Positions 1-64,000 of a stretch of DNA of 64,000 bases are shown here, in pieces (the stretch's first letter is position 1; each line of letters starts with the position of its first letter). Source of the DNA: Octopus sinensis (lineage: Eukaryota); assembly GCF_006345805.1 (NCBI RefSeq), contig NW_021836163.1, forward strand, positions 1 to 64,000. The letters are read 5' to 3'. Below the pieces are notes generated by a model that was not told the DNA's origin, made no database searches, and was given only the letters and a program-made list of their open reading frames with translations. A program made the position numbers and the translations under genes.

Positions 1-210
1 CGTTAGCACGCTGGGCGAAATGCGTAGCCGTATTTCGTCTGCCGCTACGTTTCTGAGTTCAATTCCGCCGAGGTCGACTTTGCCTTTCATCCTTTCGGGG
101 TCGATTAAATAAGTACCACTTACGCACTGGGGTCGATGTAATCGACTTAATTCGTTTGTGTGTCCTTGTTTGTCCTCTCTGTGTGTAGCCCCTTGTGGGT
201 AATAAAGAAA
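1..210 (+). mobile_element. tRNA-derived SINE (Meta-domain-like core), 5' end cut by window edge
   Basis: B-box-like GAGTTCAATTCC, core GTCGACTTTGCCTTTCATCCTTTCGGGGTCGAT, tail ...GGGTAATAAAGAAA followed by (CATA)n; near-identical to 10728-10958. Confidence 0.85.
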
Positions 211-254
211 CACATACATACATACATACATACATACATACATACATACATACA

Positions 255-288
<34 letters not shown>

Positions 289-825
289 CATATATAAAAA
301 AAAAACACCAATAGACGAACGAAGTTGACTCTGTTGAGACCAATGGGTCAAAAAGGCAATGGTGGAACTTAAAAATGAAAACAGCCACCAAGTAAAAACA
401 CAACCGACCGGGTATTATCGTGTGGGATCACATGAAGATGTCTTGTGCTGTGGAAATCAGCTGCTGTCTGGACACGAATGTGATCAGAAACATAAAGAAG
501 AGACAGGGGACATCCATGGAGCATTGATTACGAGTACCCAGGACACGTTTTCAGCTTTAGACCTATTATTAATGAAGCAAAATCATACACACCAAACCCG
601 CCTGGGGCACGGTATGGCTGAACTCGAGATCTTGAGGTGAGAACGCAAGTTCTTAATTCATACGCTACAAATGGTCATAATAATAACTGGGGCTGTAAAT
701 ATGTGCAAGACCCTTTTGAGGCTTAAAGGATTTGATGGGGAAAGCGAGATACTTTTCTTTACGACCTTGCGACCAAATCGGTGAGCGGCGAAAATTTACT
801 CTAAAATTAAAACACACACACACAC

Positions 826-887
<62 letters not shown>

Positions 888-914
888 TGCAAACACGCAT
901 GCATACATACAGAC

Positions 915-1164
915 ATGGTCTTTTCCGTAGGCTTTTCTTTCCTTATCTTTTCCCCCCTTTACACTTTACATCATGACATTTCTGTGATACACGATCCCTA
1001 TTGATCGTTTCTTTTCTTTCCTTTTTTCTTCTATTTTTTCTTTTTTCTTTCCTTTTTCTTTCGTTCCCTTTTATGATACCCCCACTTTTTTTCTCTCCCC
1101 CAAAAGAAAAGCTCTACTTTGTAATCTGTCCCGTCTGTGTGCAGCCCTGTATGGCTAATAAAGA

Positions 1165-1167
<3 letters not shown>
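915..1167 (+). mobile_element. 3' tail of an unidentified LINE-like element
   Basis: Ends CCCCAAAAGAAAAGCTCTAC...GTGCAGCCCTGTATGGCTAATAAAGAAA; second copy at ~39600-39704; the terminal part resembles the SINE tail. Confidence 0.5.
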
Positions 1168-1203
<36 letters not shown>

Positions 1204-1254
1204 CATACATGATAAACAAGAGAAACAAAGATACTACAAAACTCCTACGTTGTA

Positions 1255-1830
1255 ACAGAAAATGTTGGCTCTGCTTTATCAATGTGGAAGATATCATGCA
1301 CATCATCAGCCGCTGTCCAGAAGATACGCCTTGACCCGAGGCGTGACCTAGTTGCAGATAATGTTTACAATGCTATCCGCAGAAGAGATTGCCTTGGCGT
1401 AGACATTAAAGGCATGTCAGAACGAGGATGTATTCGCGCCTTTAAAAACAAGGAATATTGGTGAGTAATTTCGAATCAAAACAGCAATTCGGAACAAATA
1501 TAACAGGCCCCATGTTGTTGCAGAGGACAAAGAACAAAAGCCATATGTTGTTGTAGAGATCCACTGCCCAGCGGTTGTGAATCTACCAGAAAGCATCTTG
1601 AAGAAAGAGAACGCTTACGGGGAAAGAATATGGATCTTACAACTCTTGTACTCTCACCACAAATTCCCATTTGTACCTAACATCATAGTTGCATCAAGTA
1701 CTGTACTCACAAACTAACATAAAAACCTAGAAATACTAGATTGTTCGAAGAAAGGGTAAAAGAAACAGGCGCTGCTTCTCCATATCCAATCTATTAGTGG
1801 TACAATGAAGTTCTGTAAGACATTCTAAAG
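1255..1830 (+). pseudogene. Degenerate C-terminal fragment of an RLE-type (R4-like) non-LTR retrotransposon
   Basis: Frame-shifted translation KCWLCFINVEDIMHIISRCP (CCHC knuckle), RRDLVAD (RHD-like), NRP and VVEIHCP endonuclease remnants. Confidence 0.6.
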
Positions 1831-2182
1831 ATTCTCCATCTGAGATGCTTTAGACGAACAGATGAACACAGCTGGGTGTATGCATGGACAGCTCAACCAA
1901 CACAGCAACTCAACCACATATTCACAAGCACCGGAAACTCTCTAAACTCAAGAAGTCTTGTCACTTTGTTAGCGACTAGTTTCAACTCTCGTGAAATCAA
2001 AGAAAAATAAAATCAAAGAAAAATCTTACTTACATACATGCATGCATACATCCATACATTACATATATACTTACATATATACCCTCCTTCTTCCCTTCTT
2101 TCCTGAGCGTCCAATAATACTTTATTTGTTCCACGTCCTGCGTTGTGTTTTTTTGTTTTCTTGTTTGGATTAACTTTATATG

Positions 2183-2284
<102 letters not shown>

Positions 2285-2521
2285 CATAAATACGTATGTA
2301 TGAGTTTATACATGTATGTAATGTTATACACATATGTAGTAATGTGTAGTATATATATGTGTATATATATATAATATATATTATATATATATATTATATA
2401 TATATATACATGCAGTATTCATGAAGACATGCACACAAGTATGCATGGATAGACACATACATACATGCAAGTACACGTACGTACATACGTGCATAGAGAC
2501 AGACGTATAGTCATACACATT

Positions 2522-2870
2522 TGTTTGTCGCCACTTCAACATGGCTGTTCCGTACGAACCGACGTTACTACTATTTTTAACCCCAAGAGGACGCCTGCTC
2601 TAGCTGGTTATCGATGCAGTCTGTACCAAATATATATTGCTAGCAGGGGAGCGAACTCCTACCACTGAGGATGGACAAAATAGCCCGAAACCGGTCTGGT
2701 ATGGTGGTCCTGTTAAGTCGCTAGAAGATGGCAGGCGTTCGCTCCCCTGCTTGCAATCCATATCGGATATAGAATGCATCGACAACCAGCTAGAAGAGGC
2801 GTCCTCCTGGGGTTAAAATTGTAGGAACGTTGGTTCGTACGGAACAGCCATGATGAAATGGCGACAAGCA
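2522..2870. mobile_element. Fold-back element (~135-bp inverted arms) with a hammerhead motif in the spacer; probably PLE-derived
   Basis: 2525-2658 is an imperfect reverse complement of 2735-2868; homologous left arm at 47133-47270. Confidence 0.8.
2660..2701 (+). ncRNA. Minimal type I hammerhead ribozyme motif
   Basis: TACCA-CTGAGGA-tggacaaaatagccc-GAAAC-CG-GTC-TGGTA; stem I pairs, palindromic stem III, weak stem II. Confidence 0.7.
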
Positions 2871-3087
2871 TTACTTCTCAGTATAGATTCTACTTTCATG
2901 TCTTATAGAGATTTGCTAACGACTAAGTTACCTTGCTTGCCATACATATATATATACCTATATGTTTACGCAGAAACATATACATAAATACATATATACA
3001 CACACACTTACATGCATATACATTACACCCCCCCACACACATAGATATAGATAAACTTACTTGCAAGTGGATGCGTGGAGCTCAATC

Positions 3088-3137
<50 letters not shown>

Positions 3138-4010
3138 TATGTGTGTGTGTGGTGTTTTGTGGTGTGTGTGTGGTGTGTGTGCATATATACATACATATAT
3201 GTACATACACACACACGCACATATATATATATATATGTATATATATATATGTGTACATATATATGATATATATATACATATACATACATACATGTATATA
3301 TATATAGAATAATATATATATTATATATATATATATATATATTATATTATATATATAATTATATATATGTATATATATACATAGATACACACACACACAC
3401 ACATATATATATATGTATATATATGTGTATATATGGGTACAGGGCGTCACAAAACGTAAACAACATGAAATACGAAGGATGAGAGAAAGAAATGGAAAAA
3501 AGACCAGTCGCATAAAGAACGACCCTTCATCAGTTGTCGGCTGTTTATCTACTCCACATTTCGAGCAATTCCCGACAATTTGTGTCTTCGAAAAACAGTT
3601 GCCTCCGTGAATCAAAATAAAACTTGGCATTTGTGGAGGGTCAGAGTTGGTAATAAAAACAGGACGGTGGAGACTTCCAGCTTTGACCCTCCGCAAATCC
3701 CAAATCTACCTCTATTTACCTCGCTTTCTATTTCTTTAATTTCTTTCCTTTTACTACTTAATAGCCACCTCCGCTACTATTCTGTTATTGAACGTTGAAA
3801 TGTTCGCGTCCTTTTTCTGGATGTTTACAATATCAGGACTTTAACCCACATGGAGTTACGCAGGATTGAACCTTCTTCTACATGATCAGAAAGTTGAACT
3901 GTGAACTTTTATGCTTCTTTTATCTTCTTCTCTTTCTTCCTCTTATTCCTTTAATCCTGTCCTCTGCATCGTCATTTCATTAATCTCTACCCTTCTCCTT
4001 TTCCCGGTTT

Positions 4011-4066
4011 GTCTCCGATGACGGAATATCTCATACTCGGGGATATCTCAGAAACAGCTGTAAGAC
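4011..4066 (+). ncRNA. Hammerhead ribozyme motif, CCGAUGA core variant
   Basis: GTCT-CCGATGA-stem II-GAAAC-AGCT-GTA-AGAC; homologous to 40426-40503. Confidence 0.65.
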
Positions 4067-4095
4067 TTTGATAATAATAATAATAATAATAAAAA

Positions 4096-4220
<125 letters not shown>

Positions 4221-6850
4221 GCACAAAGGATCCGCCGGTACGAGAAACGCCAGCGCTTCTTTGAACAAAACAAAAAGTTCAACTCCAACCCCAAAAAGTT
4301 CTACCAAGAACTTGGCAAAAATAAATTAGAAATCACTGCAGCACCAACGGCAGAAGAAGTGGAAGAATTCTGGAGAGAAATATGGTCGGCGAACGAACAA
4401 CCAAAAAAAAGGAGTATCAAAATAACAAACTCGGCATCTGATCAACTTTGGACCCCCATAACAACTGAAGAGGTCACCCAGGCACTGCAAAGAAGGCACC
4501 TGGGCATGACAAGATCCCCAACTTCTGGTTGAAATATCTAAAAGGAATGCACAAAAAGCTGGCTGAAAACTTTAACAACATACTAGTAGAGCCAGAGACA
4601 ATGCCTGAATGGCTCACGAACGGGAAAACTATCTTAATTCCCAAATCAAATGAGACAGCAAAACCAGAAAACTACAGACCAATAACCTGTCTCCCTACAA
4701 TGTACAAGGCATTTACTGCAGTGATATTGCAAAGGTTGAACAAGCACCTGGACGAAAAACAACCTGTTTCCAGAAGAGCAGAAAGGATGCCGCAAAGGCT
4801 CATATGGCTGTAAAGATCAACTAATGATTAATAAAGCCATAACTGAAGACAGCCACAGAAAGAAGAAAGGCCTCAGTATGGCCTGGATCGACTACAAAAA
4901 GGCGTTTGATAGCATCCCCCACCCATGGATCCTCGAAACACTAGCCATTAACAAAGTAGCACCAACAATCATAAAATTCATAGGGCACTCTATGAATAAA
5001 TGGCAAACAGTGCTACACCTCCAAACAAAAGAGGGACTCATGAAAACCAAAGACATCCCCATTAGAAGAGGAATATTCTAGGGAGACACGCTCTCTCCAC
5101 TCCTTTTCTGCTTGGCACTGTCACCCCTATCTGATATGCTAAATAGAACTGGATGCGGATATAAATGTTACGGCAAAACGATCAGCCACCTTTTATATAT
5201 TGATGACCTAAAACTATACGCTGCAAATGACAAACAGCTGGAAACACTATTAAAGACAGTTGATGGATTTAACAAAGAAATAGATATGAAATTTGGATTA
5301 GAAAAATGCGCCAAAGTAACCCTGAAAAGAGGAAAACTAGTTAAGTGTAGCAACATCACACTAGATAAAACCAATGAAATAAAAGAATTAGACCAAAGCC
5401 AAACTTACAAATACTTAGGAATCCATGAACTAGATAAGACACAACACACACAAATGAAAGAGAAAATAAAAAAAGAATATTATAGACGAGTTAGATCAAT
5501 ACTAAAAAGAGCTCAATGCTAAAAACAAGATAATAGGTATTAACACTTTAGCTGTCCCAGTTATAAGTTACAGCTACAATATCCTTAACTGGACACTAAA
5601 TGAACTGACCAAAATAGATAGGAAAACAAGAAAAATAATGACAGGATCTAGGATGCATCACCCAAAATCTGACATAGAAAGACTATATATACAACGTACA
5701 GAAAGTGGTAGAGGCCTTATACAACTGAAAAACTACTATAAAATAACCACCATAGGATTGCAAAAATATCTACTTCAGAAGGAAGGAAAACTGATACAAA
5801 TAGCGGCAAAACACGAGCAAAACAAAAAACTGTTCTCAGTATTTAAGGAAGCTGACAAATACAAACAAGAAATCATACCACCTAATAAATATGAAGAAGA
5901 AGAAGAAGAAGATGAAGAAAACAAAAGCTATAAAACAATGAAATCCAAACTAAAATAAAACAGCAACGAACCATGATAAAACGATGGCAAGAAAAGCCCC
6001 TTCATGGTAAATACTGGACTAAACTAAATGCAAAAGAAATAGACAAAGAAAAATCCCAGCAGTGGTTGAGAAGCTCAGGACTCAAAGCAGAAACAGAGGG
6101 ATTTTTAATTGCAGCACAAGACCAAAGCCTCCCCACCAGAAATTACCAAAAACATGTAATGAAAAGAAATATAACAAGTAACTGCAGAATATGTGGAGTT
6201 GGACAAGAAACAATAAATCATATTATCTCTAGCTGCCCAGTCCTGGCTAAGAAGGAATATATTCACAGACATGACAGGGTTGGAACCTACATACATTGGA
6301 AGCTATGCCAACATTATGGAATAACAACTGAAAAAAGATGGTATAGGCACACACCAGAAAAGGTCACAGAAAACGAGAAAGCAACCATACTCTGGGATAT
6401 GCCGATACACACAGATAGAAAAATTAAGGCCAACAGACCAGATATAGTTGTCAGAGATCATGAAAAAAAAAAATGCTTTCTAATTGATGTATCAACACCG
6501 GCTAATGTCAACGTGTCTCTAAAAGAAATGGAGAAACTCTCAAAATACAAAGACCTGGAAATAGAGGTAACCAGAATGTGGAACCTATAAACAGAAACAA
6601 TTCCTATCATAGTAGGTGCATTAGGCATGATAAAAAAATATTCAGACAAATACATAACAAAAACACCAGGACTTACAAACACATATAACATACAAAAAAT
6701 TGCACTACTAGGCACTGCACACATCCTACGCAGAACACTTTCCATACAATAACCATCAGAGCATCACAACAAAACACAGCACATACCCAAGGCACACAGA
6801 GCTGCGCTCGGTAGTGAAGTGAAAGCACGTTATAAAAATAAAACTACTGA
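4221..6850 (+). mobile_element. R4/Dong-like non-LTR retrotransposon, family A, 5'-truncated, with frameshifts and stops
   Basis: RT motifs YRPITCL, AWIDYKKAFDS, HLLYIDDLKLY, YKYLG; CCHC CRIC..HIISSC; RHD; RLE RPD..D..EKLSKY; (AAT)n on both flanks. Confidence 0.95.
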
Positions 6851-7150
6851 ATAATAATAATAATAATAATGATATTGTATATGATTTGAGATGTTTGCCT
6901 TGCTTTAATGTTTGTTGTCCTCTTTAAACAATTATATATCCGCCATATCGGAAATCTGCAATGGCTCCATAACAACCGTCTCGGCTATAACCTTGGAGCT
7001 CTAGTAATCCGTTACAACACTTACCTAGCGTACCTAATCGTTTTAAACCCCCATATTTTTTGTGTGTGTATGTATTTATATATATATATTTATTTTATTT
7101 TATTTTATCTTGTTTCAGCTCACGAGCTGTGGCCATGCTGGGGCACTGCC

Positions 7151-7197
<47 letters not shown>

Positions 7198-8237
7198 TAT
7201 ATATGTATGTTTATATATATATATGTATATATATACAAACACACACACACACTCATAAATATGTAATACACACACACACACACACACTCATGAACACACA
7301 TTTAATATACACACGCATTTACTAAAATACAGGAATCATGATAAAAGGAAAGGTAAAGAATATAAATACCAGAAAAAAGTAAGTATAAAAATAAAAAAAT
7401 AAAAAACAGAGCAAGATAAAAGTAATACGCAAAAAAAAAATGATTTTTAAAAAAATGCCAAACTATTTGTGAGATGAATTAATGGCGCGTATTGTTTGTC
7501 GAAATGGAATATGAAGTTAGCTTCGAAATTAGATAATATTAACTTAGCAACGGTAATTAGAGAGGCTGGACTCGGTTAGCAACCGGCGAGTTAATTGGTC
7601 GGAGCTGAAGTTGCTAGGGCTGAGAGAATGTCATTAGATCTCGCTGACATGTTTTATCATAAATTTTATTGCTGTTGTTGTTGTTATTGTTGTTGTTGTT
7701 GTTGTTGTTGTTGGTGGTGGTGGTGCCTGTTGCTGTGTGAACGTGACTGTGTGTGTGTGTGAGTGTGCCTCTGTGTGTGTGTGTTATTCTGTAATTGTGT
7801 GAAACCGTGTGTCTGTATGTGATTGTGTGTGTAGCTTTGTGTGTGCGTGTGTGTGTGTGTGTGTGTATGAGAGAGAGAGAGAGAGAGAGGGAGTCTGTAT
7901 GTGTTAGCGTGTGTGTGTGTATGAGACAGAGAGAGAGCGAGAGAGCGAGAGCGAGGGAGTCTGTATGTGTTAGCGTGTGTGTGTGTACGTGTGTGTTTGC
8001 TGCGGTTGTTTAATACCAGGTCAGCCCTGATATAAGTTCCATCCGTGCCCATCCCGTCTCTTACACATCTGACATAAGATTGCAGGGCATTCTCTTCGTC
8101 ATTTGCCAATCGAAGGCCACAATTATTTTTTCAGCATCCTTCCACAGTATCTCTCCTCCCCCCCTCTTGTGCCGCCGGGTAACATTTGATGGCACCAACG
8201 AAAATCCAGGTTCTTTTGCTTCACATTGTCTTTATCA

Positions 8238-8269
<32 letters not shown>

Positions 8270-8759
8270 CTTCTTCTTCTTCTTCTTCTACCTCCCCCTC
8301 CCCCTCCTCCACTCCTCCCCCTCCTCCTCCCCACTCCCCCCTCCTCCTCCCCTCCTCCTCCCCTCCTCCTCCCCTCCTCCTCCCCCTCTCCACTCCTCTC
8401 CTCTCCTCTCCTTCCTCTTCCTTCCCTCTTCTTCTTCCTCCCTTCCTCCTCTCCTTCCTCTTCTGTCTCTTCCTTTTCTTCCTCCTCCTCCTCGTCTTCT
8501 TTTTCTTCTTCTTCCTCGTCCTCGTCTTCCTCGTCGTCCACCACTTCCTCGGCAAAAGAGACCGACAGAATAAGTACCAGGCTTGAAAAATAGGTCCCGG
8601 CGGTGTGGGGGTGGAGTGGGAGAGGTCTATTCATTCGACAAAGACATTCCTCAAGGCAGCGGTGCCCCAGCATGGCCGCAGTCTAATGACTGAAACAAGT
8701 AAAAGTTAAGCGATGTCAGCTGCATGTCTCCGCCGTATCTACGAAACGCAATTATTCTG

Positions 8760-9070
8760 CTTCTTTCTCCAATCCACCAATCCCTGCTCTCTTCAGGCTT
8801 CTGAAGTCTGATGCCAACCACCTGAGCCATCCAAGTTCTTTGCTGGTCATCCACGATACCCTTTCTCTACTTGAAGTGTCCTACATTGTCACGCTCGTGT
8901 CCTACACGATTCCATAAAACCTTTGTATTCCAAACGTTTCCCTTCATAAACCCCCTGGATTTTACTTTCCCAAAGCACCGTCAACTCACCAGTAAGGAAA
9001 TTTCCTGTCAAATGATATCCCGCCATAATCTCAGAGTGGTTTCATTATTACAACATGTCTTAAACATTTC
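8760..9070 (-). pseudogene. Decayed HERO/NeSL-like restriction-like endonuclease fragment
   Basis: Minus-strand translation ETTLR..., ELTVLWESKIQGVYEGKRLEYKGFMESCR...VEKGYRG resembles the ELTVPWE..ERK..KY..VEVGCRG pattern. Confidence 0.55.
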
Positions 9071-9166
9071 CTTCTTATCTGATTCCACCATAAAGCACTG
9101 GCTCAGGGACGAAGTTTGCTTAGGGGATGCAAACCCAGGCCCGAGAATTTTTACAATTAAGGTTAT

Positions 9167-9497
9167 ACTCTTTTACTCTTTTACTCTTTTACTTGTTTCA
9201 GTCATTTGACTGCGGCCATGCTGGAGCACCGCCTTTAGTCGAGCAAATCGACCCCGGGACTTATTCTTTGTAAGCCCAGTACTTATTCTATCGGTCTCTT
9301 TTTGCCGAACCGCTAAGTGACGGGGACGTAAACACACCAGCATCGGTTGTCAAACAATGCTAGGGGGACAAACACAGACACACAAACACACACACACACA
9401 TATATATATATATACATATATACGACAGGCTTCTTTCAGTTTCCGTCTACCAAATACACTCACAAGGCATTGGTCGGCCCGAGGCTATAGTAGAAGA
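9167..9497 (-). mobile_element. CORE-type tRNA SINE, 3' part
   Basis: Family also at 8555-8705, 17323-17482 (head with ACCTTGGGCAAGT core), 19165-19452, 25335-25466, 26980-27105, 60340-60403; tail GGCGGTGCTCCAGCATGGCCGCAGTCAAATGACTGAAACAAG(TAAAAGAG)n. Confidence 0.85.
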
Positions 9498-9884
9498 AAT
9501 CTAATTCAAGGTACTTTTAACCGACCACTTTTTAGTCACTGTAGGGGTGTAAATTTTGATTCTGCATTCCACAAAAATGTTAGGGGGTGCAAGCGCATCC
9601 CCTGCACCTCATACACCTCCTGCTCCCGAGCCCATGCCATGAAGTCAGCGTTACGTGTAAGTCTCGGTCTTAGTTCTTCGTCGTTTACACTCCACCATTG
9701 TCTTCTTTGATGTTCCCAACAATGACATTCAAAAGCTGGTTACCCTGCCAGCCGCATTCTACAAAGGATTATTTACGTGTTGCCAGAGCATTCTCCAACG
9801 ATTCCCCCTCCCACACGGATGGCAACAACGGTACCATTCCAGCGCAACCATTGTACTTAAGCAACGCACGATATATTTCTAATA

Positions 9885-10093
9885 ACGATTTCAAATTTTG
9901 GTACAAAACCAATAATTTCAGAGGACGGGGACGGGAGTAGACTACGTTGAACCCCCCAGTGCTCAGCTGATATTTATTTTATCGACCCGAAAGGATGAAA
10001 GGTAAAGTCGACCTCAGTGGAATTTGAACTCAGAACGGATGAAATGCCGGTAAGCATTTTATCTGGTATGGTAACGATTCTACCAGCTCGCCG
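9885..10093 (-). mobile_element. Meta-like SINE copy
   Basis: Reverse complement of GGCGAGCTGGTAGAATCGTT...GAGTTCAAATTCC...GTCGACTTTACCTTTCATCC. Confidence 0.8.
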
Positions 10094-10727
10094 TTTTATA
10101 TATTTCTAGTATTACAAATATCACAATGGACATTGCTCTAACAACTTTCATGGTTTCCTTTTCAACAACAATCGCAACGATAGCTTCCTTTGTTATGCTG
10201 TTCCTCATGTCGAGCATGCGCACTGACCACACAGCCTCACCAGTTTAGTTTCATGCTCTTCCCCTTCAATCTGACGGAATTGTACACAATATACTCGGCC
10301 CAGATGTCTAACTATTCCAATACCAGTTCAAGTCCAGCTCATATTTCACCACACTCTCTTCCCTGTCCTTGTAATTCCGGACAATATCCCTTTATCCCAT
10401 TTTCCGTTCCACTCCGGATCCTATTCACCTCTTTCATTTTCAGATTACTTCCTGCCATCTTAATGCCTTCTCTCAAACTCATTTCCTGCCAGTACCATTT
10501 CTTGGATCACTCGGACAATCGATCCACTGAATCCGAAATCAGCAAACAGCAGTAAGACTTTTACTACCTTCACCTTTCCTATACACAATACAGTCGGAGA
10601 TTCGCTAAACGATAAAATACAGCCCGTTGCCAATAGAGCAATCTAGGATACCAAGTCACTCTCACGAAGGAACTTAACATATTTTTCAATTCTCTCCACT
10701 CATATGAACGGTATTTCATGCATTTAA

Positions 10728-10958
10728 GGTGGCGAGCTGGCAGAATCGTTAGCGCGCCGGGCGAAATGCTTAGTAGTATTTCGTCTGCCGCTACGTTCTG
10801 AGTTCAAATTCCGCCGAGGTCGACTTTGCCTTTCATCCTTTCAGGATCGATTAAATAAGTACCAGTTACGTACTGGGGTCGATATAATCGACTTAATCCG
10901 TTTGTCTGTCCTTGTTTGTCCCCTCTGTGTTTAGCCCCTTGTGGGTAGTAAAGAAATA
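10728..10958 (+). mobile_element. Full-length Meta-like SINE with ~17-18-bp target-site duplication
   Basis: A-box-like AGCTGGCAGAATCGTT, B-box GAGTTCAAATTCC; flanked by GGTATTTCATGCATTTA / GGTATTTCGTGCATTTA. Confidence 0.9.
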
Positions 10959-11242
10959 GGTATTTCGTGCATTTAGCGAGTCCATGAGACCCTCGGTAAA
11001 AACTGAATAACACTAACACTGCACTTTGAAATTCTTTACTAAACTACACTTGACAAGGGCAGATAATCTCTGTGGCCCCTTAGCCTCAATCTCAAACGTA
11101 CTCTGCAGAAACGGTTTTGGCTTTTAATTATCTGCTCATTAGACGTTGGATCTGTGCCACTCCAGTCTCAGTGAGGGATTCTTTAACCTAACACTGCAAT
11201 CACTACAACATTGGCTTTCATATGTGGCCGACATTGCTAAAA

Positions 11243-11757
11243 TCTCTAATATAAAACTGTAGTTGTGTGAGTGTCTGTCCCCTTCGATTTAGATTCCTAA
11301 CTACTCCCACATTTTGCGGTGCAGTTTAACCAAATTCGGGTATCTTATAGTCGTGATTCATATCGATCCCGTCTGAGTATTAGCTGTGTAGCTGTGGGGA
11401 AGGAAGTGTAAAGAAATCAACGTCGTAAAGCGTTGTCAAGGAGACCAGCGTTCTTTTAGAACAACGACTTCATGGCTTGAAGACACCAAAACAGAAAATG
11501 TCTACGATGAGTCAACGATTTAAAAAAAAATTTACCATCATTTTTTTCCATTTTAATGCATTTTTTCGCTATTATATAAGGGAAGTAACTCTCTAAAAAT
11601 GTCTATGATGAGTCAACGATTTAAAAAAAAGATTTACCATAATTTTATTTCCATTTTTAATGCATTTTTTTTTGCTATTTTTTGGCTATAACTCTCTAAA
11701 AATGCTTATATAGTTATTTCCCTTACAAACCCGAGCAACGCCGGGCGATACTGCTAG
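11243..11757 (+). mobile_element. Non-autonomous Helitron-like element
   Basis: Inserted between A and T; 5' TC, 3' hairpin CCCGAGCAACGCCGGG then CTAG; no TSD; internal ~100-bp duplication. Confidence 0.8.
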
Positions 11758-13589
11758 TAGCTCATAAAACCAGATAAAGAGAGGTGTTGAGTTCGTTGTT
11801 TCTGGGATGTCCTTCACGTAGATGTTCTCTTGTTCCTCTCATCGTTCTTTTTGCAAACGTTTAATATTTTTAGGTTTTGCAAATAATTTATTGTCCTAGT
11901 TGAACGCTTCTTGCTTTCATTTGAATTCTTTTATCAAAGAAGTGCGTACGTGTGTGTTAATATCTATGTAAGTATGTATGTATGAATGTATGTATATGTA
12001 CACACACACTTGTGCGCGCGCTTTTTGTGTATATGCACTTTAAACGTATCAAAACTGCGCAGTTTCTAATCTCCATGGCTGACGAATGGTGTTCCATGTT
12101 TAATTTGTTCTTCTGTAACGGTTTTCATGTTTCATTTCGATTTTCCTTATGTATGTATGTATGTATGTATGTATGTATGTATGTATGTATGTATGTATGT
12201 ATGTATGTATGTACGTATGTATGTATGTATGTATGTAATTATACAGTTTATTTCAAGATTTCTTGCCAATAGAAAAAGAACCGGTTTCTAACCTAGATCA
12301 AAGACTCCTTCATTGGAATTTCAACATCAACAACAGAGCATTTTTGTTTGTTTGTGTGTATGTATGCTTGTATGTATGTATGTATTAGTTGCCAATTCTG
12401 TACAAGACATTGTAGATCTTTGGCTGGGCTAAAAAGTCACGTCCGATCACAGCACCGATAACAGTTAAGCTTCGTGCAATGGCCATACTCGATAAGGAGG
12501 GGGTAGCCATAATGTATGTATGTATGTATGGATATTTGAACGTATGTATATATATATATATATGTATATATAACTTGTATTTCTTATGCATATGTATACA
12601 CAGACACATAGATATAAGCCAATGTGTGTATCTTATTCCCCCTTGTATCACGTGTCCCCCCTTCCCTCCCTCCCACTCTACAAATTTATTTCTTTGTAGC
12701 TGCCCTTAAAATTATCGGTTGTTGTTTTGTAAGGGTGGATAATTCCTGTTTGTGATGGTGTTTGCGTAGACTTGCTGCTGGTCGTGGGTATCCAGTGGAA
12801 ATGGCATTCTCGCCATTCAAATTCAGAAACAAGTTTCAATAGAACAATTGATTTTCCATCGATCTTCCGGAGGTGATTGATGAATAAATAGTAACTTTAT
12901 TATTTCTCTTCCAAATATCATAGACATGACGTCTGTTAATTGTTGGAACTATTTAAACAACTTGACCGACGGCAGGCAACGGTCACTGATTTACTAAAAC
13001 AAGAAAAATTTACATAATCTAATGTAGTGTAACATTTGAGGGTGCTTTGACTGCTATTTCTAGCAGTTAAAGGGAGCTTTCAGTTCAAAAATGTTTGTAA
13101 ATGCTGAAATTTAATGAATGACTAATTAATTTTTCAAAAACTAATTTTCTTGTTTAGTTATAAATTTAATTCTAATTACAATATCTTCTGTAACTCCCAA
13201 TAAAAAATAGAACGGAGAGAGGATGTGGCAAGCCGTATAATTAAGAGATTCGTTTCGCAGCTACACACTTCCGGCTCGATTGCAGTCTGCGAGGACTCAG
13301 GCAAGTGAATTCTACTATAGCTTCACACAAAGTATGCGTAAGATATACACACATGTTCTTCTCTCTTTCCACCTCTCTCTCCCCTCTCTTTCCTCTTCTC
13401 CATGTGCCATCTGTAAATATCTAAAGTAAAAACAAAATGAAATATGGAAACGATTGACGTAAAAAGGACGAATAAACAGGGGAAATCCTCTCATCAGCCG
13501 TAGAGACCAGGTCTGGCACAGTTTCAACGCGTTGGAAGTTCAGGGACTTTGAATTCCATGGCACCATTCCCCTGGTTGCGCCAGTGACA

Positions 13590-13770
13590 CTGGGTATTTG
13601 TGAGATAATGGGTGTATTGGAGGTTCCGGCGCGAATACCAATCAGTACAGTTTGTCGTTTCCAAATTTCTGGCGGAGTGAATTGTGTCATGGTGCTGTAT
13701 TTCTGACAGGCGGTGCCCAACTGATCCTACTATACTGTGTGGTCGACAAAATGTTTTTTATTTATTCATC
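13590..13770 (-). pseudogene. Possible Tc1/mariner-superfamily transposase 5' fragment
   Basis: MTQFTPPEIWKRQTVLIGIRAGTSNT..ISQ resembles an N-terminal HTH start; recognition is tentative. Confidence 0.35.
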
Positions 13771-14078
13771 ATTACCCACGTTTCATTTGCTAATAGGAGC
13801 TACAAAGTTGTACATGTAGGTGAAACGTGTAAGATATCTCCTATCGAAAATTTTTTATTCAGAAAATGAACAAATATTTCATTAGTAAATGAAAGTGCAA
13901 TGGTGAATGAAAAATAACAAACATTTTTCTAGTGTTGTGCTTTTATATATAGTTACTCTGCAAAAAATATTTCTTACAATTTTGAAATCCTATGTATGCC
14001 TTCCACAAATATAACATCTACATACAGATTCGAATTACTGAAATAAGTCGATGTAATTCAAGAGCTCACAGCTTGGAT

Positions 14079-14167
14079 TATCTACATTGGATATATCTAC
14101 ATTATCTACATTATCTACATTATCTACATTATCTACATTGGATATTATCTACATTGGATATATCTAC

Positions 14168-14170
<3 letters not shown>
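14079..14170. repeat. 9-bp tandem repeat (TATCTACAT)n with GGATA interruptions
   Basis: Direct inspection. Confidence 0.85.
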
Positions 14171-14235
<65 letters not shown>

Positions 14236-14354
14236 GTGGTGTGTGTGTGGTGTGTGTGTGTGTGCGTTATAATGGTGGAGACCAGCCTCCCACATTATAA
14301 TATTAACTGATCTACATCTTAGAGTGTGCTTCTCCGAATGTATGTTTTTCTACA

Positions 14355-14424
<70 letters not shown>

Positions 14425-14470
14425 GTGATACTTTATTTTAATCAGTGCTGCTTAATATACCTCTAATTTG

Positions 14471-14515
<45 letters not shown>

Positions 14516-14799
14516 ATATATATGGAGAGAGAGAGAGATACAGACAGAGACACAGAGAGAGGGAGAGAGAGAGAGAAAGGGAGAAATCATAATGGACATG
14601 CAAATGAGAAAGAAAATGTGAATAGAAGGAAAGAAGAAGCAGGAAGTAGGTGAAGAAGTGGCGAACGAGGAAGCCGAAGGAAGAATGAACGATCTCCTCG
14701 TTATGCTGTCGTTTATATAATGGCAGCTGGGTGGAAAAGACGGATTGGAATAAATTCTCTATAATAGTATCCAATTTGCTGTCGATTCCTTCCTACGGA

Positions 14800-15200
14800 C
14801 TATGTGAAATGAGATAGGCATTCAAAGTATTTACCTATGTTCTACACATCAAGTGCAATCGTTTGCAACAGCTGCAACAATGCATCGGCGATGCAATAAT
14901 TTCAATTTCTCGTACAACAGAACGAAGTATTCCTGACGTCAGTTCAGCCTTGAATGTCGTCTGTTTCTGAGATTTTCTAGAACAGAATGGGTTCCCTTTC
15001 AATGCGCATGTCACTCGATTCCATGAATTGCAGTTTGTTATCACCATTTCCGTTTTAAATATTCAGGCTGTGAAACTATCTCCGTTTTGGCAATGTTTTG
15101 GAATATAAATTGGTTTCATAATGATAGCATTGAGCGAGTGTCAGCCTCATTAAACAGGAAGATATTTTCATTGAACCATATTCGTGACCAGGTTTCGGTT
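14800..15200 (-). pseudogene. Possible decayed hAT-like transposase remnant
   Basis: Fragment IADALLQLLQTIALDV resembles the hAT G..IA..L...L...LD pattern; otherwise broken. Confidence 0.25.
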
Positions 15201-15708
15201 TTATATAGTAACTTGCTTCACTTTCTTCGCTTCCTCCACGCCGTCATCACATTTGTGAAAGACACAAATACCAACGTTTTCCATTTCCTAACGCTACCGC
15301 AAAAAGAACAGAAAAAAACCATTGTATCAAAAGTTCTTTGAAACATTCTGATGGAAAACTGACCTGTTCCAGTCGCACGAAGAGGAATCTTCGTAATGTA
15401 ACAGCATTATCAACATCAACATCAACAATAGCAACAGCAGCAACCGGTCGACGAGATGCTTTCTTTGAATTTTTCAATAAAAGGTCGAAATCCTGGGACT
15501 GAATGTCAACAAAATAGCTCTGTGCCAAACGATCGTTGCTATAAAGACCGAAGAAAGTTGTCGTCCCTTCGCCTTTACGAGACTCCGTTAACCTTTGTCT
15601 CGAAGCCTATATTTCTCGGCCTTCATTACAAAGATAAATTTAATCAATCGAATTGTAATCTGACCGTCTAAATAAAGTCTATATAGATATGTGTGTGTGT
15701 ATATATAT

Positions 15709-15793
<85 letters not shown>

Positions 15794-16170
15794 CTCTCTC
15801 CATCAAATCGACGAGTTGTCTGAACTGGTGCACAAGTGTGCCACGCGTTAGGTGAGATGAAGTGTTTTGCTCAAGAATACAACGCATCAACCGGCCTAGG
15901 AATTGAAACTACGATCTCGCGATTGCAACTCCAATACCCTAACCAAAAGGCCATGTGCAAACACACACGCACGCACACACACGCACACACACACCACACA
16001 TACATACATACATATACATACATACATACACCACACACATACATAAATACATACATACATACACACACATACATACATACATACATATATACATACATAC
16101 ATACATACATACATACACACACACATAAATACATACACACACATACATACATACATACATACATACATAC

Positions 16171-16245
<75 letters not shown>

Positions 16246-16768
16246 TTTCTTTATCCTAATAATTCCGACTTACAGCTGTTTCCAGTAGTCTTTATAGGTT
16301 CGTTAACAACAGATTTACTCAGTCGGTCCAGTGATCGCCTGAGAAAAATCGGTCAGAGTCATTTCTGGTTATGAGGAAGAACACTGAAGGAATGGTGCAG
16401 ACATGTTTTTTGGGGGAGGGAGCGAATAAGCATAGGGTGAGTGTAAGAGAGAGGGAGAGGAGAAGGGAAGAGGAAGAGGAAAGGGGGAAAGTGATGGTGT
16501 GGAAGAGAGGAGCTTCGTATTGTTGGTTAGAAACCAGTTCCTTCCTGAGAGGAAGATTCTAAATAAATGAAGACAGAAATAACACACATACATGCAAGCG
16601 TACATACACACATACATACACACACACACACATACATACATACATACATACATACATACATACATACACACACATACATACATACATACATACATACATA
16701 CATACATACATTCAAACATACATACATACATATACATACATACATACATATACATACATATACATACA

Positions 16769-16800
<32 letters not shown>

Positions 16801-17322
16801 CATACATACATACACACACACATACATACATACATACATACATACACACACACACATACATATATACATACATATACATACATACATACATACACACACA
16901 CATACATACACACACACATACATACATACATACATACATACATACATACATACATACAAACATACACACATACACACATACACACATACATACATACATA
17001 CATACATACATACATACATACATACATACATACATACATACACACACATACATACATACTCACGTACACACATATGCATATAAAGATGAAAGACAACATG
17101 TACATACAGTCGCATTCACCCCCTTTCCACACACACACACATGCACAACGTGGATGTGTGTCCCCTTAGAACTCACTGTTCCATAAATAAAGTATTTCTC
17201 TAAAATCCTTTATCGAACTCGCTATTTCCTAAGTATGCTTTTACTTTCTCAATGTTTTTTAATTAATCTAATACAGCTACTGGGTCATCCAGAAATCTGG
17301 TATAATGAAATGAAGTATGCGT

Positions 17323-17482
17323 TGGGCTTCTTTTAGTTTCCGTCTACCAAATCCACTCACAAGGATTTGGTCGGCCTGAGGCTATAGTAGAAGACACTTG
17401 CCCAAGGTGCCACGCAGTGAGACTGAAACCGGAACCATGTGGTTGGTAGCAAGCTACTTACCACACAGCCACTCCTGCGCCT
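17323..17482 (-). mobile_element. CORE-type SINE, 5' head
   Basis: Reverse complement AGGCGCAGGAGTGGCTGTGTGGTAAG...GGTTTCAGTCTC...ACCTTGGGCAAGT. Confidence 0.85.
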
Positions 17483-17682
17483 ATATATATATATATATAT
17501 ATATTAATCAATATTAGGGTAGCAAAAAATTCAATAGAAATTATTTTGCCACCAGCGGTCTAGTGAGAAAGAGGAAATAGTCAGAGACTATAAATAAATT
17601 CAACAACAATTGCGGTTGGAGTCCTGGCTGCTCTTTCTAGTGGGTCGAACGGCCTATTGTGGCCGTTTCTCAATTGTTGTTG

Positions 17683-17718
<36 letters not shown>

Positions 17719-17719
17719 A

Positions 17720-17753
<34 letters not shown>

Positions 17754-17781
17754 TCTCTCTCTGTTAATTTTTTTCGTCTTC

Positions 17782-17817
17782 CTTTCTGTTGAAGTGCGTA
17801 GGCTCGAAACGTAAAAG
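17782..17817 (+). ncRNA. Degenerate minimal hammerhead-like motif in a (TA)n-flanked PLE-type terminus
   Basis: CTTT-CTGTTGA-aGTGCgtagGCTC-GAAAC-GTA-AAAG; core A6 substituted. Confidence 0.4.
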
Positions 17818-18273
17818 AGTTTCTCACCTTAACGAGCGTTAAACTAACACACCTGTCTGTTGTTTATACACCTCTCTTAATCTTTTGTTTTTCTCTAAAT
17901 TCCAACTACATATATGTATGTATATATATATATATATACATGTGTGAATGTGTATGCACCTATATACGCATATGTGTCTGTGTGTTTATGTGGGTGATAT
18001 TATGCATGTTTATAAGTGTGGGGTGGTTTGTGTGTATATATGTGTATGTGAAAGTGTATGAGACTGTGTGTGTGATAGAGAGAGAAAATTTTTAAGTATA
18101 TGAATCTGTGTGAGTGTGTTGTGTTTAATTATGTATGAGCAGAGTATGAAGATGTGGGCGAATGAGGCCTGGTATGGTGTGATTGTGTGTGCTAGCATGT
18201 GCCTAAGTATGTGTGTTAGTTCGTGTTTGTGTTGGTATGTGTGTGAATGTAACTCTCTTTTAACGTATCAATT

Positions 18274-18307
<34 letters not shown>

Positions 18308-18498
18308 CGCGTTTCTCCAACGCAATTGCAAATCATTGGAAGAAAATGCAAAGAAATCATTTTTAATATCGAAGCCGTAAGAATGTCATTTGTGGATGGG
18401 CAGTTTATCTGAAATATGACACATTAAAGTAAATTGAACACACAGACAGACACATTGACACACATACACACACTACACACATAGACAGACACACAGGT

Positions 18499-18589
<91 letters not shown>

Positions 18590-18619
18590 ATAGATAGACA
18601 GAAAGATAGATAAATAGAC

Positions 18620-18650
<31 letters not shown>

Positions 18651-19454
18651 GAGAGAGAGGGATAGAGGGATGGATAGATAAATATAGATATAGATACATG
18701 TTTCATAAAAAACACGACTGTGTTCCAGTTTCATCTCTTATAGGTCTTTTTTTTTTTAAATATTTTGATATTAGTCATTTTGTAGCTAGTTTGGAAAAAT
18801 AAAATTGCTCGTTCCAAACTCAACGTCTCCTGATCTACGAAATGGACAGGAAATAAGAAGCTTCTGTGTTGCTTCTGATATAATAATGGTCGGCTTCTTG
18901 TTGACTTTACAATCAAAGGTTTTTTTTTTCCCATTAGACTTCCACGTCAGCAGTCACGTGTTAACTTGCTTCATTGTTTCCAAATTTGTGTAAGTTCCGC
19001 TTCTTAAATATTTGAACCGTCAGGTTTCTATGTCAGAAGTCACTTATTAATATTTTCCCCACGTCTGTTGCTTGCGTGTTTGTTGTGACACTGTTTCGCG
19101 ACATGACTCTGGCTTCGACGGTAAATCTATTTTTGTGAGCAACGTTGTAGAGTATGTCTTATATCTTTTACTTGTTTCACTCCTTAGACGGTGGTCATGC
19201 TGGGGCATCGCTTTAGAAGAAGCTATGGCTCGAATGAGTCAATCCGAGTACTTATGTTTTTGAAGCCTTTTTGCCGAATCACTAAGTTACGTGGACGTAA
19301 ACACACCAGCACAAACACATACAGATACACACACACACATAAACACATACATATATACGATGGGCTTCTTTTAGTTTCTGTCTACCAAATCCACTCACAG
19401 GCTATGGTCGGCACGGGGCTATAGAAAGTGACACTTTTCCAAGGTGCCACGCTC

Positions 19455-20645
19455 TCAAGTAGTTTTCTGTCAAACTTTGCTTTGTGATATGTTGTAGAGT
19501 GTGTTGCGATTGCTCATTTGTTGTGAATGCATTGTGAGCCTATGAGAAAGTGTTGAACCAGTCTGGCCAATTTAACACCTGGAGTCAGTTTAAATCAAAT
19601 TTATAGATTACATTAATCATTAAAAGCTTGTCCTCTGCTTTACTTGCTTGTGCTGTGTTATTGATTCCTAGATTTGGGGTTTGGGTGCTTCTATAGAATA
19701 TTATGAAAGTTTATGGCCGGTTGTAATGCATTTTGTGTTCCATTTTTGATTATGTATTCGTCCGTAAGAGAGTTGTTATGCATTTGATTTATACGATCAA
19801 ATTTATGCGAGACTAGCAGTATCTCCCGGCGTTGCTCGGGTTTGTAAGGGAAATAACTATAAAGCATTTTTAGAGAGTTATAGCCAAAAATAGCAAAAAA
19901 ATGGAAAAAAAATGATGGTAAAATTTTTTTGAGAGTTAAAAAGGTCGAGTTGCGTCCCCTAGAGAGTCTGTGGTTTGTGTTTCTGATTCTCGACCCCATG
20001 TCGAATTTATCGATCTTTTTCAGAACTGGGGGAACTTTTCAAAATTTTCGCTGTGTTAGTTTTGAATTATGACATTGGGCTATGTGTGTGTCAAGTTTCA
20101 TCAGAATCGGTTGAAAGCCGTGGTCAGGGTGAGGGTACAACCTAACAGACACACAGACACGCAGACAGACAAACTGCCGTTTATATATAGAGAGATTTGT
20201 GTACTTTAATTGGGTGTTCTCTGATGTATCTGTTGTACTATACTTGCACTTGTATTCTGTTATAGCATGGCTCCTTAGTCTCTTTGAATGTTCGTTATTC
20301 ATTGATATTGTTCAGTTCTATGTATTTCTTGTTTCTAAACCACAATCCAAAATGCTCCTCCGAGGAGTGATTTCATTACAAACGTCAAACAGTGAAGCTG
20401 ACATTCACTGTCCCTGTTTAGATAAATGTATTTGTTTCCCCACCCTTTGGTTTATACTGAAGTAATGCATCTGTTTGTTTTTAAACCCCTGTCCGTATGT
20501 TTATATCTGAAAACGGAGTCTCGCCTGCCTCTGCTTTTCAGGATGTTGACTTTTGGTCGAATTATTTCCTAAGTATTCTTTTACTTTCTCAATGTTTTTT
20601 AATTAATCTAATACAGCTGCTAGGTCATCCAGGAATCTGGTATAG
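19455..20645 (-). pseudogene. Penelope-like element RT C-terminus and GIY-YIG endonuclease remnant, interrupted by a Helitron
   Basis: Minus-strand YTRFLDD (RT catalytic motif) at ~20645; NVIYKF...IGQTGSTLSHRLTMHSQQ at 19615-19515; RT piece duplicated at 17222-17304. Confidence 0.7.
19813..20195 (-). mobile_element. Non-autonomous Helitron-like element
   Basis: Minus strand A^TC...CCCGAGCAACGCCGGG..CTAG^T; 3' ~110 bp shared with 11243-11757. Confidence 0.8.
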
Positions 20646-20805
20646 CCACTCCTCCCTCCCTCCTTCTAACTCTTCTTCCCTCCCACCCACCCTCCCTCTC
20701 TCCATCCATCTATCCATCCTATCTATCTAACTATCTATCTAACTATCTATCTGTCTGTCTGTGAAGAGAGAGGGAGAGAGAGAGAAAGAGAGAGAAAGAA
20801 AGAAG

Positions 20806-20847
<42 letters not shown>

Positions 20848-20869
20848 TAGATGATGAGTGTGTTCTGAG

Positions 20870-21700
20870 TGCAAACTTTGAAGCAGAACTTCACCAGAGC
20901 TTAGACAACTTTGCTTCAGTTTGTGATATCATCGGTATCACAGTTGGTGTACACACACACACACACATATATATATACATATATATAAAATATATATATA
21001 TAAGATATATTAAAAAAACCGGAGTCACATGGCATCTCGATCGCAGAAAACCTTGCATTGAACCACTCTTCACAGTAAAAAAAATCCACCTCGTCGAACT
21101 GTGGAGAGATTCACCTACCTTGAAACGTACGGAGTGTTCGCACTGATGAAGTGAACGCAAGGATAGCCAAAGCCAGCTCTGCCTTTGAAAGTCTTCATCA
21201 CAAGGTTTGGAAAATACCTGCTCTGACTATAAAAGCAAAGTTTAACCCTTTTGTTACCAACCCGGCTGAAACTGCCTCTGGCTCTGTAGTACACATGTCT
21301 TGTTTTCATAAGTTCTGAATTAAAATCTCCCACCAAACCTTAGTCACAATTTATGTTCTTAGCACTAGCTTAATGGTAACGAAGTTATTTTATTAAATTC
21401 TTTGTTATATTTAACGTAATTGAAAGAAATATGGAGCATCTCAAAAGAAATACAGTAACGAAAGGGTTCGTTTACCAAACTGTTGTGGTGACTCCACAAC
21501 ACTTTCCGTTGTGAAACCTGGACAAGCTCCCAAAGACTTAGCAAAAACCTTAACCCCTTCAACCTAACATGCCTGCAAAAAATTCTTAACGTCAGGAAGC
21601 ATAATAAAACTCTGAATACAACTGTGCTTTGGAGAGCTAATATGTCACATGTGTATGCTTTCCTGAGCATATTCATAAATTACAATTATGTTCTGTGTTT
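20870..21700 (+). pseudogene. RTE-clade LINE RT fragment, decayed and interrupted
   Basis: ANFEAELHQSLDNFASVCDIIGIT, FTYL, DEVNARIAKASSAF. Confidence 0.7.
21246..21466. mobile_element. piggyBac-like MITE
   Basis: TTAA|CCCTTTTGTTAC ... GTAACGAAAGGG termini; right TTAA degenerate; nested in the RTE fragment. Confidence 0.6.
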
Positions 21701-22111
21701 ACGCAATCACGTCCGTTCGATAAACACTTCAAGTTAATGTTCTGATGAAGCTAAAAGACGTTACAGTAACACTCACCGCTGGGTGCACGATTGTTGGCAG
21801 CGGAAACAGTCGCAAAACCAAGGTTTGTTACAAAATTCATGTTGTTTTTCTTATTTATTTATGACTATACACACACATACAGACACACACACATACACAT
21901 ACATATGTACTCGTATATGCATTTATGCATGTAAATGTCTGCATTTGTGGGTGTATAGATGTGAATATAAGTATATGTATATATATATGGTGCATATATA
22001 TATATATACATACCTACATGCAGACACACACATACGCGCGCACAAATACAGGTGTTTTTACTCTTTTTATTTATGTATGAAGTTACGTGCATCTACGTAT
22101 GAGCATATAAA

Positions 22112-22956
22112 CATGATCTGATCAACAAGTATCCGGACTGTTGCCATAGTAACGAAGCTAAAGCACGGAAAGTAAAGCCGCTTGGCACAGATTGATCTCG
22201 AACTCTGATGTGCATGCACCCTAAGATTTAACGTTCTAGCTCATTTCTGGTAATTACAGCAGTGCTTGGAAGGAAGGTGTGTAGCGTGTGATCATCGCAT
22301 TGACCATGACAGAGAAAATGGAGCAGAGAATCTACATCAAATTTTGGCAAAAGCTTGGCAATATCTGTTCAGAAGCCTACACAAAGTTTTAAAAAGGTTT
22401 TCACCGTTCTCGACACAATCAAGGAGATTTTGTACAACTGAAACCCGAGTGTCCTTTTGGTCAGCCGAAAACAGTATTAGCACAAACTTGGTGGACACGC
22501 GTCTCACACCCAACCCTTCAGTGATAATGGACTGAACTGAACCGTAACTAATTTGCACATCCTCTGATTACTCACGGATGGTGATTCGACGATTTTCCCT
22601 CACGGCTGCACTTACATCTGCAATGTTTTTCCCAGAACGTTCGTCAATATCGACATTTTTCGGCCATTTTGGAAACGTCTGAACCACTCATGCACTTGGG
22701 TGTGGCTCATACACACTCCTCCTTTTCTGCAACTTTGTGCAGGCCTCGGAGCAGGTATCGCCATGAGGACTTTCTCTGTCATGGTCAATGCTATGATCAC
22801 ACGCTACACACGTTCCTTCCAAGCACTGCTGTAAACTGCGAAAGTGAGCTAGAACGTTGAAACTTAGTGTGCGTTCACAGCAGAGTTGACGGTCAATCTT
22901 TGCATAGCGGCTTCACTCTGCATGCTTTAGTTTCGTTACTTATTGATCAGACCTTG
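22112..22956. mobile_element. Mariner-derived MITE with ~260-bp inverted arms (both ends are the mariner 5' end)
   Basis: Arms include ATGACAGAGAAA start; minus-strand transposase remnant SHTQVHEWFRRFQNGR, RRVSTKFV; sister copy at 31567-32413. Confidence 0.85.
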
Positions 22957-23125
22957 AATATACGTGTGTGTGTGTTATATGCGTATGTGCGTTTGTGTGT
23001 ATGCGTGTGCTTATATTTGCGCTTATGAATGTCTATATGTGAGAAAGTGAGAAGAGAAAGAAGTGTTTCGTGAGTAAAGGAGAGATAGCAACGTTGGAAA
23101 GGGAACCAATATGCAAATGTGTATA

Positions 23126-23550
23126 ATTGAGTGAGTTGAGTGTGGAGTCGAGTTGAGTGTGGGGTCGAGTTGAGTGTAGGGTTGAGTTGAGTGTGGGGTT
23201 GAGTTGAGTGTTGGGTCGAGTTGAGTGTAGGTTTAGTGTGGGGTCGAGTTGAGTGTGGGTTACGTTGAGTGTTGGGTCGAGTTGAGTGTAGGGTCGAGTT
23301 GAGTGTGGGTTGGGTTGAGTGTGGGGTCGAGTTAGGTGTGGGGTTGAGTTGAGTGTTGGGTCGAGTTGAGTGTGGGGTCGAGTTAGGTGTGGGGTTGAGT
23401 TGAGTGTGGGGTCGAGTTGAGTGTGGGGTCGAGTTGAGTGTGGGATCGAGTTGAGTGTGGGACCGAGTTGAGTGTGGGGTTGAGTTGAGTGTGGGTTGAG
23501 TTGAATGTGAGGTTGAGTTGAATGTGGGATCGAGTTGAGTGTGGGTCGAA
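23126..23550. repeat. G-rich 17-bp minisatellite (GAGTTGAGTGTGGGGTC)n, ~25 units
   Basis: Direct inspection. Confidence 0.9.
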
Positions 23551-24059
23551 TGAATCTGTATCTGTGTTCAATATAGGTTTGAGTGAGTGTTGAGCAAATT
23601 TTGCGTCTTTTGAGTGTGTCTGTGTATTTGTGTTTTTATTTGCTGAGTCAAGAGGAAGGAGCAGAACCCTTAAACGCTGCAGGTATTTAGTGAGATTGGC
23701 ATGCATGTGTGTGTGTGTGTAAGAGTTTGTGTATGTACGTTTGTGCGTGTCGATGTGTGAATGTCTGTGTGTCTAAGGCTCAGTGTGTGCAAGTGCGTGT
23801 GTCAATATGATGGTGCATCTATGTGTGTGCGTATGAATGTGTGTGTTGGTATGGGTTGTATCTATGCCAGAAAGAAAGAGAGAGAGAGAGAGAGAGGGAG
23901 AGAGTGTGGAGAGAAAGAGAGGGAGTGAGGGAGAGAGAGATAGAAAGGAAGAATGAAGATAAGAAGAAAAATGTGTGAGGGAGGGGTGGGAAGGGGAGAA
24001 AGAGAAAGGAAAAACAAGAGAAGGATTGAAGGGGGGGATGTGCAGATATGTGAAAGGAT

Positions 24060-24097
<38 letters not shown>

Positions 24098-24416
24098 TTA
24101 TAGGAAGGTGTGTTTGCGTATCCGATGCGCGTGTGTCTGCGTTTGCGTGGGTGGCCGTGTGTGTGTGTGTATGTCATGAAGGTTACGTTTACATGAGATT
24201 TCTGTAGGCGTGTGTGTGTGTGCGCGCACCTTTGTGAGTGCGTGGGCGATTAGGGGTACCTGAGCGCGATGTTTATATAACGGGTGGTTAGTGCGTGCGT
24301 GGGCGTATGCATGTGCGAGTGTGCGTTTCCGAGTGTGTGCATGTGTGATTAACATATGTGTGTGTATGGTGAAGCGAGCATGTCAACGCGTGTACGGAGG
24401 TGTGTGTACGTATGGG

Positions 24417-24471
<55 letters not shown>

Positions 24472-25466
24472 TGCGTTATGGTATCCCAGAATATACGTGT
24501 GCAATAGCGAGTATGCGTATGTACGTATTTGGTGTGTATTTATGCCCGACTGTTAACGCATGTGTGAGTGTGTGTGAGTGTGTGAGTGTGTATGCTGAAG
24601 CTGCCTGTGTATATAAGTGTGAATGTATGTGAATATACATACATACATACATACATACACACACGCATGCATGCATACATACATACATACATACATACAC
24701 ACACGCATGCATACATACATACATATACACATACATACATATATACATATATACATACATACATACATGCATACATACATACATACATACATACATACAT
24801 ACATACATACATACACACATACATACATACACACATACATACATACATACACTCACATACATACATACACAGATACATACATACATACACACATACATAC
24901 ATATATACATATATACATACACACACGCATGCATGCATGCATACATACATACATACATACATACATACATACATACATACATACGTACATACACACATAC
25001 ACACATACATATATGTCCCCCTCCCCCTCTCTGTTTTTACGTTTTAATGAATGCGGTTTTAATTAAATTGAGAGATTACTCAGTACATTTGGTAAAGTAC
25101 AAATTTATTATTCTTTAACAACAACAGTATTGACAGGGACTTCGAAGCTTCGAGTAGCCAAGTCATCATCGGAATACATACATACACACATACATACATA
25201 CTTACATACGTACATACATACATATATACATACATACATATATATATATATGTATATATACATATATATATATGATATATATATATATACATATATATAT
25301 GTATATATGTATATATATATGTGCATATATACTCCCTCTTTACTCTTTTACTCTTTTACTTGTTTCAGTCATTTGACTGAGGCCATGCTGGAGCACCGCC
25401 TTTAGTCGAGCAAATCGACCCCGGGACTTATTCTTTGTAAGCCCAGTTCTTATTCTATCGGTCTCT

Positions 25467-26180
<714 letters not shown>

Positions 26181-27114
26181 TTCAGGGACAGCGAGAGAGA
26201 GAGAGAGAGAGAAAAGCGAAAGAGAAAACTGTGTTGAATGAGATTCCATGTGTGATGTCTGTGAGTGAGTGTGTTTGTACGTGCGCGCGTTTGGGTACGT
26301 GTGTGTGTGAGTGTGCGAGTGTACGTGTGTGTGTGAGTGTGCGAGTGTGCGTGTGTGTGCGTGTTTGTTTGTTTGTGTGTGTGTTTGTACGAATGAAGCT
26401 AGCGATGTTCATAGGTGTTAAGTATACGAAACGAGCGAATCGATAGACAGAAGCAGAGAGAGAGAGAGAGAGGAAGAGAGAGAAGGGAGGAGAGCGAGCG
26501 CGCGCGTGAGAGAGAGAAGGAGAGAAGGAGAGAAAGAAGGAGAAGAGGGAGTGAGAGGGAGAGCGGGAGAAGGCGGTGAAGCTGTGATGGAGGTCGTGAG
26601 ATACAGAACAGAGGTGAGTGCGTGGGCGACGGAAGCGTGCGTGGGCGTCGAGCGATTGGAAGGATAAACGGAGGTAGTCGTACACCTCCATCGGATGCCT
26701 GGCTCGAATCGGGACACTGGCACTCGACACACAACCATTTTCCTGCAAAACAACACCTGTTTGGGATTTCGACAGATTCTCTCTCTTTTTTGTTTTTGTT
26801 TGTTTTTTTTACTCCATCAAAACGTCTCCCCACCCCACCCCTCTGTTTCTTGTGGTTTCTCGACCTTTGTAGTTTCTTGTTGTAATGTTACCATCCTGTT
26901 TGGGCCCTTGTGACCAAAAAATGAAATTACCACCACCACCACCACCACCACCACCATTTTCATTATAATTATGCTTAGTCCCCCGTAACTTAGCGGTTCG
27001 GCAAAAAAAAACCGATAGAATAAGTCCTGCGGTCGATTTGCTCGACTAAAAGCGGTACTCCAGTATGGCCGCAGTCAAATGACTGAAACAAGTAAAAGAA
27101 TAAAAGAAAGAAAT

Positions 27115-27300
27115 TAGTGGCATTCCGTCCACCGTTAGTTATGTTCTGAGTTCAAATTCCGCCGTGGTCGACTTTACTTTTCCTCCTTTCGGAGTTCATG
27201 AAAAATAAGTACCAGTTACGCACTGGGGTCGATGTACTCGACTATCCCCCTTCCATCCCAAATTTCAGGCCTTGTACCTATAGTAGAAAGGATTATTATT
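27115..27300 (+). mobile_element. Meta-like SINE variant with (ATT)n tail
   Basis: Core GTCGACTTTACTTTTCCTCCTTTCGG; tail GGCCTTGTACCTATAGTAGAAAGGATTATT; similar copies at 27974-28205, 28850-29045, 36364-36555. Confidence 0.75.
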
Positions 27301-27327
27301 ACCATTATTATTATTATTATTATTATT

Positions 27328-27900
27328 GAGTGAGAGAGCAGTGCATGCCATCAAAGTGACACTGGGGTAAAATATACGAAGCCCAATATACCCATCATGA
27401 CTACCCGTCTGATAAGGGTACACCAGGCACATGCATCACAACCATATGTGCGCGACATGGTGATCTCATATCAAGATAAACAGCACATGACCTTGCAGGT
27501 GGGGCCCAGTTAGAATTTTCTTCAGGTTGAGTAGCCCATCCCGCTGAAAAGGTCCCTGAATAAGGGTTGTTAAGGATGTTGAAAGAACCACCCATGTTTC
27601 CAGAGGTGAATTATTCAAACCCCAAAGACTCCCTCTCAACACATGGCTATGATGCTCCCCCACTACTTCTGCTCGTGATCAGAGATGCACATATCGTCAG
27701 CCACTAAGGGACATGCTCAACTGGTTAAGGTCAAACAACTGACAAGCAAATCTGTGGTATTGAGCAGAATATTTGCTGTAGCCCATCTTTTATACCAAGA
27801 CAAAACAATGTACATGATAACACTTCCAATCAGTTAAGATCAGAAGCCATGAGAGCCACTGCCTGGTACTGCATCAGGAGAGTTAGGTACTGCATCAGGG

Positions 27901-27901
<1 letters not shown>
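27328..27901 (-). mobile_element. ~552-bp (AAT)n-associated non-coding element, copy 1 (strand defined by the AAT strand)
   Basis: Same ends as other copies; (ATT)n on both sides; short terminal duplication of GGTACTGCATCAGG. Confidence 0.85.
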
Positions 27902-27973
<72 letters not shown>

Positions 27974-28356
27974 GAGGCAGTGGGCTGGCAGAATCGTTAG
28001 CACGCCGGTAGAAATGCTTAGCCGTATTTCGGCCGTAGCTACGTTCCGAGTTCAAATTCCGCCGAGGTCGACTTTGCCTTTCATCCTTTCGGAGTCGATA
28101 AATTAAGTACCAGCTAAATACTGGTCGATACCAGCTAAATGAGTCGATATAATCGACTCATCACCCTCCCCCAAAATTGCTGCCCTTGTGGCAAAATTTG
28201 AAATCATTATTATTATTATTATTATTATTGGGATAAGGCAACGAGCTGGCAGAATAGATAGATAGGTGGATAGATTAATGGATAGAGATAAATAGATTAG
28301 ATAGATAGATAGACAGACAAACAGATAACTAGATTGATAAATATTTACATAGAATG

Positions 28357-28401
<45 letters not shown>

Positions 28402-28512
28402 TTATATATTATGTATAATATATATATATAACGTGAAGCTTTATGAAAAATAACAAAGACGAAGGCAGGTGGAGTACAAACAAACAATTGTATTAGTATG
28501 GCGCTCAGGAAT

Positions 28513-28545
<33 letters not shown>

Positions 28546-28626
28546 CTATATATATATATATGTGTGTGTTGTGGTGTGGTGTGTGTGTGTTGGTATTATG
28601 TATATATATGTATAATGTATAATATG

Positions 28627-28676
<50 letters not shown>

Positions 28677-28697
28677 TATATATAAGTTATTCTAGTT

Positions 28698-28733
<36 letters not shown>

Positions 28734-28738
28734 TGAGT

Positions 28739-28776
<38 letters not shown>

Positions 28777-29377
28777 GTGAGGGAGGAGAGAGGAGAGAGA
28801 GAGAGAGAGACAGAGAAAGAGAGAGAGAGAGACAGATAGGCAGATAGATATCGGGTGAAATTCTTGGCAGCATTTTGTTCGTCTTTACGTTCTGGGTTCA
28901 AATTCTGCCGGGTCGACTTTGCGGTTCATCTTTTTGGGGGATCGACAAAACAAGTAACAATTGAGTATTGGGATCGATGTAATCGATTTGGCCCCCCCCT
29001 TCCTCTAAATTGTTGGTGTTGCGCAGAAAATTAGCAAGGGTTATTGTTGTTGTTGCTGTAGTCGTTGAGATTATTAAAATGAAAGAAAGAAATTGTTAAA
29101 AACAACAACACCCAGACACAGGTAACACGATTACACAAACGCAGGAGTACCACTACTACTACTACCGCTACTACTACTACTACCACCCACCACCACCACC
29201 ACTAACTACTACTACTACTACCACCACCACCACCACTACTACTACTCCTACTACCACCACCACCAACCACTACTACTACTACTACTAATACTAGTACCAC
29301 CACCACACTACTACTACTCCTACTACCCCACCACCACCACCACCACCACCACTACTATACCACCACCACCACCACCA

Positions 29378-29437
<60 letters not shown>

Positions 29438-30273
29438 GACTACTACTACTGCTCGGAGACAACTGGTAATCTTATTTTTCTTCTGAATTAAGACAGCTTT
29501 TTCACACCAGCCACGAATCAGGTGAGGCTTAGTAATTAAATAGAATAAGAATGGCCAACGATGACGACGACGACCACCACCATCATCACCACCACCATCA
29601 CCAGAACAACAACAACAACAACAAGAATAATTACGTCAACCGAAAGAAAATAAAACAAACAGAAAACACACAGAAACAAAACACTGAGCAAGTAAGTAAG
29701 CCTCAATATAGTCGCTCGATCAGTTAGATATAGCAGCCAAAGCTTCCTCAAATCACACTTTATCCTTTCAAAAACAAGAAGGACACATTTGACAATAGAA
29801 CCATCGATAATACACGGCTGGAACACCTGTGAATCATTAGGAGTTGACCTTGGGTTATATAAATACAAGAGCAAACACAGCAATAGTGACAAGAACAATG
29901 GCTGTTGCATAAAGTAGAAAGCTAATCCAAACAGATTATTGTATGGCTGTGTGGGCCAAGTACTTTACAGCTACGCCGTTTCAGGTTCGATCCCGCACTG
30001 CAGCGTCGTCAGCCACAAACTCATGGTGACTGCAACCTGGGCAATGAAACTTGTGGCAGCGTCTGTAGTTGGCTTTTTGTGTGATCAGTAGATCTAATGT
30101 ATGACCCTCCGGGCACCGTGGGTATCTTTAGAAAGGGCCAGTTTGTTAGAAGTATTTTGTTGAAGTCATCACTGGTTTCAAGACATTCTCCTTCCTCACT
30201 CTCTCCCACCAATTTTGGAGGCCTTGATAAACGCCCCCCACCCAGCCAATAACTCTTCCTTCTCTGCGAAAAG

Positions 30274-30404
<131 letters not shown>

Positions 30405-31530
30405 GACTGTCTGTCTGTCTGCCTGCCTGTCTGTCTGTCTGTCTATCTATCTATACCACAAGGCATTTGTCAGTCCCTCTTACGACCGGATCGGTTGATC
30501 CACTAGAGATAGAAACCGCATTTGCCTGCATCACATATTATTGACTGAAAGGATATATTAGCTAAGGTAGCCCTATCTGTATTATCTTTGAAAAAAAAAA
30601 GTGTGGATGGTCACGCTTAGAATGCTTTTCCCCCAGCGCTAAGCAACAACACTGATCTCTTCCAAGGACATCAGAGACTGGATTTTACTGAACATTTCTT
30701 TGCGGATGGTCACCGAATAAAAATATTATAAATACATCGTGTTTCGATTTAAATCTTGTAAACGACATAAAATCTTTTAAAGATTCCACATTACAAGATT
30801 AACGACCGAAGAAAACAGATTTATTGAATTAAAAGATTTCATCACTGCATAAGCCATTCATGAAAGATTTTTACAGCCACAACACAAAACCATTTAATAT
30901 CTCAAATTATACACCAACAAGATCGGACAGAACATAACTGACGAAATCTCACAACTCGTAAAATACGCAAAAAGTCAAGGTAGCCTTTTTTTTTTTACTT
31001 AGACACCGAAACGGTATTCGTAAACTAAGAGTAGACGGCGAAGTGCGCGCGCGCGCACACACACACACACACATATACGTACGCAGACACAGACAGACTG
31101 CCACAACTTCATCAACTGTCCAGAGATTGTACACGTCAACTACAAAACTTTTCCTCTCTTCCAAACGTCATCACCGTGGGAGGTTTAAAGGCATGGTTTT
31201 CAAACAATACATACAACACAAGAGGTAACTGAACACTCTACGCATCCTAAGTAACACACACACGTCACCGAATCAACAACGAAAATTCTCCACTAAATAT
31301 AATTTTCAGGTTGCCACTCTTACCACAGCCATTTGCTTCCCCAACTTCGCTTGAATTTTCCTCGGACCTACAAAACAATTGTCATCTCAACACACACTTC
31401 ACAGTCATTTCTTTTTACCAATTGAAATGATTCAAATAAAGCATCAATTTTTATCAAGTTTTTGTTTTATCTTCTAATAATCTTCAAATAAAAAGAATAT
31501 CGAGTCTCCAGGACGTATATCCAATAAAAC

Positions 31531-31566
<36 letters not shown>

Positions 31567-31567
<1 letters not shown>

Positions 31568-32413
31568 GTGGTCTGGTCAATAAGTATTCGGACTGATGCC
31601 ATAGTAACGAAGCTAAAGCACGGAGAGTGAAGCCGCTTGGCACATATTGATCTTGAACTCTGATGCGCATGCGCACTAAGCTTTAATGTTCTAGCTCATT
31701 TCTGGTATTTACAGCAGTGTTTGGAAGGAAGGTGTGTAGCGTGTGATCGTCGCTTTGACCATGACAGTTGAGCAGAGAATCTGCATCACACTTTGCCAAA
31801 AGCTTCACAATACCTGCTCCGAGGCCTACACAAAGGTTTCAAAAAGTTTCCATCGTTCTCGACACAATCAAGGAAATCTTGTGCAACTGAAACCCGAGTG
31901 TCCTTTTGGTCAGCTGAAAACGGTATTAGCACAAACTTGGCAGACACGCGTCTCATACCCTAATCTTCAGTGATAATCGACTGGGCTGAACCGTAACTAA
32001 TCTGCACATCCTCTGATTACTCACGGATGATGATTCAACGATTTCCCCTCACAGCTACACTTACATCTGCAATGTTTTTCCCAGAACGCTCGTCAGTATT
32101 GACATTTTTTCGGCCATCTTGGAAACATCTGAACCACTCGTACGCTTGTGTGCGACTCATACACTCCTCTCCTTTCACTTTCTGCAACTTTGCGTAGGCC
32201 TCGGAGCAGGTATCGCCATGAGAACGTTCTCTGTCATGGTCAATGTGACGAGCACACGCTACACACCTTCCTTCCAAGCACTCCTTTAAATAGCGGAAGA
32301 GATCTAGAACATTGAAACTTACTTCAAGATCAATCTGTGCCACGCGACTTCACTCTGCGTGCTTTAGCTTCGTTACTATGGCAACAGTCCGGATACTTAT
32401 TGATTAAATCTAG
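31567..32413. mobile_element. Mariner-derived long-TIR MITE, copy 2
   Basis: TA|CGTGGTCTGGTCAATAAGTATTCGGACT ... AGTCCGGATACTTATTGATTAAATCTAG|TA; ORF remnant SEAYAKLQKVKGEECMSRTQAYEWFRCFQDGR. Confidence 0.85.
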
Positions 32414-32780
32414 TATATATGTGTGTTTGTGTGTGCGTACGTGTGTATGTGTGTGCGTGTGTGTGCATGCATGCGTGCGAAGGCACGTGGCCTGTTTAGG
32501 CGTGTTGTATCCACGATGGTGAGATCGTGCTTTCGAATCCCAGACTGGCTGCGTGCTGTGTTCTTGAGCAACGCAGTTCATTTCCCGTCGGTCCAGTCCA
32601 CTCAGTTATAAATAGGACACACTGCGACGGACTGGCCTTTCGACCAGGGAGCGGGGGTGGGGCCCGAACGCCTGACCAGATGATGCAAAACGCATTTTGA
32701 TAAGCGATATATAACAACATCCGATAATGTAATCAATCACGTGATATGTATATATATCCGATTGCAATCAGAGCTTCGAT

Positions 32781-33010
32781 TCAAGCTTTCCAAAGGAATT
32801 CATAAGCCTTAGACAATCTATAACTGACCTCCTCGTCTTGTGTGCTAAATCTAGATAGCGTGACACCAAGATAGCCATGTGTATTTCCGACTTTTAACTT
32901 TAAACCCTCGACGTACATCAAGGGTGGGGTGTATGGTTTGCCCGATGCAGGCTGTAGCATGACCACGGTCTTCTTAAAAGTGATTGTTTGTCCAAATTCC
33001 TCACACGATA
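32781..33010 (-). pseudogene. RTE-clade LINE RT fragment
   Basis: FGQTITFKKTVVMLQPASGKPYTPP...GYLGVTLSR..DEEVSYRLSKA. Confidence 0.7.
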
Positions 33011-33232
33011 CATTTAATCATGCATACATACGTAGTACATACATGCATCCATACAGCCATACATACTTGCATGCATACATACACACACACACACATATAT
33101 AGATAGATACATATATATATGTGCACATATATATATATATAATATATATATATATACATATATGTTTTTATTTCATTTCATGTCATTTAGCTTATATATA
33201 TATATGTGTTTACATTCTTTCTGTTTACATTT

Positions 33233-33485
33233 CTGCCCTGTTTAACATTGTCCAGAAAGAGATTAAGGAGGAAAATGATCCCATCAACTTTAAACGGAGT
33301 CTGGACAGATTTCTTCAAGGAATACCTGATAAGCCACCCATACCTGGATACAACTTACTCAACAAAAACTCACTACTTGAATGGACCATAAACAAAACTT
33401 GACTTAAAAAGGATTTAGATAATCCTATGAGGTGGTGCTATTAAGTTAGACATGGCCTGGACCAATCTTTGGTCGAAACATAGCT
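33233..33485 (+). pseudogene. CR1/L2-like LINE 3' end
   Basis: LFNIVQKEI...FKRSLDRFLQGIPDKPPIPGY..NKNSLLEW; tail GGTGGTGC..CATGGCC-hairpin-GAAACA. Confidence 0.7.
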
Positions 33486-33511
33486 AAGTATTGAATGACT
33501 TTTGTCAATAT

Positions 33512-34662
33512 TATGATTTTTGTCTTTTGACATTTGATAGCCGTTACTCTTAGCTTACTTTAGTAGTAAATTGCGCGTAATTTTGTTTAGTGGCAATTTT
33601 AACATGGATTGCAAAAACGAACACTTTCGCCATATTTTGCTTTTTTTATTTCCGTAAAGGCAAGAAAGCTACCGAGGTTCGCAAAGGGATATGTGAAGAC
33701 TATGGTGTTGATTGCTTAACACAATGCATATGTCAGAAATGGTTTTAAAATTCCGTTCTAGAGATTTTTCGCATAAAGATGACCAATGTTCTGGTCGATC
33801 TAGTGAAGTTGATGATGACCGAATCAAAGCCATAATTGAATCTGATTGTCATATAACTGTGCGAGAGATTGCAGAGAGGTTGGTTAAATGTATCACACAA
33901 CAACAACTGAAAAATCAGTTAAAATGTCTTGGACTCGTTAAGAAGCTCGATTTTTGGGTTCCACAAACTGAAAAAGATTCACTTAACACAATGAATTAAT
34001 ATTTGCAATATGCACCTTAAACGCAATGAAATCGACCTCTTTTTGAAAAGAATCATCAGTGGTGATGAAATATGGATTGTCTACAATGATATCAATCGAA
34101 AACGATCATACTCCAAGCAAAATGAATCGGCACAAATCACATCGAAAGCTGAATTGCATAAAAAAGTGTGATTACAAAGGTATTGTGTATTTTGAGCTGA
34201 TTCCAAGGAACATAACGATCAATTCAGTTGTTTACTGTCAACAACTAATGAAACTGGAGGAAACAATCAAAGAAAAACGCCCAGAATTGGCAAATCGTAC
34301 AGGAATCGTGTTTCACCATGACAATGCTAGACCCACACATCTTTGCTAACTCGTGAATAATTCTTGGGCATGGTTCGGAAGTGATGCCATATCCACCATA
34401 TAGCCTTGACCTTGCACCATCAGATTACCATTTATTTCAAAGTTTGTAAAATTCTTTGAAATGGTAAAACTTTCAATAATGATGATGACCTGAAATCGGA
34501 CTTGCTTCAGTTTTGGGCTGATGCGGACCAGAAGTTCTAAGAGCCTGGAATCATGAAGTTGCCAGAAAGATGGCAAAAGGTCGTCGAACAAAATGGAAAA
34601 TTATATAATTGATTGAAGTTCATTCTTTTTATGAAACAAAAAAACTTTTTTTGTCAACCCAA
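33512..34662 (+). mobile_element. Mariner transposon relic (mellifera-like), transposase pseudogene
   Basis: MDCKNEHFRHILLF.., WVPQ, SGDEIW, HHDNARP, PPYSLDLAPSDYHLF; right TIR ...TTTTGTCAACCCAA|TA. Confidence 0.9.
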
Positions 34663-34863
34663 TATATTACACACACACATATATATATACATACACACAT
34701 ATATGTGTATATGAATCTATGTACGTATGTGTGTGTATACATATATATATATATACGTACTTATATCTATATGTGTATATATGTATATATATATGCACAC
34801 ACATAAAATCGTGCAAGTGTGTACGTGTATATGCATGGATAGATAAATGCATATATGTATATA

Positions 34864-34916
<53 letters not shown>

Positions 34917-35110
34917 TACATACATATATGTATATATGTGTATATGTATAATCCAGAATCCACGAGAATCCAAGGTAAATATTAATTTATTTACAATAAA
35001 AGTCAAGTTAGTGTATTAAAAATTGTTAAAACAAGAAAATATCACTATTTCAGGCATTGGCTCTTTATCAAGATTGAGGCTAGAGAAATGACAAAAGGGA
35101 GAAAAGAATT

Positions 35111-35328
35111 TCCCACTACTTCTGCACGTGATCAGAGATGCACATATCGTCAGCCACCAAGGGACATGCTCAGCTGGTTACGGTCCAACAACTGACAAGC
35201 AAATCTGTGGTATTGAGCAGAATGTTTGCTGTAGCCCATCTTTTATACCAAGACAAAACAATGTACATGATAACACTTCCAATCAGTTAAGATCAGAAGC
35301 CATGAGAGCCACTGTCTGGTACTGCATC
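35111..35328 (-). mobile_element. 552-bp element, partial copy 2
   Basis: Matches the terminal ~220 bp of 35431-35982; the truncated end is not at a microsatellite. Confidence 0.8.
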
Positions 35329-35385
35329 ATTATATTCATTATTATTATCATCATCATCATCATCATCATCATTATTATTATTATA

Positions 35386-35430
<45 letters not shown>

Positions 35431-35981
35431 GAGTGAGAGAGCAGTTCATGCCATCAAAGTGACACTGGGGTAAAATATACGAAGCCCAATATACCCATCA
35501 TGACTACCCGTCTGATAAAGGTACACCAGGCACATGCATCACAACCATATGTGCGCGACATGGTGATCTCATATCAAGATAAACAGCACATGACCTTGCA
35601 GGTGGGGCCCAGTTAGAATTTTCTTCAGGTTGAGTAGCCCATCCCGCTCAAAAGGTCCCTGAATAAGGGTTGTTAAGGATGTTGAAAGAACAACCATGTT
35701 TCCAGAGGTGAACTATTCAAACCCCAAAGAATCCCTCTCAACACATGGCTATGATGCTCCCCCACTACTTCTGCTCGTGATCAGAGATGCACATATCGTC
35801 AGCCACTAAGGGACATGCTCAACTGGTTAAGGTCAAACAACTGACAAGCAAATCTGTGGTATTGAGCAGAATATTTGCTGTAGCCCATCTTTTTATACAA
35901 GACAGAACAATGTACATGATAACACTTCCAATCAGTTAAGATCAGAAGCCATGAGAGCCACTGCCTGGTACTGCATCAGGG

Positions 35982-35982
<1 letters not shown>
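35431..35982 (-). mobile_element. 552-bp element, full copy 3
   Basis: (ATT)n|GAGTGAGAGAGCAG ... CTGCATCAGGGC|(ATT)n. Confidence 0.9.
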
Positions 35983-36032
<50 letters not shown>

Positions 36033-36039
36033 TATATTA

Positions 36040-36117
<78 letters not shown>

Positions 36118-36178
36118 TATTATTATATTATTATTATTTTTATTACTATTATTATATTATTATTATTATTATTATTAC

Positions 36179-36214
<36 letters not shown>

Positions 36215-36295
36215 TATTATTTTTATTACTATTATTATTATTATATTATTATTATTATTATTACTATTATTATTATATTATTATTATTACTATTA

Positions 36296-36355
<60 letters not shown>

Positions 36356-36939
36356 CATTATTAAGGTGGTGAGCTGGCAGAATCGTTAGCGGTATTTCGT
36401 CTGCCGCTACGTTCTGAGTTCAAATTCCGCCGAGGTCGACTTTGACTTTCATCCTTGCGGGGTCGATAAATACAGTACCAATCAAACACTGGTCGATATA
36501 ATTGACTCATCCCCCTCCCCACAAATTTCAGGCCTTGTGCCTAGAGTAGAAACGGTTATTTGTTTGTTTGTTTGTTAAATAGGTTTGGAGACACAAATTG
36601 AAAAGTGTTGTATACGAAGATCAGAGGAAAAATTGAAGTGTTTTTAGCTTCAACTTTACACAGAAACCACCCCGCCCCCGCTCGCGCGCGCTCACGCCTG
36701 CACGCTCATGCACACGCACTCACACGCATACACGTACATGCATACACACAAATGTAAACGCACTTACAAACACACACACTCACACGCGTTCATGCACTTA
36801 CAGACACACACGCGAACACACAGACACACACGAACACGCACTTGCAAGCACACACACACACTCATACACACATACACACACGGACACGCACTCACAGACA
36901 CATACACATACTATAACAAATGGACGTTTAGTGTTGTCA

Positions 36940-37243
36940 TATGTGTATGTATGTATGTATGCATGTATGTATGTATGTATGTATGTATGTATGTTTGTAT
37001 GTATGTATGTATGTATGTATGTGTGTGTATGTATGTATGTATGTATGTTTGTATGTATGTATGTATGTATGTATGTATGTATGCATGTTTGTACGTATGT
37101 ATGTTTGTATGTATGCATGTATGTATGTATGTATGTATGTATGTATGTATGTATGAATGTATGTATGTTATGTATGTATGTATGCATATATGTATGTACG
37201 TATGTTATGTATGCATGTATGTGTGTATGTATGCATGTATGTA

Positions 37244-37274
<31 letters not shown>

Positions 37275-37347
37275 TTATGTATGTATGTATTTATGTATGT
37301 GTGTGTGTGTATGTATGTATGCATGTATGTATGTATGCGTGTATGTA

Positions 37348-37382
<35 letters not shown>

Positions 37383-37445
37383 ATGTATGTATGTATGTGT
37401 GTGTATGTATGTATGCATGTATGTATGTATGTATGCATGTATGTA

Positions 37446-37476
<31 letters not shown>

Positions 37477-37650
37477 GTATGTATGTATGCATATATGTAT
37501 GTACGTATGTTATGTATGCATGTATGTGTGTATGTATGCATGTATGTATGTGTGTGTGTGTGTGTATGTATGTATTTATTATGTATGTATTTATTATGTA
37601 TGTGTGTGTGTGTATGTATGTATGCATGTATGTATGTATGCGTGTATGTA

Positions 37651-37685
<35 letters not shown>

Positions 37686-37744
37686 ATGTATGTATGTGTG
37701 TGTATGTATGTATGCATGTATGTATGTATGTATGCATGTATGTA

Positions 37745-37775
<31 letters not shown>

Positions 37776-37863
37776 GTATGTATGTATGCATATATGTATG
37801 TACGTATGTTATGTATGCATGTATGTGTGTATGTATGCATGTATGTATGTATGCATGTATGTA

Positions 37864-37894
<31 letters not shown>

Positions 37895-38020
37895 TTATGT
37901 ATGTATGTATTTATGTATGTGTGTGTGTGTATGTATGTATGCATGTATGTATGTATGTATGTATGTATGCATATATGTATGTACGTATGTTATGTATGCA
38001 TGTATGTGTGTGTGTGTGTG
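36940..38020. repeat. Compound (TATG)n/(TG)n microsatellite with ~300-bp higher-order periodicity
   Basis: Marker CATATATGTATGTACGTATGTTATG recurs at ~37185, 37490, 37789, 37970. Confidence 0.85.
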
Positions 38021-38202
38021 TCTACTGAATATGTGTGGGTGTGTGGGTGAGTCAGCTTCATTGAATCTTTTCCGCAGCCTTTACAAAACCCCCCTCCTCC
38101 CTCTCCTCAGTCACGTGGTGTCCTCTCGAAACATCGACGTCGCGAATGTCGTTGCCACAGCTGTTGTTGTTGCTGCAAGTACTGCTGCTCTTGTTGCACC
38201 TT

Positions 38203-38324
38203 CTACTACTACTACTACCACCACTACTACTACTACTACTACCACCACTACTACTACCACCACCACCACTAACTACTACTACTACTACTACTGATACTAC
38301 CACTACGACCACTACTACTACTAT

Positions 38325-38359
<35 letters not shown>

Positions 38360-38379
38360 TACACTACTACTACTACTAT

Positions 38380-38421
<42 letters not shown>

Positions 38422-38447
38422 CACCACTACTACTGCTACTACTACTG

Positions 38448-38499
<52 letters not shown>

Positions 38500-38531
38500 C
38501 ACCACTACTACTACTACTACAACCACTACCA

Positions 38532-38570
<39 letters not shown>

Positions 38571-38658
38571 TTACTACTACTACTACTACTACTACTATAC
38601 TACCACCACTACTACTACTACTACTACCACTACCACTACCACTACTACTACTACTACT

Positions 38659-38708
<50 letters not shown>

Positions 38709-38710
38709 CA

Positions 38711-38759
<49 letters not shown>

Positions 38760-38761
38760 CA

Positions 38762-38819
<58 letters not shown>

Positions 38820-39233
38820 CGCTACTAATGCGAATGCTACTGCTAGTGCTGCTGCTGCTTTTTGTTGCATGCTGCTACTACTGTTGCTGTTGCAGCAACT
38901 GCTCTCCTCTACTCGAATCATCTGCACCACAACAATATGGAATACACAAGACACTGTGTGTGTGTGTTATACGTGTGAAAGGGGCACAGAAAGACATTCA
39001 ATTTCTATCTGTCTATCTCTTTATCTGTCGGTATTTCTCTTTCTCTCTCTCTTTATCTACCTACCTACCTATCTATCTATCTATCTATCTATGATCTATC
39101 TATCTATCTACCTATTATCTATCTATCTATCTATCTATATCTATCTATTATCTACCTACCTATCTATCTATCTATCTATCTATCATCTATCTATCTATCT
39201 ATCTATTATTATCTATCTATCTATATCTATCTA

Positions 39234-39294
<61 letters not shown>

Positions 39295-39315
39295 CTCTAT
39301 CATCTATCTATTCTA

Positions 39316-39354
<39 letters not shown>

Positions 39355-39469
39355 ATCTATTCTATCTATCTATCTATATCTATCTACTATCTATCTATAT
39401 ATCTATCTATCTATCTATCTATCTATCTGTCTATCTATCTATCTATCTATATCTATCTATCTATATCTA

Positions 39470-39539
<70 letters not shown>

Positions 39540-39555
39540 CTATCTACTGTCTCTA

Positions 39556-39594
<39 letters not shown>

Positions 39595-39728
39595 AATATC
39601 TTTTGTTTTTCTTTTGTTTTTTGTTCTCTTCATCCCCCAAAAGAAAAGCTCTACCTTGTAACTTGTTCCATCTGTGTGCAGCCCTGTGTGGCCAATAAAG
39701 AAACTTATCTATCTACCTATCTATCTAC

Positions 39729-39819
<91 letters not shown>

Positions 39820-39860
39820 CCTACCTACCTACCTATTTATCTATCTATCTATCTGCCTGC
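38203..39860. repeat. (CTA/CCA)n followed by (TATC)n microsatellite blocks
   Basis: Direct inspection. Confidence 0.9.
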
Positions 39861-40002
39861 CTGCCTACCTCCCTTTCTGTCTGTCTCTACACACACACAT
39901 ATATATATATATACATATGTTATGTATGTAGATATGTATGTAAATATCTGTAAATATATGTATATGTGAGCATATATATATACATGCATATATGTATGTA
40001 TG

Positions 40003-40047
<45 letters not shown>

Positions 40048-40071
40048 TATATATATGTGTGTGTGTATATA

Positions 40072-40115
<44 letters not shown>

Positions 40116-40183
40116 GTATATATATATAATATATATAGATATATATATACATACATACATACATACATATATATATATATAAT

Positions 40184-40238
<55 letters not shown>

Positions 40239-40425
40239 GAATATGAGGGGTTTAGTTCACTGGTGATCTAAACGAATAGGTACGCTGCGTAAGTGCTATA
40301 ATTGGTCATCCGTTAGGTTCCAGGTTCACAGCAGAGGCTGGGGCTAGGGATCCGCAGTAGGTTTCCGTGTCAGAAGGTATACATTAGAGGAATTCTCTGT
40401 CTGGAACTTTCCTATTTACACACTT

Positions 40426-40503
40426 TGTCTCTGATGACGGAATACCCAGTGTAATGGGATGCTGACCCATCACCTGGGATATCCCAGAAACAACTGTAAG
40501 ACA
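40426..40503 (+). ncRNA. Hammerhead ribozyme motif with canonical core and extended stem II
   Basis: TGTCT-CTGATGA-(cccagtg..atggg..cccat..cacctggg)-GAAAC-AACT-GTA-AGACA. Confidence 0.75.
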
Positions 40504-40515
40504 TTAATTACTTCT

Positions 40516-40609
40516 ACTTCTCGCCCAGGACAACATTTGACGTCCCGAACAAATGAAAACATAATGGAAGTTCATGAACTGATCTTGGAGGGACGTTGCC
40601 GAACAATTG

Positions 40610-40611
<2 letters not shown>
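40516..40611 (+). pseudogene. Upstream segment of the mariner transposase that resumes at 43179
   Basis: SRPGQHLTSRTNENIMEVHELILEGRCRTID joins LVDIISVSWGSCQRV at 43179. Confidence 0.75.
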
Positions 40612-40674
<63 letters not shown>

Positions 40675-40676
<2 letters not shown>

Positions 40677-42610
40677 ATCCCTAAATGCTGGTGATGTAAA
40701 AATTTCGTGTGGCATTTTCCAGGGTGACTCACTGTCACCACTCCTCTTTTGTTTATCCTTAATACCTCTCTCAAAGCTGCTCAATGACGCGCAGTACGGG
40801 TATAAAATGTTTGATAAAAATATAAATCATCTCATTTACATGGATGATTTAAAGCTTTTTACAAAAAATGACCAACAACTCAAGGGCTTACTAGCGATAG
40901 TCAAACAATTCAGTGACGACATCAGAATGCAATTCGGCCTCGATAAATGTTCAAAGGCTACCTTTATCAAAGGAAAAATGACAGAAACATCTAACGTTAA
41001 CCTTGACCAGCAGAATGTCATAAAAGAACTAGACCCAGCGGAGAGCTACAAGTACCTAGGGGTAATTGAAGGGAACGGAATAAGGCATTCAGAGATGAAG
41101 GAAAGGATCAGGAGAGAATGCTATCGAAGAGTGAGAGCAATACTCAAGACAGAGCTGAATGCAAGAAACAGGATCGAAGCGATCAATGCATTAGCCATAC
41201 CAGTCGTGACTTACAGTTTCAATATTGTTAACTGGTCAATTACTGAAATATGTCAGCTCGACAGAAAAATAAGGAAACTGTTGACAATGCATAGAATGCA
41301 CCACCCTAAGGCAGATACAGAACGACTCTATCTGCCAAGAAAAGAGGGAGGCCGTGGTCTTTGCAACTGGCAATAACAATGAAGATTGCTACAATTGGCC
41401 TAGACACCTACCTAAAAACTCTGAGGACTGGATGTTAAAACTTGTCTCAAAACATGAAAACAAGAAGCATCATACTCAGTCACAAAACAGGCAAAGGAAT
41501 ATCTAAGTGAATTCCGAATACAACCAATTTCGGAATTAGAGATAGACATACAAGAAACAAACACAGAAAAAGCTAGGCGCATGAAAACCCGTGCCAAAAC
41601 TGCGGCCTTAGATATTCTGAATAATAAATGGCAAGAAAAACCTCTCTATGGCAATACCCAAAGAGAGCGAATAATGCAGATATCGACAAAGCCCTGACCC
41701 ATCAATGGCTAATGGCCTCTGGCTTAAAATCTGAAACAGAGGGGTTTATCATAGCAGCTCAAGATCAATGCCTCCCAACAAGAAACTACCAGGCCAACAT
41801 ATTAAAGAACGGCAGTAGCCCAACATGTCGTGTATGCCGACAACAAAATGAAACCATTGACCATGTTGTCTCCAAATGCAGTCTTCTAGCGCCTACAGAG
41901 TACCTCAGTAGGCATGATAGAGCAGCACAATATATTCACTGGGTAATTTGCAAAAACCTGGATTTGCCCCATGAAAAAAACTGGTGGAAACACAATCCAC
42001 CTCCTGTGCTTGAAAATGACCACATCTCACTCCTCTGGAACTTCACCATTCAAACTGACAGGAAGATAGATGCAAATAGGCCAGACATCATATTGAAAGA
42101 CTTCAGACAAAGAACATGCCTCCTCATTGATATGACTGTCCCAATCGATATAAACGTATCTGTCAAGACCTACCAAAAACTGAGCAAATATAAAGATCTT
42201 GAAATAGAAATCAGCAAAATGTGGAAGCTGAATACTAAAACAATACCTGTTGTCATAGGTGCCCTGGGAATGATAGCGAAAGGGACTGATTGCTACCTAA
42301 CTCAGATACCAGGAAACCCCAAAATGGCAGAAATTCAAAAGATAGTGCTCATGGGAACTGCTCATATCCTACGCAAAATACTCTCTATGTAATCCCAAGG
42401 TTTAAAACAAACTTTTTTTTATTTTTATTTATTATTTTTTTTTGTTATTTTTTTATTTTTATGTATTAGACATTCACTAGTACAACACCAAAAAAAAAAC
42501 AACAAAAAAACCCAAATATATGGCACAGAACTTCTAACCTGTTGTCTCTTGAGGTCTCTGGGTGAGACTTGGAGCCAACTTGTACAGACATAAAGCAAAA
42601 GTCAAACATA

Positions 42611-42611
<1 letters not shown>
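40675..42611 (+). mobile_element. R4/Dong-like non-LTR retrotransposon, family B, 5'-truncated
   Basis: GIFQGDSLSPLLFC, HLIYMDDLKLF, CRVC..HVVSKC, RHD, NRPDIIL..D, KLSKYKDL; (AAT)n on both flanks. Confidence 0.95.
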
Positions 42612-42677
<66 letters not shown>

Positions 42678-42679
<2 letters not shown>

Positions 42680-43178
42680 AATTATTGTATACAGTTCTCA
42701 GGTGCACCACAACTTGTCAAAAGTGCATATAAAGCATATACAGTAATGTAAAAATGTCTGGGAAGTGAACAGTGTATGAGTCAGATACATGCTTGCGTGT
42801 GTATGGAGGGAAGAAAATCAGGTGTAGTGTTGGCGAATCTCAGGAAGCATGGAAGTTTTGAAGGATGCAGTGCTCTGACAACTAACAAGTGATGCCGGCA
42901 GTTTGTTCCATGCTTCAGCAACTCTCAGCGTGAAAAAATGTTTCCGAAAGTCATGGAAGGAGCTGTGCTGTTTTCTGACTTTGTAAACATGTCCATGGGT
43001 GTTAGACGGGTGGGGTTTGAAAAGGTACTCAGAGTTATTGTAAGTAAGATGGTTGATAATTTTATAGGTGTCTGCCAAGTCAGCTGCCAGACGTCGGAGT
43101 TTCAATGTATCCATGCCCAGGAAGTAAGGCATTCAGAATATGGCAAATGCCTGATGGAGGGTAATTCTCTTGGTTGCA
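42678..43178 (-). mobile_element. CR1/L2-like LINE 3' fragment with (ATT)n tail
   Basis: ATKRI..LGMDTLKLRRLAADLADTYKII...FRKHFFTLRVAEAWNKLP...SFK. Confidence 0.85.
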
Positions 43179-44005
43179 CTTGTTGATATAATTAGCGTGT
43201 CCTGGGGCTCCTGCCAACGAGTTTGGACAAGGAATCGAGTATTAAAAAGAGTTGCAGCAACATTTGTGCCTTGCTTGCTCACGAAAGATGAAAAGCAGTC
43301 ACGACTGAATGCGTGACATGAACTGAAAGAACGGATGGAAGTTGATCTGGATCATTTTTCGAAGGTCACCACTGCTGATGAAAGCTGGTGCTACGGCTCT
43401 GACCCTGGAACGAAGCAGCATTCAACTCAACACGCACCCCCGCCATAAAGTGCGTCAAGTGAAGTCCAATGCCAAGGCGATGCTGATTTGTCTCATCGGA
43501 GCGAAAGGAATTGTCCGCACAGAATTTGTTCCTTCTGGTCAAACTGTTAACCAGACAGTTTACTCGGAAGTTCTGAAGCGTTTGTGAGATGCGGTGAAAC
43601 GAGAAAGTGGAGAGTTGTGGTTTCATCATGACAATGTGCTCGTGCCTACCACTTTGAGCGGGAGACAGTTTTGACCCATAACGGCGTGAACCCCGCCTAC
43701 CCACTTTCCCATTTTACCTAATCTTGCTCTCTGCGGCATTTAGTTTTGTTCCCCCAAATGAAAAAAAAAAATTCCTTAAAAGAAAACGTTTTGCAGATGT
43801 GAAAGAGGTGAAGAAAAAACGATGGAGGCGTTAAAAGGCATCACTTCGCAAGAGTTCCAGGACTGCTTCGAACATTGGAAAACGCGCCTGGACCGATTCA
43901 TTACTTCAAATGGAGAATACTTTGAAGGCGATAGAAGTGTAGACATGTAAAACTAAATAAATAAAAGGATATTGCAAAATTCCGGTTTCTTTTGTGTACC
44001 CCTCG
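43179..44005 (+). mobile_element. Mariner (irritans-like) relic, 3' part with TIR
   Basis: FVPCLL, TADESWCYGSDP, EFVPSGQTVNQTVYSEVLKRL, HHDNV, GEYFEGD; TIR ...TTCCGGTTTCTTTTGTGTACCCCTCG|TA. Confidence 0.9.
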
Positions 44006-44012
44006 TATATAT

Positions 44013-44068
<56 letters not shown>

Positions 44069-44219
44069 GGTTTAAGCAATTGAGATTCAAGTGAGTTCTA
44101 TTGAATTCACATGAATATGGTACTTAACTTGGATGCACCGGAAATCTATATGGTGTTAACCATACGACAAAGTGGGGTGATTACAAATAGGAAAAAAGCA
44201 ACAAGAATGGATCAATATA

Positions 44220-44304
44220 TCGGTATAATTGTTTCGTACGAGGACATCTTTAATAAAGCTACAAAAATTGCAGTAAATATAGGTGGCTCGTACTCATCAG
44301 CCGA
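44220..44304 (-). ncRNA. Hammerhead ribozyme motif, minus strand
   Basis: TCGG-CTGATGA-GTACGAG..(~45 nt)..CTCGTAC-GAAAC-AATT-ATA-CCGA; perfect 7-bp stem II; the G expected in stem III reads A. Confidence 0.7.
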
Positions 44305-44910
44305 AAAAACATCCGAGATTCCCAAACAATATATATATATATATATATACTCGTTACACTGCTTATTTCGTTTTTTTCCCCACCCCTCCTTCGTTCCTTT
44401 TTTCTCTCTCTCCCTTTCTTTCGTTCCCCCTCCTTGCCCAGTATATGAGAATTGCTACATAGATGAATTTTAGCTTGCGTGCGAGACGGTTTGCGTGAAT
44501 ATATGTACACATGCTTTTATGTGTATATTTAAATTTATATTCATACGTCTGTATATGTATGTATGGCGTTTACGCGCATCCTTTTGTGTATGTTGATATA
44601 TATATGTAGATTTTAATATAAATATGTATTGCAGTATTTATAACAGGTTTAATTTCTATGCATTAATTTGCACTGTCTTCATTAACGTCAATGGTTTTTT
44701 CCTCGGATTTTATAATTTTTATAAGTTTTTTATATATAATTTTTATAAGTTTTTATATATATATACATATATCTTTGGCCTTTTTGTTTATCGCTCGAAG
44801 ATTGACCGTTTTTTCTAAAGGGCCAATCAAACAAGTCCATTTCTTTTTAAAGGTGTAGCGTTTGTAAGAGTATAGATTGAATTAATATATAAGTTCCATT
44901 CTAGCAAAAA

Positions 44911-44948
44911 CTGTCTGATGAACGGCAACGAGAAACTCAGAGTAACAG
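44911..44948 (+). ncRNA. Minimal hammerhead ribozyme motif
   Basis: CTGT-CTGATGA-aCGgcaaCGa-GAAAC-TCAGA-GTA-ACAG. Confidence 0.65.
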
Positions 44949-45052
44949 ATTTTGTTGAATTTTCTGCTGCTTAAAATAAAGCATATTACTCTACCACTGG
45001 TATTTGAGTACTCTTTTTTCCACCTTGTTTCACATTTATGTGTTTACTCCGG

Positions 45053-45107
<55 letters not shown>

Positions 45108-45639
45108 AAGATAGGAAAATGGCTTATTTATTCTCCATTAGACTTGTTTCATTTTCTAATATTATAAAATTTTCTGTTTGACGATTTCTCTGATAGGAAA
45201 TTCCTTATGTGTCTATCTAACAAGTAAATCTCTGTGATTCCTATTAGAAAATGAAACACGTGTAATGGAGAATAAATAATGCCCAAAAGTTTCCACTGTC
45301 CCATTTTATTTATTCAATAACTTAGCAAATAATATTTCCATAATTCTCAAATTTAAAGTATATTTTCATTTCATTTACATACAGAAATAATGGATACATA
45401 TTGGATTTTAATAATGGAATACACAGATGTGCTTCAACAGGTAACAGCTGGGATTTATCCTAAACACTATATATATATATATAGGTAAGAGATAAGTGTT
45501 CTCTATATAGAAATCACTTCGAAATGCTCAAGAGACTTGAACTTGAGCCGGTAGATGAGTAAATGTAATGACAAACAAGTTAGGCTAGTCGATTTACACA
45601 AAATATTAAATACATTTAATGGAAAAAATATACATGTGT

Positions 45640-46200
45640 AAGTTGGGTTCGTGGTCCTTCAGGGTGGAATAGGGGTTTTTAGGTGTATATGGTTCAATTC
45701 TATTTAGTACATTTAGATCAGCAATGAGCTTACAATAGCTGTTATTAATCTCCTTAAGAACATTTCCATGTGCATGCTCATAATTTGTGTTTAGTTCCTT
45801 TGATATGAGATTAGTAAATGTTTCCAAGGGAACAGAGTAAAGATTGCCAGTTTTGTCAGAGAAGACATGCAGGTGTGGCGAAGTTCTTATTTTAAATGTA
45901 ACACTGGATAGTTCTTTCTGGAAGGAATTAGTATAATTAGAGAATTTCATGTTTTTTAACATACGTAGAAGATCTTTCTCAAAATTAGCCAATGCAAGGT
46001 TTGCGGGTGGGTTTTTTTGGGACTTCAGGTGTTAAGTGTCCTTTTTATTAGAATGTTCGAGGTGATTAGATTCCAGGTCACAATGGTGATTAGATTCCAG
46101 GTCTGAGTGATGAAATCATTAGTCTTCTGTAGTAGGAGTTCCATGTATATATCCCTTGGTGGGATCGGGATATTTTTTATAGACATGCCCAAGAATGACT
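45640..46200 (-). pseudogene. Penelope-like element ORF N-terminal fragment (Naiad/Chlamys-like)
   Basis: LANFEKDLLRMLKNMKF..NSFQKEL..I..VFSDKTGNLY (DKT motif)...YSTLKDHEPN. Confidence 0.7.
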
Positions 46201-46238
46201 TATCTATGAGTATTATCTATAGGTAGCGCTCGACCGAG

Positions 46239-46277
<39 letters not shown>

Positions 46278-46278
<1 letters not shown>

Positions 46279-47067
46279 TAGCTTAAGGGGAACGCTCTAC
46301 GCGCGGGTGAGGGTGTGGTTGTTACTTTCTGTTGCTTCCTTTCTGTTTCCTATCACCGCATTCTCCCTCTTAGTTTCTCTCTCCTTTGTCTCGGACTCTC
46401 CCTTTTACTCTCTATCTTTCTCTATCTATCTCTCTCCCATTTATAAAAAAACAAAAGACCTTGAGTAAGTTGAGAAAGAAAATATTTTGAAAGATCAATC
46501 ATAAATATCAGGCAGTGACAACGGAAAGCACACTTGTCTTTTGTACGTGCCATTATTTGAGAGATTAAAAATAAGGAAAAAAAGGATTTCTTTGTTAAAT
46601 TTAGTAGTTATTTTGGGAATTTTTCGACGATTGACCTTGCAAATGAAAGTTCTAAACACGGGCTACATGTAGCTGTAAATTTCTTTCAGAAAAATAAACT
46701 GTAAACAATAAAAAATAAAAGGCAAAAATACGTAAAAATGAGAAATTTTTTCAACTTCAAAAATCTTGCCTTAATTTTCAAAATTTCGAACCCATTATTC
46801 GCGCTTAAATTACAATTCCGCTTCCACTTTACCATGTTGAAAATTCGATTCAAATCGGACAAAAGGTGTCCAATCTAGACCCCCAAGTGTCCCCAGAAAA
46901 CAATAAAATCCCTGTTTTCACAGCAAAGCAGCCACCTTAGCGCCCCAAAACGTCTCCCAATCAATTTCTCACCTCACGTTACCCCTTCTATGCTTGTGTC
47001 AATTTTCAGCTCGACCCGACCACTGGTCTGGCCACCAACCTCTGACGTAGCAAAATGTGCACACAAT

Positions 47068-47075
<8 letters not shown>
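46278..47075 (-). mobile_element. Helitron/Helentron-like non-autonomous element
   Basis: Minus-strand end CCCGCGCGTAGAGCG...GCTAG^T; the other end runs into (TA)n; boundary approximate. Confidence 0.45.
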
Positions 47076-47129
<54 letters not shown>

Positions 47130-47289
47130 AATGTTTATCGCCACCTGAACATGGGTGTTCTCTAAGAACAGACGATACTCCTATTTTAACCTGAGGAGGA
47201 CACCTCTTCCAGCTGGTCACTCAGTACACTCCGCACTCGACATATATTGCAAGCGGAGAGAGAACTCCTTACAGTTCCAGCTATCGAGA

Positions 47290-47338
47290 CCACCAGACCG
47301 CACAGTTTCAACCTTATTATGGTCATCTTCGGTGATGG
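47290..47338 (-). ncRNA. Hammerhead ribozyme motif, CCGAAGA variant
   Basis: Minus: CCATCA-CCGAAGA-tGACCataataaGGTT-GAAAC-tgtgcg-GTC-TGGTGG; inverted partial copy at 47450-47494. Confidence 0.65.
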
Positions 47339-47579
47339 ATACTCATCTGCTAAACGCAGCAGGTCACCCCAGCTTGAAATATATAGAAAATAACTGGCAC
47401 AGATTCACCGATCTTGGAACAAGCAAACCAGCTCTTTAAGAAAATATTTCACTGAGGTCGAAACCGCGCGGTCTGGTGGTCTCGATAGCTGGAAATAGTA
47501 GAGACTCATCTCCTCGCTTGCAATATAATATATCGAGTGCGGAACTTCTTATCCTCAGCTCTTGCTGTCCACTTCACAA

Positions 47580-47665
47580 AAGACAGTATCTGATATATGA
47601 GTAAAAAGATAAGCAATTGGAAAGCAGCAGGACCTGATGGTGAACAGGGATTTTCAATAAAAATA
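47580..47665 (+). pseudogene. R4/Dong RT N-terminal fragment
   Basis: MSKKISNWKAAGPDGEQGFSIK matches the NWKAPGPDG motif. Confidence 0.65.
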
Positions 47666-47757
47666 CCCAGTAGGTGCCATAAATTGATCGTAGGATGAAA
47701 GGGAAAGTCGGCCCCGGCGGAATTTGAACTAACGTACGAAATACTCACTGCCTAATG

Positions 47758-47836
<79 letters not shown>

Positions 47837-47837
<1 letters not shown>

Positions 47838-49320
47838 GTATTCAGCATGCAAGCATGAAAGAGAAAATCAGGAAGGAATGTTATAGGAGAGTTCGTGCAG
47901 TCCTGAAATCTGAACTAAATGCACGTAACAAGGTGTTAGCTATAAATTCCTTAGCAGTTCCAGTTGTTACTTATAGCTACAATGTGTTGAACTGGAATAT
48001 GAGTGAAGTAAAGAATATAGATAGAAAAATACGCAAGCTGCTGAGTTGTAATAGGATGCACCACCCAAAGGCAGACGTAGATCGCCTTTACCTTCCCAGA
48101 GCCCAAGGAGGTCGAGGCCTGATCCAATTTGAACTAGCTTACAAAACAACCACAATTGGACTGACCAAATATCTCGAAATATCGAATGACTGGATGCTAA
48201 AGCTCGTGGAAAATCACGAGAGACGTAAGAAGCTTCATTCTATCATAAAGGAAAGCAAAAAATTTGCTATTGATCTCGTGCAGGATACCCAAACAGAACA
48301 ACCCGAGGGAAGTACGGCAACTATTGTTGCAAAGAAGGTGAAAATGATGGCAATGAAAAAAGCGCACGAGCAATTGGCTGATAGGTGGGAGGAGAAACCT
48401 CTGCACGGCAAATATGTGACCCGCAGCAAACAAGCTGATGTTGACCAGAAGCAAACCCATCAGTGGCTGCGGAGCTCAGAGCTAAAAGCAGAGAGCGAAG
48501 GTTTCATCCTGGCTGCTCAAGATCAAAGCCTATTAACCCGGAACTACCAGGCCAATGTGATGAAAAATGGAGCAGACCCAAAATGCCGATTCTGCAACGA
48601 CATGATTGAAACAGTGGACCACCTAATCTCTGGATGTAAAGTCTTAGCTCCAGTGGAGTATAAATTAAGACATGACAGAGTTGGCCAATATCTCCACTGG
48701 CTAATAAGTCGGCATTACAATATCAAAACTGCCGACAAGTGGTATAATCACCACCCTGAGGCTGTAACTGAAGGAGAAAATGTAACCATTCTGTGGGACT
48801 TTCCAATACATACAGACCGAACCATCAAGGCCAATAAACCAGATATTGTTGTGAAAGACCAAAACAATAAAGTTTGCTTATTGATCGACATGAGCATCCC
48901 CTGTGATCATAATATCTCAGCGAAAGAGTTTGACAAGCTCAGAAAATATAAAGACCTACTCATTGAAATTGAGAAAATGTGGCATCTCAAGGCGGTTACA
49001 ATACCAGTGATCGTAGGAGCACTAGGAATGATCAAGAAGGGAACCGAAAATTAAATGAGAATGATCCCTGGCTTACCATCCCTGCAAGAAGTGCAAAAGA
49101 TTGTCTTAACTGGTACATCACACGTATTGAGAAGAGCATTGTCGATGTGAGAACTGTTGCTGCTCATGTATTTTAATTTAACTTAAAAAAAAAAAAAAAT
49201 GAACGAACTATTGAGTTTGGTTTAATGGCCTACCAATGTATACTATGAGTTTCTTTGCCCTAGGAGTCGGGAAGATACTCGGCAAGAAATGGAAGCAAAT
49301 TTGAAAGAAGAAAAAAAAAG
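47837..49320 (+). mobile_element. R4/Dong-like retrotransposon, family C copy 1, 5'-truncated
   Basis: 399-aa open frame: MHHPKADVDRLYLPRAQGGRGL, CRFC..HLISGC, RHD, KPDIVV..D, KLRKYKDL; TAT>TAA stop versus copy 2; (AAT)n flanks. Confidence 0.95.
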
Positions 49321-49368
49321 TAATAATAATAATAATAATAATATAATAATAATAATAATAATAATAAC

Positions 49369-49401
<33 letters not shown>

Positions 49402-49443
49402 TATAATAATACATATAATAATAATGATAATGAAATAATAATA

Positions 49444-49496
<53 letters not shown>

Positions 49497-49522
49497 TGAT
49501 AATAATAATAATAATAATAATA

Positions 49523-49554
<32 letters not shown>

Positions 49555-49561
49555 TAATAAA

Positions 49562-50111
49562 TGATGCAGTACCAAGCAGTGGCTCTCATGGCTTCTGATC
49601 TTAACTGATTGGAAGTGTTATCATGTATATTGTTTTGTCTTGGTATAAAAGATGGGCTACAGCAAATATTCTGCTCAATACCACAGATTTGCTTGTCAGT
49701 TGTTTGACCTTAACCAGTTGAGCATGTCCCTTAGTGGCTGACGATATGTGCATTTTTGATCACGAGCAGAAGTAGTGGGGAAGCATCATAACCATGTGTT
49801 GAGAAGGATTCTTTGGGGTTTGAATAATTCACCTATGGAAACATGGGTGTTTCGTTCAACGTCCTTAAACAACCCTTATTCAGGGACCTTTTGAGTGGGA
49901 TGGGTTACTCGATCTGAAGAAAATTCTAACTGGGCCCCACCTGCAAGGTCATGTGCTATTTATCTTGATATGAGATCACCATGTCGCGCACATATGGTTG
50001 TGATGCATGTGCCTGGTGTACCCTTATCAGACGGGTAGTCATGATGGGTATACTGGGCTTCGTATATTTTACCCCAGTGTCACTTTGATGGCATGCTCTG
50101 CTCGCTCACTC
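49562..50111 (+). mobile_element. 552-bp element, copy 4
   Basis: Reverse complement of 35431-35982; (AAT)n flanks. Confidence 0.9.
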
Positions 50112-50141
50112 AATAATAATAATAATAATAATAGTGATAAC

Positions 50142-50238
<97 letters not shown>

Positions 50239-50792
50239 GCCCTGATGCAGTACCAGGCAGTGGCTCTCATGGCTTCTGATCTTAACTGATTGCAAGTGTT
50301 ATCATGTACATTGTTTTGTCTTGGTATAAAAGATGGGCTACAACAAATATTCTGCTCAATACCACAGATTTGCTTGTCAGTTGTTTGACCTTAACCAGTT
50401 GAGCATGTCCCTTAGCGGCTGACAATATGTGCATCTCTGATCACGAGCAGAAGTAGTGGGGAAGCATCATAGCCATGTGTTGAGAGGAATTCTTTGGGGT
50501 TTGAATAATTCACCTCTGGAAACATGGGTGTTTCGTTCAACATCCTTAAACAACCCTTATTCAGGGACCTTTTGAGTGGGATGGGCTACTCGACCTGAAG
50601 AAAATTCTAACTGGGCCCCACCTGCAAGGTCATGCGCTGTCTATCTTGATATAAGATCACCATGTCTCGCACATATGGTTGTGATGCATGTGCCTGGTGT
50701 ACCATTATCAAACGGGTAGTCATGATGGGTATACTGGGCTTCGTATATTTTACCCCAGTGTCACTTTGATGGCATGCACTGCTCTCTCACTC
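50239..50792 (+). mobile_element. 552-bp element, copy 5
   Basis: GCCCTGATGCAGTACC ... CTCTCTCACTC; (AAT)n flanks. Confidence 0.9.
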
Positions 50793-50849
<57 letters not shown>

Positions 50850-50869
50850 TAATAATGATAATAATAAAT

Positions 50870-51423
50870 GCCCTGATGCAGTGCCAGGCAGTGGCTCTCA
50901 TAGCTTCTGATCTTAACTGATTGCAAGTGTTATCATGTACATTGTTTTGTCTTGGTATAAAAGATGAACTACAGCAAATATTCTGCTCAATACCACAGAT
51001 TTGCTTGTCAGTTGTTTGACCTTAACCAGTTGAGCATGTCCCTTAGTGGCTGACGATATGTGCATCTCTGATCACGAGCAGAAGTAGTGGGAGAGCATCA
51101 TAGCCATGTGTTGAGAGGAATTCTTTGGGGTTTGAATAATTCACCTCTGGAAACATGGGTGTTTCTTTCAACATCCTTAAACAACCCTTATTCAGGGACC
51201 TTTTGAGCGGGATGGGCTACTCAACCTGAAGAAAATTCTAACCGGGCCCCACCTGCAAGGTCATGTGCTGTTTATCTTGATATGAGATCACCATGTCGCG
51301 CACATATGGTTGTGATGCATGTGTCTGGTGTACCTTTATCAGACGGGTAGTCATGATGGGTATATTGGGCTTCGTATATTTTACCCCAGTGTCACTTTGA
51401 TGGCATACACTGCTCTCTCACTC
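50870..51423 (+). mobile_element. 552-bp element, copy 6
   Basis: Same termini; (AAT)n flanks. Confidence 0.9.
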
Positions 51424-51444
51424 AATAATAATAATAATGATAAT

Positions 51445-51933
51445 AAGGTCACAGAAAAAGAGAAAGCAACCATACTCTGGGATATGCCGATACACACAGA
51501 TAGAGAAATCAAGGCCAACATACCAGATATAGTTGTCAAAGATCATGAAGAAAAAAATGCTTTCTAATTCATGTATCAATACCGGCAGATGACAACGTGT
51601 CTCTAAAAGAAATGGAGAAACTCTCAAAATACAAAGACCTGGAAATAGAGGTAACCAGAATGTGGAATCTAAAAACAGAAACAATTCCTATCATAGTAAT
51701 TGCATTAGGCATGATAAAAAAATATTCAGACAAATACATAACAAAAACACCAGGACTCACAAACACATATAACATACAGAAAATTGCACTACTAGGCACT
51801 GCACACATCCTACGCTGAACACTTTCCATACAATAACCATCAGAGCATCACAACAAATCACAACACGTACCCAAGGCACACAGAGCTGCGCTCGGTAGTG
51901 AAGTGAAAGCACGCTATAAAAATAAAACTACTG
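51445..51933 (+). mobile_element. R4/Dong family A copy 2, heavily 5'-truncated
   Basis: Near-identical to 6360-6850 including the 3' UTR ending AAACTACTG(AAT)n. Confidence 0.92.
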
Positions 51934-51943
51934 AATAATAATA

Positions 51944-52010
<67 letters not shown>

Positions 52011-52093
52011 AATAATAATAATAATGATGATAATAATAATAATAATGATAATAATAATAATAATAATAAACTTAATAATAATAATGATAATAA

Positions 52094-52359
52094 GTTGTTT
52101 GACCTTAACCAGTTGAGCATGTCCCTTAGTGGCTGACGATATGTGCATCTCTGATCACGAGCAGAAGTAGTGGGGGAGCATCATAGCCATGTGTTGAGAG
52201 GAATTATTTGGGGTTTGAATAATTCACCTCTGGAAACATGGGTGGTTCTTTCAACATCCTTAAACAATCCTTATTCAGGGACCTTTTGAGCGGGATGGGC
52301 TACTCAACCTGAAGAAAATTCTAACTGGGCCCCACCTGCAAGGTCATGTGCTGTTTATC
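52094..52359 (+). mobile_element. 552-bp element, internal partial copy 7
   Basis: Matches the middle of the element; AAT-type repeats on both sides. Confidence 0.85.
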
Positions 52360-52365
52360 ATTATG

Positions 52366-52432
<67 letters not shown>

Positions 52433-52436
<4 letters not shown>

Positions 52437-53710
52437 TACGCAAGCTGCTGAGTTGTAATAGGATGCACCACCCAAAGGCAGACGTAGATCGCCTTTACCT
52501 TCCCAGAGCCCAAGGATGTCGAGGCCTGATCCAATTTGAACTAGCTTACAAAACAACCACAATTGGACTGGCCAAATATCTCGAAATATCGAATGACTGG
52601 ATGCTAAAGCTCGTGGAAAATCACGAGAGACGAAAGAAGCTTCATTCTATCATAAAGGAAAGGAAAAAAATTGCTATTGATCTCGTGCAGGATATCCAAA
52701 CAGAACAACCCGAGGGAAGTACGGCAATTATTGTTGCAAAGAAGGTGAAAATAATGGCAACGAAAAAATGGCTGATAGGTGGGAGGAGAAACCTCTGCAC
52801 GGCAAATATGTGACCCGCAGCAAACAAGCTGATGTTGGCCAGAAGCAAACCCATCAGTGGCTACGGAGCTCAGAGCTAAAAGCAGAGAGCGAAGGTTTCA
52901 TCCTGGCTGCTCAAGATCAAAGCCTATTAACCCGGAACTACCAGACCAATGTGATGAAAAATGGAGCAGACCCAAAATGCCGATTCTGCAACATGATTGA
53001 AACAGTGGACCACCTAATCTCTGGATGTAAAGTCTTAGCTCCAGTGGAGTATAAATTAAGACATGACAGAGTTGGCCAATATCTCCACTGGCTAATAAGT
53101 CGGCATTACAATATCAAAACTGCCGACAAGTGGTATAATCACCACCCTGAGGCTGTAACTGAAGGAGAAAATGTAACCATTCTGTGGGACTTTCCAATAC
53201 ATACAGACCGAACCATCAAGGCCAATAAACCAGATATTGTTGTGAAAGACCAAAACAATAAAGTTTGCTTATTGATCGACATGAGCATCCCCTGTGATCA
53301 TAATATCTCAGCGAAAGAGTTTGACAAGCTCAGAAAATATAAAGACCTACTCATTGAAATTGAGAAAATGTGGCATCTCAAGGCGATTACAATACCAGTG
53401 ATCGTAGGAGCACTAGGAATGATCAAGAAGGGAACCGAAAATTATATGAGAATGATCCCTGGCTTACCATCCCTGCAAGAAGTGCAAAAGATTGTCTTAA
53501 CTGGTACATCACACGTATTGAGAAGAGCATTGTCGATGTGAGAACTGTTGCTGCTCATGTATTTTAATTTAACTTAAAAAAAAAAAAAAAATGAACGAAC
53601 TATTGAGTTTGGTTTAATGGCCTACCAATGTATACTATGAGTTTCTTTGCCCTAGGAGTCGGGAAGACACTCGGCAAGAAATGGAAGCAAATTTGAAAGA
53701 AGAAAAAAAA
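52433..53710 (+). mobile_element. R4/Dong family C copy 2, 5'-truncated
   Basis: Near-identical to 48025-49320 with small deletions; intact C-terminus VLRRALSM. Confidence 0.95.
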
Positions 53711-53780
53711 AATAATAATGATAATAATAATAATAATAATGATGATAATAATAATAATAACAATAATAATAATGATGATG

Positions 53781-53823
<43 letters not shown>

Positions 53824-53828
53824 TAATA

Positions 53829-54268
53829 TGCTCAATACCACAGATTTGCTTGTCAGTTGTTTGACCTTAACCAGTTGAGCATGTCCCTTAGTGGCTGACG
53901 ATATGTGCATCTCTGATCACGAGCAGAAGTAGTGGGGGAGCATCATAGCCATGTGTTGAGAGGGATTCTTTGGGGTTTGAATAATTCACCTCTGGAGACA
54001 TGGGTGGTTTTTTCAACATCCTTAAACAACCCTTATTCAGGGACCGTTTGAGCGGGATGGGCTACTCAACCTGAAGAAAATTCTAACCGGGCCCCACCTG
54101 CAAGGTCATGTGCAGTTTATCTTGATATGAGATCGCCATGTCGCGCACATATGTTTGTGATGCATGTGTCTGGTGTACCTTTATCAGACAGGTAGTCATG
54201 ATAGGTATACTGGGCTTCGTATATTTTACCCCAGTGTCACTTTGATGGCATGAACTGCTCTCTCACTC
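53829..54268 (+). mobile_element. 552-bp element, copy 8, lacking the first ~115 bp
   Basis: Intact CTCTCTCACTC end; (AAT)n flanks. Confidence 0.88.
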
Positions 54269-54322
54269 AAGAATAATAATAATAATATAATAATAATAAT
54301 AACAACAATAATAATAATAATA

Positions 54323-54360
<38 letters not shown>

Positions 54361-54426
54361 TAATAATAATAATAATAAATAATAATAATATAATAATAAT
54401 AATGATATTAATGATAATAATAATAA

Positions 54427-54459
<33 letters not shown>

Positions 54460-55438
54460 TAATAATAATAATAATAATGATATTATGATAATAATAATAA
54501 TAATAGAGAAAAATAAATATATTTTCAATTGTTTTGATATCTGTGGACAGTAAAAGTCGATGGAAATGGAAACGGAAAGTTGTGGTGTTCATGGGTTTCT
54601 CAAGGATATCAGTGTCATAAATGAAGTTGTATGATACTGGAATCGAAACCAGAACGTCGTATAAGAACTTTCAATGATACTTGAGTGTCCTTTGGAAGCT
54701 AATGTAGGGCAATCAATGAACCACAAAAGAAGAACAAAAAGTAACGGAAATCCGGTTTGAAACGCCATTAAATTGCAAACTTGACCGTCAACTTAATGTC
54801 GGCTCTGCTTAACACACACACACACACACACACAGCCTATTGTTTTCAATAACTGTGTCATCGATTATATTCTATAAATATTTATACTGTTATAAATAGA
54901 TGATGGGAGATGGTATGGTCGGGGTAGGCTATTGTTCTAATCATTGATGTTGCTATTGCTTAACCCTAGGTCCAGTAATACGGACCAAGCCTACGATGAA
55001 ACCCACTCCGCCAACTTGTCTTTCTTTAAGGAAATCTAGGTCTGCATAATCTACTGTTTTACCTCTTCATCTAACATGAAGTGCATGCTATGAAGAAGGC
55101 TTGGCTATTATTTCTAGTAACTTGAGATACCACATTGAGAATTCCGTATTGCTTTGTAGATGGTTCAGTCCTTGAGTGCCGTGAGATCATCTGTTATATA
55201 AACTTACTCCTGATCCAGTAGATGGATCAGTAAATGCATTCCATCCGTGACCATCCGTCGTTGTAGGGATATCTAGGACTGCATCGTGAAAGAGCAGAAT
55301 TATAATACATTCCGATCCAGCTTTGAGCATCCCATCATTTTGTCGCAAAATCTATCTTGGACAATATTACGTAATGTGTCCTTTTCTAAAAAGACGTAAA
55401 AGCGTTTTAATGAGAAATTGTGTATGTATATGTATATG

Positions 55439-55499
<61 letters not shown>

Positions 55500-55510
<11 letters not shown>

Positions 55511-55874
55511 TGAGGGTACTACTATTCGTAGATACCGCACGCTAAGAGGGACCAATGCGGTCAAAACTACTAAAATAAACAAAATTTTACCGAATGCAAA
55601 ACTTCAAAGCAAATCATTTAAAAAAGAATTTAGTTACATATCACATGTGATTTCGCAATTAATGCAGAATATGCATTCCATGTCCATGAACATGGAATGC
55701 ATATTCTGCATTAATTGCGAAATCATAGGTGATATGTAACTAAATTCTTTTTTTAAATGATTTGCTTTGAAGTTTTGCATTCGGTAAAATTTTGTTTATT
55801 TTAGTAGTTTTGACCGCATTGGTCCCTCTTTATCATGTGGTATCTACGAATAGTAGTACCCTCAATATAATATA
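55500..55874. repeat. Near-perfect ~375-bp spacer-less palindrome within (TA)n
   Basis: Arms TATATTATATTGAGGGTACTACTATTCGTAGATACC... / ...GGTATCTACGAATAGTAGTACCCTCAATATAATATA; centre at 55686/55687. Confidence 0.95.
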
Positions 55875-55975
55875 AATAAATATTTTCAAAGAGGAAAAAT
55901 TTACGGATTTTTTCTCTTACGAGGTTTTTCACGCTAACTACGGATAATTTCTCTTAAAGATTTTATCCTCAATTG

Positions 55976-56020
<45 letters not shown>

Positions 56021-56503
56021 GCAAATACTGATAGGGCACAGAAAGTGTGTCTATAGCCAGCTGGAGGAGGTGTCTTCCTGGGGCTACAAACTACAGTAGC
56101 ATCCACCCTTAGGGGTTAGCCATATTCAAATGGCAAATATACGTCACGATGTGTTGCTGCTACTGTTTATAACTCGCTCTGAGATTTATCATTGTTTGAT
56201 TTCACTTTTTCAATATCAGTGTCAATCGATACTAGAAAAGGTATCTGTATTTGTGAAGGGAACCAAATTCTCATCGACAACTATGATTGTCACACGCCGA
56301 TGACGGGTCAATACCCTGAAACTCGAGTCCGTGTGTATCATAAGTTGAAGACGGGAAGGATAGCTTCCCTTCGCAAATACTGATAGGGCACAGAAAGTGT
56401 GTCTATAGCCAGCTGGAGGAGGTGTCCTCCTGGGGGCTACAAACTACAGTAGAATCCACCCTTAGGGGTTAGCCATATTCAAATGGCAAATATACGTCAC
56501 GAT
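56021..56503 (+). mobile_element. Retrozyme-like / PLE pseudo-LTR partial tandem (352-bp period) containing a hammerhead
   Basis: 130-bp direct repeats 56021-56150 and 56373-56503; (TA)n flanks. Confidence 0.75.
56291..56335 (+). ncRNA. Hammerhead ribozyme motif, CCGAUGA variant
   Basis: CACACG-CCGATGA-cGGGTcaatACCCt-GAAAC-TCGA-GTC-CGTGTG. Confidence 0.75.
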
Positions 56504-57635
56504 ATATATATATGTATGTATATATATATATATCGACCTTACATACTTAACGCCGAAGCCCCGTGTATTTGCCGGTTGGCTGCTGTGACTTGGCGTGATA
56601 CACATGGCATATGCTTTACTTATACGTAGTCGATAATGTTTATTACACTAACGCTGCTTCTAATTAATATTTGAATACACACGCACACACACACACATGC
56701 ACACACACACACACACATGCACACACACACATGCACACACACACACATGCACACACACACACGCACACACACACACCCACCCATATATATATAAAGTTAT
56801 AGAATAATTAAGCTGGCTAGACACAATTCAAACCAAAAGCGAAACAACTCACCGCCACTAAACAGTGACGAACGGTGCAGAGAACACCAGCATTGCTAGA
56901 AACAACTGTCAAAAGACTCTTTAGCCACAGAAAACCCATTTTCCATTTACTGACAGGGGAGACAACCTCCCTTACACAATTGAGTGGCATTAGATTGGCA
57001 TGCTAATGTCGCATGAAGTTTGATGCTTATCTATAATGCTTACTCGATAGGGGGTGGTGAAGTTAAATTCTACCCCGTCAGTATTTATAGATTCCACTAC
57101 AGGAATCAGTAGCTGATTCTGCAAAATGGTAAATGTGAAAAAAAAAAAAAAAATTAAGGTGACTAGACATATTTTGAGGTTTTCCTTTAATTTTTTACAC
57201 TGACGAGAATGGTAATACATAACTATTTAATTGTTATTATAATTAATGTCTTTTTCTTACATGTTTGTATTGCTATTTGAAACGGTCGTAAGTGGAAATT
57301 AAATTCTAATTCGAACTTTTAACATCTTCTCTTCTCCATTTTTCTAATTGTTAGTTGTGTTTTTTTTATAAGATTTTATCTTAGACATGCCGATAATAAA
57401 CTTTTTACTTATATTTATATTCATATATTAATCGAAGTGTATAGTATTATATATCCATTACGGCCGATCATACTGAACAGTTTCGCACTAAGGGTTCAGC
57501 GGAGCGTTAGGTAACAGTCCGATTATGCAATCTTGCGCTCTTCAGAGATGGCATTATGGAATTCATACATACATATATAGGTATATATATAGGCATAGAA
57601 ATATGTACTGTGTGTAATATGCATATATAACTACA

Positions 57636-58084
57636 CAGTAATCCATCGACTATCGCGGGTGTTATGTTCCAAAATCTCTCGCGCTACGTGAAAATCCGCG
57701 CAGTAGGAACAATACTGTATAGTTTTTATTATTTTTATAATTTGTCTATATTTATTTTATAATAATTGCAAAACAACACCGCATACTCGCCTTCCGGGTT
57801 TCGTTTTCCATACAGTATGCGCGATTCTTTGTCTGCTCATCTCCGGATATATTTCCTTATAATATACTTAATGTGTTATACAGCGCGGTACTGTACTGTA
57901 TTTTTATCAATTAATTTATTAATTTTTAGGCGTGAAAATCTTATTTTACCACAGAAATAATTAAAATCTAAAAAAAAAAAAAAAGAAAAATGAATAATTT
58001 ACAGGCCGCAGAAACCCACAATATTACCTGTGTTAGCCAGAAAAATTTGCGACAGGTGAACCACAATATAGCGAGTGATTACTG
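57636..58084. mobile_element. pogo/Tigger-like MITE
   Basis: TIRs CAGTAATCCATCGACTATCGCGG / CCACAATATAGCGAGTGATTACTG|TA. Confidence 0.7.
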
Positions 58085-58337
58085 TATACACTTATAAAGG
58101 TGAACACATACACACACATATATATCGTTAAGTACATGAATAACTATAGGCACATGTACGTACACAGACGCACACTCACATATATTATTAGACATATGCT
58201 TGAATTACACTAACGTACACTCACGCATGCGCATATAAAATACACACACGCACACGCATAGGAAAATGTATACGGGCAAATGCACTCACTCATACAGGTA
58301 CAAACATACAGGCATAGAATATGTATTATTAGATGTA

Positions 58338-58830
58338 CGCTTAAATTAAATTAAAGGTTGAAACAGCTAAGACTCTACTCTCTGGAGAGAAGACGGAAGA
58401 GGTATGCAGTAATATATATCTGGAAGATCCTGGAAGGAATTGTGCCAAATTTTGGCATTGAAAGCTACACCAATGCCAGAATGGGACGACACTGCATAGT
58501 GCTAAAGATCCCAGCAATGCCATCACGCTTCAGGACCAGTTACTGCAATAGCCTGGCTTTCAAGGGCCCACAGCTTTTTAATATTCTCCCAAAGAGTCTG
58601 AGGAGCTTTCACAAAGTAGATGTAGGGTTTTTTAAATCAAAGCTGGACATCTTCCTGTCGAGAGTCCCAGATGAAACTACCTCACGGCAAGAGGTACAAA
58701 TGAGAGTAGCTGTATCAAACTCCTTTCTTCACCAAGTGCCACATATTAGAGGAGGCTCTTAGTAATAACAGTGTAGCACAAAACGGCTGTGCATCAGCAT
58801 GGCCGCAGCTCTGAGCTGAAACTAGAAAAA
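58338..58830 (+). mobile_element. CR1/L2-like LINE 3' fragment
   Basis: LKQLRLYSLERRRKRYAVIYIWKILEG...GPQLFNILPK...FKSKLDIFLSRVPDE; tail CAGCATGGCCGCAGCTCTGAGCTGAAACT. Confidence 0.85.
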
Positions 58831-59434
58831 AAATATGCACAGACTCACACGCACGTACACAGACTCATATGTACATACTCACATATGGACGCATACTCAC
58901 ATGTGCTCATACTTACACACATATGTGTTCTCGGGCTCTTTTGCACTTGGTTTGAATGAATGCAGACGACTATTTTTTCTTCACAACTAATTTTCTTAAC
59001 GAAACTTAAAAAATAAAATTGAACGAAAACTCAAACAATGATGTGGTTAGTCTAGTTTGCAATTCTTCAATCTCCCAATTCTATTAAGGTTTCCATAAGA
59101 TACCCTGAATTCAATTTTAGATTTTAAATTTGCTTTGTAGAATTACATTTGTGCATTTCTGGAAATTCAGGTGAGATGAAGTTATGTTTTCATAAAAGAT
59201 AAAGAAGTGAATATCGTCTGCAGCCGAGGATCTTAACCCTGCTAAGAAACAAGTTCATCACGTGCGAAAATGTTCGCAGCCGGATTAAGTGGGGTTAAGC
59301 CTTACTGAGAACTACAGTCTCAGGATGAACTTAAGTAAATACTTTACATCAAACAGAGAATCGTAGTCCCAAGCGGGGTGGGGGGATAAAACCAGCAAAG
59401 ATGAGAATAAACCCAGCAAAGATGAGCATATATA

Positions 59435-59666
59435 AAGTAGTCCCTCGACTATCGCGGGTGTTCCGTTCCAAACCCCCACCACCCTGCGACAGGTGAAAAC
59501 CCGCGAAGTAGAAACAGTACTGTGTATTTTATTATTATTATTTTTATAATTTGTATATATTTTATTATAACACCACGGAGGAATCGACTTAAATAATAAA
59601 CCGCGATAGGTGAACCGCGATAGGTGAACCGCGATAGGTGAACCGCGATATGGCGAAGGATTACAG
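59435..59666. mobile_element. pogo/Tigger-like MITE, short relative of 57636-58084, with 14-bp subterminal tandem repeats
   Basis: GTAGTCCCTCGACTATCGCGGG ... (AACCGCGATAGGTG)x3 ... GCGAAGGATTACAG|TA. Confidence 0.7.
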
Positions 59667-60082
59667 TATACGTTTGATAATCGTGAGTTCGATTTCCAGC
59701 GGCGCCTTGTGTCCTTAAGTAAGTCACTTTATTCCCCGTTGCTCTTGCCGACTCGGCTGGCAAAATGAATTGTCCTTGTAATTGAAACGGTCAGCCATGT
59801 CACATTCTGTGTTATGCTGAAGCTTCTCAAGAACTACGTTGACGGTCTGTCCACTTTTCAGCCACTTGCTCCTTAATTCCACGTGCAGGTTGTTTAGTTG
59901 ATCGAATGCACATGCGTGAAAATTTTCGCGTTTCCATATCGCGCCAGTTTCCGGCTGTTACGCTTAGTGTACGGACGTGTAGTGAGCGCTTGGCGAATTT
60001 ATATTCTTTTTTAGTGAATCGACATCTTTTAAGTTATATATATTTTGCGAGTGCATGCATCTATCTATCTATCTATCTATCA

Positions 60083-60172
<90 letters not shown>

Positions 60173-60173
60173 A

Positions 60174-60208
<35 letters not shown>

Positions 60209-60405
60209 AGATATATAGATAGACATGTATGCATATATCTAGCACTGAAAATCATTTTGATGAGCGTTTTAGCTGTATTTCTAGTTTAAAATGAATTCCT
60301 GATGCACTTTGAGAAATAATTATATATATATATGTATGTGGGTCGATTTGCTCGACTAGAGGCGGTGCTCCAGCATGGCCGCAGTCAAATGACTGAAACA
60401 AGTAT

Positions 60406-60441
<36 letters not shown>

Positions 60442-61566
60442 CATATATATATGCATATATGTATTTATATATAATCATAAACATGCACACATCCATATGT
60501 ATATATATATACATATATATACGTATATATGTAATTTATGCATATACACATACGTTTATTATCTATATATATGTCTATATGTATATGTATGTGCATGTAT
60601 ATACACGCGTGCTCCCACGCTCACGCACACTTACACATTCCTCCTATATTTACTTACACATTCCTCCTATATTTACACATTCCTCCTATATTTACATTTA
60701 TATTACAGTGACAGTCTCATAAGGTAATCGTTATTCATTCTAACGCCTTAATGTCTGCCAACTTTGCAGCTGCGCCCCAATGTGAATCGCCATTATCAAA
60801 CGATGCTAACCTAAGCGGATTCTTCAAGTGGTTTAATGGCGGCTAACGATCAACCGAGCGTCCGTTAGAGCGCTGTTCACTATTTCGCCAACGCTCAGCC
60901 CGTAGATATTTATTTTCAAACATCTCCGACGTGTTTCTGTGTGTGTGTTTGTGTGCGCATGCGTGTGAGCGTGAGCTCTATTGTCTCTTTTCTTTCGTAA
61001 GTTCGCTGGAATAAATCATAGGCTGTAATTAGAGGAGACTTTTACTAGTCGATGCTGCTCGCACGCCAGCACGCATGCACGCGCTCACACAGATGGCCGT
61101 GCGCCATTTTACGTCAATAGGGTAATTGGTTCGTCTGAGGTGTTTCTATGAACACGAGAGCTGAAACCACTCATCTGTCTTACCAGTGTGTGCGTATGCA
61201 TGTGTGTGCGTGCGTGTGTATGTGTGTGCGTGTGTGTGCATCTGTATGTATGCGTGCGCGTGTAAGACAGCAATGCTTTCCTCATGGAATTCGTTCATCA
61301 ACATTTATTGTAAAATCAAATCTGTGTAGGTGGGGTTGATGTCCGTATGAGTGTATATGGTAATGTATAAGTGTACGTATGTGCGTGGGAAAGGTGAGAG
61401 TAAAGACGGAGATGGGAGACGGAGTGGTAGCATTAGAGATCGCGAGCGCATTAGAGAGGCACATGAGGGGAGATAATGTGAAAAATGAAATCATCCGTAT
61501 ATATACACACACACACATATATAATAATAACAATAACAAATAACAACAATAAAAAAAAAAATAATT

Positions 61567-62124
61567 GCCCTGATACAGTATCAGGCAGTGGCTCTCGTGG
61601 CTTCTGATCTTAACTGATTGGAAGTGTTATCATGTACATTGTTTTGTCTTGGTATAAAAAGATGGGCTACAACAAATATTCTGCTCAATACTACAGATTT
61701 GCTTGTCAGTTGTTTGACTTTAACCAGTTGAGCATGTCCCTTAGTGGCTGACGATATGTGCATCTCTGATCACGAGCAGAAGTAGTGGGAGAGCATCATA
61801 GCCATGTGTTGAGAGGAATTCTTGGGGGTTTGAATAATTCACCTCTGGAAAAATGGATGTTTCGTTCAACATCTTTAAACAACCATTAATATTCAAGGAC
61901 CATTTGAGCAGGATGAGCTACTCGACTTGAATAGATTTCTAACTGGGCGCCACCGTCAAGGTGATGCGCTGTTTATCTTGATATGAGATCACCATGTCGC
62001 GCACATATGGTTGTGATGCATGTGCCTGGTGTACCATTATCAAACGGGCGGTCATGATGGGTATATTGGGCTTCGTATATTTGACCCCAGTGTCACTTTG
62101 ATGGCATGCATTGCTCTCTCACTC
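61567..62124 (+). mobile_element. 552-bp element, copy 9 (more diverged)
   Basis: Same termini; AAT-rich flanks. Confidence 0.88.
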
Positions 62125-62154
62125 AATAATAATAATAATAATAATAATAATAAT

Positions 62155-62833
62155 TACATAAACTACAGAATAAACAACACAGTAGAAAGTGATAAGTGAA
62201 GAATCTGTGGACAAAACGGTGAAACCGTATGGCATATTACCAGCCATTAGCCCAGAAGGAATATAAGAGACGCCACTACAATATAGCCAGGCTTGTCCAT
62301 TTGACACTTTGCAACAGGTATGGACTTGACAGAGCAAAAACTTGGTACGACCACAAACCTGAAGGCATCGTCGAAAATAGAAATGCAAAGATCCTATGGG
62401 ATTTTATGATTCAGTGCGACCATGAGATAGAGGATAGGAAGCCGGACATAGTGTTAATTGAGAAAGAAAACAAACTATGCTGGATCATAGATATAGCATG
62501 CCCAGCTGACAACAAGATATGCGATAAGGAAGAAAGAAGAGTCGAGAGATATGACAGGTTAGCTTAGGAAGTTAAGCAGTTGTGGTCGATGAAAAAGGTG
62601 GTGGTAGTACCAATAATTATCGGAGCCCTGGGAACAGTGAGTAAAAATCTTGAGAAGTACGTGGAACAAATAGGGGCTGCAATAAGGGTGGAGCACTTCC
62701 AGAAAACATCACTGCTTGGAACCGTTTGAATACTTCGGAAGGTGCTCGAAAAATAAGAGGTGTTACTTTAGTTCATTGGTAGTGAACAGCTCACACTGTA
62801 GTACATCTCCAGCGTTAGAAGCTGTGCAAAGGC
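62155..62833 (+). mobile_element. R4/Dong-like retrotransposon, family D, 3' fragment
   Basis: LAQKEYKRRH, KILWDFMIQCDHEIEDRKPDIVLIEK..IIDIACP, PIIIGALG; preceded by (AAT)n, followed by (GAT)n(AAT)n. Confidence 0.9.
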
Positions 62834-62920
<87 letters not shown>

Positions 62921-62921
<1 letters not shown>

Positions 62922-63000
62922 TGCAGTTCCAGAAAGTGGCTCTCATGTCTTCTGATCTTAACTGACTGGAAGTATTATGTACATTGTTTTGTCTTGGTAT
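62921..63000 (+). mobile_element. 552-bp element, 80-bp terminal fragment (copy 10)
   Basis: ATGCAGTTCCAGAAAGTGGCTCTCATGTCTTCTGATCTTAACTG directly after (AAT)n. Confidence 0.75.
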
Positions 63001-63025
63001 GAAATTTAACTAAAATAACCGTCTA

Positions 63026-64000
63026 TGTAACATACGTAACGTATATATACTGATATGGAGGTCAATTCGGAAACAGTGCTATGACCTACTTTTGCTGGTT
63101 TGTAGTCTTGAAGTCTGGGATATAAAGTTATTGCCTTTTGTTCTGCCAATTCCTGAAAGGATTAACGAGCTTCGAAGAGACCTCTGCCCTTTTTCCGGTC
63201 AAAGAAGGGTCGAGGAAGCTACCCTTTAAAAAGCGGGAGCTGGGAGTTTGTTAAACAGTTCGGCCGGAGACAGGGAATTGGTAACAGGGCAGTTTAGAAG
63301 TTCTGCCTGAGACAGCAAAAGAGGCCGGAGGAGGCGGTCAGCTGGCAAGAAACAGACTGGGAATGTGAAAGACAGACAAGCGAGAGGAATGACAGCGTGG
63401 AGGAAGACAGGCAGATAGGATTAAGAAGAGCGAGAGGCAACGACAACGTTGAGAAAGACATACACAGAGGATTGAGGAGGTGAGGGAGATTACGGCGTGA
63501 AGGCATTGACTATTGTAGTAGGAGCTCGTAACGGTATGTTTGTTTATGTTTTGATGTGTTAAAGAAGGAAAAAAAAGAATTGTTGAAATGTAAAAGATTG
63601 ATGTGAAAAAAGGAGGAAGAAGTACTGAATTAAAGAAATGAGGTTATAAAGAACATTGTGAATTGTGTTACAGAGTTGTTGAAAAAGAAAGAGAAAGACT
63701 CTAATGTAGAACATTGAACTCTGAACTATATTGCATCAATTTGAACTGTATCGTTAATGTGAACATTATTTGTTTTAATTTGATCTGAACTGTTGTCTCC
63801 GGACTGTATATTGTACCTGCATGCTTTGATCTTGTTAATTTTGTTGCATGTTATTTTCTTTGATGTACCTGATGTATTTTACACTGTATCTGATGTCGTA
63901 TTTGTCATAAACTGTTGTTAAACGTAAGCCAACTGCCTTCCGCCGTGTCTCTCTGTATCTCTTCCTGCTGTTGTTTGTTGTTGTTCTCTCCGGTCGCCGG
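63026..64000. mobile_element. Possible LTR (Gypsy-like) running off the window
   Basis: Starts TGTAAC, TATAAA box, purine-rich ~50-bp tandem block, no ORF; partner LTR/PBS not visible. Confidence 0.3.

What the first reader, a model, noticed from the sequence alone, without database searches (positions are those of the whole stretch)
49562..51423. A 552-bp structured non-coding element tied to (AAT)n: candidate non-autonomous partner of Dong/R4 LINEs
Seen: ten copies (27328, 35111, 35431, 49562, 50239, 50870, 52094, 53829, 61567, 62921). Full copies have fixed ends (GCCCTGATGCAG...CTCTCTCACTC), sit directly in (AAT)n, and always have the same polarity relative to the microsatellite strand. 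I see no ORF, TIR or tRNA A/B box, but many hairpins (CCATGT..GAGAGG/CCTCT..ACATGG; TACCC/GGGTA; ACTGGG/CCCAGT; CAGTG/CACTG). Known: Dong elements (R4 clade) target (TAA)n, and R2 has non-autonomous SIDE derivatives. Inference: this is a SINE/SIDE-like passenger of the microsatellite-specific RLE machinery. I do not recognise the family. Its 3' end does not obviously match any Dong 3' UTR here, and two copies are truncated at non-AAT ends, so sense direction and mobiliser remain open.
Basis: partly seen in the sequence, partly recalled or inferred. Interest (0 to 1): 0.85.

Follow-up and report, generated by a model that had tools for sequence, protein, structure and literature searches.

The report
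Non-coding jumping element targeting AAT repeats
A 554-base non-coding repeat with at least 9,681 copies in this genome sits almost always inside AAT repeats and is often cut short at one end only; it likely spreads by borrowing the copying enzyme of neighbouring Dong-type jumping genes, whose predicted RNA hairpin it appears to share.

Summary
In detail: ten copies at the stated places. Genome-wide there are 9,681 exact matches to a 3' 35-mer (roughly 17,000 or more copies by recapture). Direction is now settled: 15 of 30 copies picked by their 3' end are 5'-truncated, 14 of them at an AAT tract, whereas none of 30 picked by their 5' end breaks at AAT. That is retrotransposition with the AAT strand as sense, the polarity of the neighbouring Dong/R4-type LINEs. 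Ten Dong-type families share a covarying 3' UTR stem-loop, and a model trained on them alone ranks the element's nt 457-498 as the best non-Dong hit in the window. That signal is modest (14.6 bits; E 0.07 for the window, 6e-4 within the element). No Pol III head, ribozyme, ORF or TIR was found. Nt 101-270 is 96% identical to the interior of an older Chapaev3-like MITE. Verdict: likely a microsatellite-specific non-autonomous passenger of Dong, working like EhSINE1 or R2 SIDEs but a member of neither. The partner family, promoter and transcript are unproven; Repbase and Dfam could not be searched.

The parts
49562..50111 (+). element copy, nt 5-554
   Evidence: 96.4% to majority
50239..50792 (+). 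element copy, full length
   Evidence: 96.9%
50870..51423 (+). element copy, full length
   Evidence: 98.0%
27328..27901 (-). element copy with a short duplication of its 5' end (27881-27901)
   Evidence: 99.3%
35431..35982 (-). element copy, full length
   Evidence: 98.6%
35112..35329 (-). element copy nt 5-222, 3' part lost at non-AAT sequence
52093..52359 (+). element fragment nt 141-407, AAT-like on both sides (exception to the fixed 3' end)
53823..54268 (+). 5'-truncated copy (about nt 109-554) between AAT tracts
61567..62124 (+). older full-length copy (93%)
62921..63004 (+). older fragment nt 7-93, 3' part lost at non-AAT sequence
50014..50055 (+). Dong-like 3' stem-loop in copy 49562 (9-pair lower stem, UUA bulge, 6-pair upper stem, GGGUA loop), predicted
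   Evidence: CM R1 14.6 bits; descriptor; pairs
51326..51367 (+). same stem-loop in copy 50870 (weaker-scoring variant)
   Evidence: 9.4 bits
50970..51139 (+). segment (nt 101-270) shared with an older Chapaev3-like MITE
   Evidence: loose ends at 50973 and 51139; 164/170 identity
51095..51318 (+). arms of the predicted 17-pair helix (nt 226-242 with 433-449) that crosses the MITE-shared border
49321..49561 (+). (AAT)n target tract between a Dong A 3' end and the first copy
50112..50238 (+). (AAT)n tract between copies
50793..50869 (+). (AAT)n tract between copies
47852..49320 (+). 5'-truncated Dong-type LINE, family A; 3' stem-loop 49250-49290
51445..51933 (+). 5'-truncated Dong-type LINE, family B; 3' stem-loop 51862-51902
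52433..53712 (+). 5'-truncated Dong-type LINE, family A; 3' stem-loop 53642-53682
40675..42611 (+). 5'-truncated Dong-type LINE, family C; 3' stem-loop 42540-42580
62155..62833 (+). 5'-truncated, older Dong-type LINE, family D; 3' stem-loop 62758-62798
5454..6849 (+). 5'-truncated Dong-type LINE, family B; 3' stem-loop 6778-6818

Best explanation
The element is a 554-nt non-coding repeat, present in at least 9,681 copies, that lies in (AAT)n with a fixed 3' end and variable 5' truncations, and it is likely a non-autonomous retroelement copied by the reverse transcriptase-endonuclease of Dong/R4-type LINEs. Inferred mechanism: an RNA of the AAT strand, starting near AAAU-GCCC, folds into long rods. 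A Dong protein would bind the bulged pentaloop stem-loop 74 nt from the 3' end, nick the (ATT)n strand of a microsatellite and prime reverse transcription from the nick. Early stops would give the 5'-truncated copies, and re-priming the short 5' duplications and inversions. Each insertion leaves AAT on both sides, so arrays of Dong and element build up. Shown: target, polarity, truncation bias, junction features, copy number. Predicted: the folds. Untested: protein binding, which Dong family acts, the promoter and the RNA itself.
For: Polarity (two position-ordered samples of 30 from contig C1, ten copies shared): 30 of 30 copies picked by the 3' 35-mer are followed by AAT. 16 of 30 start late; one of these (L063) is an internal deletion, and 14 of the other 15 meet an AAT tract within 21 nt. 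Of 30 picked by the 5' 35-mer, 3 end early and 0 of those 3 at AAT (Fisher p 6e-4 on 16 vs 3); 29 of 30 have AAT upstream. 5' duplications occur in 9 of the 49 distinct copies; inverted 5' pieces at L011, L089, L127. Dong A, B and C 5' ends meet AAT the same way and show the same duplications (L147, L155; L098, L152). Family C has a 1,272-aa ORF with RT (Pfam E 7e-28) whose five PDB matches are R2 or R2-sized RT proteins. A, B and C copies are 96-99% alike, as young as the element (median about 98% to majority). Ten Dong-type 3' UTRs share a stem-loop; in the 14-row alignment from nine of them 82% of cells pair, 11 of 14 pairs change on both sides, and slid controls pair 32-44%. A covariance model from those rows ranks the six Dong UTRs of the window first and element copies 7th, 8th and 9th of 27 hits; within the element the best hit is that stem-loop, sense strand, E 6e-4, next best E 0.62. 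A hand descriptor gave 28.3, against 23-32 for eight of nine left-out Dong families and a maximum of 23.9 in 200 shuffles. Both common variants in this stem (nt 466, 496) keep pairing. Loop-to-tail distance is 74 nt, against 44-88 in nine Dong families.
Against: Plain local alignment to 13 Dong UTR sequences is not significant (best p 0.047, uncorrected). The stem-loop was spotted by eye before it was scored and I set the descriptor's weights; family G failed leave-one-out (6.9). The CM signal is modest: E 0.07 in the window, the commoner variant scores 9.4-11.4 bits, level with background hits, copy 50239 and copy 61567 are not among the 27 hits, and only about 10 element copies reached E 3 in 32 loci, below several hits I did not identify. 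The element has U where the Dong rows have an invariant G, plus one extra bulge. No LINE sharing the 3' sequence was found. A few copies end early at AAT (52093-52359, L169, L202). Five of the 11 paired high-frequency variants elsewhere break predicted pairs. No transcript evidence was obtained. The Dong/R4 label rests on target and motifs (recalled) and was not tested with a tree.
Confidence: 0.82

Rival explanations
1. It is a stringent partner or deletion derivative (SIDE-like) of one Dong family that I did not sample or that has decayed, such as the family D/I lineage, and shares real sequence with that family's ends.
For: The stem-loop looks most like families D, E and I (same bulge spacing, NGGUA loop). 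Old element copies at 81-88% identity have the same 554-nt plan, an age similar to family D (78-93% aa, broken frames). The 5' ends of D-J were not recovered.
Against: No blastn match to the 5' ends of A, B or C or to 20 D loci beyond separate copies. No loose end at the 5' border of the stem-loop among the six best-supported per run (3,575 others not shown). D is decayed while the element has copies 0.4% from the majority, so a younger enzyme must act now. Compatible with the best explanation on mechanism; differs on origin.
Confidence: 0.25
2. It is moved by another retro-machinery that also favours AT-rich repeats (Penelope-like or another RLE clade), and the Dong-like hairpin is chance.
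For: Tandem 5' duplications and inversions also occur in Penelope-like elements (recalled); a hammerhead core lies beside an AAT tract in L028. The CM score is modest.
Against: No hammerhead core in the element or across a tandem pair, with a positive control detected. Target, strand and junction style match Dong exactly. The hairpin is on the right strand at the right distance from the tail.
Confidence: 0.1
3. It is an ordinary Pol III SINE or LINE 3' UTR read on the other strand, with an (ATT)n tail.
For: A tRNA-type SINE with an ATT tail sits next to copy 27328, so ATT-tailed elements exist here.
Against: Truncations fall at the end that would be its 3' end. That strand has no A or B box and folds no better than shuffles. 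No ORF lies next to intact copies.
Confidence: 0.02
4. It is a DNA-level element (a MITE derivative or a satellite unit spread by recombination between AAT tracts).
For: 170 nt are shared with a Chapaev3-like MITE; tandem copies and a 54-bp array of a 5' piece exist.
Against: The ends are not inverted repeats. No hybrid with MITE ends was found (0 and 0 matches against 6,278 for the positive control). One-sided truncation is not expected from cut-and-paste or recombination.
Confidence: 0.03

Closest known systems
EhSINE1/EhSINE2 and R4-N1_ED of Entamoeba (partners of EhLINE1/2 and R4-1_ED)
   Same: 500-600 bp, non-coding, no clear Pol III boxes, non-autonomous partner of an R4-type LINE (PMC2996970 passages; table rows of PMC3747384).
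   Different: EhSINE1 shares about 70 bp of sequence with its LINE, makes ordinary TSDs and lacks targeted insertion (PMC1635306, abstract start in listing). This element shares only a fold and is microsatellite-specific.
R2 SIDEs of Drosophila
   Same: Site-specific non-autonomous passengers of an RLE LINE, recognised through the 3' end (PMC3774820 passages).
   Different: SIDEs consist of the R2 HDV-like ribozyme plus 3' UTR-like sequence and target 28S rDNA. Here no ribozyme or 5' homology was found and the target is (AAT)n.
Dong (R4 clade), Bombyx and octopus Dong-R4 families
   Same: Same target repeat and strand; an octopus annotation lists 5 recently active Dong-R4 families (PMC13282606).
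   Different: Dong is autonomous with a roughly 1,270-aa ORF; Bombyx Dong has a 5' self-cleaving ribozyme, which I could not detect here.
Stringent-type SINEs with 3' stem-loops; octopus tRNA SINEs OK, OR1, OR2 and Ceph-SINEs
   Same: 3' stem-loop recognition is common in stringent LINE/SINE pairs (PMC3747384 passage).
   Different: Those have tRNA heads (reference titles in PMC4758252; family names partly recalled); this has none.
Chapaev3 non-autonomous transposons
   Same: The MITE sharing nt 101-270 has CAC...GTG termini and TWA duplications between A and T, as described in PMC4079192 (passages).
   Different: The element itself has no TIR; only an internal segment is shared.

Membership tests
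Non-autonomous non-LTR retroelement (TPRT) | fixed 3' end with variable 5' truncation | tested here: met
   15 true 5' truncations of 30; 0 of 30 with a 3' break at AAT
Non-autonomous non-LTR retroelement (TPRT) | no coding capacity, dispersed high copy number | tested here: met
Non-autonomous non-LTR retroelement (TPRT) | exists as an RNA | not testable with these tools
   served no RNA run holding more than 0.11 of the words
Dong passenger | same target and polarity as Dong | tested here: met
Dong passenger | 3' recognition signal shared with Dong | tested here: inconclusive
   fold matches at modest score; sequence does not
Dong passenger | mobilised by Dong protein | not testable with these tools
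   needs biochemistry
SINE (Pol III) | tRNA, 5S or 7SL head with internal promoter | tested here: not met
   no Rfam RNA, no tRNA, no B box; one A-box-like match at nt 84
R2-type SIDE | 5' HDV-like ribozyme | tested here: inconclusive
   only weak two-mismatch folds, none starting at the 5' end; the descriptor had no working positive control; Rfam blank
R2-type SIDE | ends derived from the autonomous partner | tested here: not met
   no match to A, B, C 5' ends or to 13 3' UTR sequences; 5' ends of D-J not seen
EhSINE-type | about 70 nt of 3' sequence identity with partner LINE | tested here: not met
Retrozyme (Penelope partner) | hammerhead ribozyme | tested here: not met
   control detected
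MITE | terminal inverted repeats and TSD | tested here: not met
   hybrids absent
Already catalogued family (Repbase, Dfam, SINEBase) | sequence match to a deposited consensus | not testable with these tools
   libraries not available; may be among 893 unclassified SINE families of PMC13282606
Chapaev3 (for the MITE, not the element) | CAC...GTG termini and TWA duplication | tested here: met
   exact 3-bp duplication in 6 of 14 scorable decayed copies of 30

The most novel reading that the evidence does not exclude
The element is a structure-only mimic of a 3' RNA signal common to all Dong families. With no sequence tie to any one family, it has hitch-hiked on successive Dong lineages (first the now-decayed D/I group, now A, B and C) and become a microsatellite-specific parasite with tens of thousands of copies, while donating part of its rod to a DNA transposon.
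Probability: 0.35. Interest if true: 0.78.

Novelty: new variant of a known kind. Interest (0 to 1): 0.6.

Why it matters
Non-autonomous partners of restriction-like-endonuclease LINEs are known from few cases (R2 SIDEs, Entamoeba SINE-like elements). My searches found none that targets a microsatellite. If Dong does move this element, it is a natural minimal template for a site-specific retrotransposon: it points to the 42-nt bulged pentaloop as the recognition signal of the R4/Dong clade. That makes directly testable how stringent 3' recognition is, and whether one passenger can use several co-existing LINE families. It also helps explain how AAT arrays grow in this genome, and gives a class to a repeat that automated pipelines would likely leave as an unclassified SINE.

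Tried and rejected
Rfam at E 10 gave only AAT-driven and weak matches. Pfam on six frames read through stops gave 0 families; tblastn of Dong pieces gave nothing, though one of its three queries was out of frame. Smith-Waterman of the element against 13 Dong UTR sequences was not significant. The HDV descriptor found nothing convincing in the element or in Dong A, B, C 5' ends, so it is uninformative. The first hammerhead descriptor missed its control and was relaxed. An attempt to recover the family D 5' end failed: the longest of 20 loci reached residue 322 of the family C protein. A junction pattern for the MITE gave 0 matches because the junction was guessed one base short. The four runs laid were contigs and show no strand, ends or empty sites. 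A bacterial promoter scan was irrelevant. The flanks of the two non-AAT breaks in the window matched nothing else in the loci held. Earlier scan notes: nothing. Literature searches listed no description of this family or of a conserved Dong 3' stem-loop; one search returned 0 papers. Subscription journals, Repbase reports and the papers' supplements (including the octopus repeat library) were not seen and may hold it.

Full report
Observation. The genome G000 has 2.72 Gb in 13,516 contigs. I infer an octopus-like host from its size, composition and repeat content; this is recalled and no tool confirmed it. Exact 35-mers give 9,681 matches for the 3' end and 4,640 for the 5' end, with 0 for reversed controls; the 5' count includes tandem arrays of a 5' piece. 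Of 27 intact copies picked by the 5' pattern, 15 carry the exact 3' pattern, which gives about 17,000 copies, probably an underestimate. The majority of 76 full-length copies is 554 nt, median divergence 1.5%, range 0.4-11.7% (that set includes 30 loci chosen as best hits). Copies down to 81% identity keep the same plan. The DNA is held at 0.83-0.96 of its words by 14 runs of 8 studies under four organism labels, one possibly the source.

Direction and target. I took the first 30 matches along contig C1 for each end pattern (30 of 9,681 and 30 of 4,640; ten copies fall in both). All 30 picked by the 3' end are followed by AAT, which was not part of the pattern. Sixteen start late. One (L063) is an internal deletion, and 14 of the remaining 15 meet an AAT tract within 21 nt. 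Of the 30 picked by the 5' end, three stop early: one is a 5' duplication in front of a full copy, two are cut by unrelated sequence, none ends at AAT (Fisher p 6e-4). AAT upstream of truncated copies shows that the tract is the target and not just a tail. Nine of the 49 distinct copies have a short duplication of their own 5' part, and three loci show inverted 5' pieces. AAAT precedes GCCC in 21 of 38 junctions, including two directly after a duplicated piece, so the RNA likely starts there. Exceptions exist: 52093-52359, L169 and L202 end early at AAT. The pattern is that of target-primed reverse transcription with the AAT strand as sense.

The candidate enzymes. The window holds six LINE 3' ends of four families, and the loci add about six more families. 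Family C is intact in places: 1,272 aa, RT domain, five PDB matches, all R2 or R2-sized RT proteins, with a CCHC knuckle and PD..D motif visible in the sequence. The name Dong/R4 follows from target and motifs, not from a tree. Families A, B and C are 96-99% alike within family; D is older and broken. Their 5' ends meet AAT as the element's do, with the same tandem duplications in L147, L155, L098 and L152 (seen by eye among 39 loci).

The shared 3' signal. The UTRs differ in sequence, and local alignment to the element is not significant (13 sequences, best p 0.047). They do share a fold: lower stem, three-base 5' bulge opposite one base, six-pair upper stem, pentaloop. On 14 rows from nine families (G left out because it aligned out of register), 82% of cells pair, 11 of 14 pairs change on both sides, and slid controls pair 32-44%. 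The element has this fold at nt 458-497, with a 9-pair lower stem, UUA bulge and GGGUA loop, 74 nt from the tail against 44-88 in nine families. Model R1, built without the element, ranks the six Dong UTRs of the window first (20-38 bits, training families) and element copies next (14.6, 11.4, 11.2 bits) among 27 hits. Within one copy the E-value is 6e-4, next best 0.62. A hand-made descriptor scored 28.3 against 23-32 for eight of nine left-out families and at most 23.9 in 200 shuffles. The two common variants in this stem keep pairing. Limits: I saw the hairpin before scoring it; the commoner variant scores at background level; two full copies in the window were missed; about 10 element hits reached E 3 in 32 loci, below some hits I did not identify; and the element has U at a position invariant G in the Dong rows. 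I take this as good but not conclusive evidence.

The rest of the element. The sense strand folds better than shuffles (z -2.5 for one copy, -3.2 for the majority) and the other strand does not; five of 11 paired frequent variants break predicted pairs. No Pol III head, hammerhead, Pfam domain or TIR was found; the HDV test is inconclusive. No match was found to the 5' ends of A, B or C; those of D-J were not seen. How the RNA is made is unknown. Contigs from all four runs laid showed loose ends at 50973 and 51139. These led to an older repeat of about 500 bp (copies 83-86% to the query) with roughly 140-bp imperfect inverted ends, CAC...GTG termini and TWA duplications (exact in 6 of 14 scorable copies), the Chapaev3 hallmarks of PMC4079192. 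Its interior is 164 of 170 identical to nt 101-270. No hybrid forms were found (control 6,278 matches). Two hints favour capture from the element into the MITE: 35 predicted pairs at P above 0.8, including a 17-pair helix reached by 1 of 100 shuffles, join this segment to element-only sequence; and two CpG sites of the element are decayed in 28 of 30 MITE copies. The direction remains an inference.

Comparison. It works like EhSINE1 with its R4-type LINE (PMC2996970, passages; PMC3747384, passages and table rows) and like R2 SIDEs (PMC3774820, passages and one section). It fails the tested membership features of both, and of Pol III SINEs, retrozymes and MITEs. An octopus annotation lists 5 recently active Dong-R4 families and 893 unclassified SINE families (PMC13282606, first third of the text and passages), so the family may be deposited there unnamed. 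PMC4758252 (passages) gave no matching description. Nine searches listed no paper on this family or on the Dong stem-loop; supplements, Repbase and Dfam were not seen.

Verdict. A real, young, high-copy, microsatellite-specific non-autonomous retroelement (about 0.95), likely moved by Dong-type proteins (0.82). New variant of a known kind; interest 0.6.

Noticed in passing
window 42540-42580, 53642-53682, 49250-49290, 62758-62798, 6778-6818, 51862-51902; L005, L010, L089, L096, L128, L154: About ten Dong-type LINE families with unrelated 3' UTR sequences share a covarying bulged pentaloop stem-loop 44-88 nt before the AAT tail; not found in my literature searches.
   Followed up: yes
L180-L209 (e.g. 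G000:C1:176658135-176658559): Old Chapaev3-like MITE of about 500 bp with TWA duplications whose interior matches element nt 101-270; possible capture of a retroelement piece by a DNA transposon.
   Followed up: partly
L137, L143 (A), L093, L096, L098 (C), L147, L149, L155 (B), 5' ends: All three young Dong families have a GGACGT motif close to their 5'-most recovered ends and a splice-donor-like GTRAGT about 100-150 nt further on; perhaps an internal Pol II promoter and a 5' UTR intron. No HDV-like ribozyme was seen.
   Followed up: no
L061-L090: 10 of 15 5' truncation points fall at nt 50-110, just upstream of the predicted hairpin at nt 112-216; possibly a pause or cleavage region.
   Followed up: no
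L066/L103, L079, L130, L177: Element pieces fused directly to Dong ORF sequence without AAT between; template switch or later deletion in an array.
   Followed up: partly
window 27976-28229 and 27143-27298: tRNA-type SINE copies with ATT tails flank copy 27328 and use the same microsatellite in the opposite polarity.
   Followed up: no
G000:C1:68851379-68853032: Tandem array with about 54-bp period made of the element's 5' piece.
   Followed up: no
L011: A 5'-inverted copy has been amplified in tandem.
   Followed up: partly
L028, downstream flank: Hammerhead ribozyme core next to an AAT tract, likely a Penelope-like element (label recalled).
   Followed up: no
window 36637-39969, 25340-26887, 16369-17186: Long stop-free frames are artefacts of tetranucleotide and trinucleotide repeats.
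   Followed up: yes
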